64,000 nt of DNA. Origin: Nitrosopumilus sp. (GTDB lineage: Archaea > Thermoproteota > Nitrososphaeria > Nitrososphaerales > Nitrosopumilaceae). Of this stretch, positions 1 through 64,000 are shown piece by piece. Position 1 is the stretch's first letter; the number at the start of each line of letters is the position of its first letter. The notes beneath the pieces are model-generated. The model had not been told where the DNA came from, ran no database searches, and saw only the letters and a program-made list of their open reading frames with translations. The stretch spans positions 928,001 through 992,000 of the forward strand of contig OZ241857.1 of assembly GCA_965203315.1 (NCBI GenBank), in the 5' to 3' direction. A program made the translations under genes and the position numbers.

Positions 1-2
1 TT

Positions 3-2012
3 GTGAGAGGCCTCGAGCTAGGAAATGCAGTGTTTACAGAGTTTCAGGGAGAGTTGGGGAGACACACAACACTTGATCATCGAATCATCGATATGGGTGC
101 AGGGCTCGAGAGATTCGCTTGGATAACCATGGGAACGCCTACAGCATATGACTGTTGTTTTGGTCCCATAAATGGCATATTGACAGATATGGTAGGTATA
201 GATCAAGACATGAATGTCTTGAGACGATACTTTGTAGAGATTGCAAAGAGAATAGACAAGTTTGATGATCTAGTCACCATACGAGACATGGCAGTGCGTG
301 CAGTAGGTCTAGATGATAAACAGGTAACAGAGATGATCAGGCCACTAGAGCATACATATCTGATTGCAGATCACTTGCGAACTCTGATCTTTGCGATATC
401 AGACGGAGCTCTACCTAGTAATGTTGGTGGCGGTTACAACCTACGGACAATGTTACGGAGAATAGACGCGGCTGCAAAACATCTCAAGATAGATCTAGAG
501 ATGGATACATTGATCGATGCGCATGTAGACTATCTCAAAGAGACATACCCCGAACTAGATGATCGACGTCGAGATGTCAAGACGATCTTGGATATAGAGT
601 TGAGACGATACAGAGAGTCCAAGGTACAGATGCAGCGAAAGGCAACAAAGATTCAGAGACAACCTAGTGTAGACGAGTTGATAAGATTGTACGAGTCAGA
701 TGGTATAACACCAGAGTATCTAAAAGAGATCGACATAATACAAGATATTCCATCGGCATTCTACACAAGACTAGCAGAGTTGCACAAGAGATCAAAACCA
801 AGAGACACCGTACAGATTCCCCTAAAAGAACTACCAGATACAGAGTTGCTCTTTTATGGAGATGATCCAGTAGAGTTTGAGGCAGATGTCATAGATGTCA
901 TAGATGATCAGGTGATTCTAGACAGGACATCATTTTACGCTAGAGGTGGAGGTCAAGAACCAGATATGGGTACGATTGCAGGATTTAAGGTAATAGATGT
1001 ACAACGGCATGGAGGCGTAATAATACACAAGTTACAAGATGGTACACCAAAGATAGGAGACGCCGTACATTGTATCTTGGACGTAACTAGACGTACAAAG
1101 ATAACACAAAACCACACCAGTACTCACATCATCAATGCAGCTGCACGTAGTACGTTGGGATCATGGGTCTGGCAACACTCTGCATTCAAAGACGACACAC
1201 ATGCAAGACTAGACATAACACATCACTCATCACTGACCAAAACTCAGATAGAAGAGATCGAGGCGAGAGCTAATGAGATGATCCAAGAAGAGATACCGGT
1301 CTCTATACAGTACAAGAGTCGTGGAGAGGCAGAGCAAGAGTATGGATTTAGAATATACCAGGGCGGAGTTGTACCGGTAAAACAGGTAAGAATAGTATCG
1401 ATAGGAGATAGAGATGTCGAGGCATGTGGTGGTACACATGTCTCAAACACAAGAGATATCAGATTGATCAAGATCACAAAGACGAAACGGATTCAAGATG
1501 GAGTGGTGCGTATCGAGTTCGTCTCAGGAGATGCTGCGAGTATTGTAAACGAGACAGATGATGAACGAGCAGCTAGACAACTAAGACTAGAGATAGAAGA
1601 ACAGCGAGCAGCTAGTCGAGTCAATGCGAGAACCATGATACCCGAGATGTTGGCAAAGGTTACGAGTGGTGAATCAATAGTTACCGATGGATGTACAATT
1701 CGAGACAAGCGATGTATAGTATATGACAAAAAGTATGACGAACGTTTTTGTCTCGCGTTTGGTAAACGACTCATCAAGGAAGACTGTGAAGGGGTCTTTT
1801 GTGGCATATTTGATGCAGGTACAACTATTCGTGTGATGGTTTATGCAGGAGATCGATCTGGAATAGATGCGAGCCGAGTGGCAGAGCGTATATCAGATAT
1901 GCTCGGTGGCGCTAGTGGAGGTGACTCTAGATTTGCGCAAGGTGGAGGAAGAGACACATCTAAAAAAGAGACCATACTAGACTATGCAATAGATATTATC
2001 ATGAGGCAGTAA
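3..2012 (+). CDS. alaS: Alanine--tRNA ligase (5' end outside window)
   Basis: Motifs DMGAGLER, ADHLRTLIFAISDGALPSNVGGGYNLR, FYARGGGQEPD, editing-domain NHTSTH and ACGGTH, C-terminal GGGD..FAQGGG. Confidence 0.97.
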   Translation: MRGLELGNAVFTEFQGELGRHTTLDHRIIDMGAGLERFAWITMGTPTAYDCCFGPINGILTDMVGIDQDMNVLRRYFVEIAKRIDKFDDLVTIRDMAVRAVGLDDKQVTEMIRPLEHTYLIADHLRTLIFAISDGALPSNVGGGYNLRTMLRRIDAAAKHLKIDLEMDTLIDAHVDYLKETYPELDDRRRDVKTILDIELRRYRESKVQMQRKATKIQRQPSVDELIRLYESDGITPEYLKEIDIIQDIPSAFYTRLAELHKRSKPRDTVQIPLKELPDTELLFYGDDPVEFEADVIDVIDDQVILDRTSFYARGGGQEPDMGTIAGFKVIDVQRHGGVIIHKLQDGTPKIGDAVHCILDVTRRTKITQNHTSTHIINAAARSTLGSWVWQHSAFKDDTHARLDITHHSSLTKTQIEEIEARANEMIQEEIPVSIQYKSRGEAEQEYGFRIYQGGVVPVKQVRIVSIGDRDVEACGGTHVSNTRDIRLIKITKTKRIQDGVVRIEFVSGDAASIVNETDDERAARQLRLEIEEQRAASRVNARTMIPEMLAKVTSGESIVTDGCTIRDKRCIVYDKKYDERFCLAFGKRLIKEDCEGVFCGIFDAGTTIRVMVYAGDRSGIDASRVAERISDMLGGASGGDSRFAQGGGRDTSKKETILDYAIDIIMRQ

Positions 2013-2013
2013 T

Positions 2014-4893
2014 ATGGTAAACCAGAACAGGATAGAATGGAATGAGATAGAGTCCAAGTGGCAGAGCGTGTGGGCAAGAGAGCGTCAGTTTGAGACAGAC
2101 CCTTCCGAGTTGCCAAAAAAGTTCATAACGGTTGCGTATCCATATCCCAACTCACCTCAACATATAGGACATGGACGCACATATACCATAACCGACGTAC
2201 ATGCCAGATTTTATAGAATGTGTGGATACAATGTACTGTTCCCCATGGCATTTCATTATACAGGAACTCCTATACTTGCCATGTCAAAAAAGATCCAAGA
2301 AGGCGATGTAGAGATAATACGTAACCTAAGGGATCTGTACATGGTTCCAGAGAATACGATATCAGAGTTTGTAGAGCCGGTAAAGATAGCCAACTATTTT
2401 CATGCAGAGATAAAGGCAGGAATGATCGAGATGGGTTACTCGATCGACTGGAGACGAGAGTTTACTACTATTGATCCAGGATATAGCAAGTTTGTAGAGT
2501 GGCAAGTAAACAAGCAACGACAAAAAAACTTGATAATCCAAGGGTCACATCCGGTGGGATGGTGCCCAAAGGATCAAAACCCGGTATCGCAACATGACAC
2601 GCTAGGAGATCTAGAACCCGAGTTTACAGAGTATGTACTGATAAAGTTCAAGATGGGTGACTATGTAATCCCGACTGCGACACTTAGACCAGAGACGATA
2701 TTTGGTGTAGTAAACTTGTGGATCAATCCAGATGTCACATATGCAAAGATAACACTAGATGGTCATAGATGGATAACCAGTCAAGAGTGTGCAGCAAAAC
2801 TCGAGTTTCTTGATCATGATATCATCATACACGATACAGTATCGGGATCAGAGCTGATAGGATGTACTGTAACTACACCTCAAGGTACAGAGGTACCCAT
2901 TCTTCCGGCCACTTTTGTAGATCAAGAGACTGGGACCGGTATCGTCATGTCTGTTCCTGCTCATGCACCTTTTGATTTACAGGCGTTGTATGACACTCAA
3001 GCGTCTAGTGATCCTAAACTTGCGGCAACTGCAACCAAGATAGTACCGATATCGATAATCACCACAGACGGATATGGAGAGAATCCAGCACGTGATGGTT
3101 TAACAGAGATGGGCATAAGTGATCAGAGTGATCCTAGAATAGACGAGATAACAAAGGAGATATACGCAAAAGAGTTCTATGCAGGACGACTCAATGAAAA
3201 GACGGGCAGATATGCAGGAATGATGGTATCTGCTGCCAAAGATGCAATAAAGTCTCAGATGATACAGGAAGGTACAGCCGATATACTGCTAGAACTCTCG
3301 AGTCCAATAAAGTGCAGGTGTGGAACTCGTTGCGTCGTAAAGATTCTCAACAATCAATGGTTCCTAAACTATGGAGACCCTAGCTGGAAAGAGCTTGCAA
3401 CAAAGTGTTTTGAGAGGATGAGTATACTACCAGCAGAGATCAGAAGCGAGTTCGAATATGTAGTAGGATGGCTCAGAGAGCGAGCTTGTGCTAGGCAACA
3501 GGGCATGGGAACAAAACTTCCGTGGGACAAGGACTGGATAGTAGAGAGCCTAGCTGACTCTGTGATATACATGGCATACTATACAATATCTAGACATCTA
3601 GGAGACATTGCAGATAGACTAGACGACAAGTTCTTCGAGTATGTGTTTGGAGGAGTCGGTGATCCCGATCACATATCAGATACTATAGGCATAACTAGAT
3701 CAAGATTAGAAGAGATCAGATCAGAGTTTAAGTACTTTTATCCTGTGGACTCGAGGCACTCGGGCAAGGATCTTGTTCCAAATCATCTAACATTCTTTGT
3801 TATGAATCACACGGCCCTATTTGACGAAGAGTATTGGCCAAAAGAGATAGTTGTGAATGGTTCTGTCTTGATGAATGGATCAAAGATGTCAAAGAGTATG
3901 GGAAATATAGTTCCTATACGAAAGGCGATAAGAGAGTACGGAGCTGATCCGATACGTCTTACAATGATAATATCTTCCGAGTTGTCACAAGACGCAGACT
4001 TTGGAGTTGAGTCGATCTCTGGAATACAGGATAAACTAGTACACATGTATCAACAGTGTCGTACACTAAAGCCAGAGGACGGCAAGATAGAGGCGTTTGA
4101 AGACAGATGGATCCTATCAAAGATGATAACGATGAATATTCACTCGACTGTAGCGATCGAAAAGATGCGACTACGCGAAGCATTACACAACATACTGTTC
4201 TCGTTTGGTACAGACATCAATTGGTATCTAAAACGCGCAAAGGCCAAAGGCCGTACAGACCTCAACTACATCCTATACACAATACACATTGTACGTGTTG
4301 CCATGCTCTCACCATTTGCACCGCACATATCAGAGGAGATGTGGTCAGTGTTAAAATGCTCTGGTCTTGCGTCAACATCCAAGTGGCCTAAATTCGTTAA
4401 ATCAGATATAGAATCGTCTATACTCCAAGCTGAAGAGTTGTTAAAGTCGATCATATTCGACATTACAAAGATACTCAAAGTTACAAAGATTACACCAAAG
4501 AGAATAGTAGTGTATACAGCGAGTGAGATAAAATCAAAGATACACCGTGCAGTATTACACAAGATAATATCAGGTCAGACAGACATGAGAGATGTAATGA
4601 GATCACTGTTATCTGATTTAGATACCGTCGATGCCAAAAAGATGCCAGAGTTTGTTCAGATGACTATAAGAGATATTCTATCTGAATCGTCAGAGATAAA
4701 CGATATGAGATATACCAATCCAGAGTTTAATGAAACCGAGTTTCTCGTACAAGAGTTGACATCAATAGCAGCAGATGAATTTACAGCCGAGATCAAGATA
4801 TACAACGAAAGTGATTCTGACATATATGATCCAAAAAACAAAGCAAGAAATGCAAGACCGTTCAAGCCTGCGATATTTATCGAGTCAGATTAG
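2014..4893 (+). CDS. leuS: Leucine--tRNA ligase (archaeal type)
   Basis: AYPYPNSPQHIGH (HIGH), TLRPETIFG, GTGIVMSVPAHAPFD, KMSKS. Confidence 0.97.
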   Translation: MVNQNRIEWNEIESKWQSVWARERQFETDPSELPKKFITVAYPYPNSPQHIGHGRTYTITDVHARFYRMCGYNVLFPMAFHYTGTPILAMSKKIQEGDVEIIRNLRDLYMVPENTISEFVEPVKIANYFHAEIKAGMIEMGYSIDWRREFTTIDPGYSKFVEWQVNKQRQKNLIIQGSHPVGWCPKDQNPVSQHDTLGDLEPEFTEYVLIKFKMGDYVIPTATLRPETIFGVVNLWINPDVTYAKITLDGHRWITSQECAAKLEFLDHDIIIHDTVSGSELIGCTVTTPQGTEVPILPATFVDQETGTGIVMSVPAHAPFDLQALYDTQASSDPKLAATATKIVPISIITTDGYGENPARDGLTEMGISDQSDPRIDEITKEIYAKEFYAGRLNEKTGRYAGMMVSAAKDAIKSQMIQEGTADILLELSSPIKCRCGTRCVVKILNNQWFLNYGDPSWKELATKCFERMSILPAEIRSEFEYVVGWLRERACARQQGMGTKLPWDKDWIVESLADSVIYMAYYTISRHLGDIADRLDDKFFEYVFGGVGDPDHISDTIGITRSRLEEIRSEFKYFYPVDSRHSGKDLVPNHLTFFVMNHTALFDEEYWPKEIVVNGSVLMNGSKMSKSMGNIVPIRKAIREYGADPIRLTMIISSELSQDADFGVESISGIQDKLVHMYQQCRTLKPEDGKIEAFEDRWILSKMITMNIHSTVAIEKMRLREALHNILFSFGTDINWYLKRAKAKGRTDLNYILYTIHIVRVAMLSPFAPHISEEMWSVLKCSGLASTSKWPKFVKSDIESSILQAEELLKSIIFDITKILKVTKITPKRIVVYTASEIKSKIHRAVLHKIISGQTDMRDVMRSLLSDLDTVDAKKMPEFVQMTIRDILSESSEINDMRYTNPEFNETEFLVQELTSIAADEFTAEIKIYNESDSDIYDPKNKARNARPFKPAIFIESD

Positions 4894-5152
4894 AGATATA
4901 CGTTTAAAATAATCTAGGGATCTGTATTATCTTTGTAATACACTGTTGCCAGTTATTACGTATTTATCGAGACGTACATCTATTGCTTCGTAAATAAAAA
5001 TCGGTAATTAAAATTCTAGTCTAGTAATAGCATAGTTTAGATTTGTGGTTAGTCTTTCACGATTTGATTTTGAGATCATGCACGTATTGTACTAGAGATA
5101 TGTTTGTAATGATCAATAGACAAACCTTTTGCGCGATACATTTTAAAACATC

Positions 5153-6049
5153 TTGAATATAGATGTCGTAATGGATTTTGAGCAGATCATGGGATTAGGG
5201 GGATATGATGCCCACCCCCTATTGACTAAAGCAGCAAAGCTAATGGATCGGGGCAAGCATGAAGAAGTTCTGATCGCTTGCGATAAAGTATTGAACGAGA
5301 TGCCAAAAGAATGGATGGCACATAAACTCAAGGCTTCACTCTATAACGAACTAGAGAGATATGATGAGGCAATAGAATGTATTAATCGAGCAATAAAATA
5401 TTCCAGGGAGCCTTTTAAGGGAATTTGCCTGTGTACAAAGGTGCAAATACTGAGCAAATCTGGCAGACATACTGAAGCAGCAAGGTGGTCAGACAAGGCC
5501 ATACGTAGTGGTTTTGACTTTCCGATGATGTATCATATTAAAGGATGTTCACTGCACCAAATTTATGATGAAACACCAGATAAGAAACTAGCAGAAAAGG
5601 CACTACATTGTTACGATAAAGCGTTAAAAAATGATCCAACCTTTATGCTAATCGAAGAAGCTATGCCAGGCGTACTAGACTCGGCACGTAAAAATGTTTT
5701 AAATAATAAAGGAAGACTATTAATCTCTCTTGAGAGACATGATGAAGCAATAGAATGTTTTGATGAAGAGTTGCTACTAGACCCCGATGATGCTGCAACT
5801 TGGGAAGACAAGTCAGTAGCACTTTATCTTGCGAATAGACGCGATGAAGCAATAGAATGTTGTAAAAAAGTGATTGAACTAGACTCTAGAGATCCAAAAG
5901 TGTTGTTCTCACTTGCAGATACGTTGAATGATCTTGATTTACTACAAGAGGCACTAGATACACTAAACATCGCTCTGAAACTAGAGCCATCAAACATCGA
6001 CGGAAAGGAACTTTATCAACAGATCATCTCAACACTAAATTTAAGATGA
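5153..6049 (+). CDS. Tetratricopeptide repeat protein
   Basis: Multiple 34-aa repeats (YDEAIECINRAI, HDEAIECFDEEL, RDEAIECCKKVI); alternative ATG start at 5171. Confidence 0.9.
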   Translation: MNIDVVMDFEQIMGLGGYDAHPLLTKAAKLMDRGKHEEVLIACDKVLNEMPKEWMAHKLKASLYNELERYDEAIECINRAIKYSREPFKGICLCTKVQILSKSGRHTEAARWSDKAIRSGFDFPMMYHIKGCSLHQIYDETPDKKLAEKALHCYDKALKNDPTFMLIEEAMPGVLDSARKNVLNNKGRLLISLERHDEAIECFDEELLLDPDDAATWEDKSVALYLANRRDEAIECCKKVIELDSRDPKVLFSLADTLNDLDLLQEALDTLNIALKLEPSNIDGKELYQQIISTLNLR

Positions 6050-6267
6050 GTGGTTTCCATCCGAGACAGAAAACGTGCATCTAAACACATAACAACTACA
6101 AGATTGAAAAGATGACAACATAGACTAGATCAATTATGATTCAACACCAATTTGGATTTGCTGTGCCGCATAGTATCAGGTATTGTCAACTAGATGTGTT
6201 AACTAGTGACAAATACAAGGATTCAGACTAGGCTATTTATTAGGAAGTCGTTGAACGGCAGAATATC

Positions 6268-7281
6268 TTGAAGATAGCTGTGATGGGAATGGGTGTTGCA
6301 GGATCTTACCTAATGGCGAGATTGGCACAGACAGAACACACAATAGTTGGATATGAGCGGAGTAGTAGAGAGCGACATGACTCGATCTGTGCATGGGGGA
6401 CGATCAAGCCGGTTCTCGATGAATTTTGTAAAAAAGTTGGTAGAGACTTTAATGACTATCTAATACATGATGGAAAAAAGATGCATGTAAAGATGAACAA
6501 TGATACAAAGTTTGATATCGGCCTACATGGATTATGCACGTATGACAAACTTGGATTGATCAAGGACTTTATCAAGGACTCTGACGTACGGTACAATAGT
6601 GCACCACATCTTGCAGAGCTTGAAGAACAGTATGATATCATAGTAGACTGTACTGGATTTCATAGAATGTATCTACCAAAACTAGAGCAGGACTTTTTCT
6701 TACCCACCTATGAATACAAAGTCGAGTACGAGAGAGGTGTACCGTATGAAGACTTTTACATAGAACCTTTTCCGGGTATGTCTGGATACTTTTGGTACTT
6801 TCCATTAGGCGAAAAATGGGCACATATTGGTGCAGGAGATTACAGAAAGAATCACATCAAAGCTACAGATGCATTTCTAAAGAAACATGGTGGCAAAGTT
6901 ATTGCAACCAAGGGACGTCCCATCAGATTGGCAACGCCAAACAAGTGTAAGCCATTTTACAGTGGCAAGGTCGTAGGAGTTGGCGAATCTATTGGAACAG
7001 TATATGCGTTGTTGGGAGAGGGAATAATTCCCAGCATGCAATGTGTAGAGCTCTTTTTAGAGAACATTGATGATTTTGCAGCATACGAACAAGCAGTGGA
7101 TAAACACTACAAGGTTTATGGAAAGGTCTTTAACTTTGTTAGAGCAAAGATCCACAAAGACTTTAACTTTGTTAGAGCACTACCAGATTTCATTGCCATA
7201 TTTAGATACATGAAAAAGCATGAAGATAGATTTGGCATGGACATAAAGATATCTGATCTAATTAAAGTTGCAAAGGCCTAG
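6268..7281 (+). CDS. NAD(P)/FAD-dependent oxidoreductase, geranylgeranyl reductase family
   Basis: N-terminal GMGVAG Rossmann motif, GYFWYFP, VGESIGTVYALLGEGI resembling the GD(A)AG..P..GEGI motif. Confidence 0.8.
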   Translation: MKIAVMGMGVAGSYLMARLAQTEHTIVGYERSSRERHDSICAWGTIKPVLDEFCKKVGRDFNDYLIHDGKKMHVKMNNDTKFDIGLHGLCTYDKLGLIKDFIKDSDVRYNSAPHLAELEEQYDIIVDCTGFHRMYLPKLEQDFFLPTYEYKVEYERGVPYEDFYIEPFPGMSGYFWYFPLGEKWAHIGAGDYRKNHIKATDAFLKKHGGKVIATKGRPIRLATPNKCKPFYSGKVVGVGESIGTVYALLGEGIIPSMQCVELFLENIDDFAAYEQAVDKHYKVYGKVFNFVRAKIHKDFNFVRALPDFIAIFRYMKKHEDRFGMDIKISDLIKVAKA

Positions 7282-7351
7282 TCTTTTGTAACTTTATGTA
7301 ACTTTTGTAATAATAGAAATGTAATCAAAACTAGAGAGTCTCAATTACTTG

Positions 7352-8053
7352 CTAGTTAAAACTTGTACAACTAAACCCATCTCGATTTGTGCGATTTGAT
7401 GCCATATTGTACTCGTATATGATCTTAGAGTATGTCTCTAATTCGTCATGCATTGGAGCAATGGTATCAGATAGATAAAAACCTGGACAGTCACCAGTAA
7501 ACTGGAAAGTGGCATGAACCTTTGCGCTTCCCTTCTCATTCATAAGCCACGTTGAGAATGGATACAAATAACATACACCAGGTCTTGATGGATGCATACT
7601 ACAGCCACCGTCTTTGTCAAGAAATCTACAAGATATATGAGTCCCATCATCGTCAACAGTCTCGTCTACACGTCGTTTTAGATTTATTGTAGTTAGAGTT
7701 ATGTTCTGATTTGATGGTCCAGGTTCTTCATACGTTGCGACTATAGTCTCATCACGTACAAAGTCAGATGTCTTTTGATATCCCAGTCCATTACCTATAG
7801 TTATCAGATCATCAGATGTGAGTGGGAGGCGTCCTTGTCTATCGCAACAGTTGTGGCAGTCGGGCCAGAAACACTTCCACAAAACATATCTTGTATCGAT
7901 ACACGGAATATGAAACGTCACATTGTTTACACGAGTTGTGTAATCAGAGACATTGGTAATCTCGCCCAGCATGAATGAACGTAACGTAGGATCGATATCC
8001 CAATCTCTTTCCAACAGGTCTAATGACTCTTGAATGTGATTATGTGAAGACAA
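7352..8053 (-). CDS. YkgJ family cysteine-cluster protein
   Basis: CFWPDCHNCC, CRFLD...CSMHPSRPGVCYLYPF, C-terminal CPG. Confidence 0.85.
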   Translation of the reverse strand: MSSHNHIQESLDLLERDWDIDPTLRSFMLGEITNVSDYTTRVNNVTFHIPCIDTRYVLWKCFWPDCHNCCDRQGRLPLTSDDLITIGNGLGYQKTSDFVRDETIVATYEEPGPSNQNITLTTINLKRRVDETVDDDGTHISCRFLDKDGGCSMHPSRPGVCYLYPFSTWLMNEKGSAKVHATFQFTGDCPGFYLSDTIAPMHDELETYSKIIYEYNMASNRTNRDGFSCTSFN

Positions 8054-8088
8054 GGATCAAGTTATAAAAATGATCCATGTAGTTATTA

Positions 8089-8409
8089 ATGTTGGGTGAA
8101 AAAGGCAAGTACGCGTCAGCCACCGAGAACAGAAGGTTTGTTTGGAGTGAGATCGTGTGGCCGTTGATATTAGATCTTGGCGATGTGTCTTTCTCACTAA
8201 GACAATTTCAAGAGAGACGCAATCAGGTATGCAAACATTACAATATTGCAATTCAAATTCCATCTAGAGGTTTGGTCTCATTAGTACAAAAAGGAATACT
8301 AGTCAAGGAGGATGACGTGTACTCGATTCATTTTAGATTGATACCATATATGAGACTACGAGCTGACTGTGATTATGCAACTGCGATCCATGAAGTCAAG
8401 ATAAAATGA
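8089..8409 (+). CDS. Hypothetical protein, possible winged-helix
   Basis: 106-aa ORF with core-like codon use, divergent from the YkgJ gene; SRGLVSLVQKGILVKE resembles a wHTH recognition helix and wing. Confidence 0.6.
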   Translation: MLGEKGKYASATENRRFVWSEIVWPLILDLGDVSFSLRQFQERRNQVCKHYNIAIQIPSRGLVSLVQKGILVKEDDVYSIHFRLIPYMRLRADCDYATAIHEVKIK

Positions 8410-8563
8410 TACCTTAACGATTCTGTTATTGATATGAATAGATTAAAGATGTACTTCTGTGATATACAGAATACACCAGGGATGTGTTCTCGTGTAAAAG
8501 GAGACAGACATGTATCCGTTAGAGCAATTAACGTAGTATCATTATTAGCCCATTTATCAAAAT

Positions 8564-8757
8564 CTATGCATTTAGTTCATCTAGTGACATCTCAAATATC
8601 TTTTGTACGTTAATGATTTTTACGGCAATGTGTGACACGGTCATCCTGTCTATTCATTATAAAATATGAAGTGACTGCGTTTTTGATGATGTTTATAATC
8701 CAATGTATCTAAACTTTACAAGATCTCTTGATGAAATTTTTGGATTATTTATCGCAC
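8564..8757 (-). pseudogene. hicA: Degraded HicA-family toxin remnant
   Basis: Manual minus-strand translation across frameshifts gives PKISSRDLVKF / LDYKHHQKRSHFIFYNE* / RMTVSH / IFEMSLDELNA*, matching the HicA pattern (P.IS.KELIK, RQKGSH, VTVP.H); directly downstream of hicB. Confidence 0.55.
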
Positions 8758-8765
8758 TGTTTTTC

Positions 8766-9106
8766 CTAATGATTTTTCATGCATTTTTGGCATTCAAATA
8801 TGCCTAACGCAGCTTCTTTAATGTTCTTTAGTCGTGAACATAATAATTTTCCTAGTGTTGTGTCACAATTTGGTGTCATCTGTTCTGCCAGAGGCAAATT
8901 CCGTCTCTGACCACACATATGCAGGAGTAAACGAGAAAACAATTCCGTTCGTGACTATTTAATGCTTCTTCCCCAGTATCACCATCAGATATTGCTCCTG
9001 GTATAGTTGGTATTGTAACAACATATCCACCATCATCATCATCTTTTTCTAACCGCACAGTATATTTTTGCTCAATCAAAATATCTAATTCGTGTATTAC
9101 GTTCAT
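8766..9106 (-). pseudogene. hicB: HicB-family antitoxin interrupted by a MITE
   Basis: YTVRLEKDDDDGGYVVTIPTIPGAISDGDTGEEAL; removing 8829-8959 restores the in-frame tail KNIKEAALGIFECQKCMKNH*. Confidence 0.85.
8829..8957. mobile_element. MITE, TAGTC-ended family, copy 1 (inside hicB)
   Basis: Imperfect terminal inverted repeats TAGTCGTGAAC...GTTCGTGACTA, TT on both flanks, alignable along its full length with 9762-9891. Confidence 0.85.
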
Positions 9107-9244
9107 TGCCTTATTTAGAAGATGGAAACGTATAATCATTTAAAGTACGACAATAAACTGCGTAGTACAAAAATCGTTCACCTCTAGCCAGATGGCTAGG
9201 ACAAACAGACAGTCAAAAGTCAAGGAAAATGGAGTATACCTAAA

Positions 9245-9599
9245 GGCGATTGCTCATTTCGAGCCCCTAAGCATGTATTGCACCAATAAATCAAACAGAT
9301 CGCAATTTCGGTTATTGTATCGCCACTCCATCTCTTTGAGATACAGTGGGAATTTCTTTGAACTCACACCTCGATACTTTGCCAAGTTCAATTTAGCAAA
9401 GCCCCAGAACCCTTCCATTCCATTGATGTGCGCATCACCTCGCAAAGATGTTCTGATGATCAACTGATTCTCTCTGGTATCCATGAAAGACCGATTTACC
9501 ATACCCGTCATTTCCCATCTCGAGAAGAGATATCAAATACATCAAGACTTGTGTCTAAATTTGGTCATATTTAGTTAGGGGCTCGAAATGAGCAACACC
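9245..9599 (-). mobile_element. Internally deleted IS1595-family element
   Basis: Perfect 21-bp inverted repeat TTGCTCATTTCGAGCCCCTAA (9250-9270 / 9575-9595); ORF 9254-9511 is a transposase C-terminus (HINGMEGFWG.AK...YRGVS.K.F.LYLKE.EWRYN). Confidence 0.85.
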
Positions 9600-9761
9600 A
9601 TCTAAATTTGATGCAAGATTGATAGAACTGGAAATCAAGCATGTTCTTGCATGGATAAATTATCCACAGACCAATAGTAGAGATGGTTCTGTAAAGTTCA
9701 ACGTAAATTGCCTTTGAAGTAATTATGAAGAGTTAGTGATCGAGTAGGATCTATTCATATA

Positions 9762-9891
9762 TAGTCGTGAACATAATAATTTTCCTAGTCTGCAGTATCA
9801 CAATTTGGTGTTGTTTGTTCTGTCCGAGGTAAATTCCGTCTCTTGCCCACATGTACGAGAGTGAACAAGAAAACAATTCCGTTTGTGACTA
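9762..9891. mobile_element. MITE, TAGTC-ended family, copy 2
   Basis: Same ends and body as 8829-8957; TA on both flanks. Confidence 0.8.
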
Positions 9892-10043
9892 TATAACTAC
9901 AGTTGTGAGTGACCACACATATGTCTCTTGGAAAAAGGGGCATCAGACCCACATGGAGCATTGAAGAGTCGTCAGGAGAGGAATATTCATGTCAAATGAT
10001 GATTAGATTGTAATTTATATTACGTGATATATAATGTAAGCAC

Positions 10044-10325
10044 ATGGAGCAAAGCGATCTAGTGAGCGTAGATTTTAGAGTCTGTTGTAGTCACAAGGAT
10101 CACGGTAAACCGTGTAGAGATACTATGATCGCAATTCGTGATAATTTTTTCAACATAATAAAAATTAACGCTGTAAAACCAGTCGATAACTCAGAAGATA
10201 TGTGTGTTATTGGCAAAGCAAAGATCAACCCAACAAAACGAAAGAGTTTTGAAGAGAATTTAGCAAAGATACGAATAGGTAAGAAGAAAATTATAACGTC
10301 TAGTGTCACCATACTTCAAGACTAG
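10044..10325 (+). CDS. Hypothetical protein, possible ferredoxin-like (AsnC ligand-binding type) fold
   Basis: 93-aa AT-rich ORF preceded by a TATA-like TTTATATT; apparently co-transcribed with the HAD gene; fold guess from alternating beta/alpha pattern only. Confidence 0.55.
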   Translation: MEQSDLVSVDFRVCCSHKDHGKPCRDTMIAIRDNFFNIIKINAVKPVDNSEDMCVIGKAKINPTKRKSFEENLAKIRIGKKKIITSSVTILQD

Positions 10326-10331
10326 TTTGCA

Positions 10332-11258
10332 TTGTACTTTACAACTAAATTTAATACAGGCACTAAAAAACAATTGTTAAATAAATTAAAAAGGTCTGGA
10401 TATTTCTCAGATATTGAATTTACGGCATCAGGACTAATTCGTATTGAAACAAAAGAGCAAATTATTCCTAGAAGTAAAGATCATACAAAAATAAAAAATA
10501 AAATTAAACAAATTACTGGTTCAGATACTATTGAAGAATCATATGAGATTACTGATGGGGTTGATGAACGAGAATATAAAATTGTTTACGTCTTTGCAGA
10601 TATTGATAGTACATTGACTCATACTGGAACTTCAACAATTAACCATGATGTTGAATCAATAATCAATAAGATAAAGGATCACAACGGAGAATTTTATTTT
10701 TGCAGTGGCCGTTCATCTCAAAATATTGACGAATTGATTAAAAAATATAGAACAGGAGAATATGGTATTGCAGAAAATGGTGGAATAATAGTAGGTATGC
10801 GAGAATCCAAAAGAACTTTTGGAAATCGAAGTGAACCCAAAAAACTGATGAAATATTTGTTAAAGCACACAACTGCCAAAATAGACCCGAATCAAAGCAG
10901 TCGCGTTACAGAGATAGTCATATTAGCTAATTCGATAAAAGAACATGAGCTCGAGGATGCAAGAAAGAAAACAAATGCCAACATTGAATATCACGCAAGT
11001 AAAAACACATATCACATCTCAGAGAAAGGAATCAACAAAGGCACTGCAATAGATTTTCTAGCGAATGAATTACATTTTGATTCGGAATTAGATTATCTTG
11101 TAGCAATAGGTGACAGTGATCTCGATATTCCCATGTTCGAACATGTTGCTAAAGGGTTTTTAGTAGAGCCCAATAAAGATATGAAAAAGAAAGTCAAAAA
11201 AACTAAAAAATGTAGAAGTGGTAGGCGCAGCTCCAAAAGCTTTGAGAGACATGTATGA
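10332..11258 (+). CDS. HAD-superfamily (Cof/phosphoglycolate phosphatase-like, subclass IIB) hydrolase with N-terminal extension
   Basis: FADIDSTLT, CSGRS, IAENGG, GINKGTAI, AIGDSDLDIPMF; probable frameshift near the C-terminus. Confidence 0.85.
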   Translation: MYFTTKFNTGTKKQLLNKLKRSGYFSDIEFTASGLIRIETKEQIIPRSKDHTKIKNKIKQITGSDTIEESYEITDGVDEREYKIVYVFADIDSTLTHTGTSTINHDVESIINKIKDHNGEFYFCSGRSSQNIDELIKKYRTGEYGIAENGGIIVGMRESKRTFGNRSEPKKLMKYLLKHTTAKIDPNQSSRVTEIVILANSIKEHELEDARKKTNANIEYHASKNTYHISEKGINKGTAIDFLANELHFDSELDYLVAIGDSDLDIPMFEHVAKGFLVEPNKDMKKKVKKTKKCRSGRRSSKSFERHV

Positions 11259-11798
11259 CAAATTATTTCCATTTGGATAATTTTAGCTGTTTTATTGATC
11301 AATGTCATTAATCAACGCAAATATGTTACTTGAGTTGTTTTTGGAGAAACTATTCCAAGTTAGCTTCAAATATTTATTAAATTGCAAGCATTCCTATAAT
11401 GTGTAGTGTCTTACTAAAACAGACATTTAGATAAACTGAACTAGGAATCACACAATACTTTTGCACGAATAAGATACCTACAAACCAATAGCCGAGTATA
11501 ACGATTGTTTGGTGAGATGTGACGTAAACTAGTCGTGAGTCAATAATGTAGAGAATGGGTGATTCGATAGACACGTTCATGGCCAGTCATCGATAGTTAT
11601 GGATAACATGCATCTAAAAGGGGTAATGAGACATTATCCTAGGCGTTTATCTAAAAAGATGCAAAAGGTCGTTATATTGAATAGACGAAACATCATGCCG
11701 TATGAAGAGTGAACACTTTTGGTATCTACTTTTGGTATCTACGCCATCGATGTGATAGACAAATAATTATATTTCAAAGACTCGGTAGTTACTTTGGT

Positions 11799-11903
11799 AG
11801 CCCGATAGTCTAGCGGTCAAGTATATTATTAGATCAGTGATTCTGCCCTCTGGATCTCAAGAGTGGATAGGCAGAGACGGCAGTTCGAATCTGCCTCGGG
11901 CTA
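11799..11903 (+). tRNA. tRNA-Gln(CTG) with two introns (11821-11837 and 11855-11869)
   Basis: Acceptor stem AGCCCGA/TCGGGCT, anticodon stem CTGCC/GGCAG with CTG at 11850-11852, T-arm GGCAG-TTCGAAT-CTGCC; both inserts fold as bulge-helix-bulge. Confidence 0.9.
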
Positions 11904-11990
11904 CTGAAACTATCTAGACTCAAAACAGTATGCAAAATAGGTCGTAGTACACTGTTCGAATCTGCCTCGGGCTACTGAAACTATCTAGAC
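11883..11990. repeat. 37-bp perfect direct repeat around a 34-bp unique insert
   Basis: GTTCGAATCTGCCTCGGGCTACTGAAACTATCTAGAC at 11883-11919 and 11954-11990. Confidence 0.95.
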
Positions 11991-12580
11991 GCTTGTGCAA
12001 TACGTTCTAGTTCATTCTTTCTCTTTACAGAAGGAGCATTTGGATCATTTGTACTTGCAAGAATGAGTTGTTCTGCCATGTGCTCCTCGATCGGTTTTGG
12101 ATTAACAAATGTTGCCTCTTTTATTGCATCTGCAATAAACTTGAGAGCAAGGTCTACACGTCGTATTGGTGCGACATCGACAGATACATGGTATACGGTA
12201 CCACCATAGACTATTCTAGTTGTATCTTCGTTTGGTGCAGAATACTCGACAGCTCGAACCAAGACCTCAACAGGATTCTTGCCGGTCTTTATCGATATGA
12301 TATCAAACGCGGTCTTGACAGTATTGAGAGCCTTGGTCTTTTTGCCAGACATGCGACCTGTATTCTTTGCATACTTTTTTCCAAAATGCATGATCTTATT
12401 CACGAGTCGCTCAACGATATTAACTTCAGCTTTGTTGAAACGCTTGAGAGCAGAACGGCCGTACGTATAAGGAAGAATCTGTTGTTTGAGAGATATTGCA
12501 GTCTTGAGACCTGGATCGTGTACATCAATCTTTGACGTATCCCATTTCCTAAACAGTAAAAGATTCTTTGTCTGAGCCAA
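11981..12580 (-). CDS. rps7: 30S ribosomal protein S7
   Basis: LFRKWD, NIVERLVN, VSVDVAPIRRVDLAL, ELERIAQASR. Confidence 0.97.
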   Translation of the reverse strand: MAQTKNLLLFRKWDTSKIDVHDPGLKTAISLKQQILPYTYGRSALKRFNKAEVNIVERLVNKIMHFGKKYAKNTGRMSGKKTKALNTVKTAFDIISIKTGKNPVEVLVRAVEYSAPNEDTTRIVYGGTVYHVSVDVAPIRRVDLALKFIADAIKEATFVNPKPIEEHMAEQLILASTNDPNAPSVKRKNELERIAQASR

Positions 12581-12582
12581 CT

Positions 12583-13020
12583 TTATCTCCTAGGCTTCTC
12601 CTTTTTACCAATCACCAACTCGTGTAGTGATGTACCATTTACTTTGAAGACCTTGAAACGGACGCCAGGTATATCACCCATGGCACCACCTTGTGTTGCC
12701 CCCATTCCTTGAATGTGAACTTCATCGTGTTCATCAATAAAGTTCATTGCACCGTCTCGTGGCAAGAATGCAGTTACAGTCTTGCCGTTCTTTATCAACT
12801 GAACACGAACACACTTGCGCACAGCAGAGTTTGGCTGCTTGGCAGCTATTCCAACCTTTTCTAAGACTATACCACGACCTTGTGGTGCGCCACCTAAAGG
12901 ATCTGCCTTTTTATCTATACCCAGTTCACGACGTTTGTATGTAGATATTGCCCAGCGTCGTCGTTTCTTCTTTGTCGTTAAGACTCTACCTGCAAATAGA
13001 CCTAGAGGAGACTTGCGCAT
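12583..13020 (-). CDS. rps12: 30S ribosomal protein S12
   Basis: [30 protein letters not shown]. Confidence 0.98.
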
Positions 13021-13023
13021 ATC

Positions 13024-13488
13024 TTACAACTCCAACGTAGGTCGTTCGGGGCTATTAATCATTACATAAGAGATATCAAAATATCGCTTTGCAAACAATC
13101 TCGCCTTCTCGGCATTCTTGCCATCACGACCAACAACTATACCTTTCTTTCTAGGGTCCACCATAACTATTGCCTGTTTTGAACCATCGCCTCGTTTATT
13201 TATTTTTACGTCTGTGATGTACTTGGAGTTGAGGATTGTCTTTAGAAACTTGGCAGGATCCTCATCAAACTCGACTAGTTCGATTTTACGTTTGATTGTA
13301 TTTTGTAGTGATTTGATGGTGGTGCCACCTTTACCTATTGCCATCCCCATCTTGCCTGAATTAACTACAAAGATCACTCTCTCTTGTTTCTCATCTACGA
13401 TACAGTCACGTGCCATAGTACCAACCACATTTTGAAATAGAGACATTAACCGTACTTGATCAGAGTCCAGCTTTATAGATTGTGTCAT
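13024..13488 (-). CDS. nusA: Archaeal NusA-like transcription factor (two KH domains)
   Basis: GMAIGKGG and GIVVGRDG KH motifs; conserved position between rpl30e and rps12. Confidence 0.93.
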   Translation of the reverse strand: MTQSIKLDSDQVRLMSLFQNVVGTMARDCIVDEKQERVIFVVNSGKMGMAIGKGGTTIKSLQNTIKRKIELVEFDEDPAKFLKTILNSKYITDVKINKRGDGSKQAIVMVDPRKKGIVVGRDGKNAEKARLFAKRYFDISYVMINSPERPTLEL

Positions 13489-13537
13489 CAGATCGCCTTT
13501 TCGTCTCCATTTGTATATATCTCATTTAAACTAAAGA

Positions 13538-13855
13538 TCATCTCTTTTCAGTATCCATGTCCTTGAGAATCGATTGTATGTTAGAGTTTGGAATCGATGT
13601 GAATGAGAGTGTAGAGATTCTAAATTGTAAGCCACATAGCCGACCTAGAGCTACTGAAGTTCCCGGAAACTTTACCAACGGTACATCTTTGTCTTTTGCA
13701 CTAGTTTCAATCTTTTCAGACATGCTCTGCTCAATTGATCTAGACAGAACAATCAGGCTGGAATTATTTGACGAGTTGGAGACTTGTCTAGCACCAAAGA
13801 TTAGCCTATCCTCTTTTACAGCATCCTTTAGAGCCTTTTCAAGTATCTTACTCAT
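13538..13855 (-). CDS. rpl30e: 50S ribosomal protein L30e (L7Ae/L30e family)
   Basis: FPGTSVALGRLCGLQFRIS motif; operon context. Confidence 0.88.
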   Translation of the reverse strand: MSKILEKALKDAVKEDRLIFGARQVSNSSNNSSLIVLSRSIEQSMSEKIETSAKDKDVPLVKFPGTSVALGRLCGLQFRISTLSFTSIPNSNIQSILKDMDTEKR

Positions 13856-13941
13856 GTATGATCTCGATCCTCAGTATAGGGCTTTATAGGTTTATGTAAA
13901 AACACCATCTACGAGATATGTACAAATGTACCGAGTGTACC

Positions 13942-15093
13942 TTACCTTACATCGAGTACAGTAGAGATAGTTGATGCAATTGCAGTCGGTTTATCAAGAG
14001 AACGCCACACAAACGAGTCCACAGTGTATGATCCGGGTCTATCGGGTAGCCATGAGTGAGATACAGTGAGGGTCTGTTTGGGAGAGAATGTACCGGTTAT
14101 CCATCCAAGCGATACAACGGTATCATTGCGACTGATCTGAATCAGATGCACAAAGTCTTGTGGACGATCTATAGTGTTGCGTACACTGCCTACAATCATA
14201 GTCTGTAAACCAGATGTAACATTATCGTCAACGACTACAGCCAAGTTCTCGATAGGCATGTTCACAATACCATAATGAGACGATACCTTGATCGACAGAA
14301 CGTCAGACTTGCTATATGGTTCTGGTACAGTATAGTCATCATATTGGACGGTGATCTCGTCGCCGGGTACAACATACAATGTATTGTATTCAGACGAGTC
14401 TGATATCGGAATATCACCTACAAAAACTCCAGAACTTGGTGCAGTCTCAACTATATGTAGAGATACACCAGATGGATCAGAGTCAGAGTATATAGATATC
14501 TCGACTTGGTCAAGCGTCTCTGGATCGATATTCATATCTGGATCGATCACACGAACTGTATTATCGTCTAGATGTACTTGTCCGATATTCCATGATATCA
14601 TAAATGACTCTGAGAGAATTACACCATCAGCAAACTCGAATGAGATGGTCACTGCAGAGTCACGATCAACTTGCAACAATCCATCGTTTGGTCCACTACC
14701 AAAAGTTCTAGGCGTGATATCAGGTGTACGATCACCATCGATGTCATGTGCGAATCCGCTAAGGATTATAGATCCTGTAAACACGCCACTGTTTGGATGA
14801 GTCTCGACAAGACGGTACTCGTCTAGAGAGTCTCGAGATGTAGATATTCTGATAGAATACTCTGGATCCCCTCCGATCGAGTCTATACCAAGCCTGTTTT
14901 CATTCCAACTAGGTGCAATGATCTTGAGATGAACCTTTTCTGTCCACGTGTATACACTCTTGTCTGTGATGATTGGTGCGTATGGATTATAATAGTCTGG
15001 AATCGATTGACCGTATCCGATCGGCATAACAGTCAAGACTAGTCCAAAGATCACTCCGCATGTAATACCAAATGCGACATGCAAACTAGACAT
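13942..15093 (-). CDS. Secreted S-layer-like/Ig-domain protein
   Basis: Signal peptide; repeated L.ET.P.SGVF.G and V.DPD.N.D motifs also seen in 38835-41948. Confidence 0.7.
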   Translation of the reverse strand: MSSLHVAFGITCGVIFGLVLTVMPIGYGQSIPDYYNPYAPIITDKSVYTWTEKVHLKIIAPSWNENRLGIDSIGGDPEYSIRISTSRDSLDEYRLVETHPNSGVFTGSIILSGFAHDIDGDRTPDITPRTFGSGPNDGLLQVDRDSAVTISFEFADGVILSESFMISWNIGQVHLDDNTVRVIDPDMNIDPETLDQVEISIYSDSDPSGVSLHIVETAPSSGVFVGDIPISDSSEYNTLYVVPGDEITVQYDDYTVPEPYSKSDVLSIKVSSHYGIVNMPIENLAVVVDDNVTSGLQTMIVGSVRNTIDRPQDFVHLIQISRNDTVVSLGWITGTFSPKQTLTVSHSWLPDRPGSYTVDSFVWRSLDKPTAIASTISTVLDVR

Positions 15094-15105
15094 GTGTACA
15101 TGTAT

Positions 15106-15342
15106 TCAAGATGTAGATTTAACATTTGGTAGTGATAGTGCTAAAATGTTGTCACCACGCAGCAGAATATTATTAAGAGATATAGGCTCGTCGCCAGTTA
15201 TATCTTGGGCATCATCTAGCGTCAGATTCATGTGTATATCAAACTCTCTCAAGATACCTTGAATGGTCGTGTTGTTACGTAGCCGTAAAAGAACAACCTT
15301 GTTCTTGCTTGCCTTCATTACGGTTGGAATATCATTTACCAT
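15106..15342 (-). CDS. Sm-like (LSm) RNA-binding protein
   Basis: GILREFDIHMNLTLDDA (Sm1) and ILLRGDNI (Sm2). Confidence 0.92.
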   Translation of the reverse strand: MVNDIPTVMKASKNKVVLLRLRNNTTIQGILREFDIHMNLTLDDAQDITGDEPISLNNILLRGDNILALSLPNVKSTS

Positions 15343-15683
15343 ATCTATCTCTGTTTACATTATGACTATTTAGATATTGTCAAGAGAGGTTTTATGTAAT
15401 CTAGGATGGAGATAAGATATGAAAGATCTAAACTAGATTAACAAAAACAAAGTTCTTGTAGATACTGGTATTTTGAACGATGATTTTCTATTGTTGTACC
15501 ATCGATCAGAATCAGAATATTCCGAGTCTTACAACCTCACACCCTCGTGTCTTTTGGTACAGTTGCTAGAGTCCACCAGCGAGATTGGTGCCATCAGACA
15601 TCGCAAATGTTCGTGTAAATTTTGGCGTCGAGTACAATCGACTCAAGCGGGGGCTCGGGAGGGATCTCAGTTAATGTTTGTGC

Positions 15684-15790
15684 GGATCTCTACAATTTAC
15701 ATGGGATCGCATTTCGCAAGACTTGTCCTAAAATGCCAAGTCTTGTACTTTTTCTGTAAAAATTCTATCCCACATAAATCGTACAGATCC
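15684..15790 (+). mobile_element. MITE, GGATC-ended family, copy 1
   Basis: Imperfect TIRs GGATCTCTACAATTTAC...ATAAATCGTACAGATCC; body similar to 44185 and 52415 copies. Confidence 0.75.
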
Positions 15791-15874
15791 AAAAATCATG
15801 CCTGCCTGTTATGACAACCTGATATCATACTGTAAGAGATACGAATGAGCTTTTCTAATGTTTGATGGTAATGG

Positions 15875-16375
15875 TTATTCATCATATCGTGAGAATATGG
15901 TTGTGCAGCCCTTTAAAGAATCTGAGTCTAAAAAGAGTTCTGACTCATGATACACTGCTGCTTCTATAATTAAATTCTTAAAATCAAGATCGTTTTCAAT
16001 TATACCATATATGGTATCAGTTGCGTATTTGTCGTCATCGTGATCATGTACAACAACCAGGTTCATGTAAGTAGAAGCCGAGTTGTTTTCATAATACGCA
16101 TATTTTATCATATCAACATTTTGAAATGATTCCACAATCGCATCTATCACTTGTTGAGAGAATTTTCTGCGGACAGGCTTTTTATTCGCCTTCATATTTT
16201 CTGTAACTATATCTCTAATGTCAGACATTAGATAATTCATGATAGATTTTATCTCTTTTTTATCTACATCATTTATGTAGTATTTTAATACCTTGACTAT
16301 ACTCTTCTCTATCTGCTTTAACGTCTTGTTTAACGCTTGCTGGTTTATTTTGTTTGGATCATATGGTTTTTTCAT
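15875..16375 (-). CDS. Lineage-specific hypothetical protein (paralog of 31233-31720); C-terminal half weakly MNT-like
   Basis: 166-aa AT-rich ORF with a second, disrupted copy in the window. Confidence 0.7.
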   Translation of the reverse strand: MKKPYDPNKINQQALNKTLKQIEKSIVKVLKYYINDVDKKEIKSIMNYLMSDIRDIVTENMKANKKPVRRKFSQQVIDAIVESFQNVDMIKYAYYENNSASTYMNLVVVHDHDDDKYATDTIYGIIENDLDFKNLIIEAAVYHESELFLDSDSLKGCTTIFSRYDE

Positions 16376-16509
16376 TGTGTTTTGTTTGATTTTACAGTAT
16401 ATAGTCTAGACGGCAATGTTTGTTATCTTGATAGGAGGCATAGTCAGGGGCAAACAAGCTTACGCTAGCCTCAATGACTTATCATGCTCAATATTTTACC
16501 ACTCTCATA

Positions 16510-16622
16510 GGATCTCTACGGTTTACGTGAGAGAGTGGTTACAAAAACACTACAAGATTCTATAAGAGAAGATTAGGAAAAAAGTCTTGTGAAATGTCAT
16601 CATACATAAATCGAAGAGATCT
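16510..16622 (-). mobile_element. MITE, GGATC-ended family, copy 2
   Basis: GGATCTCTACGGTTTAC...ATAAATCGAAGAGATCT; shares ACACTACAAGATTCTATAAGAGAA with the 26013 copy. Confidence 0.75.
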
Positions 16623-16767
16623 TGGGGCAGAACTGTCTGGTGAATAGATACAATCACACTTGTCTCATATACGCATATTTCAAACTATTGATCTATCAAA
16701 TTCGTCGACTAGTCATTCAAACAATATCAAAACATAATGATTAACGCAGTATATCTCTTGGTATGAT

Positions 16768-19700
16768 CTAGTGCTTTGAGACTTGCATGTATAGATCAAC
16801 TGTTCCGCTGCCTATAGGAATATTGCTACCAACTATGACATTCTCTGTTATACCTTTGAGTTCTTCTGTCTCACCACCAAGTGCTGCGTGTGCGATGGTG
16901 GGAACGGTAATCTCAAACGCAGCTCTTGCAAGAACACTGTCCTTTTTACCTGCGATACCGTGTCTACCTATCTGCATCAGTGAACCACGAGAACACATCA
17001 GATCAGCTACCAACATGATATAACGATTATCGACCTCGAGACCTTGGTCTCGGAGTATGGTGTTTAGTTCACTGATCAATGCATTGCGTGCTGCCTCGAT
17101 CCCAAGGGTATCTACAATCTCAGAGACGTTGTTTGTGATGACTCTTTTACGATCGACTCCATCTACTTTTAATGCATGTTTAACGTTTGAACCCGTAGTC
17201 TGTATAACCCACTCTTGATTTCGTTTAACTAGAGCTATACGCTCGACTTCAGAGACTCCCTTTACTATGGTCTTCTTGACCTTGTTTCGTAATGTAATGA
17301 CAGTCTGTGGATCATACTCTTCGACGAATTCCAGCGTTAACAAGTTGTCCAAAATATTGATCTTGAACTTTTTGTTTGATGCAAGAGCAGCTTCGATATC
17401 GGCCATGGTACAACTCCTCTGATCTAGGTGTCTCTTATCAAAGGCCATCTTTATGTTTGTAGAGTCTGTTGTGATGTGGGGTTTTAGATCACTGATCTTT
17501 GTCTGTAAGATATTCTTGGCAACATTTATGGCGTCTTCACGAGAGTCTTTGATCTCGTCCTTGAGATGTATATCCATAGTAGGTGTTACCGGCTTTTTGC
17601 GTGCATCGACTAGTTCGATCAGTCTAGGCAGTCCAAGCGTTACGTTCCTCTCTTTGATTCCAGCAAAGTGAAAAGTCCTTAGAGTCATCTGTGTACCAGG
17701 CTCACCGAGAGACTGAGCAGTGACTATTCCAACTGCTTGTCCTGGCTCAACCTTGGCCTTGTTGTACAATAATAGTCCCTTCTTACATACAGCACTCACT
17801 CCATCACGGCTCAGTTTAGATTTAGCTAGCGCATTACGTACAGTCTCTGCGAGTTTGGGGTTGAACGTCTTTGTGTATTTTTTGACCAGAGACTCGATCT
17901 CTTCTTTGGTAGCTAGATCACCAGAATCGATGAGTTTTTGAGACTCTATGAGCCGATGAATGTTGAATGCCTCACCATGATCGCTCTTGGCTACATCGAT
18001 TCCGTCTTCACCATAGAGGAACTGAATTATATGACCGTGCGGATCACGAACCGTTCCATCATACTCTAGTCGAATATGCTCTAGCGCGTTGATCAGACGA
18101 CGCTGCATGTATCCACTCTGCTGTGTACGGACTGCAGTATCTACTAGACCTTCACGTCCGCCCATGGCATGAAAGAAGAACTCGATGGTAGAGAGACCTT
18201 CACGATAGTTTGATTTTACAAATCCATGTGCGTCTGGACTGTTGTCTTTTTCTTTAAAGTGTGACAAGACACGGTTATGGAATCCTTCATTGAGCCTATC
18301 TCCTCTACGAGACTGTTGACCGAGTGCACCTGCCATCTGACCTACATTCAACGAAGAGCCACGAGCTCCAGTGGTGGCCATGATCTTGCCAGCGTTGTTG
18401 TCGTCAAGAGAGTCGTTTGCAGTAGAGCCTGCCTTGTCTCTTGCCATACCAAGCTCTTTGAGGATATCTGCCTCTAGTGTCTCTCTTGGGCTCATTCCTG
18501 GTTTAGCTTGTAGTGTTCCGTTGTCATACTCGCGTATGAAACCAGATACGGTATCATAGGTATCTTTGATATCGTCGAGTATCTTTTGCTTGTCCTTGTC
18601 TGGAACTTCTAGATCACCATATCCATAACTGAATCCATAGTGCGTGATGAACTGCTTTACGATGATCAGTATAGAGTTTAGGAACTTTTTACCCGTCTCG
18701 TTTCCATAGTCTTTAGTAATACGGTGTAGTACACTCTCTGGCTCTTCAGCGCCTATCGATGTCTTGTCTATTACTCCACTGATCAGTTCACCGTTCTTGA
18801 TGACTACATCGTTCTGAGCTCCGCCTGTTCCTTTGGACCACTTTGACGTTATGGTATAGTTAAAGTCCTTGGGAAGAAATAGTGAAAAGAGTTGTTTGCC
18901 TGTATATGCAGGTCCGTCTTTGTTCTTGGTTGCAGGAGATGGAAGTGTGCCCGTATATCCACCAAGCATGGCAAGGTTTGAAAACTCTAGTTTCGAGAGC
19001 ACTGTACCGTCTTTGGTTAATAGATATGCACCGGTTACAAAGTCACGTAGTGCGCCGATTATGGGACCACCGTATCTAGGTGATATTAGTTGGTCTTGGA
19101 CACGCATCAATAGAATGGCTTCGGCACGAGCCTCTTCTGATTGTGGCACATGTAGATTCATCTCATCGCCATCAAAGTCTGCATTATACGGAGGGCATAC
19201 AGATGGATGTAGTCTAAATGTCTTGCCAGGCAGCACCTTGACATAGTGTGCCATGATAGACATCTGGTGTAGTGATGGTTGACGATTAAACATGACGATA
19301 TCACCGTCTGCTAAGTGCCTCTCTACGTGATATCCGATCTCGAGTGTCTCTGCAATTACAGAGCGATCCTCAACAAAGTCTAGTCGGATCTTGACACCAT
19401 CGGGTCGTACTATATAGTTGACTCCTGGAAATGTGTGTGGTCCATTTATGACAAACTCTCGCATACGTTTGATGTTCCACTCGGTGACGATCTCTGGGAT
19501 CGTGAGCTTCATGGCGACGGTCTCAGGTACACCAACCTCTGAGAGATCTAGATTTGGGTCAGGAGATATCACAGTTCTGCTAGAAAAGTCGACACGCTTG
19601 CCAGATAGCGATCCACGAAATCGACCCTCCTTTCCTTTGAGTCTCTGAGTAAGAGTCTTGAGAGGTCTACCAGAGCGGTGATGTGCTTGAGGAATACCAG

Positions 19701-20553
19701 ACACCTCGTTGTCAAAGTATGTTGTGGTGTGATACTGTAATAGATCTACTAAATCTTGAACTATGAGTGGTGGAGTCCCTGCCTCTTTTGACTCTTTGAG
19801 TCGTTGGTTTACACGAATGATATCAACCATCTTGTGTGTCAGATCATCCTCTGAGCGGATACCGGTCTCGAGTATTATCGATGGTCTGACCGTTACAGGT
19901 GGGACAGGTAACACTTGAAGTATAAACCACTCTGGACGAGCCGTAGTGGGCTCATAGTTCAAGAGAGAGAGATCTTGATCTAGGATCTGTTCAAAGCGTT
20001 CTCGTATTGTAATTGGAAGTAGACGATGTTCGCCGATCTCGGTCTTTTCTATAAAGATGGTAGGCTTGATGAATATCAGATCATATTGAGCCTTGCCGCA
20101 GTGAGGACACTCTTTGGCCTTTTTGGCAGCATCAATGATCTCGTCAGGGATTTGTCTCTTTGATAGTACAGTGTATGCAGCATCTCTGGATTTGATGTCC
20201 TTGTATCTATCTAGATCTTCTTGAGGAACTTTGAGTCGTGCACAAGAACGACATGTAGACTGTAATAGTTTGTAGATATTGTCAATGAATGCAATGTGTA
20301 GTACTGGTTCGGCTAGTTCGATATGACCAAAGTGACCTGGGCAACGCGCAGCTGTATTTCCACATGTGAGACATTTTTGTCCTGGTTCTAGTGTACCTAG
20401 CCTGCCATCCATGAGTCCGCCTTGTACTGGAGCTCCATCCTCATCGTATGTCTCAGGTGCAGTGATCTCTGCTACCGAGTAACGTCGGATCTCATCTGGA
20501 GACCAGACAGAAAACTTGATGCCAGAGATGGACTTTACAGTTTGTAGCGACAT
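16768..20553 (-). CDS. rpoA: DNA-directed RNA polymerase subunit A (fused A'/A'')
   Basis: CPGHFGH, YNADFDGDEMN, GEPGTQMTLRTFH and VLARAAFE in one 1261-aa ORF. Confidence 0.98.
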   Translation of the reverse strand: MSLQTVKSISGIKFSVWSPDEIRRYSVAEITAPETYDEDGAPVQGGLMDGRLGTLEPGQKCLTCGNTAARCPGHFGHIELAEPVLHIAFIDNIYKLLQSTCRSCARLKVPQEDLDRYKDIKSRDAAYTVLSKRQIPDEIIDAAKKAKECPHCGKAQYDLIFIKPTIFIEKTEIGEHRLLPITIRERFEQILDQDLSLLNYEPTTARPEWFILQVLPVPPVTVRPSIILETGIRSEDDLTHKMVDIIRVNQRLKESKEAGTPPLIVQDLVDLLQYHTTTYFDNEVSGIPQAHHRSGRPLKTLTQRLKGKEGRFRGSLSGKRVDFSSRTVISPDPNLDLSEVGVPETVAMKLTIPEIVTEWNIKRMREFVINGPHTFPGVNYIVRPDGVKIRLDFVEDRSVIAETLEIGYHVERHLADGDIVMFNRQPSLHQMSIMAHYVKVLPGKTFRLHPSVCPPYNADFDGDEMNLHVPQSEEARAEAILLMRVQDQLISPRYGGPIIGALRDFVTGAYLLTKDGTVLSKLEFSNLAMLGGYTGTLPSPATKNKDGPAYTGKQLFSLFLPKDFNYTITSKWSKGTGGAQNDVVIKNGELISGVIDKTSIGAEEPESVLHRITKDYGNETGKKFLNSILIIVKQFITHYGFSYGYGDLEVPDKDKQKILDDIKDTYDTVSGFIREYDNGTLQAKPGMSPRETLEADILKELGMARDKAGSTANDSLDDNNAGKIMATTGARGSSLNVGQMAGALGQQSRRGDRLNEGFHNRVLSHFKEKDNSPDAHGFVKSNYREGLSTIEFFFHAMGGREGLVDTAVRTQQSGYMQRRLINALEHIRLEYDGTVRDPHGHIIQFLYGEDGIDVAKSDHGEAFNIHRLIESQKLIDSGDLATKEEIESLVKKYTKTFNPKLAETVRNALAKSKLSRDGVSAVCKKGLLLYNKAKVEPGQAVGIVTAQSLGEPGTQMTLRTFHFAGIKERNVTLGLPRLIELVDARKKPVTPTMDIHLKDEIKDSREDAINVAKNILQTKISDLKPHITTDSTNIKMAFDKRHLDQRSCTMADIEAALASNKKFKINILDNLLTLEFVEEYDPQTVITLRNKVKKTIVKGVSEVERIALVKRNQEWVIQTTGSNVKHALKVDGVDRKRVITNNVSEIVDTLGIEAARNALISELNTILRDQGLEVDNRYIMLVADLMCSRGSLMQIGRHGIAGKKDSVLARAAFEITVPTIAHAALGGETEELKGITENVIVGSNIPIGSGTVDLYMQVSKH

Positions 20554-23500
20554 TATATCTTCTCCTTTATCAAGAGTCTTGGTGCAACGTTGAGACTCTG
20601 CATCTCTTGTAGTAATAGTTTGAATGCATATGCAACAGATACAGATGATATCTTTGCTTTATCTCCACATACACGACATAGATACTTGCGTTGTTTAGCA
20701 TCATAGTATGCTACTAGACCACATCTCTCACATGCGTATACATCAGATTTGTCAGACTCGTCCAAGAGTCTGTCTTTTAATATCATCGAGGCACCGTACG
20801 CAATGAGACAGTCTCGCTCCATCTCACCAAATCGTAGACCACCACCACGTGCTCGTCCTTCAGTAGGTTGTTTTGTGAGCATCTGAACTTGACCACGTGC
20901 TCTAGCATGAATCTTGTCAGCTACCATATGATGCAGTTTCTGATAATATACCACACCTATAAAGACCTCTACTGGGAACGGTTTGCCGGTTCGACCATCA
21001 TACATCATCTCTTTACCAGAGTACTCGAATCCATGAGCATCCATGACTTTACGAACTATGTCCATCTTTTCACCAACAAATGCAGAACCATCGAATCTAG
21101 AGCCACGTAGAGCTGCTGCCTTACCACAAATAGACTCCATCATCATTCCAACCGTCATTCTAGATGGAAATGCGTGTGGGTTGATCAAGACATCAGGTGA
21201 GATGCCACTAGCTGTATACGGAAGATCTTCGTTCTTGGCCAACATACCCAAGACACCCTTTTGTCCGTGACGTGATGCAAATTTATCACCTATCTCTGGT
21301 ACGCGCATATCTCGAACTCGTATCTTGTACATCTTGCCACCCTCACTCGACTGGGTCATGACAACCGTATCAACCACACCAGATTCAGATGGTCTAACTC
21401 CTATCGAGGTGTCACGTCTGTATGGACCTCCAGTAGGCTCAAACTCGCGATACTCTTCCATAAATCGTGGCGGGCTAGTCTTGCCGATCAGAATGTCGCC
21501 ACCTTTGACGACTGCCTCTGCAGCTATTACGCCGTCCTCTTCTAATAGCCTATATGCTCGCTCGCCCTTGTATCCACGAATATTACTATCTGCGTTTGGT
21601 ATTACAAAGTCGTCACGAGCGCCACCAGGATATTGCTTGGACTCGGCATCATATATGCGAAAGAAGAATGTACGTCCAAGACCGCGATCAACTGCTGCTT
21701 GACTTAATACAATTGCGTCCTCGATATTGTATCCATCAAATGGCAGTACAGCAACCACACAGTTTTGTCCAGCAGGTCGATCCTCTAGTCCCAAGAGACC
21801 CATAGCTTTTGTGTTAACTATAGGAGTTTGAGGATACAGCATAAAGTGTTGTCTAACATAGGTACTGGTATTCATCATCGGTGTAGAGAATCCAAGACTC
21901 TGTTTGGCCATTGCAGACTCGTATGTATTTCGAGGAGACTGGTTGTGTTCAGGATATGGAATGATCGATGCGCCAGCACCAAGTATAGCGGGTGGGAATA
22001 CCTCAAGATGTGTATATCCACGTGTGACTTTGTCGTCCAGAGTCACATGACAGTTCTCTTCTTCGTTGGCATCGATCAACTCGAGTACACCCATTCGCAA
22101 GAGATCATGCCAAGCCAAGACCTTTTGTGATATCTTTACCAACATATCTGAACTGAGTAGAGATTTGTTGTCTTTGATCCGTATCAGAGGTCGGAGCACA
22201 CGACCAGCGTTGCAGTTTACGTATAGTCGCCTAGTAGACTCTTTCGTATCAGATTCATGAAAAGACACTCCCACATGTGCGTTAATCTTGGCGCTGCGTC
22301 TCTGATCACGTAGTCTCTCTGCAAGTTCTTGGCCATCTTGATGATAACCTATCAGACGACCGTCGACAAATATACGAGCTCCTTTCTCTTTGAGTTCATC
22401 TGTGAGTTTCTCTTCGTCAAGAAAGTAAACTGTTCCTAGATCGTACAGTTTCTCGACTATCTCTTCTGAGGGTACGTTCACAGATATAATACCAGACAAT
22501 GCAATGTTCTTTACTAGACCACAGTTGGATCCCTCTGGCGTCTCACTTGGACATATACGTCCAAAGTGAGTTGCGTGAAGGTCTCGTGCCTCAAAGTTTG
22601 GTTGAGTTCGACTTAGTGGTGATTGTATCCTTCTCAGGTGAGAGATTGTAGATAGATAGTTTGTACGATCCAATAGTTGTGTGACACCCACACGACCACG
22701 ACCCCAGTTACCAGTAGCTATTGCGTTGTTTAGTTTATCAGATATGATTCCTGGTCGTATTGCTGCAGATACAGCAGGCAGTCCCCGTTTTTGGCCTGTA
22801 CGTTCTAGTTGATACTTCATGTCTCGTACGAGGTTTCTAAATGCCGTTCTAAAGAGATCAGCCAACATCTGACCTGCAAACTTTATCACCTTATTTCCAT
22901 AGTGGTCTTTATCGTCAGGATCGATCCATCCTAGTTTCAGCTCTAACAGTTTACATGTGGCTTCGCCAAGAAACTGTGCCTTTACCTTTCGGTCCTCTGA
23001 ACGTTTACCTAGATGTGGCAACAGACTCCAGTCTAGGAGAGTCTCTGCACGTTTTATCTGAAACTCTTCCAACATTCCTGGTGCGATACGTTTGCTGATG
23101 TACACTAGAGCGTCTTTAGAGGTTGACACATCACTGGTCTTGTCGAAAGAGTCGTCAAGCTCATCTTGGATCTTTCCAACTAGAGAGACAGCAGATGCGA
23201 TATCTCGATCAGACTCTAGACCCAGAGCACGCATCAATGTAATAGCAGGTATAGCGACCGGCGAACCTGGAATGTTTGCTGTGATCAGTCCATCGTTCTT
23301 CATGACTAGTTCAAGTTTTGCGCGGTATCCAACTATCGAAGAGTATACCTTGGCCTTGTAGACGGGATTGTTGCTAACCATCTCTTTATCTACAATTATC
23401 TTGTTGTACGAGAGATCTTCCAATCCAACTATTACTCGTTCTGAACCGTTGATGATAAAGTAACCACCAGGATCATTTGGATCTTCACCGTGTTCGATTA

Positions 23501-23909
23501 ATTTTTGATTCGAAAAGTTGTTCAACATACATGCCTTTGATTTTATCATAACTGGAATATCGCCTATACGGACAGACTTGGACTCGAGTACCTTGCCATC
23601 CTCTATAACGCTTATATCCATATTTACTGGGGCAGAGTAGGAGACGTTTCTCAACCTAGCTTCAGCTGGAGTTATTTGGGTAATAGAACCGTCTAGTTCC
23701 ATCATTACCGGTTTACCAAGTTTTGCTTTACCTAGGTGAATCTTGTACGGATACTCGGCGTTCTCGATCTCTATCTGTCCTGCTTCATTTATGATATCTT
23801 GGAGACCTCGATCTAGAAACTCGTCAAAAGAGTTCAAGTGTTGGCGTGCTATGCCTTCACGTTTTAGGATATCTTGTATTATAGGCCATCGTACCGTAGG
23901 ATCAGACAT
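20553..23909 (-). CDS. rpoB: DNA-directed RNA polymerase subunit B
   Basis: GGYFIINGSERV, GDKFASRHGQKG, GGLRFGEMERD; start placed at ATG 23909 (MSDPTVRW). Confidence 0.98.
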   Translation of the reverse strand: MSDPTVRWPIIQDILKREGIARQHLNSFDEFLDRGLQDIINEAGQIEIENAEYPYKIHLGKAKLGKPVMMELDGSITQITPAEARLRNVSYSAPVNMDISVIEDGKVLESKSVRIGDIPVMIKSKACMLNNFSNQKLIEHGEDPNDPGGYFIINGSERVIVGLEDLSYNKIIVDKEMVSNNPVYKAKVYSSIVGYRAKLELVMKNDGLITANIPGSPVAIPAITLMRALGLESDRDIASAVSLVGKIQDELDDSFDKTSDVSTSKDALVYISKRIAPGMLEEFQIKRAETLLDWSLLPHLGKRSEDRKVKAQFLGEATCKLLELKLGWIDPDDKDHYGNKVIKFAGQMLADLFRTAFRNLVRDMKYQLERTGQKRGLPAVSAAIRPGIISDKLNNAIATGNWGRGRVGVTQLLDRTNYLSTISHLRRIQSPLSRTQPNFEARDLHATHFGRICPSETPEGSNCGLVKNIALSGIISVNVPSEEIVEKLYDLGTVYFLDEEKLTDELKEKGARIFVDGRLIGYHQDGQELAERLRDQRRSAKINAHVGVSFHESDTKESTRRLYVNCNAGRVLRPLIRIKDNKSLLSSDMLVKISQKVLAWHDLLRMGVLELIDANEEENCHVTLDDKVTRGYTHLEVFPPAILGAGASIIPYPEHNQSPRNTYESAMAKQSLGFSTPMMNTSTYVRQHFMLYPQTPIVNTKAMGLLGLEDRPAGQNCVVAVLPFDGYNIEDAIVLSQAAVDRGLGRTFFFRIYDAESKQYPGGARDDFVIPNADSNIRGYKGERAYRLLEEDGVIAAEAVVKGGDILIGKTSPPRFMEEYREFEPTGGPYRRDTSIGVRPSESGVVDTVVMTQSSEGGKMYKIRVRDMRVPEIGDKFASRHGQKGVLGMLAKNEDLPYTASGISPDVLINPHAFPSRMTVGMMMESICGKAAALRGSRFDGSAFVGEKMDIVRKVMDAHGFEYSGKEMMYDGRTGKPFPVEVFIGVVYYQKLHHMVADKIHARARGQVQMLTKQPTEGRARGGGLRFGEMERDCLIAYGASMILKDRLLDESDKSDVYACERCGLVAYYDAKQRKYLCRVCGDKAKISSVSVAYAFKLLLQEMQSLNVAPRLLIKEKI

Positions 23910-23914
23910 TATTT

Positions 23915-24021
23915 CTCCACCACATACCCATAGTAGCTCGTACCAGCTACCATTACTGGACCATACTTCAAGGCTTCTTCGGCTCCTCCACCACATACCT
24001 ATAGTAGTAGCTCGTACCAGC
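23915..24021. repeat. 36-bp direct repeat of the rpoH 3' end around a 38-bp unique insert
   Basis: CTCCACCACATACCTATAGTAGTAGCTCGTACCAGC (23986-24021) vs CTCCACCACATACCCATAGTAGCTCGTACCAGC (23915-23947; one substitution and a 3-bp deletion). Confidence 0.9.
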
Positions 24022-24231
24022 AGTAGGGCTATCTCTAGTGATCTTTATCATATCACCTGGTTTGACACCAAGTGTCACGATTGCTGGATCGGTACTAAAG
24101 ATTAATGGTAACTCTGTGGGCTTGCAGTTGTACTTTATCAAGATCTCTTCAGCCTCACCTTTGGTGATTATCTCGTGTTTGGGAACATAATAGTGATCTG
24201 GTACATATATCTGATCCTTCTTTATCGCCAT
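23968..24231 (-). CDS. rpoH: DNA-directed RNA polymerase subunit H (Rpo5)
   Basis: HYYVPKHEI, LPLIFSTDP, KPGDMIKITRDSPTAG...YYRYVV. Confidence 0.96.
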   Translation of the reverse strand: MAIKKDQIYVPDHYYVPKHEIITKGEAEEILIKYNCKPTELPLIFSTDPAIVTLGVKPGDMIKITRDSPTAGTSYYYRYVVEEPKKP

Positions 24232-24408
24232 CTAGATCACCTTCACCATACTCGACGTTAGGTGTTGAAAAAATATACACAAACTGTCCATTTTGCAAAT
24301 TGAGGTCAATATATATGTAATCTGAGACATTTAGTTGTGTTTATTTTTTGTATTTTGTCAAAAAAATTTTTCACAACCTTAAATAGTAGAATTTAGAGCC
24401 TAAAAACA

Positions 24409-25227
24409 ATGAAGACTCATCTATCGGTGTTTGCCATGACGGCAATTTTGATTGTAGGGATTGGTACTGCACCAGCATTTGGACAGATAGTAGCGGGAGC
24501 GATCGATGTCTCTACAGATAAAGAGTCGTATACAACAGGCGACACTATTGTTGTGAGTGGAACTATACGAGACGATCTTGGTACAGATATAACGATGAGG
24601 ATTATTGCACCTAACGGAAACGTTGTTGCTGTACAGCAGATCACACCAAAAGTAGACAAGACATATGAGACAGAGGTTGTGATAGGCGGTATCTTCAAGT
24701 TTACTGGAGAATACACTGTAAGGGTAACATATGCAAGTGAAAACCGTGTGGCCGCGTCTATGTTCAACGTAGAGGTAAAAGCCATGGAAGAACCAACTGT
24801 TCCTGTAGTCGATATTGAGACTTGGGAGATAGAAGGTACAGATGATCTCATACAGTATAGTATTACTGGTGGAACAGTGAAGAGTATTGTTCCTGATCCA
24901 GAATCAATGTCTCTGCGCATAATGATTGAAGCAACAGATGATGGAACGTTGACCATAACCATACCACGGACCATACTAGAAGCAGATGAAAAAGGAGTAT
25001 TCATCCTAGTTGATGATGAAGAGATGAACGACTTTGGTATAGATACAACTGATGAATATCGAAAGATCACAATCGACTTCCCACAAGGAACAGAGATGAT
25101 TGTGATAATCGGTACTTGGGTAATTCCTGAATTTGGTGTAATTGCAGCAATGATTCTTGCAATAGCAATCATATCTGTAATCGCAATCTCTGCAAGATCA
25201 CGACTTAGCATTATCCCACGATACTAA
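24409..25227 (+). CDS. PEFG-CTERM sorting domain surface protein
   Basis: Signal peptide, TDKESY..GD Ig-like start, C-terminal VIPEFG + transmembrane helix + ARSR basic tail. Confidence 0.9.
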   Translation: MKTHLSVFAMTAILIVGIGTAPAFGQIVAGAIDVSTDKESYTTGDTIVVSGTIRDDLGTDITMRIIAPNGNVVAVQQITPKVDKTYETEVVIGGIFKFTGEYTVRVTYASENRVAASMFNVEVKAMEEPTVPVVDIETWEIEGTDDLIQYSITGGTVKSIVPDPESMSLRIMIEATDDGTLTITIPRTILEADEKGVFILVDDEEMNDFGIDTTDEYRKITIDFPQGTEMIVIIGTWVIPEFGVIAAMILAIAIISVIAISARSRLSIIPRY

Positions 25228-25235
25228 GTTTCAAC

Positions 25236-25258
25236 TTTTTTTTCATTCTTTTTGTTTT
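25236..25258 (+). terminator. Oligo-T tract, putative archaeal terminator
   Basis: TTTTTTTTCATTCTTTTTGTTTT immediately after the stop codon of 24409-25227. Confidence 0.55.
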
Positions 25259-25447
25259 GGTACTATGCGTTCGTCACAACACATGTCAACTCAAGTATAT
25301 CGAATTGCCTAAAATCGAGATAGTACTAACTCATCTAGTTTGAGAGTGGGATCGTGATAGTTTTTGAAATTCGTATTGGATGGTTGCATCTGTCACATTG
25401 GGGTTTCAAAATGTACGCTATAATATGTAACATAGAATTTGGCAAGA

Positions 25448-25825
25448 TCACAGCTTTTCGCGAAGGGTCTTGTCAATGCTTTGAAGAGTTATTGCAATTG
25501 TATCTAATTTGTTATCAATTGTATCTAATTTGTTATCAATAGATTCAAGCTTGTCATCAATTGTGTCTAGTTTGTTGTCAACAGATCCAAGCTTGTCCAA
25601 GATCATTCTATTAGTGACTTTGAGATCGTCTATGCCATGGTATATCTTTTCTGAAATCTGTTTTGTGGCATACATCATATACAATCCTACACTACCACTA
25701 CTCATAAGTGCTACCCCTGTAGCTGTGAGATTAAAATCAAATGGCGATGTTTCAAACAATTCCAGAGATGCCATTGTAGCACCTACAACAAACAAGATAG
25801 ACAGACCAACTCGTTTGACAATCAA
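25448..25825 (-). CDS. Membrane-anchored heptad-repeat (coiled-coil) hypothetical protein
   Basis: Two hydrophobic segments followed by DNKLDTI-type repeats encoded by 21-bp tandem units (about 25495-25597). Confidence 0.65.
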   Translation of the reverse strand: MIVKRVGLSILFVVGATMASLELFETSPFDFNLTATGVALMSSGSVGLYMMYATKQISEKIYHGIDDLKVTNRMILDKLGSVDNKLDTIDDKLESIDNKLDTIDNKLDTIAITLQSIDKTLREKL

Positions 25826-26012
25826 TACAATTCACATTCAAGCAACTTTCCATACTCCGAGACTGACTTTAAAAGCTTTGGTTATCAGCGATATCTAGAT
25901 CGAATTAAATATTTAGTAATATGCATATCGATATGCTCGCTGCAGAGTAACGTGTAATTGCTGTAATCAATAATTTTAGCATCATGTTAGAGTCGGTACT
26001 AGTTGTATCAGA

Positions 26013-26130
26013 GGATCTTTACGGTTTACTTTGGATGGAATTGTTACGTAAAAAACACTACAAGATTCTATAAGAGAAAATTAGGAAAAAAGCCTTGCGA
26101 AAAGTCATCCCATGTAAATCAAAGAGATCC
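26013..26130 (-). mobile_element. MITE, GGATC-ended family, copy 3
   Basis: GGATCTTTACGGTTTAC...GTAAATCAAAGAGATCC. Confidence 0.8.
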
Positions 26131-26198
26131 GTATAGCGAAATTGCAGAATCGCCAAAAAATATACACACATAAATAACAATAATCTAGCACAAACAGA

Positions 26199-27038
26199 AT
26201 GAACGTCTGGTCGATCGTAGCAATGTTGGTTGCTATATCACTGATCTCAGTAGGGGTAGTTCAGCAGACCACCTTTGCTCAAGAAGCTGGAATGGCTATG
26301 CGAGCCACATCTGATGAAGGATCAGATACCATCTCAATAATGGGCAAGACGTTCTTGAGAACTACAGACATTGCATTCAAAGTCACAGCGCCTAATGGTG
26401 TCAATGTTGTAGAAATTGGACAAGTATCTCCAGATACAAACGGAGAGTTTGCTCTAGATATCAAGACCAATTTGTGGAAACAGTCTGGCTATTATACAGT
26501 TCTCGCAAGGCAGGACAATTCTGCATTTCATACTCTAAAACTAGAAGTCGAAGTGATCGATGGCATCACGAGACAGACAGATGAGCGAGCAACCAATCTA
26601 TCTACAGATATCTTTGCAGACGCAGACATACTAGAGGAGATGGGATTAGAACTCTATCCGATAATGGTAGAGGTTGGAACTACAGAGTTTGAGGTTATGG
26701 GGAGAACTGACAGGGTCGAACAAGATGTAACAATCATAATTACATCACCAGGATTTGGAAATAGAGTCACAGCTGCTCAAGTTGTCCCAGATCAAGATGG
26801 AGAGTTTGTTGCAAACATATCTGTAAAAGGACCATTATGGAAAGAGGATGGCAACTATACGGTAACTGCACAACAGGGCTCAGACCCAGAGTATACTGAC
26901 TCGACTCAGATAGAGATACTAGATGGCGTAATAGTTCCAGAGTTTGGTGCCATTGCAATGCTGATACTAGCTGTTGCAATCATCTCGATGATTATAGTAT
27001 CCGCAAGATCTAGACTTGGTATCATTCCAAAATACTAG
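26199..27038 (+). CDS. PEFG-CTERM sorting domain surface protein (two Ig-like repeats)
   Basis: Signal peptide, two QV.PD..GEF...W...G.YTV repeats, IVPEFG + TM + ARSR. Confidence 0.9.
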   Translation: MNVWSIVAMLVAISLISVGVVQQTTFAQEAGMAMRATSDEGSDTISIMGKTFLRTTDIAFKVTAPNGVNVVEIGQVSPDTNGEFALDIKTNLWKQSGYYTVLARQDNSAFHTLKLEVEVIDGITRQTDERATNLSTDIFADADILEEMGLELYPIMVEVGTTEFEVMGRTDRVEQDVTIIITSPGFGNRVTAAQVVPDQDGEFVANISVKGPLWKEDGNYTVTAQQGSDPEYTDSTQIEILDGVIVPEFGAIAMLILAVAIISMIIVSARSRLGIIPKY

Positions 27039-27091
27039 ATAATTTTTAGAAAGGGAAACATAAAAAGATAGACTAGTCATTATTGCAGTAT

Positions 27092-27898
27092 ATGAAACTT
27101 GGAATAATCTGTATGATACTAGCAGTATCAGTAACAGTCGCATCAGCACAAGAGTCGACAGTAACGATAGATACTAATACGGATACTTATCTAAGAGGCG
27201 ATACGATCATTGTATTTGGAAATGTCTCAACGATCTTGCAAGGAACAGCTGTTGTGATTCAGATCAGTCATCAGGGCGCAATAATCGATGTTGCGCAGGT
27301 TGATGTGGCAGATGTTGGTTCCTTCTTTAAGACGTTCATTGCAGGTTGTTTAGAGTGTCCAAACGATAAATGGGTAAATGTTGGTACATATGATATCAAA
27401 GCATCATATGGAGAAGGAAATGTTGTAGAGACACAGATAGAGTACATCAAAGAGATCCCAATAATAGAGAATAGTGACAATATTGAAGTAGATGCAGGCA
27501 GTCATGGAACATTCGATGTTGGATACGAGATGACTGGAGGAGATGTAATAGCTATCAGAGTCGATATGGATATTTTAGGACTGGTAGTAGACATAGATGC
27601 AAAAGAGTCTGGAAGTGTAACCTTGGAGATGCCAAGAGACTATATCGGCGCACAAGAGGGCGATGATGATATTGACTTTATTGTACTGATCGACGACAAT
27701 CCAATAGATCATATAGAAAGTGAAGGTGTCAACACTAGAAAGGTTACGATGGATACGATACCCGGCAACTCACAGATCAAGATAATCGGCACATATGTGG
27801 TACCAGAGTTTGGAACTATACTGTTCATTATGGTAGTTGCTATTGGCAGTTTGGTTGCTATGCGATATCTGCCTATGCAAAAGAGTATTTCTCTTTGA
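27092..27898 (+). CDS. PEFG-CTERM sorting domain surface protein
   Basis: Signal peptide MKLGII, VVPEFG + TM; 3' end overlaps the iscS stop region. Confidence 0.88.
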   Translation: MKLGIICMILAVSVTVASAQESTVTIDTNTDTYLRGDTIIVFGNVSTILQGTAVVIQISHQGAIIDVAQVDVADVGSFFKTFIAGCLECPNDKWVNVGTYDIKASYGEGNVVETQIEYIKEIPIIENSDNIEVDAGSHGTFDVGYEMTGGDVIAIRVDMDILGLVVDIDAKESGSVTLEMPRDYIGAQEGDDDIDFIVLIDDNPIDHIESEGVNTRKVTMDTIPGNSQIKIIGTYVVPEFGTILFIMVVAIGSLVAMRYLPMQKSISL

Positions 27899-29030
27899 GT
27901 GGCGAGACCGCACGTAACTCTTGTACAACTCGTTTCAATGTATCGACTGTGCGATGGATCTCAGATATGGTGTTCTGTACTCCGATCGATATACGTAGTG
28001 AACCAGTTATCTGTTCATGCGATAGTCCCATCGCAGATAGAACATGAGACTCTCTCTGCGTGTATACGGAACATGCAGAACCTGTAGATGCCGCAATCCC
28101 ATTTTCGTCTAACTTGATCAATAGGTCTTCACCTGAAACACCAAGGAATGTAAAGTGTACATTGTTTGGTAGCCTAGAGTCTAGATCGCCGTTGATGTAC
28201 ACATATGGGATCTCGGAGGTGACCCGTTGTATCAGTGTGTCATGTAGTCTTTTGAATAGCGTTACGTTAGAGTTGAGATTATCCCTCGCGATCTCACACG
28301 CTTTGCCAAACCCAACAATGCTAGCAACATTCTCTGTACCAGAACGCATTCCACTCTCTTGACCACCACCCAATATGAGAGGAGATATATCGATACCGTC
28401 TCGTATGTATAAAGCACCAACTCCTTTGGGACCATTGATCTTGTGAGATGATATCGACAAGAGATCTAGATCTAGTTTTACAACATCTATCGGTACCTTA
28501 CCTACAGCTTGGACGGCATCTGTATGAAATAGGATATCATGTTTACGACATGTGGCAGCTAGTTTTGCGATATCTTGTATGGTACCTACCTCGTTGTTTG
28601 CAAACATTATCGATACAAGTTTAGTATTTGGTCTGATGTGATCTACAAGCGAGTCCAGAGTTATCATACCGGTACTGGTCACAGGTAAATATGACACTTG
28701 ATATCCCTGTGACTCTAATAGTTTGCATGGCTCCAAGACAGCATCATGTTCGATCGAAGAGACCACAACATGACAGTCAGGATACTGGTCAACTATACGC
28801 AATGCAGTATTATTTGACTCTGTTCCACCAGAGGTGAATACGATTGTATTTGGATCTGCGTTGATCAGAGATGCGATTTGTCGCCTCGCATATTCTACAG
28901 CTCTCTTGGACTGTCTGCCGTATCTATGGATCGATGATGGATTTCCATACTGCTCTCGCAGAAAAGGCAGCATTGCAGCTAGTACGTCATCATGTATTAT
29001 GCTAGATGCCGCATTGTCTAGATAGATCAA
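27873..29030 (-). CDS. iscS: Cysteine desulfurase (IscS/NifS family)
   Basis: IYLDNAAS, FTSGGTESNN, HTDAVQA, SSHKINGPKG, STGSAC. Confidence 0.93.
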   Translation of the reverse strand: MIYLDNAASSIIHDDVLAAMLPFLREQYGNPSSIHRYGRQSKRAVEYARRQIASLINADPNTIVFTSGGTESNNTALRIVDQYPDCHVVVSSIEHDAVLEPCKLLESQGYQVSYLPVTSTGMITLDSLVDHIRPNTKLVSIMFANNEVGTIQDIAKLAATCRKHDILFHTDAVQAVGKVPIDVVKLDLDLLSISSHKINGPKGVGALYIRDGIDISPLILGGGQESGMRSGTENVASIVGFGKACEIARDNLNSNVTLFKRLHDTLIQRVTSEIPYVYINGDLDSRLPNNVHFTFLGVSGEDLLIKLDENGIAASTGSACSVYTQRESHVLSAMGLSHEQITGSLRISIGVQNTISEIHRTVDTLKRVVQELRAVSPLKEKYSFA

Positions 29031-29824
29031 TCTGTTATCACGTTAATCTTTCCTGGACTATATCCGGTTTGGTCTATCTCTGCTGATCGGAAACCGATTG
29101 TAGCTAGCTTGTCGTATAGTATCGAGACTTGAGCAAGATCTAGATCATCGATCATCTCTGGTTCGATCTCTATCTTTGCGTGACCCGCCATGTCTCGTAC
29201 ACGAACCTGTCGTGAACCAAGTAGTTGTTTTACCATCTGTTCACCAACCTCGACTCTTGCTAGTCTTGCAGCAGTGACACGTTGACCCCAAGGAATTCTA
29301 GATGCGAGACAAGAGTTTGACGGACGGTCATATACCGAGAGTCCAGCTCTTTTTGCACACTCGCGTACATCATACTTGGACATCTCTAGTTCTACTAGAG
29401 GACTCGATACTCCTCTTGCACGAAGAGCCGATATTCCAGGTCGATAGTCTCCTAGATCATCGATGTTTGTTCCATCTACAATAGTGGCAATGTTGTACTC
29501 TGCAGCAAGTTTGACTAGATGATCACCTAGTTCTGTTCTGCAATGATAGCAACGCTCTTGGTCATTTTTGACAAACGCTTCATTCTCTAGTTCGTTGTAT
29601 TGTATTATTACATGAGGTATACCAATCTCTGCTGCGACATGCTTTGCAGATCCAAGTTCGTCAGCAGAGAGGGTCTTATAGTCAGCAGTCACTGCCATTG
29701 CAGCATCGCCCAGTTTGGTATATGCAGCATATGCAACAAGACTGCTATCTACACCACCAGATAACGAGACCATTACATTTGATCTAGAATCAAACCATGC
29801 CACCAGTTGTTCAAGTTTGGTCAA
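29027..29824 (-). CDS. larE: Nickel-pincer cofactor sulfur transferase LarE
   Basis: PP-loop SGGVDS, RCYHC, DGTNIDD.GDYRPG, SCLASRIP; probable TTG start at 29824. Confidence 0.92.
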   Translation of the reverse strand: MTKLEQLVAWFDSRSNVMVSLSGGVDSSLVAYAAYTKLGDAAMAVTADYKTLSADELGSAKHVAAEIGIPHVIIQYNELENEAFVKNDQERCYHCRTELGDHLVKLAAEYNIATIVDGTNIDDLGDYRPGISALRARGVSSPLVELEMSKYDVRECAKRAGLSVYDRPSNSCLASRIPWGQRVTAARLARVEVGEQMVKQLLGSRQVRVRDMAGHAKIEIEPEMIDDLDLAQVSILYDKLATIGFRSAEIDQTGYSPGKINVITD

Positions 29825-31010
29825 GTGTCTCGATCTCCTTTCTGATTTGATACTCTGTATCTTTAATAGATTTAGCAAGTTTGGTGGATATGTCTAGTAG
29901 ATCGTCAAACTCGATCTTGAACGTCTCTCTTCCATTAAAAGACGATCTCTTGTATCTAACAGTAAATCTTTGATCACATATGACTATCTCGGCGGTATGA
30001 TTCGTTCTGGGTACCACAACTCGATCAACATGCGATACTCGTACTCCTAATGTACCGGTCTCAGATACCAGAGTGTCCACAAGAGTATCAGAGAGATGAT
30101 GATCACAGATTACTGATATCAGTATAGTTGGTCTAGACTTTTTTGTGATACCACTATACATAGAGACGTCGCGTGCACCATCTTTTAAGAGTCGATCAAC
30201 TAGACTACCTAGAATCTCACTCGATACATCATCTACGTTGGTCTCGAGAATAGATATACTATCAGAGCTGTGATTGGTGCCACGAACCATCTTGAGAACA
30301 TTTGCAAAGGTTTTGTGATCTCGCTGTCCAGCACCATACCCAATAGACGTAACTTGGAGTTGAGGATAGAACTGGATCGGTCTTGCAATACAAGAGAGTA
30401 TTGCAGCTCCAGTTGGTGTTGCAAGCTCGTCAGAGACACTAGCTCCATGTATGTACATTCCAGTATCTTTAAAGATCTCTAGTACAGCACTAGATGGATT
30501 GGACATTGTACCGTGTGAGAAATTAAATGTTCCACCACCTACACATACAGGCATACATAGTATATCATCATCAAACAGATCTAGATCATCTAGAGCTATT
30601 GCTGTTCCAACTATATCGATCAATGTATCGATGCTTGCCGTCTCGTGTAGATGTACTTTATCTGCATCGATACCGTGAACTGTGGCTTCTGCAGATATCA
30701 AGGTATCTATACAAGATCGTGTAAATGATTTAGCCTTTGATGAGAGATGTAGTGAATCAGCTGCATCGAGAATCGATTTTCGTATATCAGTAACGCTGTA
30801 CATGTCAGACTCTATCTCTAGATTAAGACTAGTAGATCTTATTCCATTCTTTATAGTATCTACAAAGGAGATGTGTTTGAGTGATGACTCGACATTGCAT
30901 GATCTTATTCCAGATATGATCTTTTCTCGATCAGCACCTAGATCTACCAAACATGATAAAATCATATCACCGGAGACTCCTGCCACTTGAGGATCTATTA
31001 CCAGCACCAT
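29811..31010 (-). CDS. larC: Nickel-pincer cofactor nickel insertase LarC
   Basis: AGVSGDMIL..LVDLG, AEATVHG...VHLHE, ELATPTGAAIL, LETNVDD, ETGTLGVR. Confidence 0.93.
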   Translation of the reverse strand: MVLVIDPQVAGVSGDMILSCLVDLGADREKIISGIRSCNVESSLKHISFVDTIKNGIRSTSLNLEIESDMYSVTDIRKSILDAADSLHLSSKAKSFTRSCIDTLISAEATVHGIDADKVHLHETASIDTLIDIVGTAIALDDLDLFDDDILCMPVCVGGGTFNFSHGTMSNPSSAVLEIFKDTGMYIHGASVSDELATPTGAAILSCIARPIQFYPQLQVTSIGYGAGQRDHKTFANVLKMVRGTNHSSDSISILETNVDDVSSEILGSLVDRLLKDGARDVSMYSGITKKSRPTILISVICDHHLSDTLVDTLVSETGTLGVRVSHVDRVVVPRTNHTAEIVICDQRFTVRYKRSSFNGRETFKIEFDDLLDISTKLAKSIKDTEYQIRKEIETLDQT

Positions 31011-31232
31011 TGTCTAACAAGATAACAAAATAAATATAAATTCGTCTGATTGATTTGAGTATTGGTCCTGTTTTTTATATTCTAACTCGGCAACACTCTT
31101 TGAATTTTGAGAAGTTGTCTTTGACAGTATTTAGTCTCGGCATAGATATCTAAATTCGATAACTTTGATTTACTATATCCATCTGCAATCTTGAGATACA
31201 AGCGAATTTTTCTAATCGTCAACGATAATTAG

Positions 31233-31720
31233 TTAGGTGGACAATCGTGGGAACAGAGTTGTAGTGCCCTTTAAAGAATCTGAGTCTAAAAAGAGTTCTG
31301 ACTCATGATGCACTGCTGCTTCTATAATTAAATTCTTAAAATCAAGATCGTTTTCAATTATACCATATATGGTATCAGTTGCGTATTTGTCGTCATCGTG
31401 ATCATGTATAACAGCCATGTTCATGTAAGTGGAAGCCGAGTTGTTTTCATAATACGCATATTTTATAATACCAACATCTTGAAATGCTTTTACAATTGCG
31501 TTCTCTACTAGTTCAGAGAACTTTTTACTGACTAGCTTTTGATTAGCTTGCATATTCTCCGTCACTATACCTCTAATGTCAGACATTAGATAATTCATGA
31601 TGGATTTTATCTCTTCCTTGTCTGCGTTGTGTATATAGTATTTTAGTACCTTGACTATGCTCTTCTCTATCTGCTTTAACGTCTTGTTTAACGCTTGCTA
31701 GTTTACTTTGGCTTTTTCAT
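31233..31720 (-). pseudogene. Disrupted paralog of 15875-16375
   Basis: Aligns from ATG 31720; small deletion/frameshift after MKKP and a CAG->TAG stop; residual ORF 31233-31598. Confidence 0.8.
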
Positions 31721-31931
31721 TATGTCTTGTTTGATCTTATGGTATATGGTACCGGTATGGTATATGGTATAGCACATGATATTAGCATAATGGTAATGTT
31801 TGTCATCCCAATAGGCGTTAGTCAATAAATCAGATCCCAAACCCACAGGATATCATACTTTCCATTCGTAAAGTACTTGTCAGAGATCTAGTATTTCAAA
31901 ATGAACATCTAGTATCAAAGTAAAATGATGT

Positions 31932-32849
31932 CTAGTATCTCGGAATGATTCCAAGTCTAGATCTTGCAGACACTATAATCATCGAGATGATTGCAACAGC
32001 TAGTATCAGCATTGCAATGGCACCAAACTCTGGAATTACCCAAGTGCCGATTATCTCAATCGTCTCTGATCCTACAGTAAACATGACGGTGACGTCGTTG
32101 TCATCGATGACATAGTCATCTGCCTCTTGACCATCAACTAGTGCCATAAGAATTCCGGTTTGAACTTCGGTTGATGGAGATATCGTAAATACACCATCAT
32201 CGTGAGCGTCAATGTTAACCACAATAGACTTTGCGTCAACATTGATCATTGCGCTTGTTACAGTACCACCTGTTATCGTATACGGGATACACTCACCACT
32301 TGCTTTGAGCTCGTTTGCAGAACATTCACGTGGTTCAGTTGGAGATATGGGTTGTGGAGTCGTGCCGGGCAGTGCTTCACCACCAGTCAGTGTTACACGT
32401 AGACTATTCTGTGCACTGCCATATGATACCTTTATGATGTATAGACCATCATACTTCCATAGTGAACCTGCTGTATTCAGTACAGTACGAAAACTCTTGT
32501 CACCTGCAACTCCTATTTGGTCTATAGTAACGATAGAATTGAGTGGATTGTATACAGTCACGATTACAGGAGCGCCAAACTCTACATTCGATACTTGACC
32601 AGACACTACAATCTCACTCTCATGATCGTATACCATCTTGTCTACAGAGACAGATAATGGTAGATCACGAAGTAGATTTGCTTCTGCAATCATCCTTGCC
32701 TCTTCTGGTGTACATTGTATACATGTCATATCATCAGTAGAAAGAGGATCTGAGACGGTCATCTCTGTGTCCTGTTGCGCATAAGCATCTATTGTTAAAA
32801 ATGGTATAATTGCAAATAGAGCTAACACACAGTAGCTTTTCATACACAA
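31932..32849 (-). CDS. PEFG-CTERM sorting domain surface protein with N-terminal CxxC
   Basis: Signal peptide, CIQC, Ig-like domain, WVIPEFG + TM + ARSR. Confidence 0.9.
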   Translation of the reverse strand: MCMKSYCVLALFAIIPFLTIDAYAQQDTEMTVSDPLSTDDMTCIQCTPEEARMIAEANLLRDLPLSVSVDKMVYDHESEIVVSGQVSNVEFGAPVIVTVYNPLNSIVTIDQIGVAGDKSFRTVLNTAGSLWKYDGLYIIKVSYGSAQNSLRVTLTGGEALPGTTPQPISPTEPRECSANELKASGECIPYTITGGTVTSAMINVDAKSIVVNIDAHDDGVFTISPSTEVQTGILMALVDGQEADDYVIDDNDVTVMFTVGSETIEIIGTWVIPEFGAIAMLILAVAIISMIIVSARSRLGIIPRY

Positions 32850-32972
32850 CCCTCTTTTTATGGCATATTATAAGTATATCGTATTTGGTATGACATTCAG
32901 CATACGATACATAGATCATGAATTCAGATTATACGATTAGATTTAATTAATGACACACAGATAAAAAACCTA

Positions 32973-33887
32973 ATGATTACAATAGTGGGATCAGGAAAGG
33001 TGGGAGGAGATGCTGCACTCTTTTCTGCACTAAAACAACTTGATGATCAGATACTATTGCTAGATGTAGTTGAGGGTCTTCCACAAGGCGAGGCCATGGA
33101 CATCAATCACATGTTGTCAGAACAGGGAATAGATGTAGAGGTCAAGGGATCAAACGACTTTGCAGATATGCGTGGATCTGATATAGTTGTCGTGGTTGCA
33201 GGGTCTGGAAGAAGACCAGGTATGACTAGGATGGATCTCTTGAAAAAGAATGCAACAATAGTAAAAGGCATAACACTACAGATCAAAGAGTATGCTTCAG
33301 ACTCGATCATAGTACCGGTAACAAACCCACTAGATCCAATGTCGTATATTGTTCAAAGGGTATCAGGCTTTGACAGATCCAGAGTCATAGGTATGGGAGG
33401 AATGTTGGATCTATCAAGATTTAGACAGTTTATTCATGAAGCTACAGGTTACTCTCGTGACGCAATTCGAGCTCTAGTTATTGGCGAACATGGTGAAGAG
33501 ATGTTGCCACTTGCAAGATTTGCGTCTGTGTCAGGTATACCGTTACCATCACTACTCTCAAGTGCAGAGATGAACGACTTGGTAACAAAGACAAAACATG
33601 TCGCAGCCAAAGTTATAGAACTAAAGGGTGCAACGGTTCATGCTCCCGGTAATGCAATATCATCTATACTTGCTGCCATAAAACAAGACAGAGATCAAGT
33701 AATTCCAGTATCGACGTTTCTGGATGGAGAGTATGGATACAATGACGTATCAATAGGAGTTCCAGCTGTCGTTGGCAAAGATGGCATCTCAAAGATAGTC
33801 GAGTTGGATCTCAACTCGGATGAGAGAGAGTCGTTTGCCAAAGCTATTCAAAATGTAAAGTCTGCAATATCTGGAATTGATATCTAG
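32973..33887 (+). CDS. mdh: Malate dehydrogenase (LDH-like)
   Basis: [33 protein letters not shown]. Confidence 0.95.
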
Positions 33888-33931
33888 ATATTTTGGTAAT
33901 TATTATCTAATAGTGAATTATACATCATACA

Positions 33932-34669
33932 ATGGATACGGATCGTGACATAGCACTAGACGCATTGTATCAGATCGAAGAGATTGCCAAGATTGCCAAG
34001 GTCGACGTCAATAGAAGATCAAGGCGAGGCATTCCAGAGGTCATATATGCAGAGACCAAGAGACTATCTGAGATCAAATCCATAATTCAGGTTATGATCA
34101 AGCATAAAGAACCAGTACTGATATCTAGAATTCAAGATAGAGACTATACAAAGATCATGTCCTTTGCAAAACAGCTCGGGCTCAAAGTTAGATCAGGTAG
34201 AAACTCATCCACCTTGTTGCTATATCACAATACGATACAGTACGACAAGGGCCGAGTGGGAATTCTTTGTGCAGGAACATCAGATGTTGGTGTTGCTGAA
34301 GAATCAAGACTGATGTGCGAGAGTATGGGATGTAGATGCATCACGAGTTATGATGTCGGCGTTGCAGGAATTCAAAGAATATTTCCCGAATTGGAAAAGA
34401 TGGTAAAATCAAACATAGATTGTTTGATCGTAGTAGCCGGGATGGAGGGTGCACTAGCAACGGTAGTATCTAGTTTGGTAGATATTCCAGTTATCGGAGT
34501 GCCGACATCAGTAGGATACGGATTTGGGCAAAAAGGCGTTGCGGCACTCGCCTCTATGCTCCAAAGCTGTGCACTAGGCCTAGCTGTAGTAAATATCGAT
34601 GGCGGTATTGCAGCAGGTGGTATTGCGGCCAATATTGCAAATCGTGCAAGACGACGTAAAGACAAGTGA
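33932..34669 (+). CDS. larB: Nickel-pincer cofactor carboxylase/hydrolase LarB
   Basis: R..RRGIPEVIY, AGTSD.GVAEE, DVGVAG, AGMEGAL, VPTSVGYG, VVNIDGG. Confidence 0.93.
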   Translation: MDTDRDIALDALYQIEEIAKIAKVDVNRRSRRGIPEVIYAETKRLSEIKSIIQVMIKHKEPVLISRIQDRDYTKIMSFAKQLGLKVRSGRNSSTLLLYHNTIQYDKGRVGILCAGTSDVGVAEESRLMCESMGCRCITSYDVGVAGIQRIFPELEKMVKSNIDCLIVVAGMEGALATVVSSLVDIPVIGVPTSVGYGFGQKGVAALASMLQSCALGLAVVNIDGGIAAGGIAANIANRARRRKDK

Positions 34670-34686
34670 TCATCGTTGATTCAACT

Positions 34687-35247
34687 TGTCTTAAATGAAA
34701 ATTATTTCACATATAACGAGAAAAGCAGTAAGAGATAAAGTTGAATGAGTAGATAGCGTCACAATACAAGACAGACACAAGTTCAATCACCATAGCAAGC
34801 AGAATGAAGTGGGGTCAAGACAAGTTTATCAAATATAGCACATGTCAAGACTGGTTTGGCTCCAAAACAACACAAGGCCAGAAGACAAAAAACCAACTGC
34901 CAAAGAGATCAGAATAGTCAAAATGCATGACATTGATCCACAAAATGTAATTCATCTTTGAAAGAACATTGCAAACATAAAATCGTCCACATATTTGTAG
35001 TGGATAGTCCGTAAACTAATTGTAAGAGAGATTCTTTGGGGCATTTGAAAATGATGCTAGACACTAAACTTGAGTGGATGAACATATTGAATACCATAGT
35101 GAAATAGCACGTTTTGTACTCGATATGAAAACTGACGAGACGTATCTCAAAGCGTTTAGAATAAAATTGGCTAATGCCAAAGTTAGACAAGACTTTGAAT
35201 GGACAGACCAGAATTCTGAAAGTGTGAAATAGTTTTCATTCAAGACA
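34687..35247 (+). mobile_element. Degraded, internally deleted IS481-family element
   Basis: 25-bp TIRs with 2 mismatches and TGT...ACA ends (TGTCTTAAATGAAAATTATTTCACA / TGTGAAATAGTTTTCATTCAAGACA); frameshifted SP*TNCK/ERFFG remnant of the PQTNGKVERF integrase-core motif. Confidence 0.7.
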
Positions 35248-35299
35248 GTGTCGCAAAATCTCGTAAATGATATATACAATGATTGGGGCACAACTGTAG

Positions 35300-36880
35300 T
35301 TGGCTGGCAAACGAATTGTACTTACAGCAGATAGAAGCCTGATGACAAATTATCGAGGAAACTTTTTGTACGGGTTTATAGCGTGTGGTCCATACGAGGT
35401 TTTGCCAGAGTGGGTATTTGATAAAGTATTCTGTCCATCGGTTGAGACAGACAAGACGACAGGAGAGGTAAAGGTAGCTCAAGTTGGACTCAGACGAGTC
35501 GAGAGTTCATTGATACAAGGTGGGTATAGACGCGAGGATGTATTTATGGCACATCCTGAACAGCTCGCCAAGTCCATAGGCCCAGACACAAAGGTTGTAG
35601 GAATTAACGTAATGGATCCTCTAGGGATGGCTCCAGTTACGACAACAATGTCGCCTGAAAAGCTGTCCTATGTTGCAATGAAGTTCAAAAAGATGTGTGC
35701 TAGCATAATTCAACTCAAGAAAAAGTATGATTTCAAAGTAGTTGTTGGTGGAAACGGTGCTTGGGAGCTAGCCAAGTCAGATAGAATGAAGATTCATGGT
35801 ATCGATACGGTTGTGGTAGGAGAGGCAGACGAGTTGGCAATAGATCTCTTTGAAGATTTAGAGCGAGGTGATGCACCAGAGATGATGCATTGTTTTGTTA
35901 GAAATCTAGAAAATATTCCCATAATCGAGGGTCCTACAATAAACTCTTTGATAGAAGCCATGCGCGGTTGTGGACGAGGTTGTGACTTTTGCGATGTCAA
36001 CAAGCGCTCAAAGAAAGATCTACCACTAGAACGACTCCAACAAGAAGCAAAGATCAATTTGAAATATGGATTCGATTCGATATGGCTACACTCAGATGAG
36101 ATGTTACTTTATGGTTGTGATAATCGAGACTTTATTCCAAATCGTGACGCAATAACGGATCTCTGGAAAGGACTCAAGGGACTGGGCGCAAACTTTGTAG
36201 GTACCACACACATGACATTCTCTGCAGTAGCAGCAGATCCTGATCTAATGAAACAGATATCACATATCAACAGACAACATGAGACTGGTAGATGGTTGGC
36301 AACGAATCTAGGAATCGAGACTGTTGCTCCCGACATGGTAAAGAAACATCTTGGCGTCAAGACGAAACCGTTCTCTACCGAAGAGTGGGGCAGTGTTGTA
36401 CGTGAAGGGGCCAAGATCCTCAACGAGAATCATTGGTTCCCAGCAGCTACAATAATCATCGGATGGCCAGACGAAACACCAGATGATATCCAGTATACCA
36501 TAGACATGATGAGTGACTTTAGAGAGATGGACTTTAGAGGTCTAGTGGCTCCACTGTTGTATCAAGACTTTAGTGAAAAGAACTCGATGCACTTTGGAAA
36601 CTTGAACGAGGCACAGTTTACACTGTTTTGGAGATGTTGGGAGAACAATCTACGAGTCATAAATGATATAATTCCAATAATACTCAGAAACAAGACATAT
36701 GGTCCGCCTATGAAGATATTCATGTATGGAATTCTAAAGGCAGGAACTTGGGCCATCATGCGATATCTACGGGGGCTATGCAAAGATCTCTTCAACGGTA
36801 GAATGCCAGACGAGATAGTTGACAAGTACTCTAGGAGTAGATCTGTATCGATGCCAAAGATTCAGACAAAAAAATTATAG
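35300..36880 (+). CDS. B12-binding radical SAM protein, GDGT ring synthase (Grs)-like
   Basis: CGRGCDFC; N-terminal IVLTADRSLMTNY...GLRRVESSL pattern recalled from the Grs/MJ0865-type class; exact function not established. Confidence 0.75.
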   Translation: MAGKRIVLTADRSLMTNYRGNFLYGFIACGPYEVLPEWVFDKVFCPSVETDKTTGEVKVAQVGLRRVESSLIQGGYRREDVFMAHPEQLAKSIGPDTKVVGINVMDPLGMAPVTTTMSPEKLSYVAMKFKKMCASIIQLKKKYDFKVVVGGNGAWELAKSDRMKIHGIDTVVVGEADELAIDLFEDLERGDAPEMMHCFVRNLENIPIIEGPTINSLIEAMRGCGRGCDFCDVNKRSKKDLPLERLQQEAKINLKYGFDSIWLHSDEMLLYGCDNRDFIPNRDAITDLWKGLKGLGANFVGTTHMTFSAVAADPDLMKQISHINRQHETGRWLATNLGIETVAPDMVKKHLGVKTKPFSTEEWGSVVREGAKILNENHWFPAATIIIGWPDETPDDIQYTIDMMSDFREMDFRGLVAPLLYQDFSEKNSMHFGNLNEAQFTLFWRCWENNLRVINDIIPIILRNKTYGPPMKIFMYGILKAGTWAIMRYLRGLCKDLFNGRMPDEIVDKYSRSRSVSMPKIQTKKL

Positions 36881-37198
36881 TTGTGCGATTGCTGTATCAG
36901 CTATTGTATTTCGTTTTGGGGTCAACGAGATAAAGTAAATCTTGTCTGCTCGTTCCACAGCAGATACGTTACGAAACGATTTTGTAGACACGTCAAACTC
37001 GTATATGCCTGGCTCAAGTGAACCTTTTGAATACAGCATCAGATAGGTATCATTTGCTCCTTGATTTAGAGGGATAAATGACATGACATATCCTTTGTAG
37101 GATGCTATCGGCATTGTATTCTTCATTGGAGGTGCAGCTGATGTCAAGAACATAAAGACATCATCGATCGTCTCAAACTCTGTATACTCTATATGCAT
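36875..37198 (-). CDS. Hypothetical protein
   Basis: 107-aa ORF with ATG start and core-like codon use, convergent with the radical SAM gene. Confidence 0.7.
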   Translation of the reverse strand: MHIEYTEFETIDDVFMFLTSAAPPMKNTMPIASYKGYVMSFIPLNQGANDTYLMLYSKGSLEPGIYEFDVSTKSFRNVSAVERADKIYFISLTPKRNTIADTAIAQL

Positions 37199-37232
37199 TA
37201 GGTATCATATTACGCAGTAATATAATAATGTA

Positions 37233-38441
37233 CTAAGATCGACGTGAGCGGATACATCTATGTATCGTAATGCCTACAAGTGTCGGAGCTACGATATACA
37301 TTCCAATGTTTAGTGCAATCACAGATATTCCTAGACCCAATACGTCCATCTCAGAGCCGTCTTCTGCCAGAGTCATTATGGAGAGTGATGTAATCATTGG
37401 TGTGATGAATGCACGCACAGTTTGTTGGAAGGCTGGGTTGGATCGTTCCATGTCGGCGATTGTCGGCGAGAATGAATAGTATATCTGGTTAAAGCCAGCC
37501 ATGAATGCAGTACCAGAACCAGTACTCATTACAGTATTGTCTCGAATCTCACGCAAGAACTGAACTTGTGGAGCTAGCTCTGTCCCATGTGCTGCTGTAG
37601 CGATGAGACACCCACCACCAGTTGGTTCTGGTTCGGGCTCAGATGGTACACAGATACCATCCACTAGCTGAGTGCCTGGACCACAAGTGGGTTGAGGCTC
37701 TGGTATAGGAGGTACTTTTGGTACACACTCACCATCTACTCGCTCTGTGTCTGGAGGACAGGGTGGTGGCGGAGGAGGTGGTGGCGGAGGAGCGTCAGGT
37801 ACACAGTCGCCGTTTACTAGTGTTGTACCTTGCTCACATTCTATTGGAGCGGGTGCGTCAGGTACACAGTCGCCGTTTACTAGTGTTGTACCGTCAGGAC
37901 ACTCTATTGGAACCGGATCTGGTTTCGTTGGCTCGACTATCTTTTCTTTTGCTTCAAATGTTAGTATCTCTTCAGCTCTAACATCAGTACCTCCAAAGAA
38001 GACTTTGACAGTATAGTTACCACTGTCTTTCCAAAGTCTTTCACCTAGTGGAAATGTGTATGTGTAGCTACCATCGCTTGTTAAAGATGCAGAAGGAGAA
38101 GCTTTAGAGGGAGATATTTGACCAACGTGTATCAATCTATCAGCAGGAGAGAATATTTGAACTGTGATCGCTGTTTTTGGAGTTTTTGATGCATTGTAGT
38201 TCTTGATTTGACCGCTAAGTTCAACGGTCTCACCTGTGGTATAACTCGCCTGCGGTATAATCACATCTATACCAAGACTTAGCATTGGGATCATTGTAAG
38301 TGGTGGTGCATCATAGATATCAGATGGAATAATCATAGATAGTGGAGATACAGAATCTCCAAAAGAGTCTGTGACTCCCAATGACAAGAGAGATACAGAG
38401 AGTATTGCGATCGCAAACATACTATTTCGTTTCATATACAT
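37233..38441 (-). CDS. CFI-box-CTERM surface protein with Pro/Cys-rich stalk
   Basis: GGGCLIATAAHGTELAPQVQFLREIRDN; 63-bp tandem repeat encoding C..GTTLVNGDCVPDAP (about 37792-37911); poly-Pro run. Confidence 0.88.
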   Translation of the reverse strand: MYMKRNSMFAIAILSVSLLSLGVTDSFGDSVSPLSMIIPSDIYDAPPLTMIPMLSLGIDVIIPQASYTTGETVELSGQIKNYNASKTPKTAITVQIFSPADRLIHVGQISPSKASPSASLTSDGSYTYTFPLGERLWKDSGNYTVKVFFGGTDVRAEEILTFEAKEKIVEPTKPDPVPIECPDGTTLVNGDCVPDAPAPIECEQGTTLVNGDCVPDAPPPPPPPPPPCPPDTERVDGECVPKVPPIPEPQPTCGPGTQLVDGICVPSEPEPEPTGGGCLIATAAHGTELAPQVQFLREIRDNTVMSTGSGTAFMAGFNQIYYSFSPTIADMERSNPAFQQTVRAFITPMITSLSIMTLAEDGSEMDVLGLGISVIALNIGMYIVAPTLVGITIHRCIRSRRS

Positions 38442-38834
38442 ATCACTTCATTAATTGAAGGTATTTATGTTTTCAATAAAATAAATGTTGACTAAATGAC
38501 ATCATAAATTAGACATAGATCAGTGAGTCTGTACTTGAATACTCTACATTTGATGGTTGGGCATGTCAGTAGCAAAGTTACCTAGTACAACTAGAGGCAT
38601 AGTCAGATAGTTATGCATTATTTTTAATGTATAACTAGTGATATAGAGTGTACGAGAATTAGAGTGGATTACGAGTGTCGCATACATCACTCTGATCGAT
38701 CCAGCAAGAGATTTAGATCACTAGAATGAGTACGTTGATCTCAAGTCAGAGATGTCGAGTTCAACTGTGATTTTGAGTCTTGCTGTTTGTCATCTCGAGT
38801 ATTGTATATGAGAAGACCACAACATGAATGTCGG

Positions 38835-41800
38835 TTATCGTATAGGAAGAATGCCTTGATCAGCAGCATACTGTAATGATCGAATAAAGACATCATCAGA
38901 GATGGTACCGTTGGACCACCAAGCAGCATTAGACTTGAGCCATGGAGGAATAGAGTAGACACTAGATGTCTTGGTAGTGCTGATAAATCCCGTAGTAACT
39001 AGATGATCCAAAATGTCTAGAAACTCAGAGTTTGGTAGTTTGCCCTGAGCCCACCACCCTGCATTGCTCTTGACCCATGTTGGAATAACCGGCTCACTGA
39101 CTAGAAATGATGTCGAGCCAGCAAGTACGTTATTGTAGTATAGTGATATCTGGTATGTACCTAAAGGCCAGACATTGCTTACAGATAGTGTAGCAACGTA
39201 TGCTCCACGGTTAGATACAGATAATGGAAAACGTTGATCAGTACCGTCTGGAAGAGCCACATTCACCTCTAACTTGCCAGTTGGTTGATGACCCACCAAA
39301 GTTCCAGACAGAGTCACTTCTACTGTACCAGATGTTATAGGACGTAGTATGGATTCGGGATTTACTTGAGGTGTGGTTAGAGCTTGAATAGGTTGAGCAG
39401 GATTGCTGCGTAGAACGCTAGACTTGCTTGGGTTACCAGAGCTGTCTCGTGCATCATAATATACGACATCTAGACTACCACCTGTAGGAGATATCAGTGC
39501 GGTACCATCTCGGTTACATATCTTGGTTGGTATCGAGAACGTTCCTTCAAAGGTGCCCGTACTGACATCAGTCTCAGTAAGTACAAATCCGGTCGCAGCG
39601 AGTCCACCATGCTGTACGCCACCTACAGAGCACCGCTTGTATCGTATATCTTTGAGCAAGATCTCTAAAAGAATCGTATCGTCTTCACCGACTGTGTCAA
39701 CGGCAGGAGAGTTTGGATCATCAACTACTGTATAATAGTCAACTCGATCTGAATGGATGTTTAGATCTGGATCATGTAATGTTACCACAGCTGTCTGACC
39801 AAATCTATACGACTTGGAGTTGATTGCAACAACTCCACTAGTTGTTCCAATCTCTGACTGTGATGATACTATGGACAACTTGCCTATCGCGCTTAGATCA
39901 GAGTACGATATCGTGATATCATCTTCGTCGATGATCACAAACTTGATCTCCGAGTCTATCGTTCTAATATTAGCAACATGATGTGTGGTTGCATGTGTCA
40001 ATACGATATACTCGAGTGTTCCTTCGAATCGAGAGGTATTGTCATCGGTCTCTTCTAGTTCGAATCGATATATCGAGTTGTTTGTGTCATCACCAAATGA
40101 GAATATGTCGATTGCAACATGTCGAGTATCGGTATATGGATCACTACTTGGATTACCCGTAAACTCGACTCCCAGATATACATCACCTGTACGTTGAGAT
40201 ATGTTGTTGACTGTGTCTTCGCTTAGACGAACTAGACCTTGTGGTGAGTTGACCGTAGTTAGAGGCATAGGAGTAGAGTCTCGGGTACCAAAGTATAGAA
40301 CAAAGTCGATATCGCCGGCAGTGTTAAAGATGCCTTCAAGAGATCGTACGTCATAGTTTAGCCATACTGCCCATGCATCAGAGTTGATCACAGATCGTAG
40401 TTGTGTAGCAGATATGCCAACATCTACGACCATCTGTGTAAATGCATCACCAGATGTACTAGATACACCAGATGTATCTAGAGATAGTATAGCAGACGAA
40501 GGGCTACGAATCACTGAAGGGACATAACGTTCGGTAGACTGTGACGAGAACCAGACATCAGATGCTCGATCTAGTGTGATAGGTTTACCTATACGTAGTG
40601 TTGGTAGATAAGGAGTGTTACGAAGATCCAATACATCTTGGGTTATAGGATTGGTGTTTCGATCTGGATCTGACAATGTGATACCGTACAGGATACCTGG
40701 CAACAACGAGTCACTAGTAATGTCTAACTTTTTTTGTAGTTGGATTCCAGCAGTAAACGACCCAGTCAATACATCAACCTTTTTGTCATTGTATTCAATA
40801 ACGGCAGCGTGTCCTCGAGGTGCATCAACACGAGTCTTGAGGTTTGAGCCCTTTTTACGATCTGTATTGTCAAATATTCCAGAATTGGGATCTTGTTCTA
40901 CAAGTGTGATAATGTCACTAAACGTTGTAGAACCATCAGTTATCTGTCTAGTAGGTTGTTTGGTATTGGATACAGTCTCGAGTATAGTACCGAGTTCTAT
41001 CTCGAGTAGTCCATTATCCACAAATCCAAGTTTATTCAGTGAACGCGATATATCAACAAGACCACTACCGCCGTTTGCAGCATTGTTACCTTTATCGTCA
41101 AATGCCCGGTAAAAGACAGATGGAGTAGAACCTACGCCAAAAGTCCAAGAGTCTTTGCTGGTCGGATCTTGATTTAGTTGAGGATCATGTATAGTTAGAT
41201 AGACATGTGCATTTGAAGGATAACGATCTCGATCGAGATCGTGTTTGATGTTAGGTATCTCGTCATGGTGTAGTGTAACTGTCTGTGATGCGCCACCTTT
41301 GCGGTATACAATATCAACCGTATCAAAGTCGTATAGTTGAACTAGTGGCCATGCATTTGGATCAAGCCCTATCTGACCAGACGGGACCAAACCGTTTAGG
41401 TTCATTGATGGTGGTCTCTGTAATACATTGTTGATCTTTGTGGACGCGGTTGGTGTACCGGTACACTTTGAGAACGACTCTTCGCCGTTTGTAAATCCAC
41501 TTAAACCGCCTGAACTTGGAACTGCAAACCCTTCTGTCTCACGCAGAGATATGCCAAATACAGATTGATCTGTATCTGCGCTACAAAAGACTCCAAAGTC
41601 TAAACCCTCTCCAGGTTTTGCGACTGTGCCGTCTGCAGCTTGGGCCATGTCAACATGTGCAAAGTATCCATACCAACTTCCATAAGCGCTTTGGGTCATC
41701 CGGAGTCTATCTCCGTTTATGGTAACGTGTGGCTCACCACTACTCTCACTAACCTCAGAGATATAGTGATCCTCAACGATGACCTCGATGATCATAGAGC

Positions 41801-41948
41801 CACCGATGTGGTTATCAAATTGAGGATTCTCAGCTGATACGTAGAGATTGGGGTTTGCGGCATCTACAGATATCGGATATGACATCATGGAGACGATTGA
41901 GACTAGTGATAACATCACAAGAGTCGTGGTCGAATTTTGGTGTAACAA
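38835..41948 (-). CDS. Large secreted S-layer-like protein with C-terminal IP.W.K.NA.WW domain
   Basis: Signal peptide, NPNLYVSAEN start, repeated ET....G.F.G and DPD.N motifs, two IP.W.KSNA.WW repeats typical of Nitrosopumilaceae exported proteins. Confidence 0.8.
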   Translation of the reverse strand: MLHQNSTTTLVMLSLVSIVSMMSYPISVDAANPNLYVSAENPQFDNHIGGSMIIEVIVEDHYISEVSESSGEPHVTINGDRLRMTQSAYGSWYGYFAHVDMAQAADGTVAKPGEGLDFGVFCSADTDQSVFGISLRETEGFAVPSSGGLSGFTNGEESFSKCTGTPTASTKINNVLQRPPSMNLNGLVPSGQIGLDPNAWPLVQLYDFDTVDIVYRKGGASQTVTLHHDEIPNIKHDLDRDRYPSNAHVYLTIHDPQLNQDPTSKDSWTFGVGSTPSVFYRAFDDKGNNAANGGSGLVDISRSLNKLGFVDNGLLEIELGTILETVSNTKQPTRQITDGSTTFSDIITLVEQDPNSGIFDNTDRKKGSNLKTRVDAPRGHAAVIEYNDKKVDVLTGSFTAGIQLQKKLDITSDSLLPGILYGITLSDPDRNTNPITQDVLDLRNTPYLPTLRIGKPITLDRASDVWFSSQSTERYVPSVIRSPSSAILSLDTSGVSSTSGDAFTQMVVDVGISATQLRSVINSDAWAVWLNYDVRSLEGIFNTAGDIDFVLYFGTRDSTPMPLTTVNSPQGLVRLSEDTVNNISQRTGDVYLGVEFTGNPSSDPYTDTRHVAIDIFSFGDDTNNSIYRFELEETDDNTSRFEGTLEYIVLTHATTHHVANIRTIDSEIKFVIIDEDDITISYSDLSAIGKLSIVSSQSEIGTTSGVVAINSKSYRFGQTAVVTLHDPDLNIHSDRVDYYTVVDDPNSPAVDTVGEDDTILLEILLKDIRYKRCSVGGVQHGGLAATGFVLTETDVSTGTFEGTFSIPTKICNRDGTALISPTGGSLDVVYYDARDSSGNPSKSSVLRSNPAQPIQALTTPQVNPESILRPITSGTVEVTLSGTLVGHQPTGKLEVNVALPDGTDQRFPLSVSNRGAYVATLSVSNVWPLGTYQISLYYNNVLAGSTSFLVSEPVIPTWVKSNAGWWAQGKLPNSEFLDILDHLVTTGFISTTKTSSVYSIPPWLKSNAAWWSNGTISDDVFIRSLQYAADQGILPIR

Positions 41949-42066
41949 TACATAATGAACGGTATAGGTTACACATAATAATTTCGTATGATTGATCTAC
42001 AAGGTTGAACACTAGATAAGAGTCCAAGTTGGCAAGAGTAAGCGTATATCGTGTATCATATGCCGC

Positions 42067-42136
42067 GTGTTGTGTATAGTGTGTTGTGTATAGTGTGTTG
42101 TGTATAGTGTGTTGTGTATAGTGTGTTGTGTATAGT
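42067..42136. repeat. Perfect tandem repeat, 5 x 14 bp (GTGTTGTGTATAGT)
   Basis: Five exact copies read directly in the divergent intergenic region. Confidence 0.95.
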
Positions 42137-42188
42137 GTATCATAGATCGTATTGTATCAGATATAACAGATCATGTAGATATAATATC

Positions 42189-43547
42189 ATGTATCATACA
42201 CTGTCTAGTAGAACTCGAGTACTAGAGATATCACTTGTGGCAATTGCCTCTGCATTTATAGTCGAGATGGTGTTTGGTATAACAGAAAACAGTCTTGCTC
42301 TGATCACAGACAGCATTCATGCGCTACTAGATGTCTTTGTGACGATAATACTCTTGATTGCAGTTAGAATGGCGTTAAAACCGCCCGATGCAGAACACAC
42401 CTATGGGCACGGCAAGGTCGAGTCACTGGGTGGACTGCTTGGAGGTATTGCTATTCTGCTGATCGCATGTTTCTTCATTTATGAGGCACTGACAAGAATT
42501 CAGAGTCCGCCACAAGTACTGCCGGGACTATACGCAGTGATAGCAGGAGTGTACACGATCGGAGTAGATATCTTTAGAATAGTTCTCCTCAAAAAAGTGA
42601 TAAAGAGTGTAGGAGGGGTAACACTCAAGGCCGACTTTTATCACGCGTTTATGGATCTAGGATCAACTCTGGTCGCGATCGCAGGAATAGTCTTGGTGTA
42701 TTATGGATTTACGTCTGGAGACTTTATAGCTGCGCTGATTCTAGGCGGACTGTTAGTTGCGCTGAGTATAAAGCTGGTATACAAGACTGCACTAGACCTG
42801 ACTGATGTCATATCACCGGCAATGGTAAAGAGAGTGAAAGAGATCACAACAGCCACTAGAGATGTCATAGATGTGGAACAGGTATTGATGAGGAGATCAG
42901 GCGACATAATATTTGCAGACATTACGATAACATTGAATGCTGATGTGACCTTTGATCAGGCACACGATACAGCAAGTAGGGTAGAAGAAAACATCAAAGA
43001 GATCATACCAAACTTGGCAGTTACGATCCACTTTGAACCGAGCTGGAAAGGAATACCTCCTACTGCCAAGATACTCGAGATAGCACAACGTGTCCAAGGA
43101 GTACGTGGCGTACATAACGTTAGTACACACAAGACTAGAGGAAAGATGTTCTCAGATCTACATGTAATGGTAGATCGAGATATAGATCTAAAGTCAGCAC
43201 ACAAGATATCAGAGACTGTCGAAGAAGATATCCATTCACAGATACCAGAGATCGAGCATACGACTATTCATCTAGAACCACATGTAACCATACCAGACAT
43301 ACTAAACATTGAGGACGCAGATGCACACACAAAGATTGAATCTATATTGTCATCGTATAGTCAAGTAAGAAGAGTTGGACGAATAGTCTCATTACGTTTT
43401 GAGAATATGCAAAAGATAGACATCGACTGCTCCTTTGATGGCAATACGTCAATAGAAGAGATTCATGATCTCACATCAGAGATCGAGCAGCAGATCAGAA
43501 CACAGATCAGAAATGCTGTAATCACCATTCATCCTGAACCAGAATAG
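42189..43547 (+). CDS. Cation diffusion facilitator with three C-terminal dimerisation domains
   Basis: SLALITDSIHALLD, PPDAEHTYGHGKVESL, ADFYHAFMD; three IH.EP-ending cytoplasmic domains; start placed at ATG 42189. Confidence 0.92.
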   Translation: MYHTLSSRTRVLEISLVAIASAFIVEMVFGITENSLALITDSIHALLDVFVTIILLIAVRMALKPPDAEHTYGHGKVESLGGLLGGIAILLIACFFIYEALTRIQSPPQVLPGLYAVIAGVYTIGVDIFRIVLLKKVIKSVGGVTLKADFYHAFMDLGSTLVAIAGIVLVYYGFTSGDFIAALILGGLLVALSIKLVYKTALDLTDVISPAMVKRVKEITTATRDVIDVEQVLMRRSGDIIFADITITLNADVTFDQAHDTASRVEENIKEIIPNLAVTIHFEPSWKGIPPTAKILEIAQRVQGVRGVHNVSTHKTRGKMFSDLHVMVDRDIDLKSAHKISETVEEDIHSQIPEIEHTTIHLEPHVTIPDILNIEDADAHTKIESILSSYSQVRRVGRIVSLRFENMQKIDIDCSFDGNTSIEEIHDLTSEIEQQIRTQIRNAVITIHPEPE

Positions 43548-43580
43548 ACCATCTAGTATCACAGCATTGTATTGTATATG

Positions 43581-43721
43581 AGACTGTATGCGTATTATTA
43601 AGAGTGCCCATGTCCTGTCATCAAATACGATAACAATTAATCGATCTGCCTCTAGAAATCACACCTGTGTTTTACTGTACCTTAAAATGTGCATATGATG
43701 TAAGAAATACGCATACAGTCT
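43581..43721. mobile_element. MITE, (T)AGACTG-ended family
   Basis: Perfect 16-bp TIR AGACTGTATGCGTATT / AATACGCATACAGTCT in a TA-rich context; right end recurs at 59000-59030. Confidence 0.8.
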
Positions 43722-43733
43722 ATATACAACTAT

Positions 43734-44066
43734 ATGGCACTTTACCAATTAATGTATCACGTCATGTCATTAAAACTTAAAATTGTGTATATCATAACTG
43801 CACTAGTATTTACATTAATTATTGTATTTATGCAAATTATATTTTATGACTCAAAAGACACTCCACAATTTTTAAGAGATATGAATTACACGATACGTTG
43901 TGATGAACGCTTTCTACAACATCCTATAAATTGTAGGATTGAAGATCAATTTGGCAACAAGATAACAGAAAAAACAATCAATAGTATGTCTTATGCTTGT
44001 TGGGTCAGACCACATAATAGTCACGATTATCTACCATGTATGATAGAAACCGGTAGCCCACCATGA
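43734..44066 (+). CDS. Orphan membrane-anchored hypothetical protein (4 Cys)
   Basis: AT-rich ORF, one N-terminal TM segment; start may be a later ATG (43752 or 43764). Confidence 0.6.
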   Translation: MALYQLMYHVMSLKLKIVYIITALVFTLIIVFMQIIFYDSKDTPQFLRDMNYTIRCDERFLQHPINCRIEDQFGNKITEKTINSMSYACWVRPHNSHDYLPCMIETGSPP

Positions 44067-44184
44067 TGCATACAAAAGGTATGATGTCAAGCTGCTACCG
44101 AGACTAGGCATTATTTGACATTATTCATATTGAACACTTTTCATGAAATCAACAATATACGCAAGCATGACTTTACGTTTTCCA

Positions 44185-44297
44185 GGATCTTTTCGATTTG
44201 CGTGGCATGGTGTTTCGCAAGGCCTTTTCTGTAATTTTCACTTATAGAATCTTGTGGTGTTTTCTGTAAACATTCGTTCCATGTAAATCAAAGATCC
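44185..44297 (+). mobile_element. MITE, GGATC-ended family, copy 4
   Basis: GGATCTTTTCGATTTGC...GTAAATCAAAGATCC; body matches the reverse complement of the 26013 copy. Confidence 0.8.
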
Positions 44298-44342
44298 GTC
44301 ACATAGATAATCTCGCCAAATCTTTGATTTGTTCTTGTCCAT

Positions 44343-45083
44343 TCATCGAGACTCTAACTCTTGTATTCTATCTTTAAGTTGATTCAGTTCATTCAAGGTT
44401 GAGTTGTACATGGACTGTAAATCATAGTATTGTGAGTATAGACCAGATATGGTATCTTGAGATTTATGATACTTGATATCTAAATCAGTATAGAGCTTCT
44501 CTAATTCTAATCGTTGTGTTTCGGTTGTATTTAGCTTAGACTTTAGAGATCTGTTATCGATTCTTAGATCCTTTCTATCATTTTTGCATACATGGAATTG
44601 TTCTTTCCATTTGTCCTTTAGGTCTTTGAGTTTATCTTTCTTGGTTTCAAATTTATCTATCTGAGTTTCAAGATTTGTGATATTTTCATTGGCAATTTGT
44701 AGTTTGGTTTTAGGTGTAGGTGGTGTAGTTACAATTACATCAAATGTGGTTGTTGCAGATATATTTCCATATGTTGTAATTAGAGCATATGTTCCATTTG
44801 TGCGAAATAGTCTACCGATGACAAATGTTTCCGCGTATGTTAGATTATTATCGTTGGTGATTTGACCCACATCAACTAACCTTTTGTCTGGCGATTCTAT
44901 TTTTATGGTAATAGCAGTACTTAGGTGATGGCCAATTACTGTTCCACGAATAAATATAGTGTCACTAGTGTGATATGTTGGTTGATCAGTTTTAACTGTC
45001 ATATAGTATGCGTCAACACTCTCTATTAGACCCATAACACCTATGAGACTTGCTACAATAATACTCCCAATTATAATTTTCAT
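44343..45083 (-). CDS. Secreted Ig-like + coiled-coil protein
   Basis: Signal peptide from ATG 45083 (MKIIIGSII), KTDQPTY..SDTI Ig-like domain as in the PEFG proteins, long heptad C-terminus. Confidence 0.8.
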   Translation of the reverse strand: MKIIIGSIIVASLIGVMGLIESVDAYYMTVKTDQPTYHTSDTIFIRGTVIGHHLSTAITIKIESPDKRLVDVGQITNDNNLTYAETFVIGRLFRTNGTYALITTYGNISATTTFDVIVTTPPTPKTKLQIANENITNLETQIDKFETKKDKLKDLKDKWKEQFHVCKNDRKDLRIDNRSLKSKLNTTETQRLELEKLYTDLDIKYHKSQDTISGLYSQYYDLQSMYNSTLNELNQLKDRIQELESR

Positions 45084-45092
45084 AAAAGAACT

Positions 45093-45103
45093 CCCCCCCC
45101 CCC
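45093..45103 (-). promoter_or_regulatory. G11 homopolymer between a TATA-like box and the start codon
   Basis: Minus strand reads TTTTAGTAAATGTTATA-G11-AGTTCTTTT-ATG. Confidence 0.6.
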
Positions 45104-45335
45104 TATAACATTTACTAAAAGGGAATGGAAGCAGACAAGTTGTGTTCACAGATGTCTCTTGCTTTGACGTCGGCGAATCCTCAAGTTCGTTGTCTAGTAC
45201 CGTCTCAACTTGTAAATCAAACGATCAAATAATTTACGCGAGAATATGCTTACATTGACCTTGCAAGAAATTTTTCAAAAACTTACAAACAATATTGCTA
45301 ACACAGTACAAGTTAAGAGATCTACGAGTACTGTC

Positions 45336-46586
45336 TCAGACCAATATGCTTGTAAGATACATCACGCCCATTCCAACCGCAATACCTGCAGGGATCGGAG
45401 CAGCAGACAAGAGTGGAGTCTCTCTGCGTATAGAGTTGAGCAGAACAAAGATCACTTGGAGTATTGCTCCTGTTCCGACACCCAAGAAGATCAATGCAGA
45501 GATAGGCGAATAGATGAATCCACCAACCCACGCACCAAATATTGCAGGTATGCCGGCAATCATACCAAATGCTATGAGTTTTGGAAGGATATTACGTTCA
45601 CGAGCAAGTGGTGCAGCAATAGCAATACCCTCGGTAGTGTTGTGTAGCGCAAACCCAACTATTAGAAATGTACTGAATGCTATCGATCCCAATCCTAGTG
45701 CAGCACCTATTGCCAATCCTTCACCAAAGTTGTGCAACCCTATACCTATCGATATCATCAGAGCCAAGACTATGGGGTTGACCGTACCGACTGCATTCGT
45801 TGTACCATATGGAACGTCTGTATCGATCGAGTCTTGTACATTTGTACTCGATGTGTTTGTACTCGATGTGTCTAGTGTACTAGTATCTTGTACACTTGTA
45901 CGACCTGAGAGCCTTGTACCGGCGTAACATAGTCCAAGAAAGCACAATACGATTGTAGTCGCAAGCAAGAGTACTGCATTGAATCCATTCAGTGTACTAG
46001 ATATGTTGAGCGCTTCCTCGACACTATCGAGTGCCAAGAATAACAAGAGTCCAGCAGTCAGTGCAAGAAAAAAGTGATATCTAGATCTACGAATTCTGCG
46101 GATGAATGGTAGCCATAATATTCCAATCATGACAGGGATGACTCCCACATATGTTCCAATTATTCCAAAAAAGATCACCATGTCCATAGTGACATCTACA
46201 CGAGGAGCAGCTGCTGCGATCTGTCGCTCAAATCTGGTACCATCATCGATTGTGACGCCTATTGTGTATGGCTCGGCTACATTCCAATCAAATGGAATTC
46301 GCACCAGAGCTGTCTCAAACCTATCAAGAGTAGAATCGGGTTCTACTGCTGCAGGATGAATCCTATCGTTGATATCGGCCATTACGATATCTACCTGTAT
46401 TGGCCCGATGTTGCGTACCAAGACATGTACCTCATAGTCTACAAACTCGACCTGTTCTATTGCGATCTCTGGTAGCGGTACACCAAGATCCAACAGCTCT
46501 GATCCAGGTCCAAAGATATACACCAACATGAGTACCACTAGACCAAACGGTGCAAGTCCACTTGCGATCAGTCTCGCACTAGCCAT
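45336..46586 (-). CDS. ZIP family divalent metal transporter
   Basis: GIGLHNFGEGLAIG and ALHNTTEG signature helices. Confidence 0.92.
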   Translation of the reverse strand: MASARLIASGLAPFGLVVLMLVYIFGPGSELLDLGVPLPEIAIEQVEFVDYEVHVLVRNIGPIQVDIVMADINDRIHPAAVEPDSTLDRFETALVRIPFDWNVAEPYTIGVTIDDGTRFERQIAAAAPRVDVTMDMVIFFGIIGTYVGVIPVMIGILWLPFIRRIRRSRYHFFLALTAGLLLFLALDSVEEALNISSTLNGFNAVLLLATTIVLCFLGLCYAGTRLSGRTSVQDTSTLDTSSTNTSSTNVQDSIDTDVPYGTTNAVGTVNPIVLALMISIGIGLHNFGEGLAIGAALGLGSIAFSTFLIVGFALHNTTEGIAIAAPLARERNILPKLIAFGMIAGIPAIFGAWVGGFIYSPISALIFLGVGTGAILQVIFVLLNSIRRETPLLSAAPIPAGIAVGMGVMYLTSILV

Positions 46587-47607
46587 ACGTCGACTCCGTA
46601 CTGTTCTTTACAAGAAACATTCCAACCCATCCCTTCTCTGAAAACTCGACCTTGTGTGCATGAAAGAGATATCTACCAGGATATGTATACTCGAACTCCA
46701 TTATGCCACGCTCAGTCTGTGAGAGTGTTATCATATCTGTATAAAATGATGGAACGAGATCAGTTCCGGTCGGATAATACTTGTATAGATTTCCATGTAG
46801 ATGAAAGTTGTTTATCGGATCAAACTCGACCATATTTACCACATAGATACGAATCAGCTCGCCTGTGTTGATCTGAATTGGATGATGTTGATAATAGAAT
46901 GGAATCGTATTTGCAGCATATAGATTGTTCTCCATATCAAAGTCTGTATCAAACGAGTTTAGTACCATGACCATCTCGTCTGCAGGCTCACGTCCTTCTT
47001 TGGGATCTATGATCAGTACTCCATACAGTCCGTGTCCAATGTGCTCCTCGAGAGGCATTATATGACAGTGGTACGGATGAACGCCTACAGGAGCTGCTTC
47101 AAACTCGTAGATAAACTCGCCACCACCTTGACCCACCGTCTCAAATACACCATCCATCTCGGCAGGGTGTATTCCGTGAAAGTGTATTGTGTGTGGTTTG
47201 GAACCGTTGTTGATAAACTTGATTCGTAATAGATCGCCTTCGGTTGCACGTAGAGTTGGACCTGGAACTGTTCCATTAAACGTCCATACATTGTAAAATA
47301 TGCCAGGCGCGATCTCTTGTATCTGATCATCTCTGGCGACAATAGTATACTCACGTATGGTCTGACCGGTATCAGATACAGACTGTACTCCATACTCAAA
47401 GTTTCTCAAGTATTGATCTGGATCAAACTCGACTGTCGATACTGTGTACAGTGGATCTATGACGTCCCCCGAGGTTTTTACCACTGCGCCAGTATGGGTT
47501 ACAAACGTCTTTTCCACTTGAGCTTGGCCAAACATTGGGAGTACAACCATAGCAGTGATCGATACTAAAACCAATACTCCCAGTACCAGTACTGATCTAG
47601 ATTGCAT
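46579..47607 (-). CDS. Two-domain multicopper oxidase
   Basis: HTIHFHG, YHCH....H....L (type 1 Cu site in domain 1), FHLHG, FHAH; N-terminal membrane anchor. Confidence 0.9.
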   Translation of the reverse strand: MQSRSVLVLGVLVLVSITAMVVLPMFGQAQVEKTFVTHTGAVVKTSGDVIDPLYTVSTVEFDPDQYLRNFEYGVQSVSDTGQTIREYTIVARDDQIQEIAPGIFYNVWTFNGTVPGPTLRATEGDLLRIKFINNGSKPHTIHFHGIHPAEMDGVFETVGQGGGEFIYEFEAAPVGVHPYHCHIMPLEEHIGHGLYGVLIIDPKEGREPADEMVMVLNSFDTDFDMENNLYAANTIPFYYQHHPIQINTGELIRIYVVNMVEFDPINNFHLHGNLYKYYPTGTDLVPSFYTDMITLSQTERGIMEFEYTYPGRYLFHAHKVEFSEKGWVGMFLVKNSTESTYG

Positions 47608-47640
47608 ACGTCATGTGTCACATGCTGTCTTTATTTAAAT

Positions 47641-47708
47641 TTTAAACCAAAGCTAACTTTTTTAGACTAGGCTAAATTCAATCAGACTCTGATTAGATTT
47701 AAACTAAA
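47641..47708. promoter_or_regulatory. Putative DtxR/MntR-family operator boxes
   Basis: Near-palindrome TTTAGACTAGGCTAAA (47661-47676) flanked by weaker TTTAAACCAAAGCTAA and TTAGATTTAAACTAAA, upstream of the MCO-ZIP pair. Confidence 0.5.
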
Positions 47709-47711
47709 GTT

Positions 47712-48224
47712 GTGTCGAGGAGTATTGTGCCAAAGTCCGGAGCATTACTTGTTGTATCAGGTGTATTGATCGTTGCAGGATTGGTGCTACTAGTGGTAGC
47801 GAATCAGGTATTACTTGAAGGAGTATATCAAGGCGAGGGACTGATACAAGAAGGACAAGATCTGAACATACAAGGCGAGTTTGAACAAGGAGTTGGTGTG
47901 TACACAGTTCAGATAGTAGGGTTTAGTGCAGATACATTTCAGGTTCGAATCTTGGATCCACGAGATGATGCCATCACGTCACATTATATCGACAGAGAGA
48001 TAATCGAAGAAGAGTTTGTGATAGAGTCGCCCGGCACATACACCATGATAATATCTAGTGTACAGGATACAGAGACGCAGATATTTGCAGCAATAGGTCC
48101 ACTACCAGATGCAAACAAAAAGGTTCTAGGGTTTCTATCAATCTATGTTCTAATAGCTGGAATGTTGATGTTGGTGATATCAGCTGTGTTCGAAGTGATG
48201 CGTAGAAGGAGTAGATCAGTTTAG
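47712..48224 (+). CDS. Hypothetical membrane protein
   Basis: N- and C-terminal TM helices around a beta-rich domain. Confidence 0.7.
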   Translation: MSRSIVPKSGALLVVSGVLIVAGLVLLVVANQVLLEGVYQGEGLIQEGQDLNIQGEFEQGVGVYTVQIVGFSADTFQVRILDPRDDAITSHYIDREIIEEEFVIESPGTYTMIISSVQDTETQIFAAIGPLPDANKKVLGFLSIYVLIAGMLMLVISAVFEVMRRRSRSV

Positions 48225-48527
48225 AAAGCTGTCCATCGTCTCTAGACTACTTATCGCTGCATCAAAGTTTTCTCCATCTTCTACTATCGAGTTGAGTTTG
48301 TCCAAGTCGGCGTGAATCATGGATCTACCATCGGTTGTATCGTGGTGGATAAAGTTGTGTTCGATCAGATAGTCTAGTCGTTCTAGTACTTCAGACTCTG
48401 ATATCGATGACTCTTCTGCCAGTGTACTACACTCTTTTGGTCCGTCCTCGAGAGCAGCTAGAATCTCAGATGTTACTGGATCAAACATGCAATCCACTAG
48501 TTTTGCTCGATCTGGTATCTCGGTCAT
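48216..48527 (-). CDS. ArsR-like winged-helix protein
   Basis: DPVTSEILAALEDGPKECSTLAEESSISESEVLERLDYLIEHNFI HTH pattern. Confidence 0.75.
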   Translation of the reverse strand: MTEIPDRAKLVDCMFDPVTSEILAALEDGPKECSTLAEESSISESEVLERLDYLIEHNFIHHDTTDGRSMIHADLDKLNSIVEDGENFDAAISSLETMDSFLN

Positions 48528-48590
48528 TTTTTTGTAGTGTGTGTCTAGATGATTTATAACTTTTTAAGAAGACGAACGAATCGTCAAACT

Positions 48591-48743
48591 ATGCAAGCCA
48601 TGTGTCTCTTTGATCCGTCTGGAAGAGGTAGACACTGCTATTGTATCGAGATCGATATAGCTAGAGGAGTCAAAGCTTGTTGTAGATGCAAGCGATGGAA
48701 TATCGATGGAAATAACTGGACCAAAGACTCTGACTATGTATGA
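48591..48743 (+). CDS. Small Cys-rich protein (50 aa)
   Basis: C...HCYC...CCRC; TATA-like TTTTTAAG about 25-30 bp upstream. Confidence 0.5.
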   Translation: MQAMCLFDPSGRGRHCYCIEIDIARGVKACCRCKRWNIDGNNWTKDSDYV

Positions 48744-48758
48744 GATGTATAGAATATC

Positions 48759-48934
48759 GGTTCTGTTCATTTGACGGGGTTGAGATCGCGATGACGTTAT
48801 CTTAAAGAACGCCCAATATGAGACTCAAAACAGTAGGCAATTTACGATAGTGGAGATGAGATCTTTTCCATATTTGCAAAATTTTTCAAGAATTTTGTGC
48901 AGAAAATGCCAACCACCGTCAAATGAACAGAACA
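48759..48934 (+). mobile_element. MITE, GGTTCTGTT-ended family, copy 1
   Basis: TIR GGTTCTGTTCATTTGACGG / CCGTCAAATGAACAGAAC; full-length inverted homolog at 63735-63909. Confidence 0.88.
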
Positions 48935-48985
48935 TCGGGTGGTTAAGTATGGTTTTTATCTAGGAGTCTTTGAATTTTGAGATAC

Positions 48986-49483
48986 TTGAGTAGCCAAGAG
49001 TATAGACATATCGTCAGAATTGTAGGGAATGACATCCCTGGAGAGAGAAAGGTGGTCGTAGGACTGACTCAGATAAAGGGGATCGGCTACAACTTTGCAA
49101 CCGCAATTCTAGACTCGTTAAAGATCAACATAAACTCCAACATAGGTAGTTTGACAGATTCGAATGTAGAGGCGATCGAAAAGATCATAAACGATCCCGT
49201 ATCAGAAAAGTTTCCCAAATGGTTTCTCAACAGGCAGAAGGATATAGAGACAGGTAAAGATTTACATCTAGTGACCTCGGATATTCCATTTACACTACGA
49301 AATGATATAGAACGAGAGCGGGTTACCGCTAGTTGGCGCGGATACCGTCATCTCAATGGCTTGAAGGTCAGAGGACAGCGAACTAGAACGGCAGGTAGAA
49401 AAGGAGGAGCAGTCGGAGTAGCCAAAGGAGGCGCATCAGCTCCAGCTAAAAAGTCTACAGGTTCAGCTGGAAAGGGGTCATAG
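48986..49483 (+). CDS. rps13: 30S ribosomal protein S13
   Basis: [30 protein letters not shown]; TTG start. Confidence 0.97.
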
Positions 49484-49486
49484 AAG

Positions 49487-50047
49487 ATGGGCGATCCAAA
49501 GTATTCACGCAAGGTATGGAGAAAACCGAAACGGCCTCTAAACTATGACCTAAAGATGGAAGAACTAAAGACCATAGGAACTTTTGGTCTACGAACGAAA
49601 CGAGAGTTATGGAAGGCACATACAGAGCTGTCACGTGTTAGACATCAAGCTAGATCACTTCTTGCATTGCGTCAAGAGGTACGTGCAGAAAGAGAGCCCA
49701 TATTGATGAGATCACTTGCTAGGATTGGACTAGTAGATCGTGACGCAACACTTGATGATGTATTGAATCTAAAGGTAACAGATCTTCTTGCGAGGAGGCT
49801 ACAGACCATAGTTACAAAAAAGTTGGGGTTCAAGACTCCCTATCAAGCAAGACAAGCTGTAATCCATGGACATATAATGATAGGTGATCGCCGAATCAAC
49901 ATTCCGTCGTATACTGTAAAGGTTGAAGAAGAAGAGAACATTCACTTTTCGCCAGATTCAACCATTCCTAAATTGCTTGACAAAGATACCAAGTCAAAGG
50001 AATCGACGCACGAACACGATACAGAAGAGAAAGAAATAGTAGCCTAG
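49487..50047 (+). CDS. rps4: 30S ribosomal protein S4
   Basis: [33 protein letters not shown]. Confidence 0.97.
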
Positions 50048-50211
50048 ATCATACATACAAAAGATATTCCAATTGTAGACACTTGTGTAATGATACTGAC
50101 GCAATAACTTACTAATTTCAACCAGCTTTGTTATCACTGAAAACGAGTAACATATAATGTCTAGAAATAATTTCATATGCGATAGTATGCTGATGTACAC
50201 GTTGGATCGAC

Positions 50212-51549
50212 TTATGGTGTTTTTATCATTATCTTGTTACATATCTCGTTGATCTCTGAATTGTCAGTTTTAGATAAAATCGATAGTATCTGTTTAATAT
50301 CTGATGGATAACTATAGAAGAATTTATCCAAAAATACATCCATACATCTTGCAACTTCTAGTGGAAACTTGTTTGCGTATTTGTAAAGTATCTTTGCAGG
50401 AAAATAAACTTGAACAAATCCTTTAGGGCGAGTTTTGAGATAGTTGATATATGAATCAATACTAGCTTTATCGATCGGACTATGCAGAAACCACGATTCT
50501 GTATGTCTAGATCTAATGAATTTACGTTCCCTCCATAATGTATGCACTTTATCAATAAATTTATCAACGTCCTTATTTCTCAAACGGGCGAATATAAACA
50601 GAGAACAGCTATCTATAGATGCTTCGTCAGCATTATGAACAAATCTCCAAAATATCTCATCGAATCCATCTACATCATAAAGATAACCCGATGTCACATG
50701 TTCTATGGTGTTACGGTATAACATGGTATTACGTATTTTATCTGTCTCTGTACCATTAAGAAGTTCATCGTATATCGATCTTAATTCGAATAGAATTTTA
50801 TCTAATGGACTAACCCATACATACGAACTCCAAAAATAGATTTTAGACTCGTATGATTTAGAAGATATGTTGTGAAATAAATTTAATGCATATTGTTTGT
50901 CTACAGAAAATAACGATCTAAAGAAGAATCCAATTGCGCCATGTTTGGATATAGTATACTTGCTAGGATTGTTTTGATAGTCATCAAGAATCGGTTTGAT
51001 ATTTTTGTGAAATACATCATTTGAATTTTCATTACTAGTACACCACTCCATGTAACGAAATAATGCATGAAAAGACACTCCGCCAACGTCGCTTATTGAA
51101 TAGGTCAGAGAGCCAACGTCAGGATCAAAGTTGTTGTTATGACTAGGTTGTTCGTCTGTAACTAGAAGCATCTTTTGGATCAATTGCCATATCTGTTCTT
51201 TAAAAGAGGGGTCAATTATGTTATATTCTAAGCCTCTTGCGAGTGTGTCAAATGCATGTAGTAGGTGCTCTGACTTGTTATTGACGATCATATATTCAAT
51301 TAAACCCAACATAGACTTCCAGTCCAACTCTTGTGTTTCGTTGATCGCTCCTCTAATTGCAGAAAAAAATTCATCTTGGTCCTCTCTTCGATGACTTGGG
51401 ATTGAGAGAGCGTATCTTGAGGCTGCGAGAGGATTTTCAGACACATATGTTGCAAATAATCTATCTTCATAGTCATGTGTTGATTTAAATTCTTCAAAGC
51501 CTTTTAGAAATTCGTTATCTTGGCTTTGTGGCCTAGTGAGCATTTCCAT
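50212..51549 (-). CDS. Helical hypothetical protein, resembles the C-terminal part of large defence-associated proteins
   Basis: 445-aa AT-rich ORF; SLTYSISDVGGVSFHALFRY recalls the ai(N/S)..G.a.eal..y motif; no catalytic motif visible. Confidence 0.65.
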   Translation of the reverse strand: MEMLTRPQSQDNEFLKGFEEFKSTHDYEDRLFATYVSENPLAASRYALSIPSHRREDQDEFFSAIRGAINETQELDWKSMLGLIEYMIVNNKSEHLLHAFDTLARGLEYNIIDPSFKEQIWQLIQKMLLVTDEQPSHNNNFDPDVGSLTYSISDVGGVSFHALFRYMEWCTSNENSNDVFHKNIKPILDDYQNNPSKYTISKHGAIGFFFRSLFSVDKQYALNLFHNISSKSYESKIYFWSSYVWVSPLDKILFELRSIYDELLNGTETDKIRNTMLYRNTIEHVTSGYLYDVDGFDEIFWRFVHNADEASIDSCSLFIFARLRNKDVDKFIDKVHTLWRERKFIRSRHTESWFLHSPIDKASIDSYINYLKTRPKGFVQVYFPAKILYKYANKFPLEVARCMDVFLDKFFYSYPSDIKQILSILSKTDNSEINEICNKIMIKTP

Positions 51550-51907
51550 TCATTATAGATGTACATTACAAGTATTTATCTCTTAATCTTGTGTTAATAT
51601 GATTGTGTGTGTCAAAAACCATTTGTGTCCCAGTTCAATCAGGAACATAAACGCAAGCTATCGAGAATATTTTATCATAAAAGTGAAGATACATTATTCG
51701 CTAGATGCTACACATGTGTCACATGGCGCATATGTTTCTTACTATGCATTTTTACATATGTAACAACGGAATAAAACTGCTAGACGAAATCAAACTAGTA
51801 TGATCACCTCTGACAGTCATTAAAGCTAAACTTGTGATTACGTGCACTAGTATGCATTTGATCACAGATATTACCTTGCAGTAAATATTAGATCGATCTG
51901 TAGTTAT

Positions 51908-52369
51908 CTAAGGAAGTGTCTGCGTGTCATTAAATAATTTCAGTATATTGTACTCGAATTCGTCAAGAATTTCTTCTGCTTGATTCTGATTCAACACATC
52001 ACAGTGGTGAGCATAGTCACTTAATTCACGATACATTTTATTGATTTTTTCTTCATATTGTTCCATATCATTATTATGGATTGTTTTTTGTCGATTCCTA
52101 AATTTTTTTGCATTTTCTACAACACATTTTCCTCTATTATGTCTAACTACACTATATTCTATATCTAACCCGTCAACATGATGTTTAGCAAGAAGTTCGA
52201 TCATTTCTCTTAATGAATGGGCAAAATGTACTGTTCTTTCATCATAATCATCCATTTCAAACAACACATGTCTTGCTCCCACATATACACCATTTATGAT
52301 CTTTCCCTTATACGGAATAGTTTCTAGTATATTTGATATAATATCACAACTAGATACTTTTACATTCAT
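51908..52369 (-). CDS. Putative HEPN-like/Abi-type helical domain protein
   Basis: VYVGARHVL...HFAHSLREMIE...LSDYAHH pattern. Confidence 0.55.
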   Translation of the reverse strand: MNVKVSSCDIISNILETIPYKGKIINGVYVGARHVLFEMDDYDERTVHFAHSLREMIELLAKHHVDGLDIEYSVVRHNRGKCVVENAKKFRNRQKTIHNNDMEQYEEKINKMYRELSDYAHHCDVLNQNQAEEILDEFEYNILKLFNDTQTLP

Positions 52370-52414
52370 TTGTTATTTTTCATTATTGGATTATTTAAAG
52401 ATTTTATACAAGAA

Positions 52415-52528
52415 GGATCTTTTCGATTTACATGAATTGCGTTTCACGAGACTTTTTTCTAAAAATGTCCCCATAAAATTTCTGTATTTTTCTGTAAAAA
52501 TTCTATCCCACGTAAATCGAAAAGATCC
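52415..52528 (+). mobile_element. MITE, GGATC-ended family, copy 5
   Basis: Perfect 17-bp TIR GGATCTTTTCGATTTAC / GTAAATCGAAAAGATCC. Confidence 0.85.
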
Positions 52529-52895
52529 AATGTTGACAAATCCGGTCCAATTTAAAAGAATCCAAATTTAATACTAGATAGACACAACTAGAAACCAACA
52601 TGTCATTACACAAATGAGATCTTTGCAAACCAATGAATTGACTGTCAAGCATAAGACAGAACTTGACACATGTATGATAGCTGATTATGTCCTATATTTA
52701 CGAAATCATAGTCATAACAACTACATGTGCAAGATCATCACAAGACTTCAAATTTACATTCGCCAAAAGACAATCCAAAAAAGATCAGTATTGGTGATCT
52801 AGAAAAGAGAATGTCATCTCAGATTAGGAAGTAGAATCTACTTGTGACGTATAACCATATCAGTAAATAACCCCCCACGAATTACATCAACAGAG

Positions 52896-54629
52896 ATGTG
52901 TTCGATAATTGGATACTATGGCAAGTCGATAGCTGCGCCGATTCTAGTAAAGAGCCTCAAGCGGATGGAGTATCGCGGATACGACAGTGTTGGTGTTGCA
53001 ACAAAGGATGACGCCATACATCTAAGAAAAGGGACAGGAAACGTCAATGATGTAAATTCAAGACTCAACCTAGATGTACTGCCAGGCAAGATAGGAATAG
53101 GGCATACCAGATGGGCCACACATGGCAAGGTAACAGATACAAACGCTCATCCACATGCAAGCAACTCTAGCAAGATAGCTCTTGTACATAACGGCAAGAT
53201 AGACAACTTTGAACAGCTGCGAGACGAGTTGATACAAGACGGCTATACGTTTGAGAGTGAGACCGATACCGAAGTGATAGTAAATCTGTTGCAGAGAAAT
53301 TATACAGGAGACATCAAAGCGGCACTAACCGCTACTGTAGACAGACTAGAAGGAGAGTATGCATTTGTTGCAATGTTTGAAGACGGTCAACTAGCAGCTG
53401 CAAGATTGCATGCTCCACTAGTGATCGGTCTTGCAAAAGATGCTGTCTTTTTATCTAGCGACGTGCTAGGATTCATCGAGCATACAGACAATGTGATATA
53501 CATTGAGAATAGAAACTTTGTAATCATAAACGATGATATCGAGATACTAGACTTTGATGGAAACAAGGTTGATCATGCAGTAACAAAGATATCAAAAGAG
53601 TTTGGTGATGCGTACAAGGACGACTATGCACACTTTACATTAAAAGAGATATACGAACAACCAGATACTGTAATCAGAGCAGTCAATCACGATACAGCAA
53701 TTACAGCAGCGCTGCCACATATTACATCTGCCAAGAACATCTACATCACTGGTAGTGGCAGTAGTTATAATGCATCTCTGGTTGCAAAGCAGGTGTTTGC
53801 AAAATATGCCAAGATTAGAGTCGAGACGATAATGTCAAGTGAGGTGCAGTTTGCAGTCGAGATGATCGAGCCAGACTCGGTACTTGTTGCAATCTCACAG
53901 AGTGGTGAGAGTGCAGATGTACTAGAAGCAGTAAGGATAGCAAAGGAGAACAACTGCAAGATAATCAGCATAGTCAATGTATTGACGTCATCGCTTGCTC
54001 GCGAGTCTGACATCGTAATAGCAATGAACTGTGGCCCAGAGATTGGTGTAGCAGCAACAAAGAGTTTTACATCTCAACTAGCTATACTGTACACTATTGC
54101 TCAAGAGATATCTGACAGTCTAATCTTGGATACAAAACAGATATCACAAAATATCTCAAAGACTCTAGATGCGCCAGATAATATCAAAGAGATAGCAGGT
54201 CATCTCAAACATATATCAGATATTTATGTACTAGGACGAGGGATACACTATCCCATAGCTATAGAAGCAGCGCTAAAACTCAAAGAGATCACGTATATTC
54301 ATGCCGAAGGTATACCAGGTGGTGAGTTGAAACACGGTCCTCTTGCGTTGATCGATGAGAACGTCTTTGTTATAGTCATAAACCCCAACGATACAACATA
54401 CAACGATACAGCAACTAGTACTCGAGAGATAAAGGCGAGAGGAGCAAAGATCATAGGCATATCTGATGTGTACAGCGACATGTATGATTATTGGATAGAG
54501 ATTCCAAATAGCGAGTATACGATATGTGAGATTGTTCCGTTACAGTTGTTGTCGTATTATATTGCACTAGAAAAGGATGCAGATCCTGACTATCCTAGAA
54601 ACCTAGCAAAGTCGGTTACGGTAAAGTGA
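52896..54629 (+). CDS. glmS: Glutamine--fructose-6-phosphate transaminase
   Basis: N-terminal MCSIIG, EYRGYDS, GHTRWATHG, ISQSGE, ELKHGP, PRNLAKSVTV. Confidence 0.97.
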   Translation: MCSIIGYYGKSIAAPILVKSLKRMEYRGYDSVGVATKDDAIHLRKGTGNVNDVNSRLNLDVLPGKIGIGHTRWATHGKVTDTNAHPHASNSSKIALVHNGKIDNFEQLRDELIQDGYTFESETDTEVIVNLLQRNYTGDIKAALTATVDRLEGEYAFVAMFEDGQLAAARLHAPLVIGLAKDAVFLSSDVLGFIEHTDNVIYIENRNFVIINDDIEILDFDGNKVDHAVTKISKEFGDAYKDDYAHFTLKEIYEQPDTVIRAVNHDTAITAALPHITSAKNIYITGSGSSYNASLVAKQVFAKYAKIRVETIMSSEVQFAVEMIEPDSVLVAISQSGESADVLEAVRIAKENNCKIISIVNVLTSSLARESDIVIAMNCGPEIGVAATKSFTSQLAILYTIAQEISDSLILDTKQISQNISKTLDAPDNIKEIAGHLKHISDIYVLGRGIHYPIAIEAALKLKEITYIHAEGIPGGELKHGPLALIDENVFVIVINPNDTTYNDTATSTREIKARGAKIIGISDVYSDMYDYWIEIPNSEYTICEIVPLQLLSYYIALEKDADPDYPRNLAKSVTVK

Positions 54630-55686
54630 GTCGAATGTATTCGTCTCGAATTCGCTCTAGTAGCTGATCTCTAGATATACCAGACTTTAGCATGGATGAT
54701 ATGATACAGCCGCCTGCTCCTACTCCCTCTTTTGCAAACCCATCTGCAAATGCGTGCAGTCCGGGTATCTTTGAACGGTCTAGTTGAGGATCGACAGATA
54801 CTGCGGTTCCGCCTATATCTGTTATAATATCGACAAAGTTTGCAGTGTTATCTTGTACAACATATGACGTGGTTCCGATTATAGATCTGGTCTTGTTGAA
54901 TCCAATGTGTGTTGCAAATGCTAGAACAGCCGCCATCTGCGTTCCACCTGCAAGTATAACACTAGATATCTCTGATGCCGTACTTAGCATTCCTGCAACA
55001 AACGGGATCATGGGATCGCCTGCTGCAGCAACCACAGCGTACGGGTCTTTAGAGTCTAGTCTAGATAGTGCCAAGCGTACTGTGTCATCTTTGAGTTTGG
55101 ATGGATTGTTGGGGCTGGTAGAGCTGACCCGTGCATCATCAAGTCCAAGTCCTTGCATTACACCCAACGCAGTCGTCGTGCCACCAGGAATAGACTCGCC
55201 GATCACTAGACAGTCTGTAACAGACGCGAGCATTCTGCCCACTATTCGTCCATAGTCTACAGCATGCGTTACATCTGAGATGGTCATGGCAGGACTTGTT
55301 GCAATGTTGTTACCTGGTTTGAGACCGGTCTCGATGTATGGCAGTTGTGGTAGAATCCTACTACCGGCGTTTATCGTAACATGTGGGATACTTGCTGACT
55401 CTAGGGCAGACTTTGTCAAGAGGGCAGGAGTAGGCTTGCCATCAGGCGTCATCGGAATTCCGTCGATGCTCTTACAGTATCCATAATGGAGATACTCGGC
55501 GTCTGCAGGTGGTGTATACCTCATCATCTCTGAACTAGAACCGGCTATCGTTATGCCAGGAATCTCTGCAGTATACGTATATGATATTACAAACGCAAAT
55601 AGTGATCTGGCAGACCTTGTGTCTTTTAGAAACTGTCTGGCAATATCTTGATCTCCTATTATATCAAACTCTTCGATCGACATCAA
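54616..55686 (-). CDS. cobT: Archaeal-type nicotinate-nucleotide phosphoribosyltransferase CobT
   Basis: TAEIPGITIAG, TPPADAE, GESIPGGTTTA, LAGGTQM, KEGVGAGG. Confidence 0.88.
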   Translation of the reverse strand: MMSIEEFDIIGDQDIARQFLKDTRSARSLFAFVISYTYTAEIPGITIAGSSSEMMRYTPPADAEYLHYGYCKSIDGIPMTPDGKPTPALLTKSALESASIPHVTINAGSRILPQLPYIETGLKPGNNIATSPAMTISDVTHAVDYGRIVGRMLASVTDCLVIGESIPGGTTTALGVMQGLGLDDARVSSTSPNNPSKLKDDTVRLALSRLDSKDPYAVVAAAGDPMIPFVAGMLSTASEISSVILAGGTQMAAVLAFATHIGFNKTRSIIGTTSYVVQDNTANFVDIITDIGGTAVSVDPQLDRSKIPGLHAFADGFAKEGVGAGGCIISSMLKSGISRDQLLERIRDEYIRLTLP

Positions 55687-56291
55687 CCCATCATCTGTAC
55701 AAACTCTTGTTCGGTTCTCTTTTGCATAACTGGATTTGTATCTTTCTGGTGTGATATTGTGGATGTTGGTGTACTACCATAGTTGTGTCCAGGGTATATC
55801 ACCAAAGAGTCATCTAGGGTGTACAGTACATCAAATATACTATGATACAGCTGGCTAGCACTACCTCCAGGTAGATCAACTCTACCACATGTTCCAACAA
55901 AGATCGTATCACCTACAAAGATCTTGCCATCACCTACAAGACAGATACTATCAGCAGAGTGTCCAGGGGTGTACAGTACAGTCAGTTTAGAGTTGCCAAA
56001 GGTTATCGTGTCTCTGTCGTTTACGGATATGTCGTGGTATAGTTCGGATGTCTTGTATTGAATTATCTTGGCACCTGTCTGTTGTACAATACCTTCGTTG
56101 CCCACGGTGTGATCAAAGTGATGATGTGTGTTTATTATGTATAGAACTTGGAGATTATTCTGTTGGATGACTGTTTGTAATTTATCTAGATCCCATGACG
56201 GATCTATAATCACAGCAGTATCTGTATCTTCATCTTGTAGTATGTAAGTAAAATTTTGCATCTGACCTACTGAGATCTGGTATACCTTCAT
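55683..56291 (-). CDS. Metallo-beta-lactamase fold hydrolase (glyoxalase II-like)
   Basis: THHHFDH, TPGHS, GDT.F, YPGH. Confidence 0.92.
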   Translation of the reverse strand: MKVYQISVGQMQNFTYILQDEDTDTAVIIDPSWDLDKLQTVIQQNNLQVLYIINTHHHFDHTVGNEGIVQQTGAKIIQYKTSELYHDISVNDRDTITFGNSKLTVLYTPGHSADSICLVGDGKIFVGDTIFVGTCGRVDLPGGSASQLYHSIFDVLYTLDDSLVIYPGHNYGSTPTSTISHQKDTNPVMQKRTEQEFVQMMG

Positions 56292-56926
56292 AGTATCCCC
56301 TCCTCTGCTTCTGGGGGAATGCCAATCTTTGCTACATGAACGATACCTGTCAGATCTGGTCGTTTTGGGATACCTTGTTTCATCTTGTGAAATGTTACCG
56401 TCATGTCACATATAGTATGGATATTTGCTGTATCGCCTGTCTGCGGATCCATACCCGACGGAACATCGAGTGCGAGTTTGAAACATGGTGTGTCGTTGAT
56501 GTATTTTATTGCGGTATAGTAGGGCTCCCGAATTGTACCTGTTATGCCTGTACCCAAGAGTGCATCAACTAGAATATCAGGTGTGTCTGGAGGTATGTCA
56601 ACAGATAGGCGAACAGATGGCATCTTGGATAGAATATCATAGTTCCATCTACACTCTTGTGTCTTTATTGCAGCGTATCCGGCAGGCATCATCACAGTGG
56701 TATCTACATGATATCCAGCAAGGTGACGTGCTACAACTAGACCGTCTCCCCCATTGTTGCCAGAACCGGCAAAGATGTACACTCGTTTAGATGATATGTC
56801 GGGTATTGCATCAACAAGATATCTGGTGGCTGCTGCTCCGGCGTTCTCCATCATAAATTTCTTCAAGAACCCCATCTCATGCCCTTTGTTCTCGATATTA
56901 TACATTTGATCTACGGTGATCTCCAT
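56288..56926 (-). CDS. nnrE: NAD(P)H-hydrate epimerase (YjeF N-terminal)
   Basis: MMENAG, GSGNNGGDG.V.ARHL, DALLGTG, LDVPSG. Confidence 0.92.
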   Translation of the reverse strand: MEITVDQMYNIENKGHEMGFLKKFMMENAGAAATRYLVDAIPDISSKRVYIFAGSGNNGGDGLVVARHLAGYHVDTTVMMPAGYAAIKTQECRWNYDILSKMPSVRLSVDIPPDTPDILVDALLGTGITGTIREPYYTAIKYINDTPCFKLALDVPSGMDPQTGDTANIHTICDMTVTFHKMKQGIPKRPDLTGIVHVAKIGIPPEAEEGIL

Positions 56927-57147
56927 ATGTGATACTTGGATATCTAAAATAAGAGTTTACGTTTTTGTGATTGTATTGTACATGTATACGTGTGTGTAGT
57001 ATATCTGTATAGTTTGTAGACTGTATGTAGATGTGATCAATCTTGCCAATTTAGAATAAAGCGTCTATAGAACAAAAGCATATTTTGTGTATCATATTTG
57101 GTATATCGTATTTGGTATGTCATATCGTGTATCAAACTTGGTATCAA

Positions 57148-57816
57148 TCAGAATCTCGTGTATTCAAAACTCTCATCACTGCTAAACATACGAATATTAT
57201 CAAAGTCTTCTTCAATATCTGTTTTGAGATCTGCAAAGTCTGAATAATCGGTATAAATTACAACTCGACTTCGATTGGACAAATACATACAGAATGCCAG
57301 TATCATACTAGTGTACCCACAATTTATCAATAAGAGCAATATATCGTCTACAGATCTAGTGTTCATGTACGTCTCCTCTGATGCCATTGAAAGTTTTTCT
57401 ATCTGGGCAAATTTCTCCACGATAGGTTCCGACATATAGCTATCTGCTAGCTCTAGTGGCCATTGAAACTCGTCATAGTCACATCCACCACGTCTGAGAT
57501 CTGCGATTACTTTACCATCATATTTTTTATACAAATTCCTCCATGCACGTTCGTACTGTAAATCTGAAATTTTGGCGGACAGGGTACTGTCAAAACTGTT
57601 GTGTATGGGACCACATATTCGTATTTGATCATTATCGTGTACGGTATCAATCATTGCGACTAGATCTGGATCAAGTTGCTCCATTTTAAAGCGAGGAATC
57701 ATCTTGTTTAGTGATGAAGCACAATACTTCATCATTACGTTTACATCTAGTACCATACAAAAGTCATCTTGCGCTGCGTCCTTTAACAAATTTCGAATGT
57801 TTCTCTGTCTAGACAT
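57148..57816 (-). CDS. Divergent PIN-domain-like protein
   Basis: VLDVNVM near the N-terminus, SVDDILL, C-terminal VIYTDYSDF resembling PIN acidic motifs. Confidence 0.5.
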   Translation of the reverse strand: MSRQRNIRNLLKDAAQDDFCMVLDVNVMMKYCASSLNKMIPRFKMEQLDPDLVAMIDTVHDNDQIRICGPIHNSFDSTLSAKISDLQYERAWRNLYKKYDGKVIADLRRGGCDYDEFQWPLELADSYMSEPIVEKFAQIEKLSMASEETYMNTRSVDDILLLLINCGYTSMILAFCMYLSNRSRVVIYTDYSDFADLKTDIEEDFDNIRMFSSDESFEYTRF

Positions 57817-58152
57817 ATTTAAAGTTGTAAACTTGCCCTATTTCTAACTTTTTGTACTCTAGTTGTGGGATATAGTAAGGTCGCAGTACAATAAATTCTC
57901 AACTTGTCAATAGCAGTTTTAGAGCAGACTTTTTAAAAATCTTGACTCAGTTCTTTTAGTCTAGATACGATTGGTTGAGATTGAGGTGATATGATATCGG
58001 TGCGCATTATTCAACTTGACGATAGCTGTAACAACGATAAGTTACAATATACAAAAATGATCAGCCCTCACCAACATAATCTCTTTGTTCATGTACCTAC
58101 AAGACCCGACTCCATACAAATCATCCATTGTCAGATAAAATAACTCCTCATA

Positions 58153-58980
58153 CTATTGATCTTTGTATGGTGCGCATCTAGATTCCTGAAAATCATCCAG
58201 AATGAGACTGGGCCTATAAGCTTCTGGAAATGTACATAGAAACCAATCAGGTATATCTAGATCAACTAGGTCAATAGAATATTTTATCACTTGTGGATAG
58301 TCACACGATACATTATTCCTGAGATAGCCATCCACATGATGAAACGCATAAACCTGCTTGTCATCAATCTCACCTAGACCCATATACTTTAAAATATTGA
58401 CAAATGGTTTATCATAAAACTCTTTATCGAGATATGGTCGGGCATACCCATATGACTCCTGTACACCAATAGTCGAATTGTTAAGAAAGGCATTGTAAAG
58501 ACGATTACATCCCTCTTCATCAGGATCATTGTTACAGTTATTTTCAAAATACTTTTCGTCTGCGATATATGATAGCGTAGGAGCATCAATAGCATTCTTT
58601 AATTCTTCATAGCTGGGAATTATATGTACTGTCTCATTACCATAATCTTCTCGCATACACGATATAACAAAGGTTTGACCCACCTTGATGTTTTGAACAT
58701 GTGTAAAGTTTAATCCATCATAGGTCATGTATTTAGTATTTGGTCTAAACCCCACATCAATTGATCCGTCAGCTAAAAGTGTGATACTTTTCATAGTATA
58801 AAAATTAAAATCTTGGTTTTCAACGCGAGGATAATGAAAGTCAGCTACAACATAATCAATTAATGGATCTTTCATAGGAACAGTATATGTGTAATAGTTG
58901 TATATTGGCATAGGAATAGTGATGCACATGATAGTAGCTATAGCAACTGATAGCAATATGACAACAGTTCTGTATTTCAT
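58153..58980 (-). CDS. Orphan membrane-anchored hypothetical protein
   Basis: 275-aa AT-rich ORF, N-terminal TM helix, several Cys. Confidence 0.7.
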   Translation of the reverse strand: MKYRTVVILLSVAIATIMCITIPMPIYNYYTYTVPMKDPLIDYVVADFHYPRVENQDFNFYTMKSITLLADGSIDVGFRPNTKYMTYDGLNFTHVQNIKVGQTFVISCMREDYGNETVHIIPSYEELKNAIDAPTLSYIADEKYFENNCNNDPDEEGCNRLYNAFLNNSTIGVQESYGYARPYLDKEFYDKPFVNILKYMGLGEIDDKQVYAFHHVDGYLRNNVSCDYPQVIKYSIDLVDLDIPDWFLCTFPEAYRPSLILDDFQESRCAPYKDQ

Positions 58981-59001
58981 AGTAAATCCACAAAGACATT
59001 A

Positions 59002-59636
59002 TAGACTGTATGCGTATTTCTTACATCATACTCACGTATAATACAAAATACTGGACTAGCTAGAATAATTGTAATCGGTACGACGATTATAGGCACAAAC
59101 AAAAATAGAAAATAAGGGTTAGAAAGTATCATACTAACGACACATCACACACGTATACCAGACCAGTCTTGGCCGTTGACAGTTGATTATTTCTGAATTT
59201 GGTTCATTTTCATATATCTGGCATAAAGAGCAATTTTCAGATATTGCTTTACGAAACGATTCATCATTACAATCTCTAGCGACCCCAGATGCATCCATGT
59301 TGGCAAAAACATATGGTTGGTTAGCAGATGAATGCCATCCGACAACTTGCATCTTGTTCATGTTACTAGTTGTTGTATGGCTTATTTACTATATATGAGA
59401 GACGTGTCTATGATACGCAATGCTTTATACAAGTATCAAAATTAACTCTATTTACTAGATAAACGTCAACGGATAACAAACTTGTGAATCTTTGTTAGAA
59501 AGCATTCGGCAATGCGTACAGCAAGACCCCATAACAAAAACGAGAGGATTGAGTTTATTCTAACCATCAAAAATTTACAATATTCAACACGTATTCCACA
59601 ATATTATTACACAATTTTAAGAATATGTGCAGTCTA
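59002..59636. mobile_element. Degraded element of the (T)AGACTG-ended family
   Basis: 59000-59030 is the exact reverse complement of 43694-43724; only a weak partner end (AAGAATATGTGCAGTCTA) at about 59619-59636. Confidence 0.45.
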
Positions 59637-59770
59637 GATACTAGCACATATTGTAGAGCCTTTCATTCACTATATTTATGCATAAATTATAAACTATCAA
59701 TTCACCAATATCAGACAAAGCAGTAATAAGTGTGCAAAAACCTTTATCACGAATATTATTCAAGTATTGT

Positions 59771-60388
59771 ATGTCGCTAGATCGTGTCAAGTCATCACTC
59801 GAAGAGATATCGAGATCCCTAGACGATACACAAGATAGACGTGAAGAATTGATAAAGAGTTCACGCGAGATAGTCGTCTTGTGCAGTAAGGCCATATCTG
59901 CTGTACATCGGATGGAACTAGAGTTAGCATTACAAAATACAGAGAGATCGGCTGTACTCATAAAACATCTACGAACAAGAGTCAGAGGAGATCTCGCAAG
60001 ACAGTTGTTGGTACCAGAACAAGAGTATGTAGAGGCGATGGCACTTGTCGCTATATCTCAAAACGATACAATTCCATCGCATAGAGATCTGGATGTATCT
60101 GAAGAGGCATATGTACTAGGACTGCTAGACTGTGTAGGCGAGTTGAAGCGAATGACCCTAGATCATCTACGAAGAGACGCGTCCGATGCTGCAATACAGA
60201 CATTTGAGACTATGGAGACACTGTACCAAGAGTTGTATCATTTTTCCATATATGATAAAGTACTAAAGGAGGTTCGACGCAAGATAGACGTGAATCGCAG
60301 TCTAGTCGAGAGTGTCCGGAGTACAGTAACTGAAGAGATACGCCGTAACAAGTTTGTCGATAGACTTGGTGCGGGCGATGGGATTTGA
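59771..60388 (+). CDS. Translin/TRAX family RNA-binding protein
   Basis: REELIKSSREIV..CSKAI..VH, QEYVEA, YVLGLLDCVGELKR, RRKID. Confidence 0.88.
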   Translation: MSLDRVKSSLEEISRSLDDTQDRREELIKSSREIVVLCSKAISAVHRMELELALQNTERSAVLIKHLRTRVRGDLARQLLVPEQEYVEAMALVAISQNDTIPSHRDLDVSEEAYVLGLLDCVGELKRMTLDHLRRDASDAAIQTFETMETLYQELYHFSIYDKVLKEVRRKIDVNRSLVESVRSTVTEEIRRNKFVDRLGAGDGI

Positions 60389-60454
60389 ACCCACGAACTC
60401 CTGAGAGACTAGCCCCTCAAGCTAGCGCCTTTGACCAGGCTGGGCGACACCCGC
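60367..60454 (-). tRNA. tRNA-Leu(GAG), CCA encoded
   Basis: Reverse complement folds as GCGGGTG/CGCCCGC acceptor, CTAGC-TT-GAG-GG-GCTAG anticodon arm, long variable arm, GTGGG-TTCAAAT-CCCAT, then ACCA. Confidence 0.93.
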
Positions 60455-60506
60455 AACGAAATCTGCCTGTATGGTTTTTATAATCCTTGATTACTGTGTC
60501 GATAGT

Positions 60507-60743
60507 ATGCTAATTCCTGTACGCTGCTTTACATGTGGAAATCTTATCGCAGACAAGTTTGAGAGTTATCAGAGTATGATAAAGGCAGAGCAAGATCCCT
60601 CAGAGGCTCTCGACTCTTTGGGAATTACCAGATACTGTTGTAGAAGGATGTTGTTGACTACGGTGGAGACCATTCAACAGATCATACCATTCTATGAAGC
60701 AATTAATCGGAGAAAGCAGCAAGTTCAATCTGAATTAGAGTAG
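60507..60743 (+). CDS. rpoN: DNA-directed RNA polymerase subunit N (Rpo10)
   Basis: MLIPVRCFTCG, RYCCRRMLL. Confidence 0.96.
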   Translation: MLIPVRCFTCGNLIADKFESYQSMIKAEQDPSEALDSLGITRYCCRRMLLTTVETIQQIIPFYEAINRRKQQVQSELE

Positions 60744-60745
60744 AC

Positions 60746-62047
60746 TTGGACCGTATCACCTCGATCAAAGGCAGAGTTGTGTATAACAGTCGTGGTAGCA
60801 AGACGGTAGAGATAGATGTTAGAGTCGGCGATGTGTTGGGTCGTGTATCTGCACCATCTGGTGCAAGTGTAGGAAGACACGAGGCAACCAGTTTACCAAA
60901 AGGAGCAGCAGATAGTATTGAAACACTACACAACAATGTAGCAAAGTTTGTCGGTCTCGATATAGCGGATCTCAAGTCGATTCATGATACCATTCGAGAT
61001 ATAGATGACACATCAAACTATTCAAAGATAGGTGGTGCAGTAGCATTTGCAGTAACTATTGCAGCTGCAGATGCGGCAGCCAAGATATCAGGTGTGCCAC
61101 TATTTGCTAGCATATCTGATGTACTCTCATCTGTATCAACTGGAACAGCAAATGTATCATCTAATGTATCATCAAGTGTATCAAGTACAGAAAAAAGATT
61201 CAGATTTCCATATCCATTGGGAAACATTCTAGGAGGTGGAGCTCATGCCGGGCCAGGTACTCCAGATATTCAAGAGATTCTAGTATGTGCTGTTGGAGCA
61301 GATAGTATTGAAGATGCAATATCCATAAACCTAGATGTACACAAAGAGTTGCGAAATATCATTCAGAGTCGAGACATCGAGTTTACAAACGGTAGAGGTG
61401 ATGAAGGCGGATGGGCGCCCAGAATGGACAACCAGACAGCACTAGAGGTATCAGCTCAAGCTTGCGAGAGTCTAGGGTATACACTAGGCCAAGAGGTGGC
61501 ATTTGGAGTCGACTTTGCAGCATCTACGCAGTGGGATGAAGAACAGTCCAAGTATGTGTATCAACGAGCAGGCTTTGAGAATACACCAGAGGAGCAGATC
61601 GACTTTGTGTCAGATATTATAAAACGATTCAAGTTGATATATGCAGAGGATGCTGTACACGAAGAAGCGTTTGCAGAGATGGCAGAGATTACATCAAAGT
61701 TTCCCGATGTGATGATCACAGGTGACGACCTAACCGTCACAAACAGTACAATACTAGACAGAGCGATATCACAGAGATCGTGTAATGCAGCAATACTAAA
61801 GGTCAATCAAGCAGGTAGTCTATACGACGCGTTACAGTTTGCAGACCATGCCAATCGACATGATATCCGTCTGATCACATCTCATCGCTCCGGCGAGTCT
61901 ACTGATGCACATATATCACATATTGGCATTGCGACAGGTAGCAAGATGTTAAAGGTAGGAGTGGTCGGTGGCGAACGAGTAGCAAAACTCAACGAGTTGT
62001 TACGTTTATCAGGGCATGATTTAATATGTGGCATGGCAGAGGTCTAG
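60746..62047 (+). CDS. eno: Enolase
   Basis: NSRG..TVE, PSGAS.G.HEA, GDEGG, ILKVNQAG, SHRSGE; carries a Ser-rich insertion. Confidence 0.95.
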   Translation: MDRITSIKGRVVYNSRGSKTVEIDVRVGDVLGRVSAPSGASVGRHEATSLPKGAADSIETLHNNVAKFVGLDIADLKSIHDTIRDIDDTSNYSKIGGAVAFAVTIAAADAAAKISGVPLFASISDVLSSVSTGTANVSSNVSSSVSSTEKRFRFPYPLGNILGGGAHAGPGTPDIQEILVCAVGADSIEDAISINLDVHKELRNIIQSRDIEFTNGRGDEGGWAPRMDNQTALEVSAQACESLGYTLGQEVAFGVDFAASTQWDEEQSKYVYQRAGFENTPEEQIDFVSDIIKRFKLIYAEDAVHEEAFAEMAEITSKFPDVMITGDDLTVTNSTILDRAISQRSCNAAILKVNQAGSLYDALQFADHANRHDIRLITSHRSGESTDAHISHIGIATGSKMLKVGVVGGERVAKLNELLRLSGHDLICGMAEV

Positions 62048-62051
62048 AGTC

Positions 62052-62672
62052 ATGAGCGAACTAGAGATGAACAATATCCAAAAGAAGATACTAAAGACAG
62101 GTATAGGAATAGGTACATCTGTAAAGACCAAGTTTATGATCCCGTTTATCGTAGGCATGAACGATGACAAGGTGTATAGACTTGACATCAAGAAGACGCT
62201 TGCGAGAATAAAGACAGCAGCTAGGTTTGTCAACCATGTTGGAGCAGAGAATCTAGTTGTGTGTTCTAGTCAAGAGTATGTCGAGACTCCGATCGAAAAG
62301 TTTTGTTTGGTGGTCGGCGCCAAAAAGCTCTTTGGCAGATTCATGCCAGGAACACTTACCAATCCATCACTACCAAACTATATCGAACCAAAGTTGGTAC
62401 TGATATCTGATCCTCAACTAGATAGCCAAGCTATAATCGAGGCAACAAATGCAGGCATTCCGGTTATAGGTATAGCAGATACAGACAACATTACATCAAA
62501 CTTGGATATAGTAATTCCAGCAAACAATAGAGGTAGAAAGGCCATAGCGACAGCATACTGGCTACTCGCATATCACATACTTGTAGAGCGAGGAGACTTG
62601 AAAGAGAATGAATCTCCAAAGTACGATATAGACGACTTTGAGACAAAGATGATAGAAGGAAAGAGCGAGTAG
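62052..62672 (+). CDS. rps2: 30S ribosomal protein S2
   Basis: GRFMPGTLTNP, DPQLDSQAIIEA, IPANNRGRKAI; start placed at ATG 62052. Confidence 0.95.
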   Translation: MSELEMNNIQKKILKTGIGIGTSVKTKFMIPFIVGMNDDKVYRLDIKKTLARIKTAARFVNHVGAENLVVCSSQEYVETPIEKFCLVVGAKKLFGRFMPGTLTNPSLPNYIEPKLVLISDPQLDSQAIIEATNAGIPVIGIADTDNITSNLDIVIPANNRGRKAIATAYWLLAYHILVERGDLKENESPKYDIDDFETKMIEGKSE

Positions 62673-62675
62673 AGT

Positions 62676-63719
62676 TTGAGGGTCAAAGCCATAGCACCTG
62701 GCAAAGTGATACTGCTCGGCGAGCACTTTGTTGTACATGGATCACAAGCTGTACTGTGTGCGATAGATAGAGACGTCACGATAACCATGTCAGAACTAGT
62801 TCGTAAAGTATCGATAAAGTCTGACTTGGGTAGCATCAGTGTAAATACTGGTACGCCTATCAACTATATTCCGCTCGAGTTTCGACCAATATACTATATC
62901 GCAGAAAAGGTACTAAAAAGGAGCAACATAGGCGGAGTCAGAATTGTAATAGATTCTAGGATTCCGCCCGGAGCAGGTCTTGGATCATCGTCTGCCTGTT
63001 GTGTTGCAGCAGTTGCCGCAGCTACAGAGTTTGCATACAAGATAACCGATAGATCTAGCTATAAGATAGAGGGCATAGTCGATGATATGATAGAAGAAGT
63101 TATAGAAACGGCGATATTGGCAGAACGGACGATCTTTCCAGATACCTCTGGTATAGACTGCATGGTGTCGGCATATGGCGGTCTTGGGACATATGATGGC
63201 GTCTTTAACAAGAACGAAGATATCGCATATGGTAGAGACGTCGAAGAGATGGAGAGGATAGAAGAGATGGAGGATAGTGTTATCCCCAAGAATGATATGA
63301 AGTTTATAATTGCAGACTCGGGCGTGCGACATAACACACGAGAGATGGTAGATAAAGTTGGCACATACAAGAGACAGAATCCCAAAGAGTTTGACGAGAT
63401 GTGTAACAGTATAAACGAGATGGTACAAGAGATACCAGAGATACTAGTTGCTAGTGATCACAAGAGACTTGGTGCACACATGAACAAGAACCACCAATAT
63501 CTACGAGAGATTGGTGTGTCAAATAATACACTAGATGAGATGGTAGAGTTGGGTTCTACTCCGTATGGTGCAAAGATAACCGGTGCTGGAGGTGGAGGGG
63601 TAGTATGTGCGATCACAGATCGTGCTACAGAGCATGAAATGTTGTCGAGATATCGTAATGCTGGCTATGACTGTGCTGTAGTCGGCATAGCAAACGATGG
63701 CGTTGTAGCTTTTGTGTGA
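62676..63719 (+). CDS. mvk: Mevalonate kinase
   Basis: APGKVILLGEHFVVHG, PPGAGLGSSSA, SGID, KITGAGGGG. Confidence 0.93.
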   Translation: MRVKAIAPGKVILLGEHFVVHGSQAVLCAIDRDVTITMSELVRKVSIKSDLGSISVNTGTPINYIPLEFRPIYYIAEKVLKRSNIGGVRIVIDSRIPPGAGLGSSSACCVAAVAAATEFAYKITDRSSYKIEGIVDDMIEEVIETAILAERTIFPDTSGIDCMVSAYGGLGTYDGVFNKNEDIAYGRDVEEMERIEEMEDSVIPKNDMKFIIADSGVRHNTREMVDKVGTYKRQNPKEFDEMCNSINEMVQEIPEILVASDHKRLGAHMNKNHQYLREIGVSNNTLDEMVELGSTPYGAKITGAGGGGVVCAITDRATEHEMLSRYRNAGYDCAVVGIANDGVVAFV

Positions 63720-63734
63720 TAAAGACTGCGTCAC

Positions 63735-63909
63735 GGTTCTGTTCAATTGATGGGGGTTGGCATTTTCTGCACAAAATTCTCGAAAAATTTTGCAAAGTAT
63801 GGAAACGGCCTCAGAATGACTATCGTAAACTACTGCTGTTGAGTCACATATTGTGCGTTCTTTAAGATAACATCATGACGATCTCAACCTCCGTCAATTG
63901 AACAGAACC
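63735..63909 (-). mobile_element. MITE, GGTTCTGTT-ended family, copy 2
   Basis: TIR GGTTCTGTTCAATTGA / TCAATTGAACAGAACC; CAC on both flanks. Confidence 0.88.
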
Positions 63910-64000
63910 CACCATCTTGATACTATGTCTAGCTTTGTGGAATGGTTTCCAAAAAACAGAGGTCATAGTTTTAATTTACCACGACATACTAGAACACATG

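Follow-up and report, generated by a model that had tools for sequence, protein, structure and literature searches.

A 37-nt target duplication around a self-derived insert at a tRNA-Gln/rps7 junction: very probable off-target spacer integration in an ammonia-oxidising archaeon

The small unit that separates a tRNA-Gln gene from rps7 in the genome studied here very probably originated when the resident type I-B Cas1-Cas2 integrated a spacer off target (ectopically), and is the scar of that event. An earlier sequence-only reading of this DNA had proposed such an origin, which is now supported by a resident repeat of the same length (37 nt), a donor in the cell's own genome, the recurrence of the unit and the existence of empty sites. 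Geometry, donor, recurrence, empty alleles and an intact adaptation module were observed, and the agency of Cas1-Cas2 and the orientation of the event are what we infer. The unit at tRNA-Gln is real and polymorphic, and on the basis of its sequence features it is one of at least five such putative events in this genome.

The window, that is, the whole stretch of 64,000 nt that was analysed, corresponds to C1:928001-992000 of a genome of 2.47 Mb assembled in 7 contigs. This genome encodes an archaeal AmoA and the organism is therefore an ammonia-oxidising archaeon. A repeat search of the window located the word GTTCGAATCTGCCTCGGGCTACTGAAACTATCTAGAC exactly twice, with 100% identity; the starts of the two copies are 71 nt apart and a 34-nt insert lies between them (Table 1). 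The bases bordering the copies are different (A/T before, T/G after), so the duplication measures exactly 37 nt. Copy 1 covers the tRNA from the last base of the 5' strand of the T-stem over the T loop and the 3' acceptor strand to the discriminator; behind the gene follow a 6-nt gap and 10 spare nt with the sequence of the rps7 end. In copy 2 it is the tRNA 3' fragment that is spare, and the gap leads into the genuine last 10 nt of rps7 including its stop codon. The perfect duplication, the extension of the duplicated word from the 3' part of the tRNA over the gap to the last 10 nt of rps7, and the integrity of both genes had all been described from the sequence-only reading and stand as described: the tRNA ends within copy 1 and the rps7 frame is complete, with its stop in copy 2.

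Table 1. Features of the tRNA-Gln/rps7 junction (positions in the window) and the five counted units with their donors (positions on contigs).
Feature	Position	Strand	Duplication / insert (nt)	Donor (identity)	Donor flanks	Evidence
tRNA-Gln(CTG), with anticodon-loop intron and extra D-loop insertion; last 21 nt in copy 1	11799-11903	+				Orthologues of relatives; ARAGORN with introns; alignment with 18 relatives
Pseudo-repeat copy 1, 37 nt	11883-11919	n/a				Repeat search; 100% identical to copy 2
34-nt insert (putative ectopic spacer), copy of a thiolase gene piece	11920-11953	n/a		C1:1158254-1158287 (32/34)		Self-genome search
Pseudo-repeat copy 2, 37 nt	11954-11990	n/a				Repeat search and ORF
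rps7, ribosomal protein S7, 199 aa, intact; stop codon 11981-11983 in copy 2	11981-12580	-				ORF and translation
Unit C (tRNA-Gln/rps7)	C1:939883		37 / 34	Thiolase gene (32/34)	AAG/CCG	
Unit A	C1:807540		37 with one mismatch / 35	C1:1293199-1293233 (34/35); weaker copies of the same IS family	GGA/GAT	
Unit D	C1:1929632-1929740 (L057 2632-2740)		37 / 35	C1:1258821-1258855 (32/35)	CAA/AAA	
Unit E	C1:1392035-1392144 (L058 2035-2144)		37 / 36	C1:424594-424629 (36/36)	GCA/ACA	
Unit G	C5:232655		37 with four mismatches / 38	Contig C7 (32/38)	CAA or GCA	

The tRNA gene was missed by ARAGORN in its default mode and by Rfam. When introns were allowed, ARAGORN placed a tRNA at C1:939799-939904, mistyped as Ser, and its orthologues in loci L003 and L005 were called tRNA-Gln(ctg) with one intron. 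The extra insertion in the D loop (around 16 nt) is common to six relatives (L004, L006, L009, L014, L020 and L021). The ORF on the right side is taken to encode S7 from the reading of its translation and from the neighbouring S12-like ORF at 12583-13020. A 13-nt tandem duplication (ACTTTTGGTATCT, twice) was found at 11715-11742, around 60 nt upstream of tRNA-Gln. To the left of the tRNA, a stretch of lower G+C content carries an ORF of 85 aa (9254-9511, minus strand), which presumably resembles the C-terminal part of an IS1595/ISXO2-type transposase.

The insert had been considered unique, which does not hold: a search of the own genome matched it alone, with the flanks on both sides unrelated, to a segment present elsewhere on C1 with only two differences, and the homology ends exactly at both ends of the insert. 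The segment is located inside a gene of 384 aa with Pfam Thiolase_N and Thiolase_C_1 domains, beside a small OB-fold-like ORF. Both differences would change the protein if present in the thiolase (W120C and S129F). For comparison with relatives, 16 of 29 loci were used, the other 13 having been misplaced by the ungapped matcher (opposite orientation) and dropped. Of the 34 insert positions, only 25-28 agree with the thiolase DNA of the relatives, in whose 16 placed loci the W and S codons do not vary; the donor, as judged from these comparisons, is hence the lineage's own thiolase gene, and the two changes would most simply have arisen in the copy. The exact 34-mer was not found in viral_contigs, and a version with N at the two variable positions had no match in genome_contigs, a collection from which the own genome may be left out. 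These collections accordingly provide neither a foreign source nor a second genome carrying the unit, and the search of genome and viral contigs suggested earlier ended in the cell's own thiolase gene.

A resident CRISPR-Cas system with cas1 and cas2 was identified, as the proposed origin presupposes. A single Cas1 homologue is present in the genome (223-230 bits, cut-off 71.7), together with Cas2 (56.6 bits against a cut-off of 24.5) and Cas4 (85.4 against 65), and cas1, cas2 and cas4 are all open frames. They form an operon with cas7 (Csh2-like), cas5 (Cas5b) and cas3 (HD and helicase), whose predicted gene content is of type I-B layout. The only CRISPR array of the genome follows this operon at C1:1011295-1016339, around 70 kb from the tRNA-Gln unit, and comprises 70 repeats of 37 nt each (GTCTGAATGAAACTTCTACTAAAACAAAGATTGAAAC) and 69 spacers of 34 nt (14 spacers), 35 nt (25), 36 nt (15), 37 nt (8), 38 nt (5) and 39 nt (2). 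Only the last repeat is degenerate, which places the leader on the cas4 side. No further copy of the array repeat with up to 7 mismatches was detected genome-wide, and other k-mer-periodic loci were rejected as arrays, being tandem or coding repeats. With 37 + 34 nt, the tRNA-Gln unit exactly equals one repeat plus one spacer of the native array in size.

To search for other units of the same kind, the genome was scanned for isolated perfect direct repeats of at least 28 nt with a period of 40-130, and a second scan tolerated mismatches. The isolated repeats detected outside the array clustered at a repeat length of 37 nt and a gap of 34-38 nt, in agreement with the peak of gap lengths that had been anticipated. 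Besides the unit at tRNA-Gln (unit C), at least four units (A, D, E and G) were counted, with a 37-nt duplication and an insert of 35-38 nt. Donors of units A, D and E are chromosomal and that of unit G lies on contig C7, which is targeted by the CRISPR array. In all five counted units the donor homology stops at the ends of the insert, and in four of them the donor identity is at least 91%. As a control, 21 of 6000 random 35-mers were found to have a second copy with homology bounded on both sides; a first control, in which 277 of 1500 random 35-mers had a second copy, was dropped as uninformative, since the genome is rich in IS and partly redundant.

This redundancy concerns the first ~18 kb of C5 and ~64% of C4, which repeat C1 sequence. 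Around 9% of the 31-mers of C1 are multi-copy, with many IS copies, and a pentanucleotide microsatellite, (CTGTC)n, extends for ~170 nt or longer from C1:1677323.

The duplication stays at 37 nt across the five units and the totals differ (71, 72, 72, 73 and 75 nt), which indicates a ruler acting on the repeat and not a constant total. Hairpin folding of the inserts was not detected (fold z-scores from -1.19 to +0.77). Three further loci (C5:337295, C1:386876 and C1:965792) were rejected as units because the gap resembles the neighbouring sequence, as in diverged tandem or coding repeats. Two candidates were left uncounted as doubtful: unit B (C1:187161; 36/33), which is without donor and in frame within an ORF, and unit F (C1:750909; ~37/38), in which the donor homology covers 33 nt only (31/33).

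The units occupy different surroundings. Unit E is located between the 3' end of a tRNA-Gly(CCC) and a convergent gene for a TPR protein, with the stop codon within copy 2, a layout identical to that of unit C between the convergent tRNA-Gln and rps7; unit F is also placed between two convergent gene ends, and unit A among clustered IS copies. Unit D lengthens a protein that is conserved across the genus by 24 aa (...SDIQASNKVQR-DNETSQPPTSFDM-SDIQASNKVQR...), through 72 nt inserted in frame within a variable linker, and is absent from the 5 homologues aligned. The 3' ends of tRNA genes host two of the five counted units, although as targets the 48 tRNA genes represent well under 0.1% of the genome.

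The likeness of the targets to the repeat was ranked against all 4.9 million 37-mers of the genome. On its minus strand, the target of unit C (GTCTAGAT...AGATTCGAAC) agrees with the repeat (GTCTGAAT...AGATTGAAAC) at 17 of 37 positions overall and at 12 of 16 terminal positions, within the top 0.0096% for the terminal score; the plus strand gave 18/37 and 11/16, the likeness being slightly better on the minus strand. The earlier proposal of a one-spacer array read through from the tRNA promoter is not supported in that form. Unit G, on its minus strand, agrees at 18 of 37 positions and at 11 of 16 terminal ones (top 0.05%, terminal), and unit A, also on the minus strand, at 18 of 37 (top 0.46%). 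No ungapped likeness to the repeat was found for units D and E on either strand, a point against the proposed origin. A G at the start and a C at the end, as in the repeat, are found in units C, E and G. The element AGATTCGAAC, antisense to the tRNA T loop, resembles the 3' end of the repeat, AGATTGAAAC. To judge from these matches, the tRNA-Gln/rps7 site was probably chosen since its ends mimic those of the repeat.

The native PAM could be deduced from contig C7 (53,622 bp; loci L064-L066), which has nearly no 31-mers in common with the chromosome. Five native spacers match it, four perfectly and one with 4 mismatches, each beside TTA or TTG, and C7 is for this reason probably a virus or plasmid that coexists with a host already targeting it. 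An ORF of 1897 aa is encoded on C7; a PHROG search of 8 of its ORFs gave no match for seven and one weak thymidylate-synthase-like match. The native PAM is thus 5'-TTA or TTG (TTR) at all five protospacers. None of the five ectopic donors has TTR beside it in either orientation (Table 1). The search for a PAM at the donor of unit C, recommended in the sequence-only reading, therefore gave AAG and CCG in place of the native motif.

The missing PAM is the main departure from canonical acquisition. PAM selection is a part of canonical adaptation, which in systems bearing Cas4 is ascribed to this protein, and the integration step itself has no PAM requirement. The lack of TTR at any donor would mean that the fragments bypassed the usual PAM selection; alternatively, self-spacers bearing the PAM were selected against.

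Donors without native PAM would also fit a different origin, in which a non-CRISPR process would add ~72 nt by joining a short copy of self DNA to a long target duplication, the CRISPR dimensions being reached by chance. Such a process, with which totals divisible by 3 in 5 of 7 candidate units also agree, is improbable against a duplication that is fixed at 37 nt in five units while totals vary from 71 to 75, equals the resident repeat in length and encloses inserts of the commonest native spacer lengths, and against targets of which three in five resemble the repeat.

Ectopic integration by Cas1-Cas2 predicts a single copy of the target where the event did not occur. The target is single-copy in all 18 same-genus loci in which the tRNA 3' end is present, with rps7 directly behind in 17, and no integrase-bearing element was found at the site in these 18 loci, so that the empty allele expected in relatives is present throughout. 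Unit E is also empty in at least four relatives, in which the matches to the tRNA and to the TPR gene overlap by 34-36 nt and thus leave one copy at the site.

These loci bear as well on the alternative offered in the sequence-only reading, namely an attL/attR scar left by a tyrosine-integrase element in the 3' end of tRNA-Gln and later deleted to 34 bp. A duplication over the 3' part of a tRNA is the classical att geometry and a second unit, E, lies at tRNA-Gly, but the scar is very improbable: it fails because the 34 nt are a coding fragment of the host's own thiolase gene and not the end of an element. In addition, the loci of the 18 relatives are without an element, the same 37-nt duplication appears at sites other than tRNA genes, including the inside of an ORF, and two different tRNAs would each require an element with a 37-bp core.

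The unit was also sought in independent samples. Logan contigs of X1 (study P1), X3 (P2) and X4 (P3) contain pieces of 94-101 nt that run from copy 1 through the insert to copy 2, with zero differences and at the depth of the flanks; the contigs of three studies consequently bridge both copies, as proposed for verification. A 37-nt repeat does exceed many assembly word sizes and the assembly is partly redundant, with the start of C5 repeating that of C1, but an assembly artefact or a chance repeat is hardly credible, since these bridging contigs span the unit and a perfect 37-mer recurring 71 nt away is not expected by chance in 2.5 Mb.

On the other hand, X5, which shares its organism label and its study with X1 and comes from a different sample, yielded a contig of 4085 nt that joins position 11882 to 11954. 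It skips exactly 71 nt and is otherwise identical over the stretch, with ~630 flanking bases. The unit, which had been regarded as fixed, is thus lacking in a sister sample and is unstable or young. The single copy in the relatives indicates that the empty state is ancestral. Units A, C and D together show six differences between insert and donor, five of them from GC to AT, a bias that suggests drift after insertion; if drift followed insertion, X5 would have lost the unit secondarily, through recombination of one 37-nt copy with the other. The indications of age are in conflict: two of the 34 insert positions deviate from the donor, the 37-nt copies are identical, and the sister sample, identical in the ~630 flanking bases, is empty.

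The mechanism by which ectopic integration would have produced the unit is drawn from the established biochemistry of Cas1-Cas2. The integrase would have taken up 34 nt derived from the thiolase gene of the same cell and would have attacked the tRNA-Gln/rps7 junction on both strands at points 37 bp from each other, in the same way as it acts on the ends of a genuine 37-nt repeat, and repair of the gaps would then have duplicated the 37-bp target. As a consequence of this duplication, the convergent tRNA-Gln and rps7 keep complete 3' ends, so that the event was presumably neutral and could persist, and insertions at tightly packed convergent ends in general would be harmless.

A wider reading of the five units together is advanced tentatively, as possible and somewhat doubtful. 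According to it, Cas1-Cas2 would keep pasting self DNA into repeat-like sites in a PAM-blind side reaction, probably independent of Cas4, in which the antisense of the tRNA T loop serves as a decoy for the 3' end of the repeat. The reaction would be active on the time scale of laboratory culture, given that of two sister samples one carries the unit and the other lacks it, and would alter proteins, as in unit D. The adaptation machinery might then act both as an insertional mutator belonging to the cell itself and as a source from which new arrays arise, and, if this were true, both the cost and the rate of the reaction could be measured in a wild-type organism.

Off-target integration has been documented mainly in Escherichia coli over-producing Cas1-Cas2, and its frequency in the wild, the DNA used and its cost are questions. 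The genome studied here offers a natural record, with an integrase and its ruler, at least five putative scars, a native PAM for contrast, and relatives and a sister sample with the empty allele. This record suggests that ectopic integration takes fragments that skipped PAM selection, that tRNA T loops can mimic the end of a repeat, and that duplication of the target protects genes when insertions fall between convergent ends and may add in-frame peptide segments to proteins. A simple test for other genomes follows from it: isolated direct repeats of the exact repeat length, separated by a gap of spacer length with a bounded donor.

Among known systems, the attL/attR sites of tyrosine integrases in archaeal tRNA genes share with unit C a direct repeat over the 3' part of the tRNA and differ in that unit C has neither an element nor an integrase, its insert derives from host coding DNA and the same duplication length occurs at non-tRNA sites. 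Casposons carry a Cas1-like casposase inside, are bounded by terminal inverted repeats and generate a target duplication of ~14-15 bp; a casposon was rejected, as the sole Cas1 homologue is in the cas operon, the insert has 34 nt and the duplication 37 nt.

The closest parallel is the off-target integration described in E. coli, which, according to later papers that cite it, can spawn new arrays, with circumstantial evidence from two other species (Nivala, Shipman and Church 2018, Nat Microbiol 3:310). In that work, as cited, the type I-E Cas1-Cas2 was over-produced and events were detected by deep sequencing; IHF-like motifs are reported to raise the frequency of off-target integration. The units described here resemble those neo-CRISPR loci in the repeat-length duplication, the spacer-length insert outside the array, the repeat-like target and the intact adaptation module. 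Compared with that work as cited, they differ in being natural, in belonging to an ammonia-oxidising archaeon with a type I-B system and in numbering at least five per genome; moreover, their donors are identifiable, mostly self and without PAM, and unit C is filled or empty between sister samples.

Grainy et al. 2019 (PMC6698737) reported that in vitro the off-target sites of Pyrococcus furiosus Cas1-Cas2 share specific sequence features with repeats, and that the G1 and the last C of the repeat matter. Agreement with those sites is seen in the G...C ends of units C, E and G and in the repeat-like targets of units A, C and G; the P. furiosus reactions, as given there, took place on plasmids, whereas the products described here are fixed or segregating on a chromosome. 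Off-target acquisition is, moreover, one of three proposed origins of isolated arrays (Shmakov et al. 2020, CRISPR J 3:535, as cited in PMC13142298). In contrast to such isolated arrays, the present units have one spacer and pseudo-repeats that agree with the real repeat at only 17-18 of 37 positions. Each of the RNA runs on record contains at most 0.04 of the words of the stretch. Off-target integration is already known, and the tRNA-Gln unit is an unusually clean natural case of it and not a new system.

Follow-up and report, generated by a model that had tools for sequence, protein, structure and literature searches.

The junction between rpoH and rpoB in this Nitrosopumilus genome raises the question of how the end of a gene for an essential RNA polymerase subunit came to stand twice on the chromosome, around a short stretch of DNA that belongs to neither copy, and of what this has done to the two genes. 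The window under study, i.e., the whole 64,000-nt stretch of DNA that was analyzed, covers C1:928001-992000, and both genes are read from its minus strand. The original prediction had suggested a fixed-ruler mechanism, such as a Cas1-Cas2-like integrase, that inserts short fragments and duplicates their target. The present analysis leads in the same direction, as the rpoH unit very probably arose when the type I-B adaptation complex of this genome, Cas1-Cas2 with Cas4, integrated a spacer off target.

Anatomy of the Duplicated rpoH End

The rpoH gene, which encodes RNA polymerase subunit H (Rpo5), is an ORF of 87 codons at 23968..24231 on the minus strand, whose protein is 76-83% identical to RpoH from same-genus relatives (tblastn), and its C-terminus here reads ...AGTSYYYRYVVEEPKKP, followed by the stop codon. 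Three segments of the minus strand make up the unit: an upstream copy of the target duplication (23986..24021; 36 nt, possibly 37), which still encodes the end of rpoH (AGTSYYYRYVVE), a spacer-sized insert (23948..23985; 38 nt, or 37 if the duplication counts 37), and a downstream relic copy (23915..23947; 33 nt), which is no longer part of rpoH. The predicted duplication of the last 36 bp of rpoH around a unique 38-bp insert was indeed seen, at 24021-23986 and 23947-23915. The 38-nt insert is unique in the genome, and the 141-nt stretch spanning the unit occurs there a single time. The outer ends of the two copies lie exactly at 23915 and 24021. The boundary of the unit is ambiguous by 1 nt (36 identical nucleotides, with an ambiguous 37th position), and the unit can be read as 36+38 or as 37+37, with a period of 74. 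On contig coordinates, it is found at C1:951915.

The relic copy differs from the upstream copy by one substitution (R to G) and by a 3-nt deletion that removed one codon; a repeat search splits the pair into two blocks, spaced by 71 and 74, one of 22 nt at 95% identity and the other of 17 nt at 100%. It translates as AGTSYYGYVVEK, followed by a stop codon, and its TAA (23911-23909) overlaps the rpoB ATG (23909-23907). The resulting TAATG (23907..23911, minus strand), which resembles the junctions found in relatives, can be read as the ancestral stop/start overlap. The decayed downstream copy of the original prediction, with one substitution, a 3-nt deletion and TAATG at rpoB, was thus recovered in every detail. 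The upstream copy has kept the motif YYRYVVE, which is found in 25 of the 26 relatives' loci described below, whereas the relic is one codon shorter and carries G in place of R; the downstream copy is therefore the decaying one. Because its two copies differ and its source is gone, the rpoH unit is also older than the three units of the genome whose duplications are perfect, in line with the label "older" that it had been given.

Consequences for rpoH and rpoB

The last five codons of rpoH (EPKKP) and its TGA stop (23970-23968) derive from the insert, as had been claimed, and RpoH is longer by four residues. The rpoB gene (20553..23909 on the minus strand in the ORF listing, with homologues that start at an MSDP-type position) now begins 58 nt downstream of the rpoH stop, which it formerly overlapped. 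Its frame is open upstream, over 29 codons, to an in-frame ATG at 23996, inside the end of rpoH. A candidate mini-ORF of 14 codons (MVAGTSYYGYVVEK and a stop codon; 23909..23953, minus strand) can also be read from the sequence, with its ATG in the insert and its end at the TAATG overlap. Through this frame, termination-reinitiation at rpoB might have been maintained, but it could easily be due to chance. The change in the tail of RpoH and the broken stop/start overlap are apparently harmless.

Beside the RNA polymerase genes, at 24409-27898 on the plus strand of the window, three neighboring ORFs of 271-279 residues have signal-peptide-like starts and share a VIPEFG/VVPEFG membrane-anchor tail, forming a cluster of the PEFG-CTERM type.

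The Same Junction in Relatives

The junction DNA was searched in 40 relatives, from which 26 loci (L002-L027) were then extracted. In most same-genus genomes, the match came as two pieces that overlapped by about 20 nt in the subject and left about 50 nt of the query unpartnered. In all 26 loci the rpoH-rpoB junction is single-copy and abuts rpoB, with an rpoH end that reads ...VVE plus one residue in 25 of them and VVE in the other. In the 23 same-genus loci, the rpoH stop overlaps the rpoB start or lies within a few bases of it. This alignment, which the original prediction had proposed as a check, bears out the ancestral coupling that it had assumed. As the junction is single-copy in all of the relatives' loci, the 74-bp addition is specific to the present genome. 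Contigs from four public runs (two studies, at least one of which is possibly the assembly's own source) all carried the rpoH unit unchanged, and in these same four runs no contig joined across an empty rpoH-rpoB site.

Origin of the rpoH Insert

The search for a source of the 38-bp insert, also called for at the outset, ended negatively in every collection covered. The best ungapped match in the whole genome was 24/38, equal to that of shuffled queries (23-26); two exact 24-mers of the insert had no match in viral_contigs, where exact words would miss a diverged source; and a 35-mer with at most 3 mismatches had no match in 150 genomes of the genus. The source may be foreign, lost, or diverged. 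As none was found, the case for this unit rests on its geometry and on its six sister units.

A more local origin had been raised in the original prediction itself, namely that the insert might be a decayed copy of neighboring sequence. Such a structure would result from local tandem duplication by replication slippage, of which closely spaced direct repeats are the usual product, and the indel that distinguishes the two rpoH copies would suit this explanation. However, the insert is no closer to its 400-nt flanks (both strands) or to the duplicated block than shuffled versions of itself (local score of 9, vs. a shuffled mean of 9.6). Slippage, moreover, yields A-x-A-x and not A-x-A with a foreign x, and it leaves unexplained six other units of the genome, built on the same 37-nt ruler, with inserts from distant loci. 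We therefore consider slippage extremely improbable.

Seven Units of One Geometry

The genome was compared with itself at offsets of 30-200, and isolated two-copy direct repeats were kept and realigned with gaps. This gapped-duplication scan, which had likewise been recommended, returned 39 isolated pairs with at least 26 matched nucleotides, in eight of which a repeat of 30-42 nt recurs at a period of 70-76. The other 164 offsets gave only 12 pairs with a repeat of 30-42 nt, i.e., an approximately 16-fold excess per offset at 70-76. Seven of the eight pairs are true units, the eighth being a collagen-like coding repeat, and the genome holds at least seven such scars.

The duplication is perfect (37/37) in three units: C1:939883 (window position 11883), with an insert of 34 nt, C1:1392035, with 36 nt, and C1:1929632, with 35 nt. 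It is 37 nt with one difference at C1:807540 (insert of 35 nt), 36-37 nt with one to two differences at C1:750910 (38 nt), and 37 nt with five differences at C5:232655 (38 nt). The rpoH unit, C1:951915, completes the set with its 36-nt duplication, its relic altered by one substitution and a 3-nt deletion, and its insert of 37-38 nt. None of the seven units has gained a second spacer and thereby turned into an array, and the seven inserts are mutually unrelated in sequence.

The unit at 11883 is the second one in the window (11883..11990, plus strand), with copies at 11883-11919 and 11954-11990 and an insert at 11920-11953. Dimensions of 37+34 had been given for this tRNA site, in agreement with the perfect 37-nt duplication and 34-nt insert observed. 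In its first copy lie the final 21 nt of a tRNA with an intron (11799-11903, plus strand), and in its second copy the 3' end of a convergent ORF, the N-terminus of which looks like that of ribosomal protein S7. The tRNA scores 40.7 bits with Rfam and is missed by ARAGORN under default settings; regarding its isotype, the intron mode of ARAGORN proposes a doubtful Ser(aga) model, and an earlier note had read Gln. Empty sites were found here too: the site of this tRNA is single-copy in 10 of the 10 relatives' loci examined, and at the tRNA-Gly site of another unit (see below) the two halves of the query align, in five relatives, to subject stretches whose overlap measures 34-36 nt.

Several other repeats were set aside. 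Two regions with a period of about 72 were rejected as integration units, C1:211904-213258 being a collagen-like Gly-X-Y coding repeat and C5:337209-337673 a lysine-rich coding tandem repeat. Five weaker candidates, with shorter or indel-bearing repeats and no source for an insert, were not counted: C1:1447290-1447385 (period 70), C1:558528-558644 and C1:327409-327516 (period 80), C5:62814-62921 (period 81), and C1:1283082-1283164 (period 61). These five, whose periods range from 61 to 81, could be remnants of earlier units that have decayed, or could be unrelated. One of them, C1:327409-327516, adjoins the 3' end of a tRNA-Asn.

The Resident Type I-B System and Its Array

A type I-B cas operon is located on the same chromosome, approximately 57 kb from the rpoH unit and 17 kb beyond the end of the window. 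It comprises Cas7 (Csh2-like), Cas5, Cas3, Cas6b (Pfam), Cas1, Cas2, and Cas4, the last three all scoring above the NCBIfam cut-offs, as well as a protein of 580 residues that has no family match and probably occupies the position expected for Cas8b. Cas1 (C1:1009365-1010234; 230 bits) contains no internal stops and is the sole Cas1 match in the genome. The operon has a type I-B layout and is intact. An IS5 family transposase ORF (weak NCBIfam match, 47 bits) is found at C1:999507-1000670 on the minus strand, about 2.4 kb upstream of the operon.

The CRISPR array lies directly downstream of the cas operon and consists of 70 repeats of 37 nt, 69 of them identical and the last one with a single change. 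Its 69 spacers measure 34-39 nt (14 of 34 nt, 25 of 35, 15 of 36, 8 of 37, 5 of 38, and 2 of 39), for a period of 71-76. The rpoH unit (36-37 plus 37-38, period 74) shares this geometry, and its insert of 37-38 nt falls inside the spacer range. The fixed ruler of the original prediction thus finds a counterpart in the genome, where a single Cas1 within an intact operon accompanies an array of 37-nt repeats and 34-39-nt spacers. The rpoH duplication was not retained as a functional CRISPR array, as it resembles the repeat at 16 of 37 positions, counts two copies, and stands inside the RNA polymerase operon. It was not retained as a casposon either, the only Cas1 being that of the operon, the insert measuring 38 nt and the duplication 36-37 nt.

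All array spacers and all unit inserts were compared with the genome by BLAST, and none of the 69 spacers matched the chromosome over more than 17 nt. Five spacers matched contig C7 over 30-36 nt, with TTA or TTG directly 5' of the match in all five cases. This contig (53,622 nt; L060-L062) carries genes for a terminase large subunit, an MCM helicase, a DNA methylase, and a PD-(D/E)XK nuclease, and looks like a virus from its gene content, so that a targeted, virus-like contig has been assembled alongside its immune host. Two further features of this contig may be mentioned: several more spacers, among them the two closest to the leader, match both strands of its region at about 2950-2975, and one of its ORFs is very long, with approximately 3,300 codons from the first start codon.

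Sources of the Other Six Inserts

While no source was found for the rpoH insert, each of the other six has a second full-length match, with a similarity that ends exactly at the borders of the insert; five of these matches are on the chromosome and one is on contig C7. The insert of C1:1392035 is identical to its source (36/36, C1:424594-424629). That of C1:807540 matches at 34/35 positions within a three-copy gene family (C1:1293199-1293233), that of C1:939883 at 32/34 inside an ORF that looks thiolase-like (C1:1158254-1158287), that of C1:1929632 at 32/35 (C1:1258821-1258855), that of C1:750910 at 33/38 (C1:395419-395456), and that of C5:232655 at approximately 32/38, on contig C7. Three of the five chromosomal sources lie inside ORFs. 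In two units with a perfect duplication, the inserts differ from their sources at 2-3 positions, which is somewhat more than would be expected if both kinds of sequence were of the same age. The finding that six of the seven inserts are copies of DNA from elsewhere is in line with what a spacer-integrating enzyme would leave.

The TTR PAM of the array was found directly beside none of the five chromosomal sources, on either strand, and two of these sources have a TTG at a distance of 2-3 nt. The stray units therefore differ from canonical, PAM-selected acquisition, and would document uptake without a PAM, for the most part of self DNA. In a real array, spacers of this kind would be filtered out or lethal. 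Three of the five sources (1158254, 1258821, and 1293199) are grouped around the point, at about 1.26 Mb, where the cumulative GC skew of C1 peaks. The skew signal is weak, and this clustering might reflect a replication-related hot spot for self acquisition, or chance.

Inserts that are mostly copies of the own genome and that lack a PAM could also suggest an undescribed process independent of Cas proteins, which would add about 72 nt in the form of a short self copy with a compensating duplication of the target. The two lengths are not seen to compensate each other, however: the duplication is fixed at 36-37 nt without any trade-off with insert length (34-38 nt; periods of 71-75). Both lengths, moreover, equal those of the resident array, the adaptation genes of which are intact, and some duplication ends appear similar to the termini of the CRISPR repeat. 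We consider such a process very unlikely.

Target Sites and Their Ends

Of the seven units, five sit on the 3' end of a gene or tRNA; a sixth runs across the 5' end of an ORF, and the seventh lies in frame inside an ORF. Three of the five are placed between convergent ends, i.e., those of two ORFs, of the in-window tRNA and the S7-like ORF, and of a tRNA-Gly(ccc) and an ORF, and at all three sites the duplication leaves each partner with an intact end of its own. The two other 3'-end units are found at the rpoH stop/rpoB start and at the 3' end of a single ORF on C5. The unit inside an ORF (C1:1929632-1929740, L063) adds 72 nt, or 24 codons in frame, at about residues 105-141 of an ORF of 380 residues, the homologues of which have 323-343 residues and in which the inserted segment, a variable linker, is absent or unaligned. 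The view that such insertions survive at gene ends was thus upheld, with five units at a 3' end, a sixth at a 5' end, and the seventh in frame in a variable linker.

The location of these targets brings to mind another origin, in which a virus or plasmid with a replacement copy of the rpoH end would have been inserted at the rpoH 3' end by an integrase and later deleted down to 38 nt, or, as a variant, in which the unit would be the footprint of another transposon. Gene and tRNA 3' ends are indeed classic attachment sites, and two of the seven units touch tRNA 3' ends. Against this, the duplication length is the same (36-37 nt) at seven unrelated targets and the inserts all measure 34-38 nt, a uniform geometry that seven independent deletions of large elements would not give. 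The inserts share no sequence; five of them are exact-length chromosomal copies, three from inside ORFs, and the only Cas1 match of the genome sits in the cas operon. An integrase or transposon remnant is accordingly judged highly unlikely. As an integrase attachment-site duplication, the rpoH unit was also rejected on the 38 nt that separate its copies and on the seven unrelated inserts.

The ends of the targets, which the original prediction had proposed to compare, showed a non-random composition: G stands at the 5' end on at least one strand in 7/7, GT in 5/7, and 3/7 come close to a repeat terminus. The count of 7/7 for G (background of 0.35, p ~6e-4) includes a boundary of 36 nt at C1:1929632 that was chosen after seeing the data, and becomes 6/7 if 37 nt are taken there. 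For GT, p is ~4e-4, and the three duplications near a terminus match an 8-nt repeat terminus at 6 or more positions (background of 0.022). Over the whole repeat, three of the seven targets share 18/37 positions (p ~0.009 each), and the rpoH target, with its 5' G on the coding strand, shares 16/37 (p 0.05). Overall likeness to the repeat is absent in three of the seven targets (6-9 of 37 positions).

Proposed Mechanism

What points to Cas1-Cas2 is the ruler, together with the lengths of the inserts, their exact-length copying, the preference at the ends, and the presence of an intact system; both the catalytic role of Cas1-Cas2 and the order of the steps are inferred. From a mechanistic standpoint, Cas1-Cas2 would attach a prespacer of about 37 nt by both of its 3' ends, one to each strand of the chromosome, at points 36-37 bp apart, the spacing that it normally uses across the 37-nt CRISPR repeat. 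Gap repair by the host would then duplicate the 36-37 bp between the joining points. At the present locus, the target would have been the last 12 codons of rpoH, just upstream of the final codon and of the stop that overlapped the rpoB start. The upstream copy would have stayed the coding end of rpoH and read into the spacer, up to EPKKP and its stop, and the downstream copy would have kept TAATG with rpoB, lost its coding role, and decayed through the R to G change and the deletion of a codon.

A broader reading can be proposed, which we hold only tentatively and rate a little below an even chance: the native module would possess a second, unchecked channel, integrating PAM-unchecked and mostly self prespacers at G(T) ends on a 37-bp ruler. 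The scars would then constitute a neutral record of unfiltered acquisition in which self DNA predominates, such DNA being erased from the real array by autoimmunity. They would also feed new coding sequence, as in the RpoH tail and the 24-codon insertion, and potential new CRISPR loci.

Relation to Known Systems and Significance

Full-site integration by Cas1-Cas2 is established at CRISPR repeats. Casposons, kilobase-sized elements bounded by terminal inverted repeats, generate duplications of about 14-15 bp and often lie at tRNA or gene 3' ends. The present units share with them a Cas1-family integrase that would make target duplications, and differ in size, in duplication length, and in the single, operon-linked Cas1. 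To our knowledge, off-target integration has mainly been shown with over-expressed Escherichia coli Cas1-Cas2 and in vitro, and few clean natural cases are on record. Nivala, Shipman and Church (Nat Microbiol 2018; 3:310) reportedly observed off-target Cas1-Cas2 integration in E. coli in vivo, giving "neo-CRISPR" units, and are said to have pointed to putative natural cases in Yersinia pestis and Sulfolobus islandicus.

That work is cited in three later articles (PMC6698737, PMC7054753, PMC9456107). Like the neo-CRISPR units, the units described here combine a spacer-sized insert, a duplication of the length of the resident repeat, and sites outside arrays, some of which appear to resemble repeat ends. 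Unlike them, they belong to a native archaeal type I-B system that is not over-expressed, with a 37-nt ruler and seven scars in one genome; five of the inserts are self-derived without a PAM, and coding sequence has been altered. Pyrococcus furiosus Cas1-Cas2 integrates in vitro into non-CRISPR DNA that shares repeat features, and the spacing of its joining sites tracks repeat length (PMC6698737). Those experiments used plasmids in vitro, whereas fixed chromosomal scars are observed here, in a different lineage and subtype. A Sulfolobus islandicus study proposes that Cas1 binds stem-loops genome-wide and needs restraint outside arrays (PMC9456107). As for canonical acquisition, a study of the Haloarcula hispanica type I-B system deals with repeat-duplication rulers (PMC4872114). 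The stray units resemble canonical type I-B acquisition in that staggered integration would duplicate the target and in that insert lengths are those of the spacers of the own array. They depart from it in lacking a leader and in having targets other than CRISPR repeats, and their sources lack the TTR that accompanies 5/5 virus-matched spacers.

The kind of event is thus already known, and the present case is an unusually clean one. In a search of full-text literature, with most subscription journals outside its scope, no description of natural multi-site off-target integration in archaea was found. The present case contributes a native archaeal type I-B system for which the array, the intact genes, seven scars, the empty sites, and six sources can be followed in one genome, together with strays that are PAM-less, mostly self-derived, and able to alter what genes encode, an essential RNA polymerase subunit among them. 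Such scars offer direct estimates of three quantities that are difficult to obtain at the bench, namely of the intrinsic ruler (36-37 bp, even without repeat motifs), of the minimal requirement of the target (a 5' G or GT at the joining site), and of unselected uptake by the integrase (mostly self DNA without a PAM). CRISPR adaptation can in this way act as a gene-remodeling mutagen. The A-x-A scan, in which A is set to the repeat length of the genome, is applicable to any CRISPR-bearing genome.

Within the genus, Cas1 family matches were found in 56 of 151 genomes. Some of these genomes contain 3-6 copies of Cas1, in open frames of approximately 410-420 residues, and others have frames of 557-578 residues, which suggests casposons in the former case and fusions in the latter.
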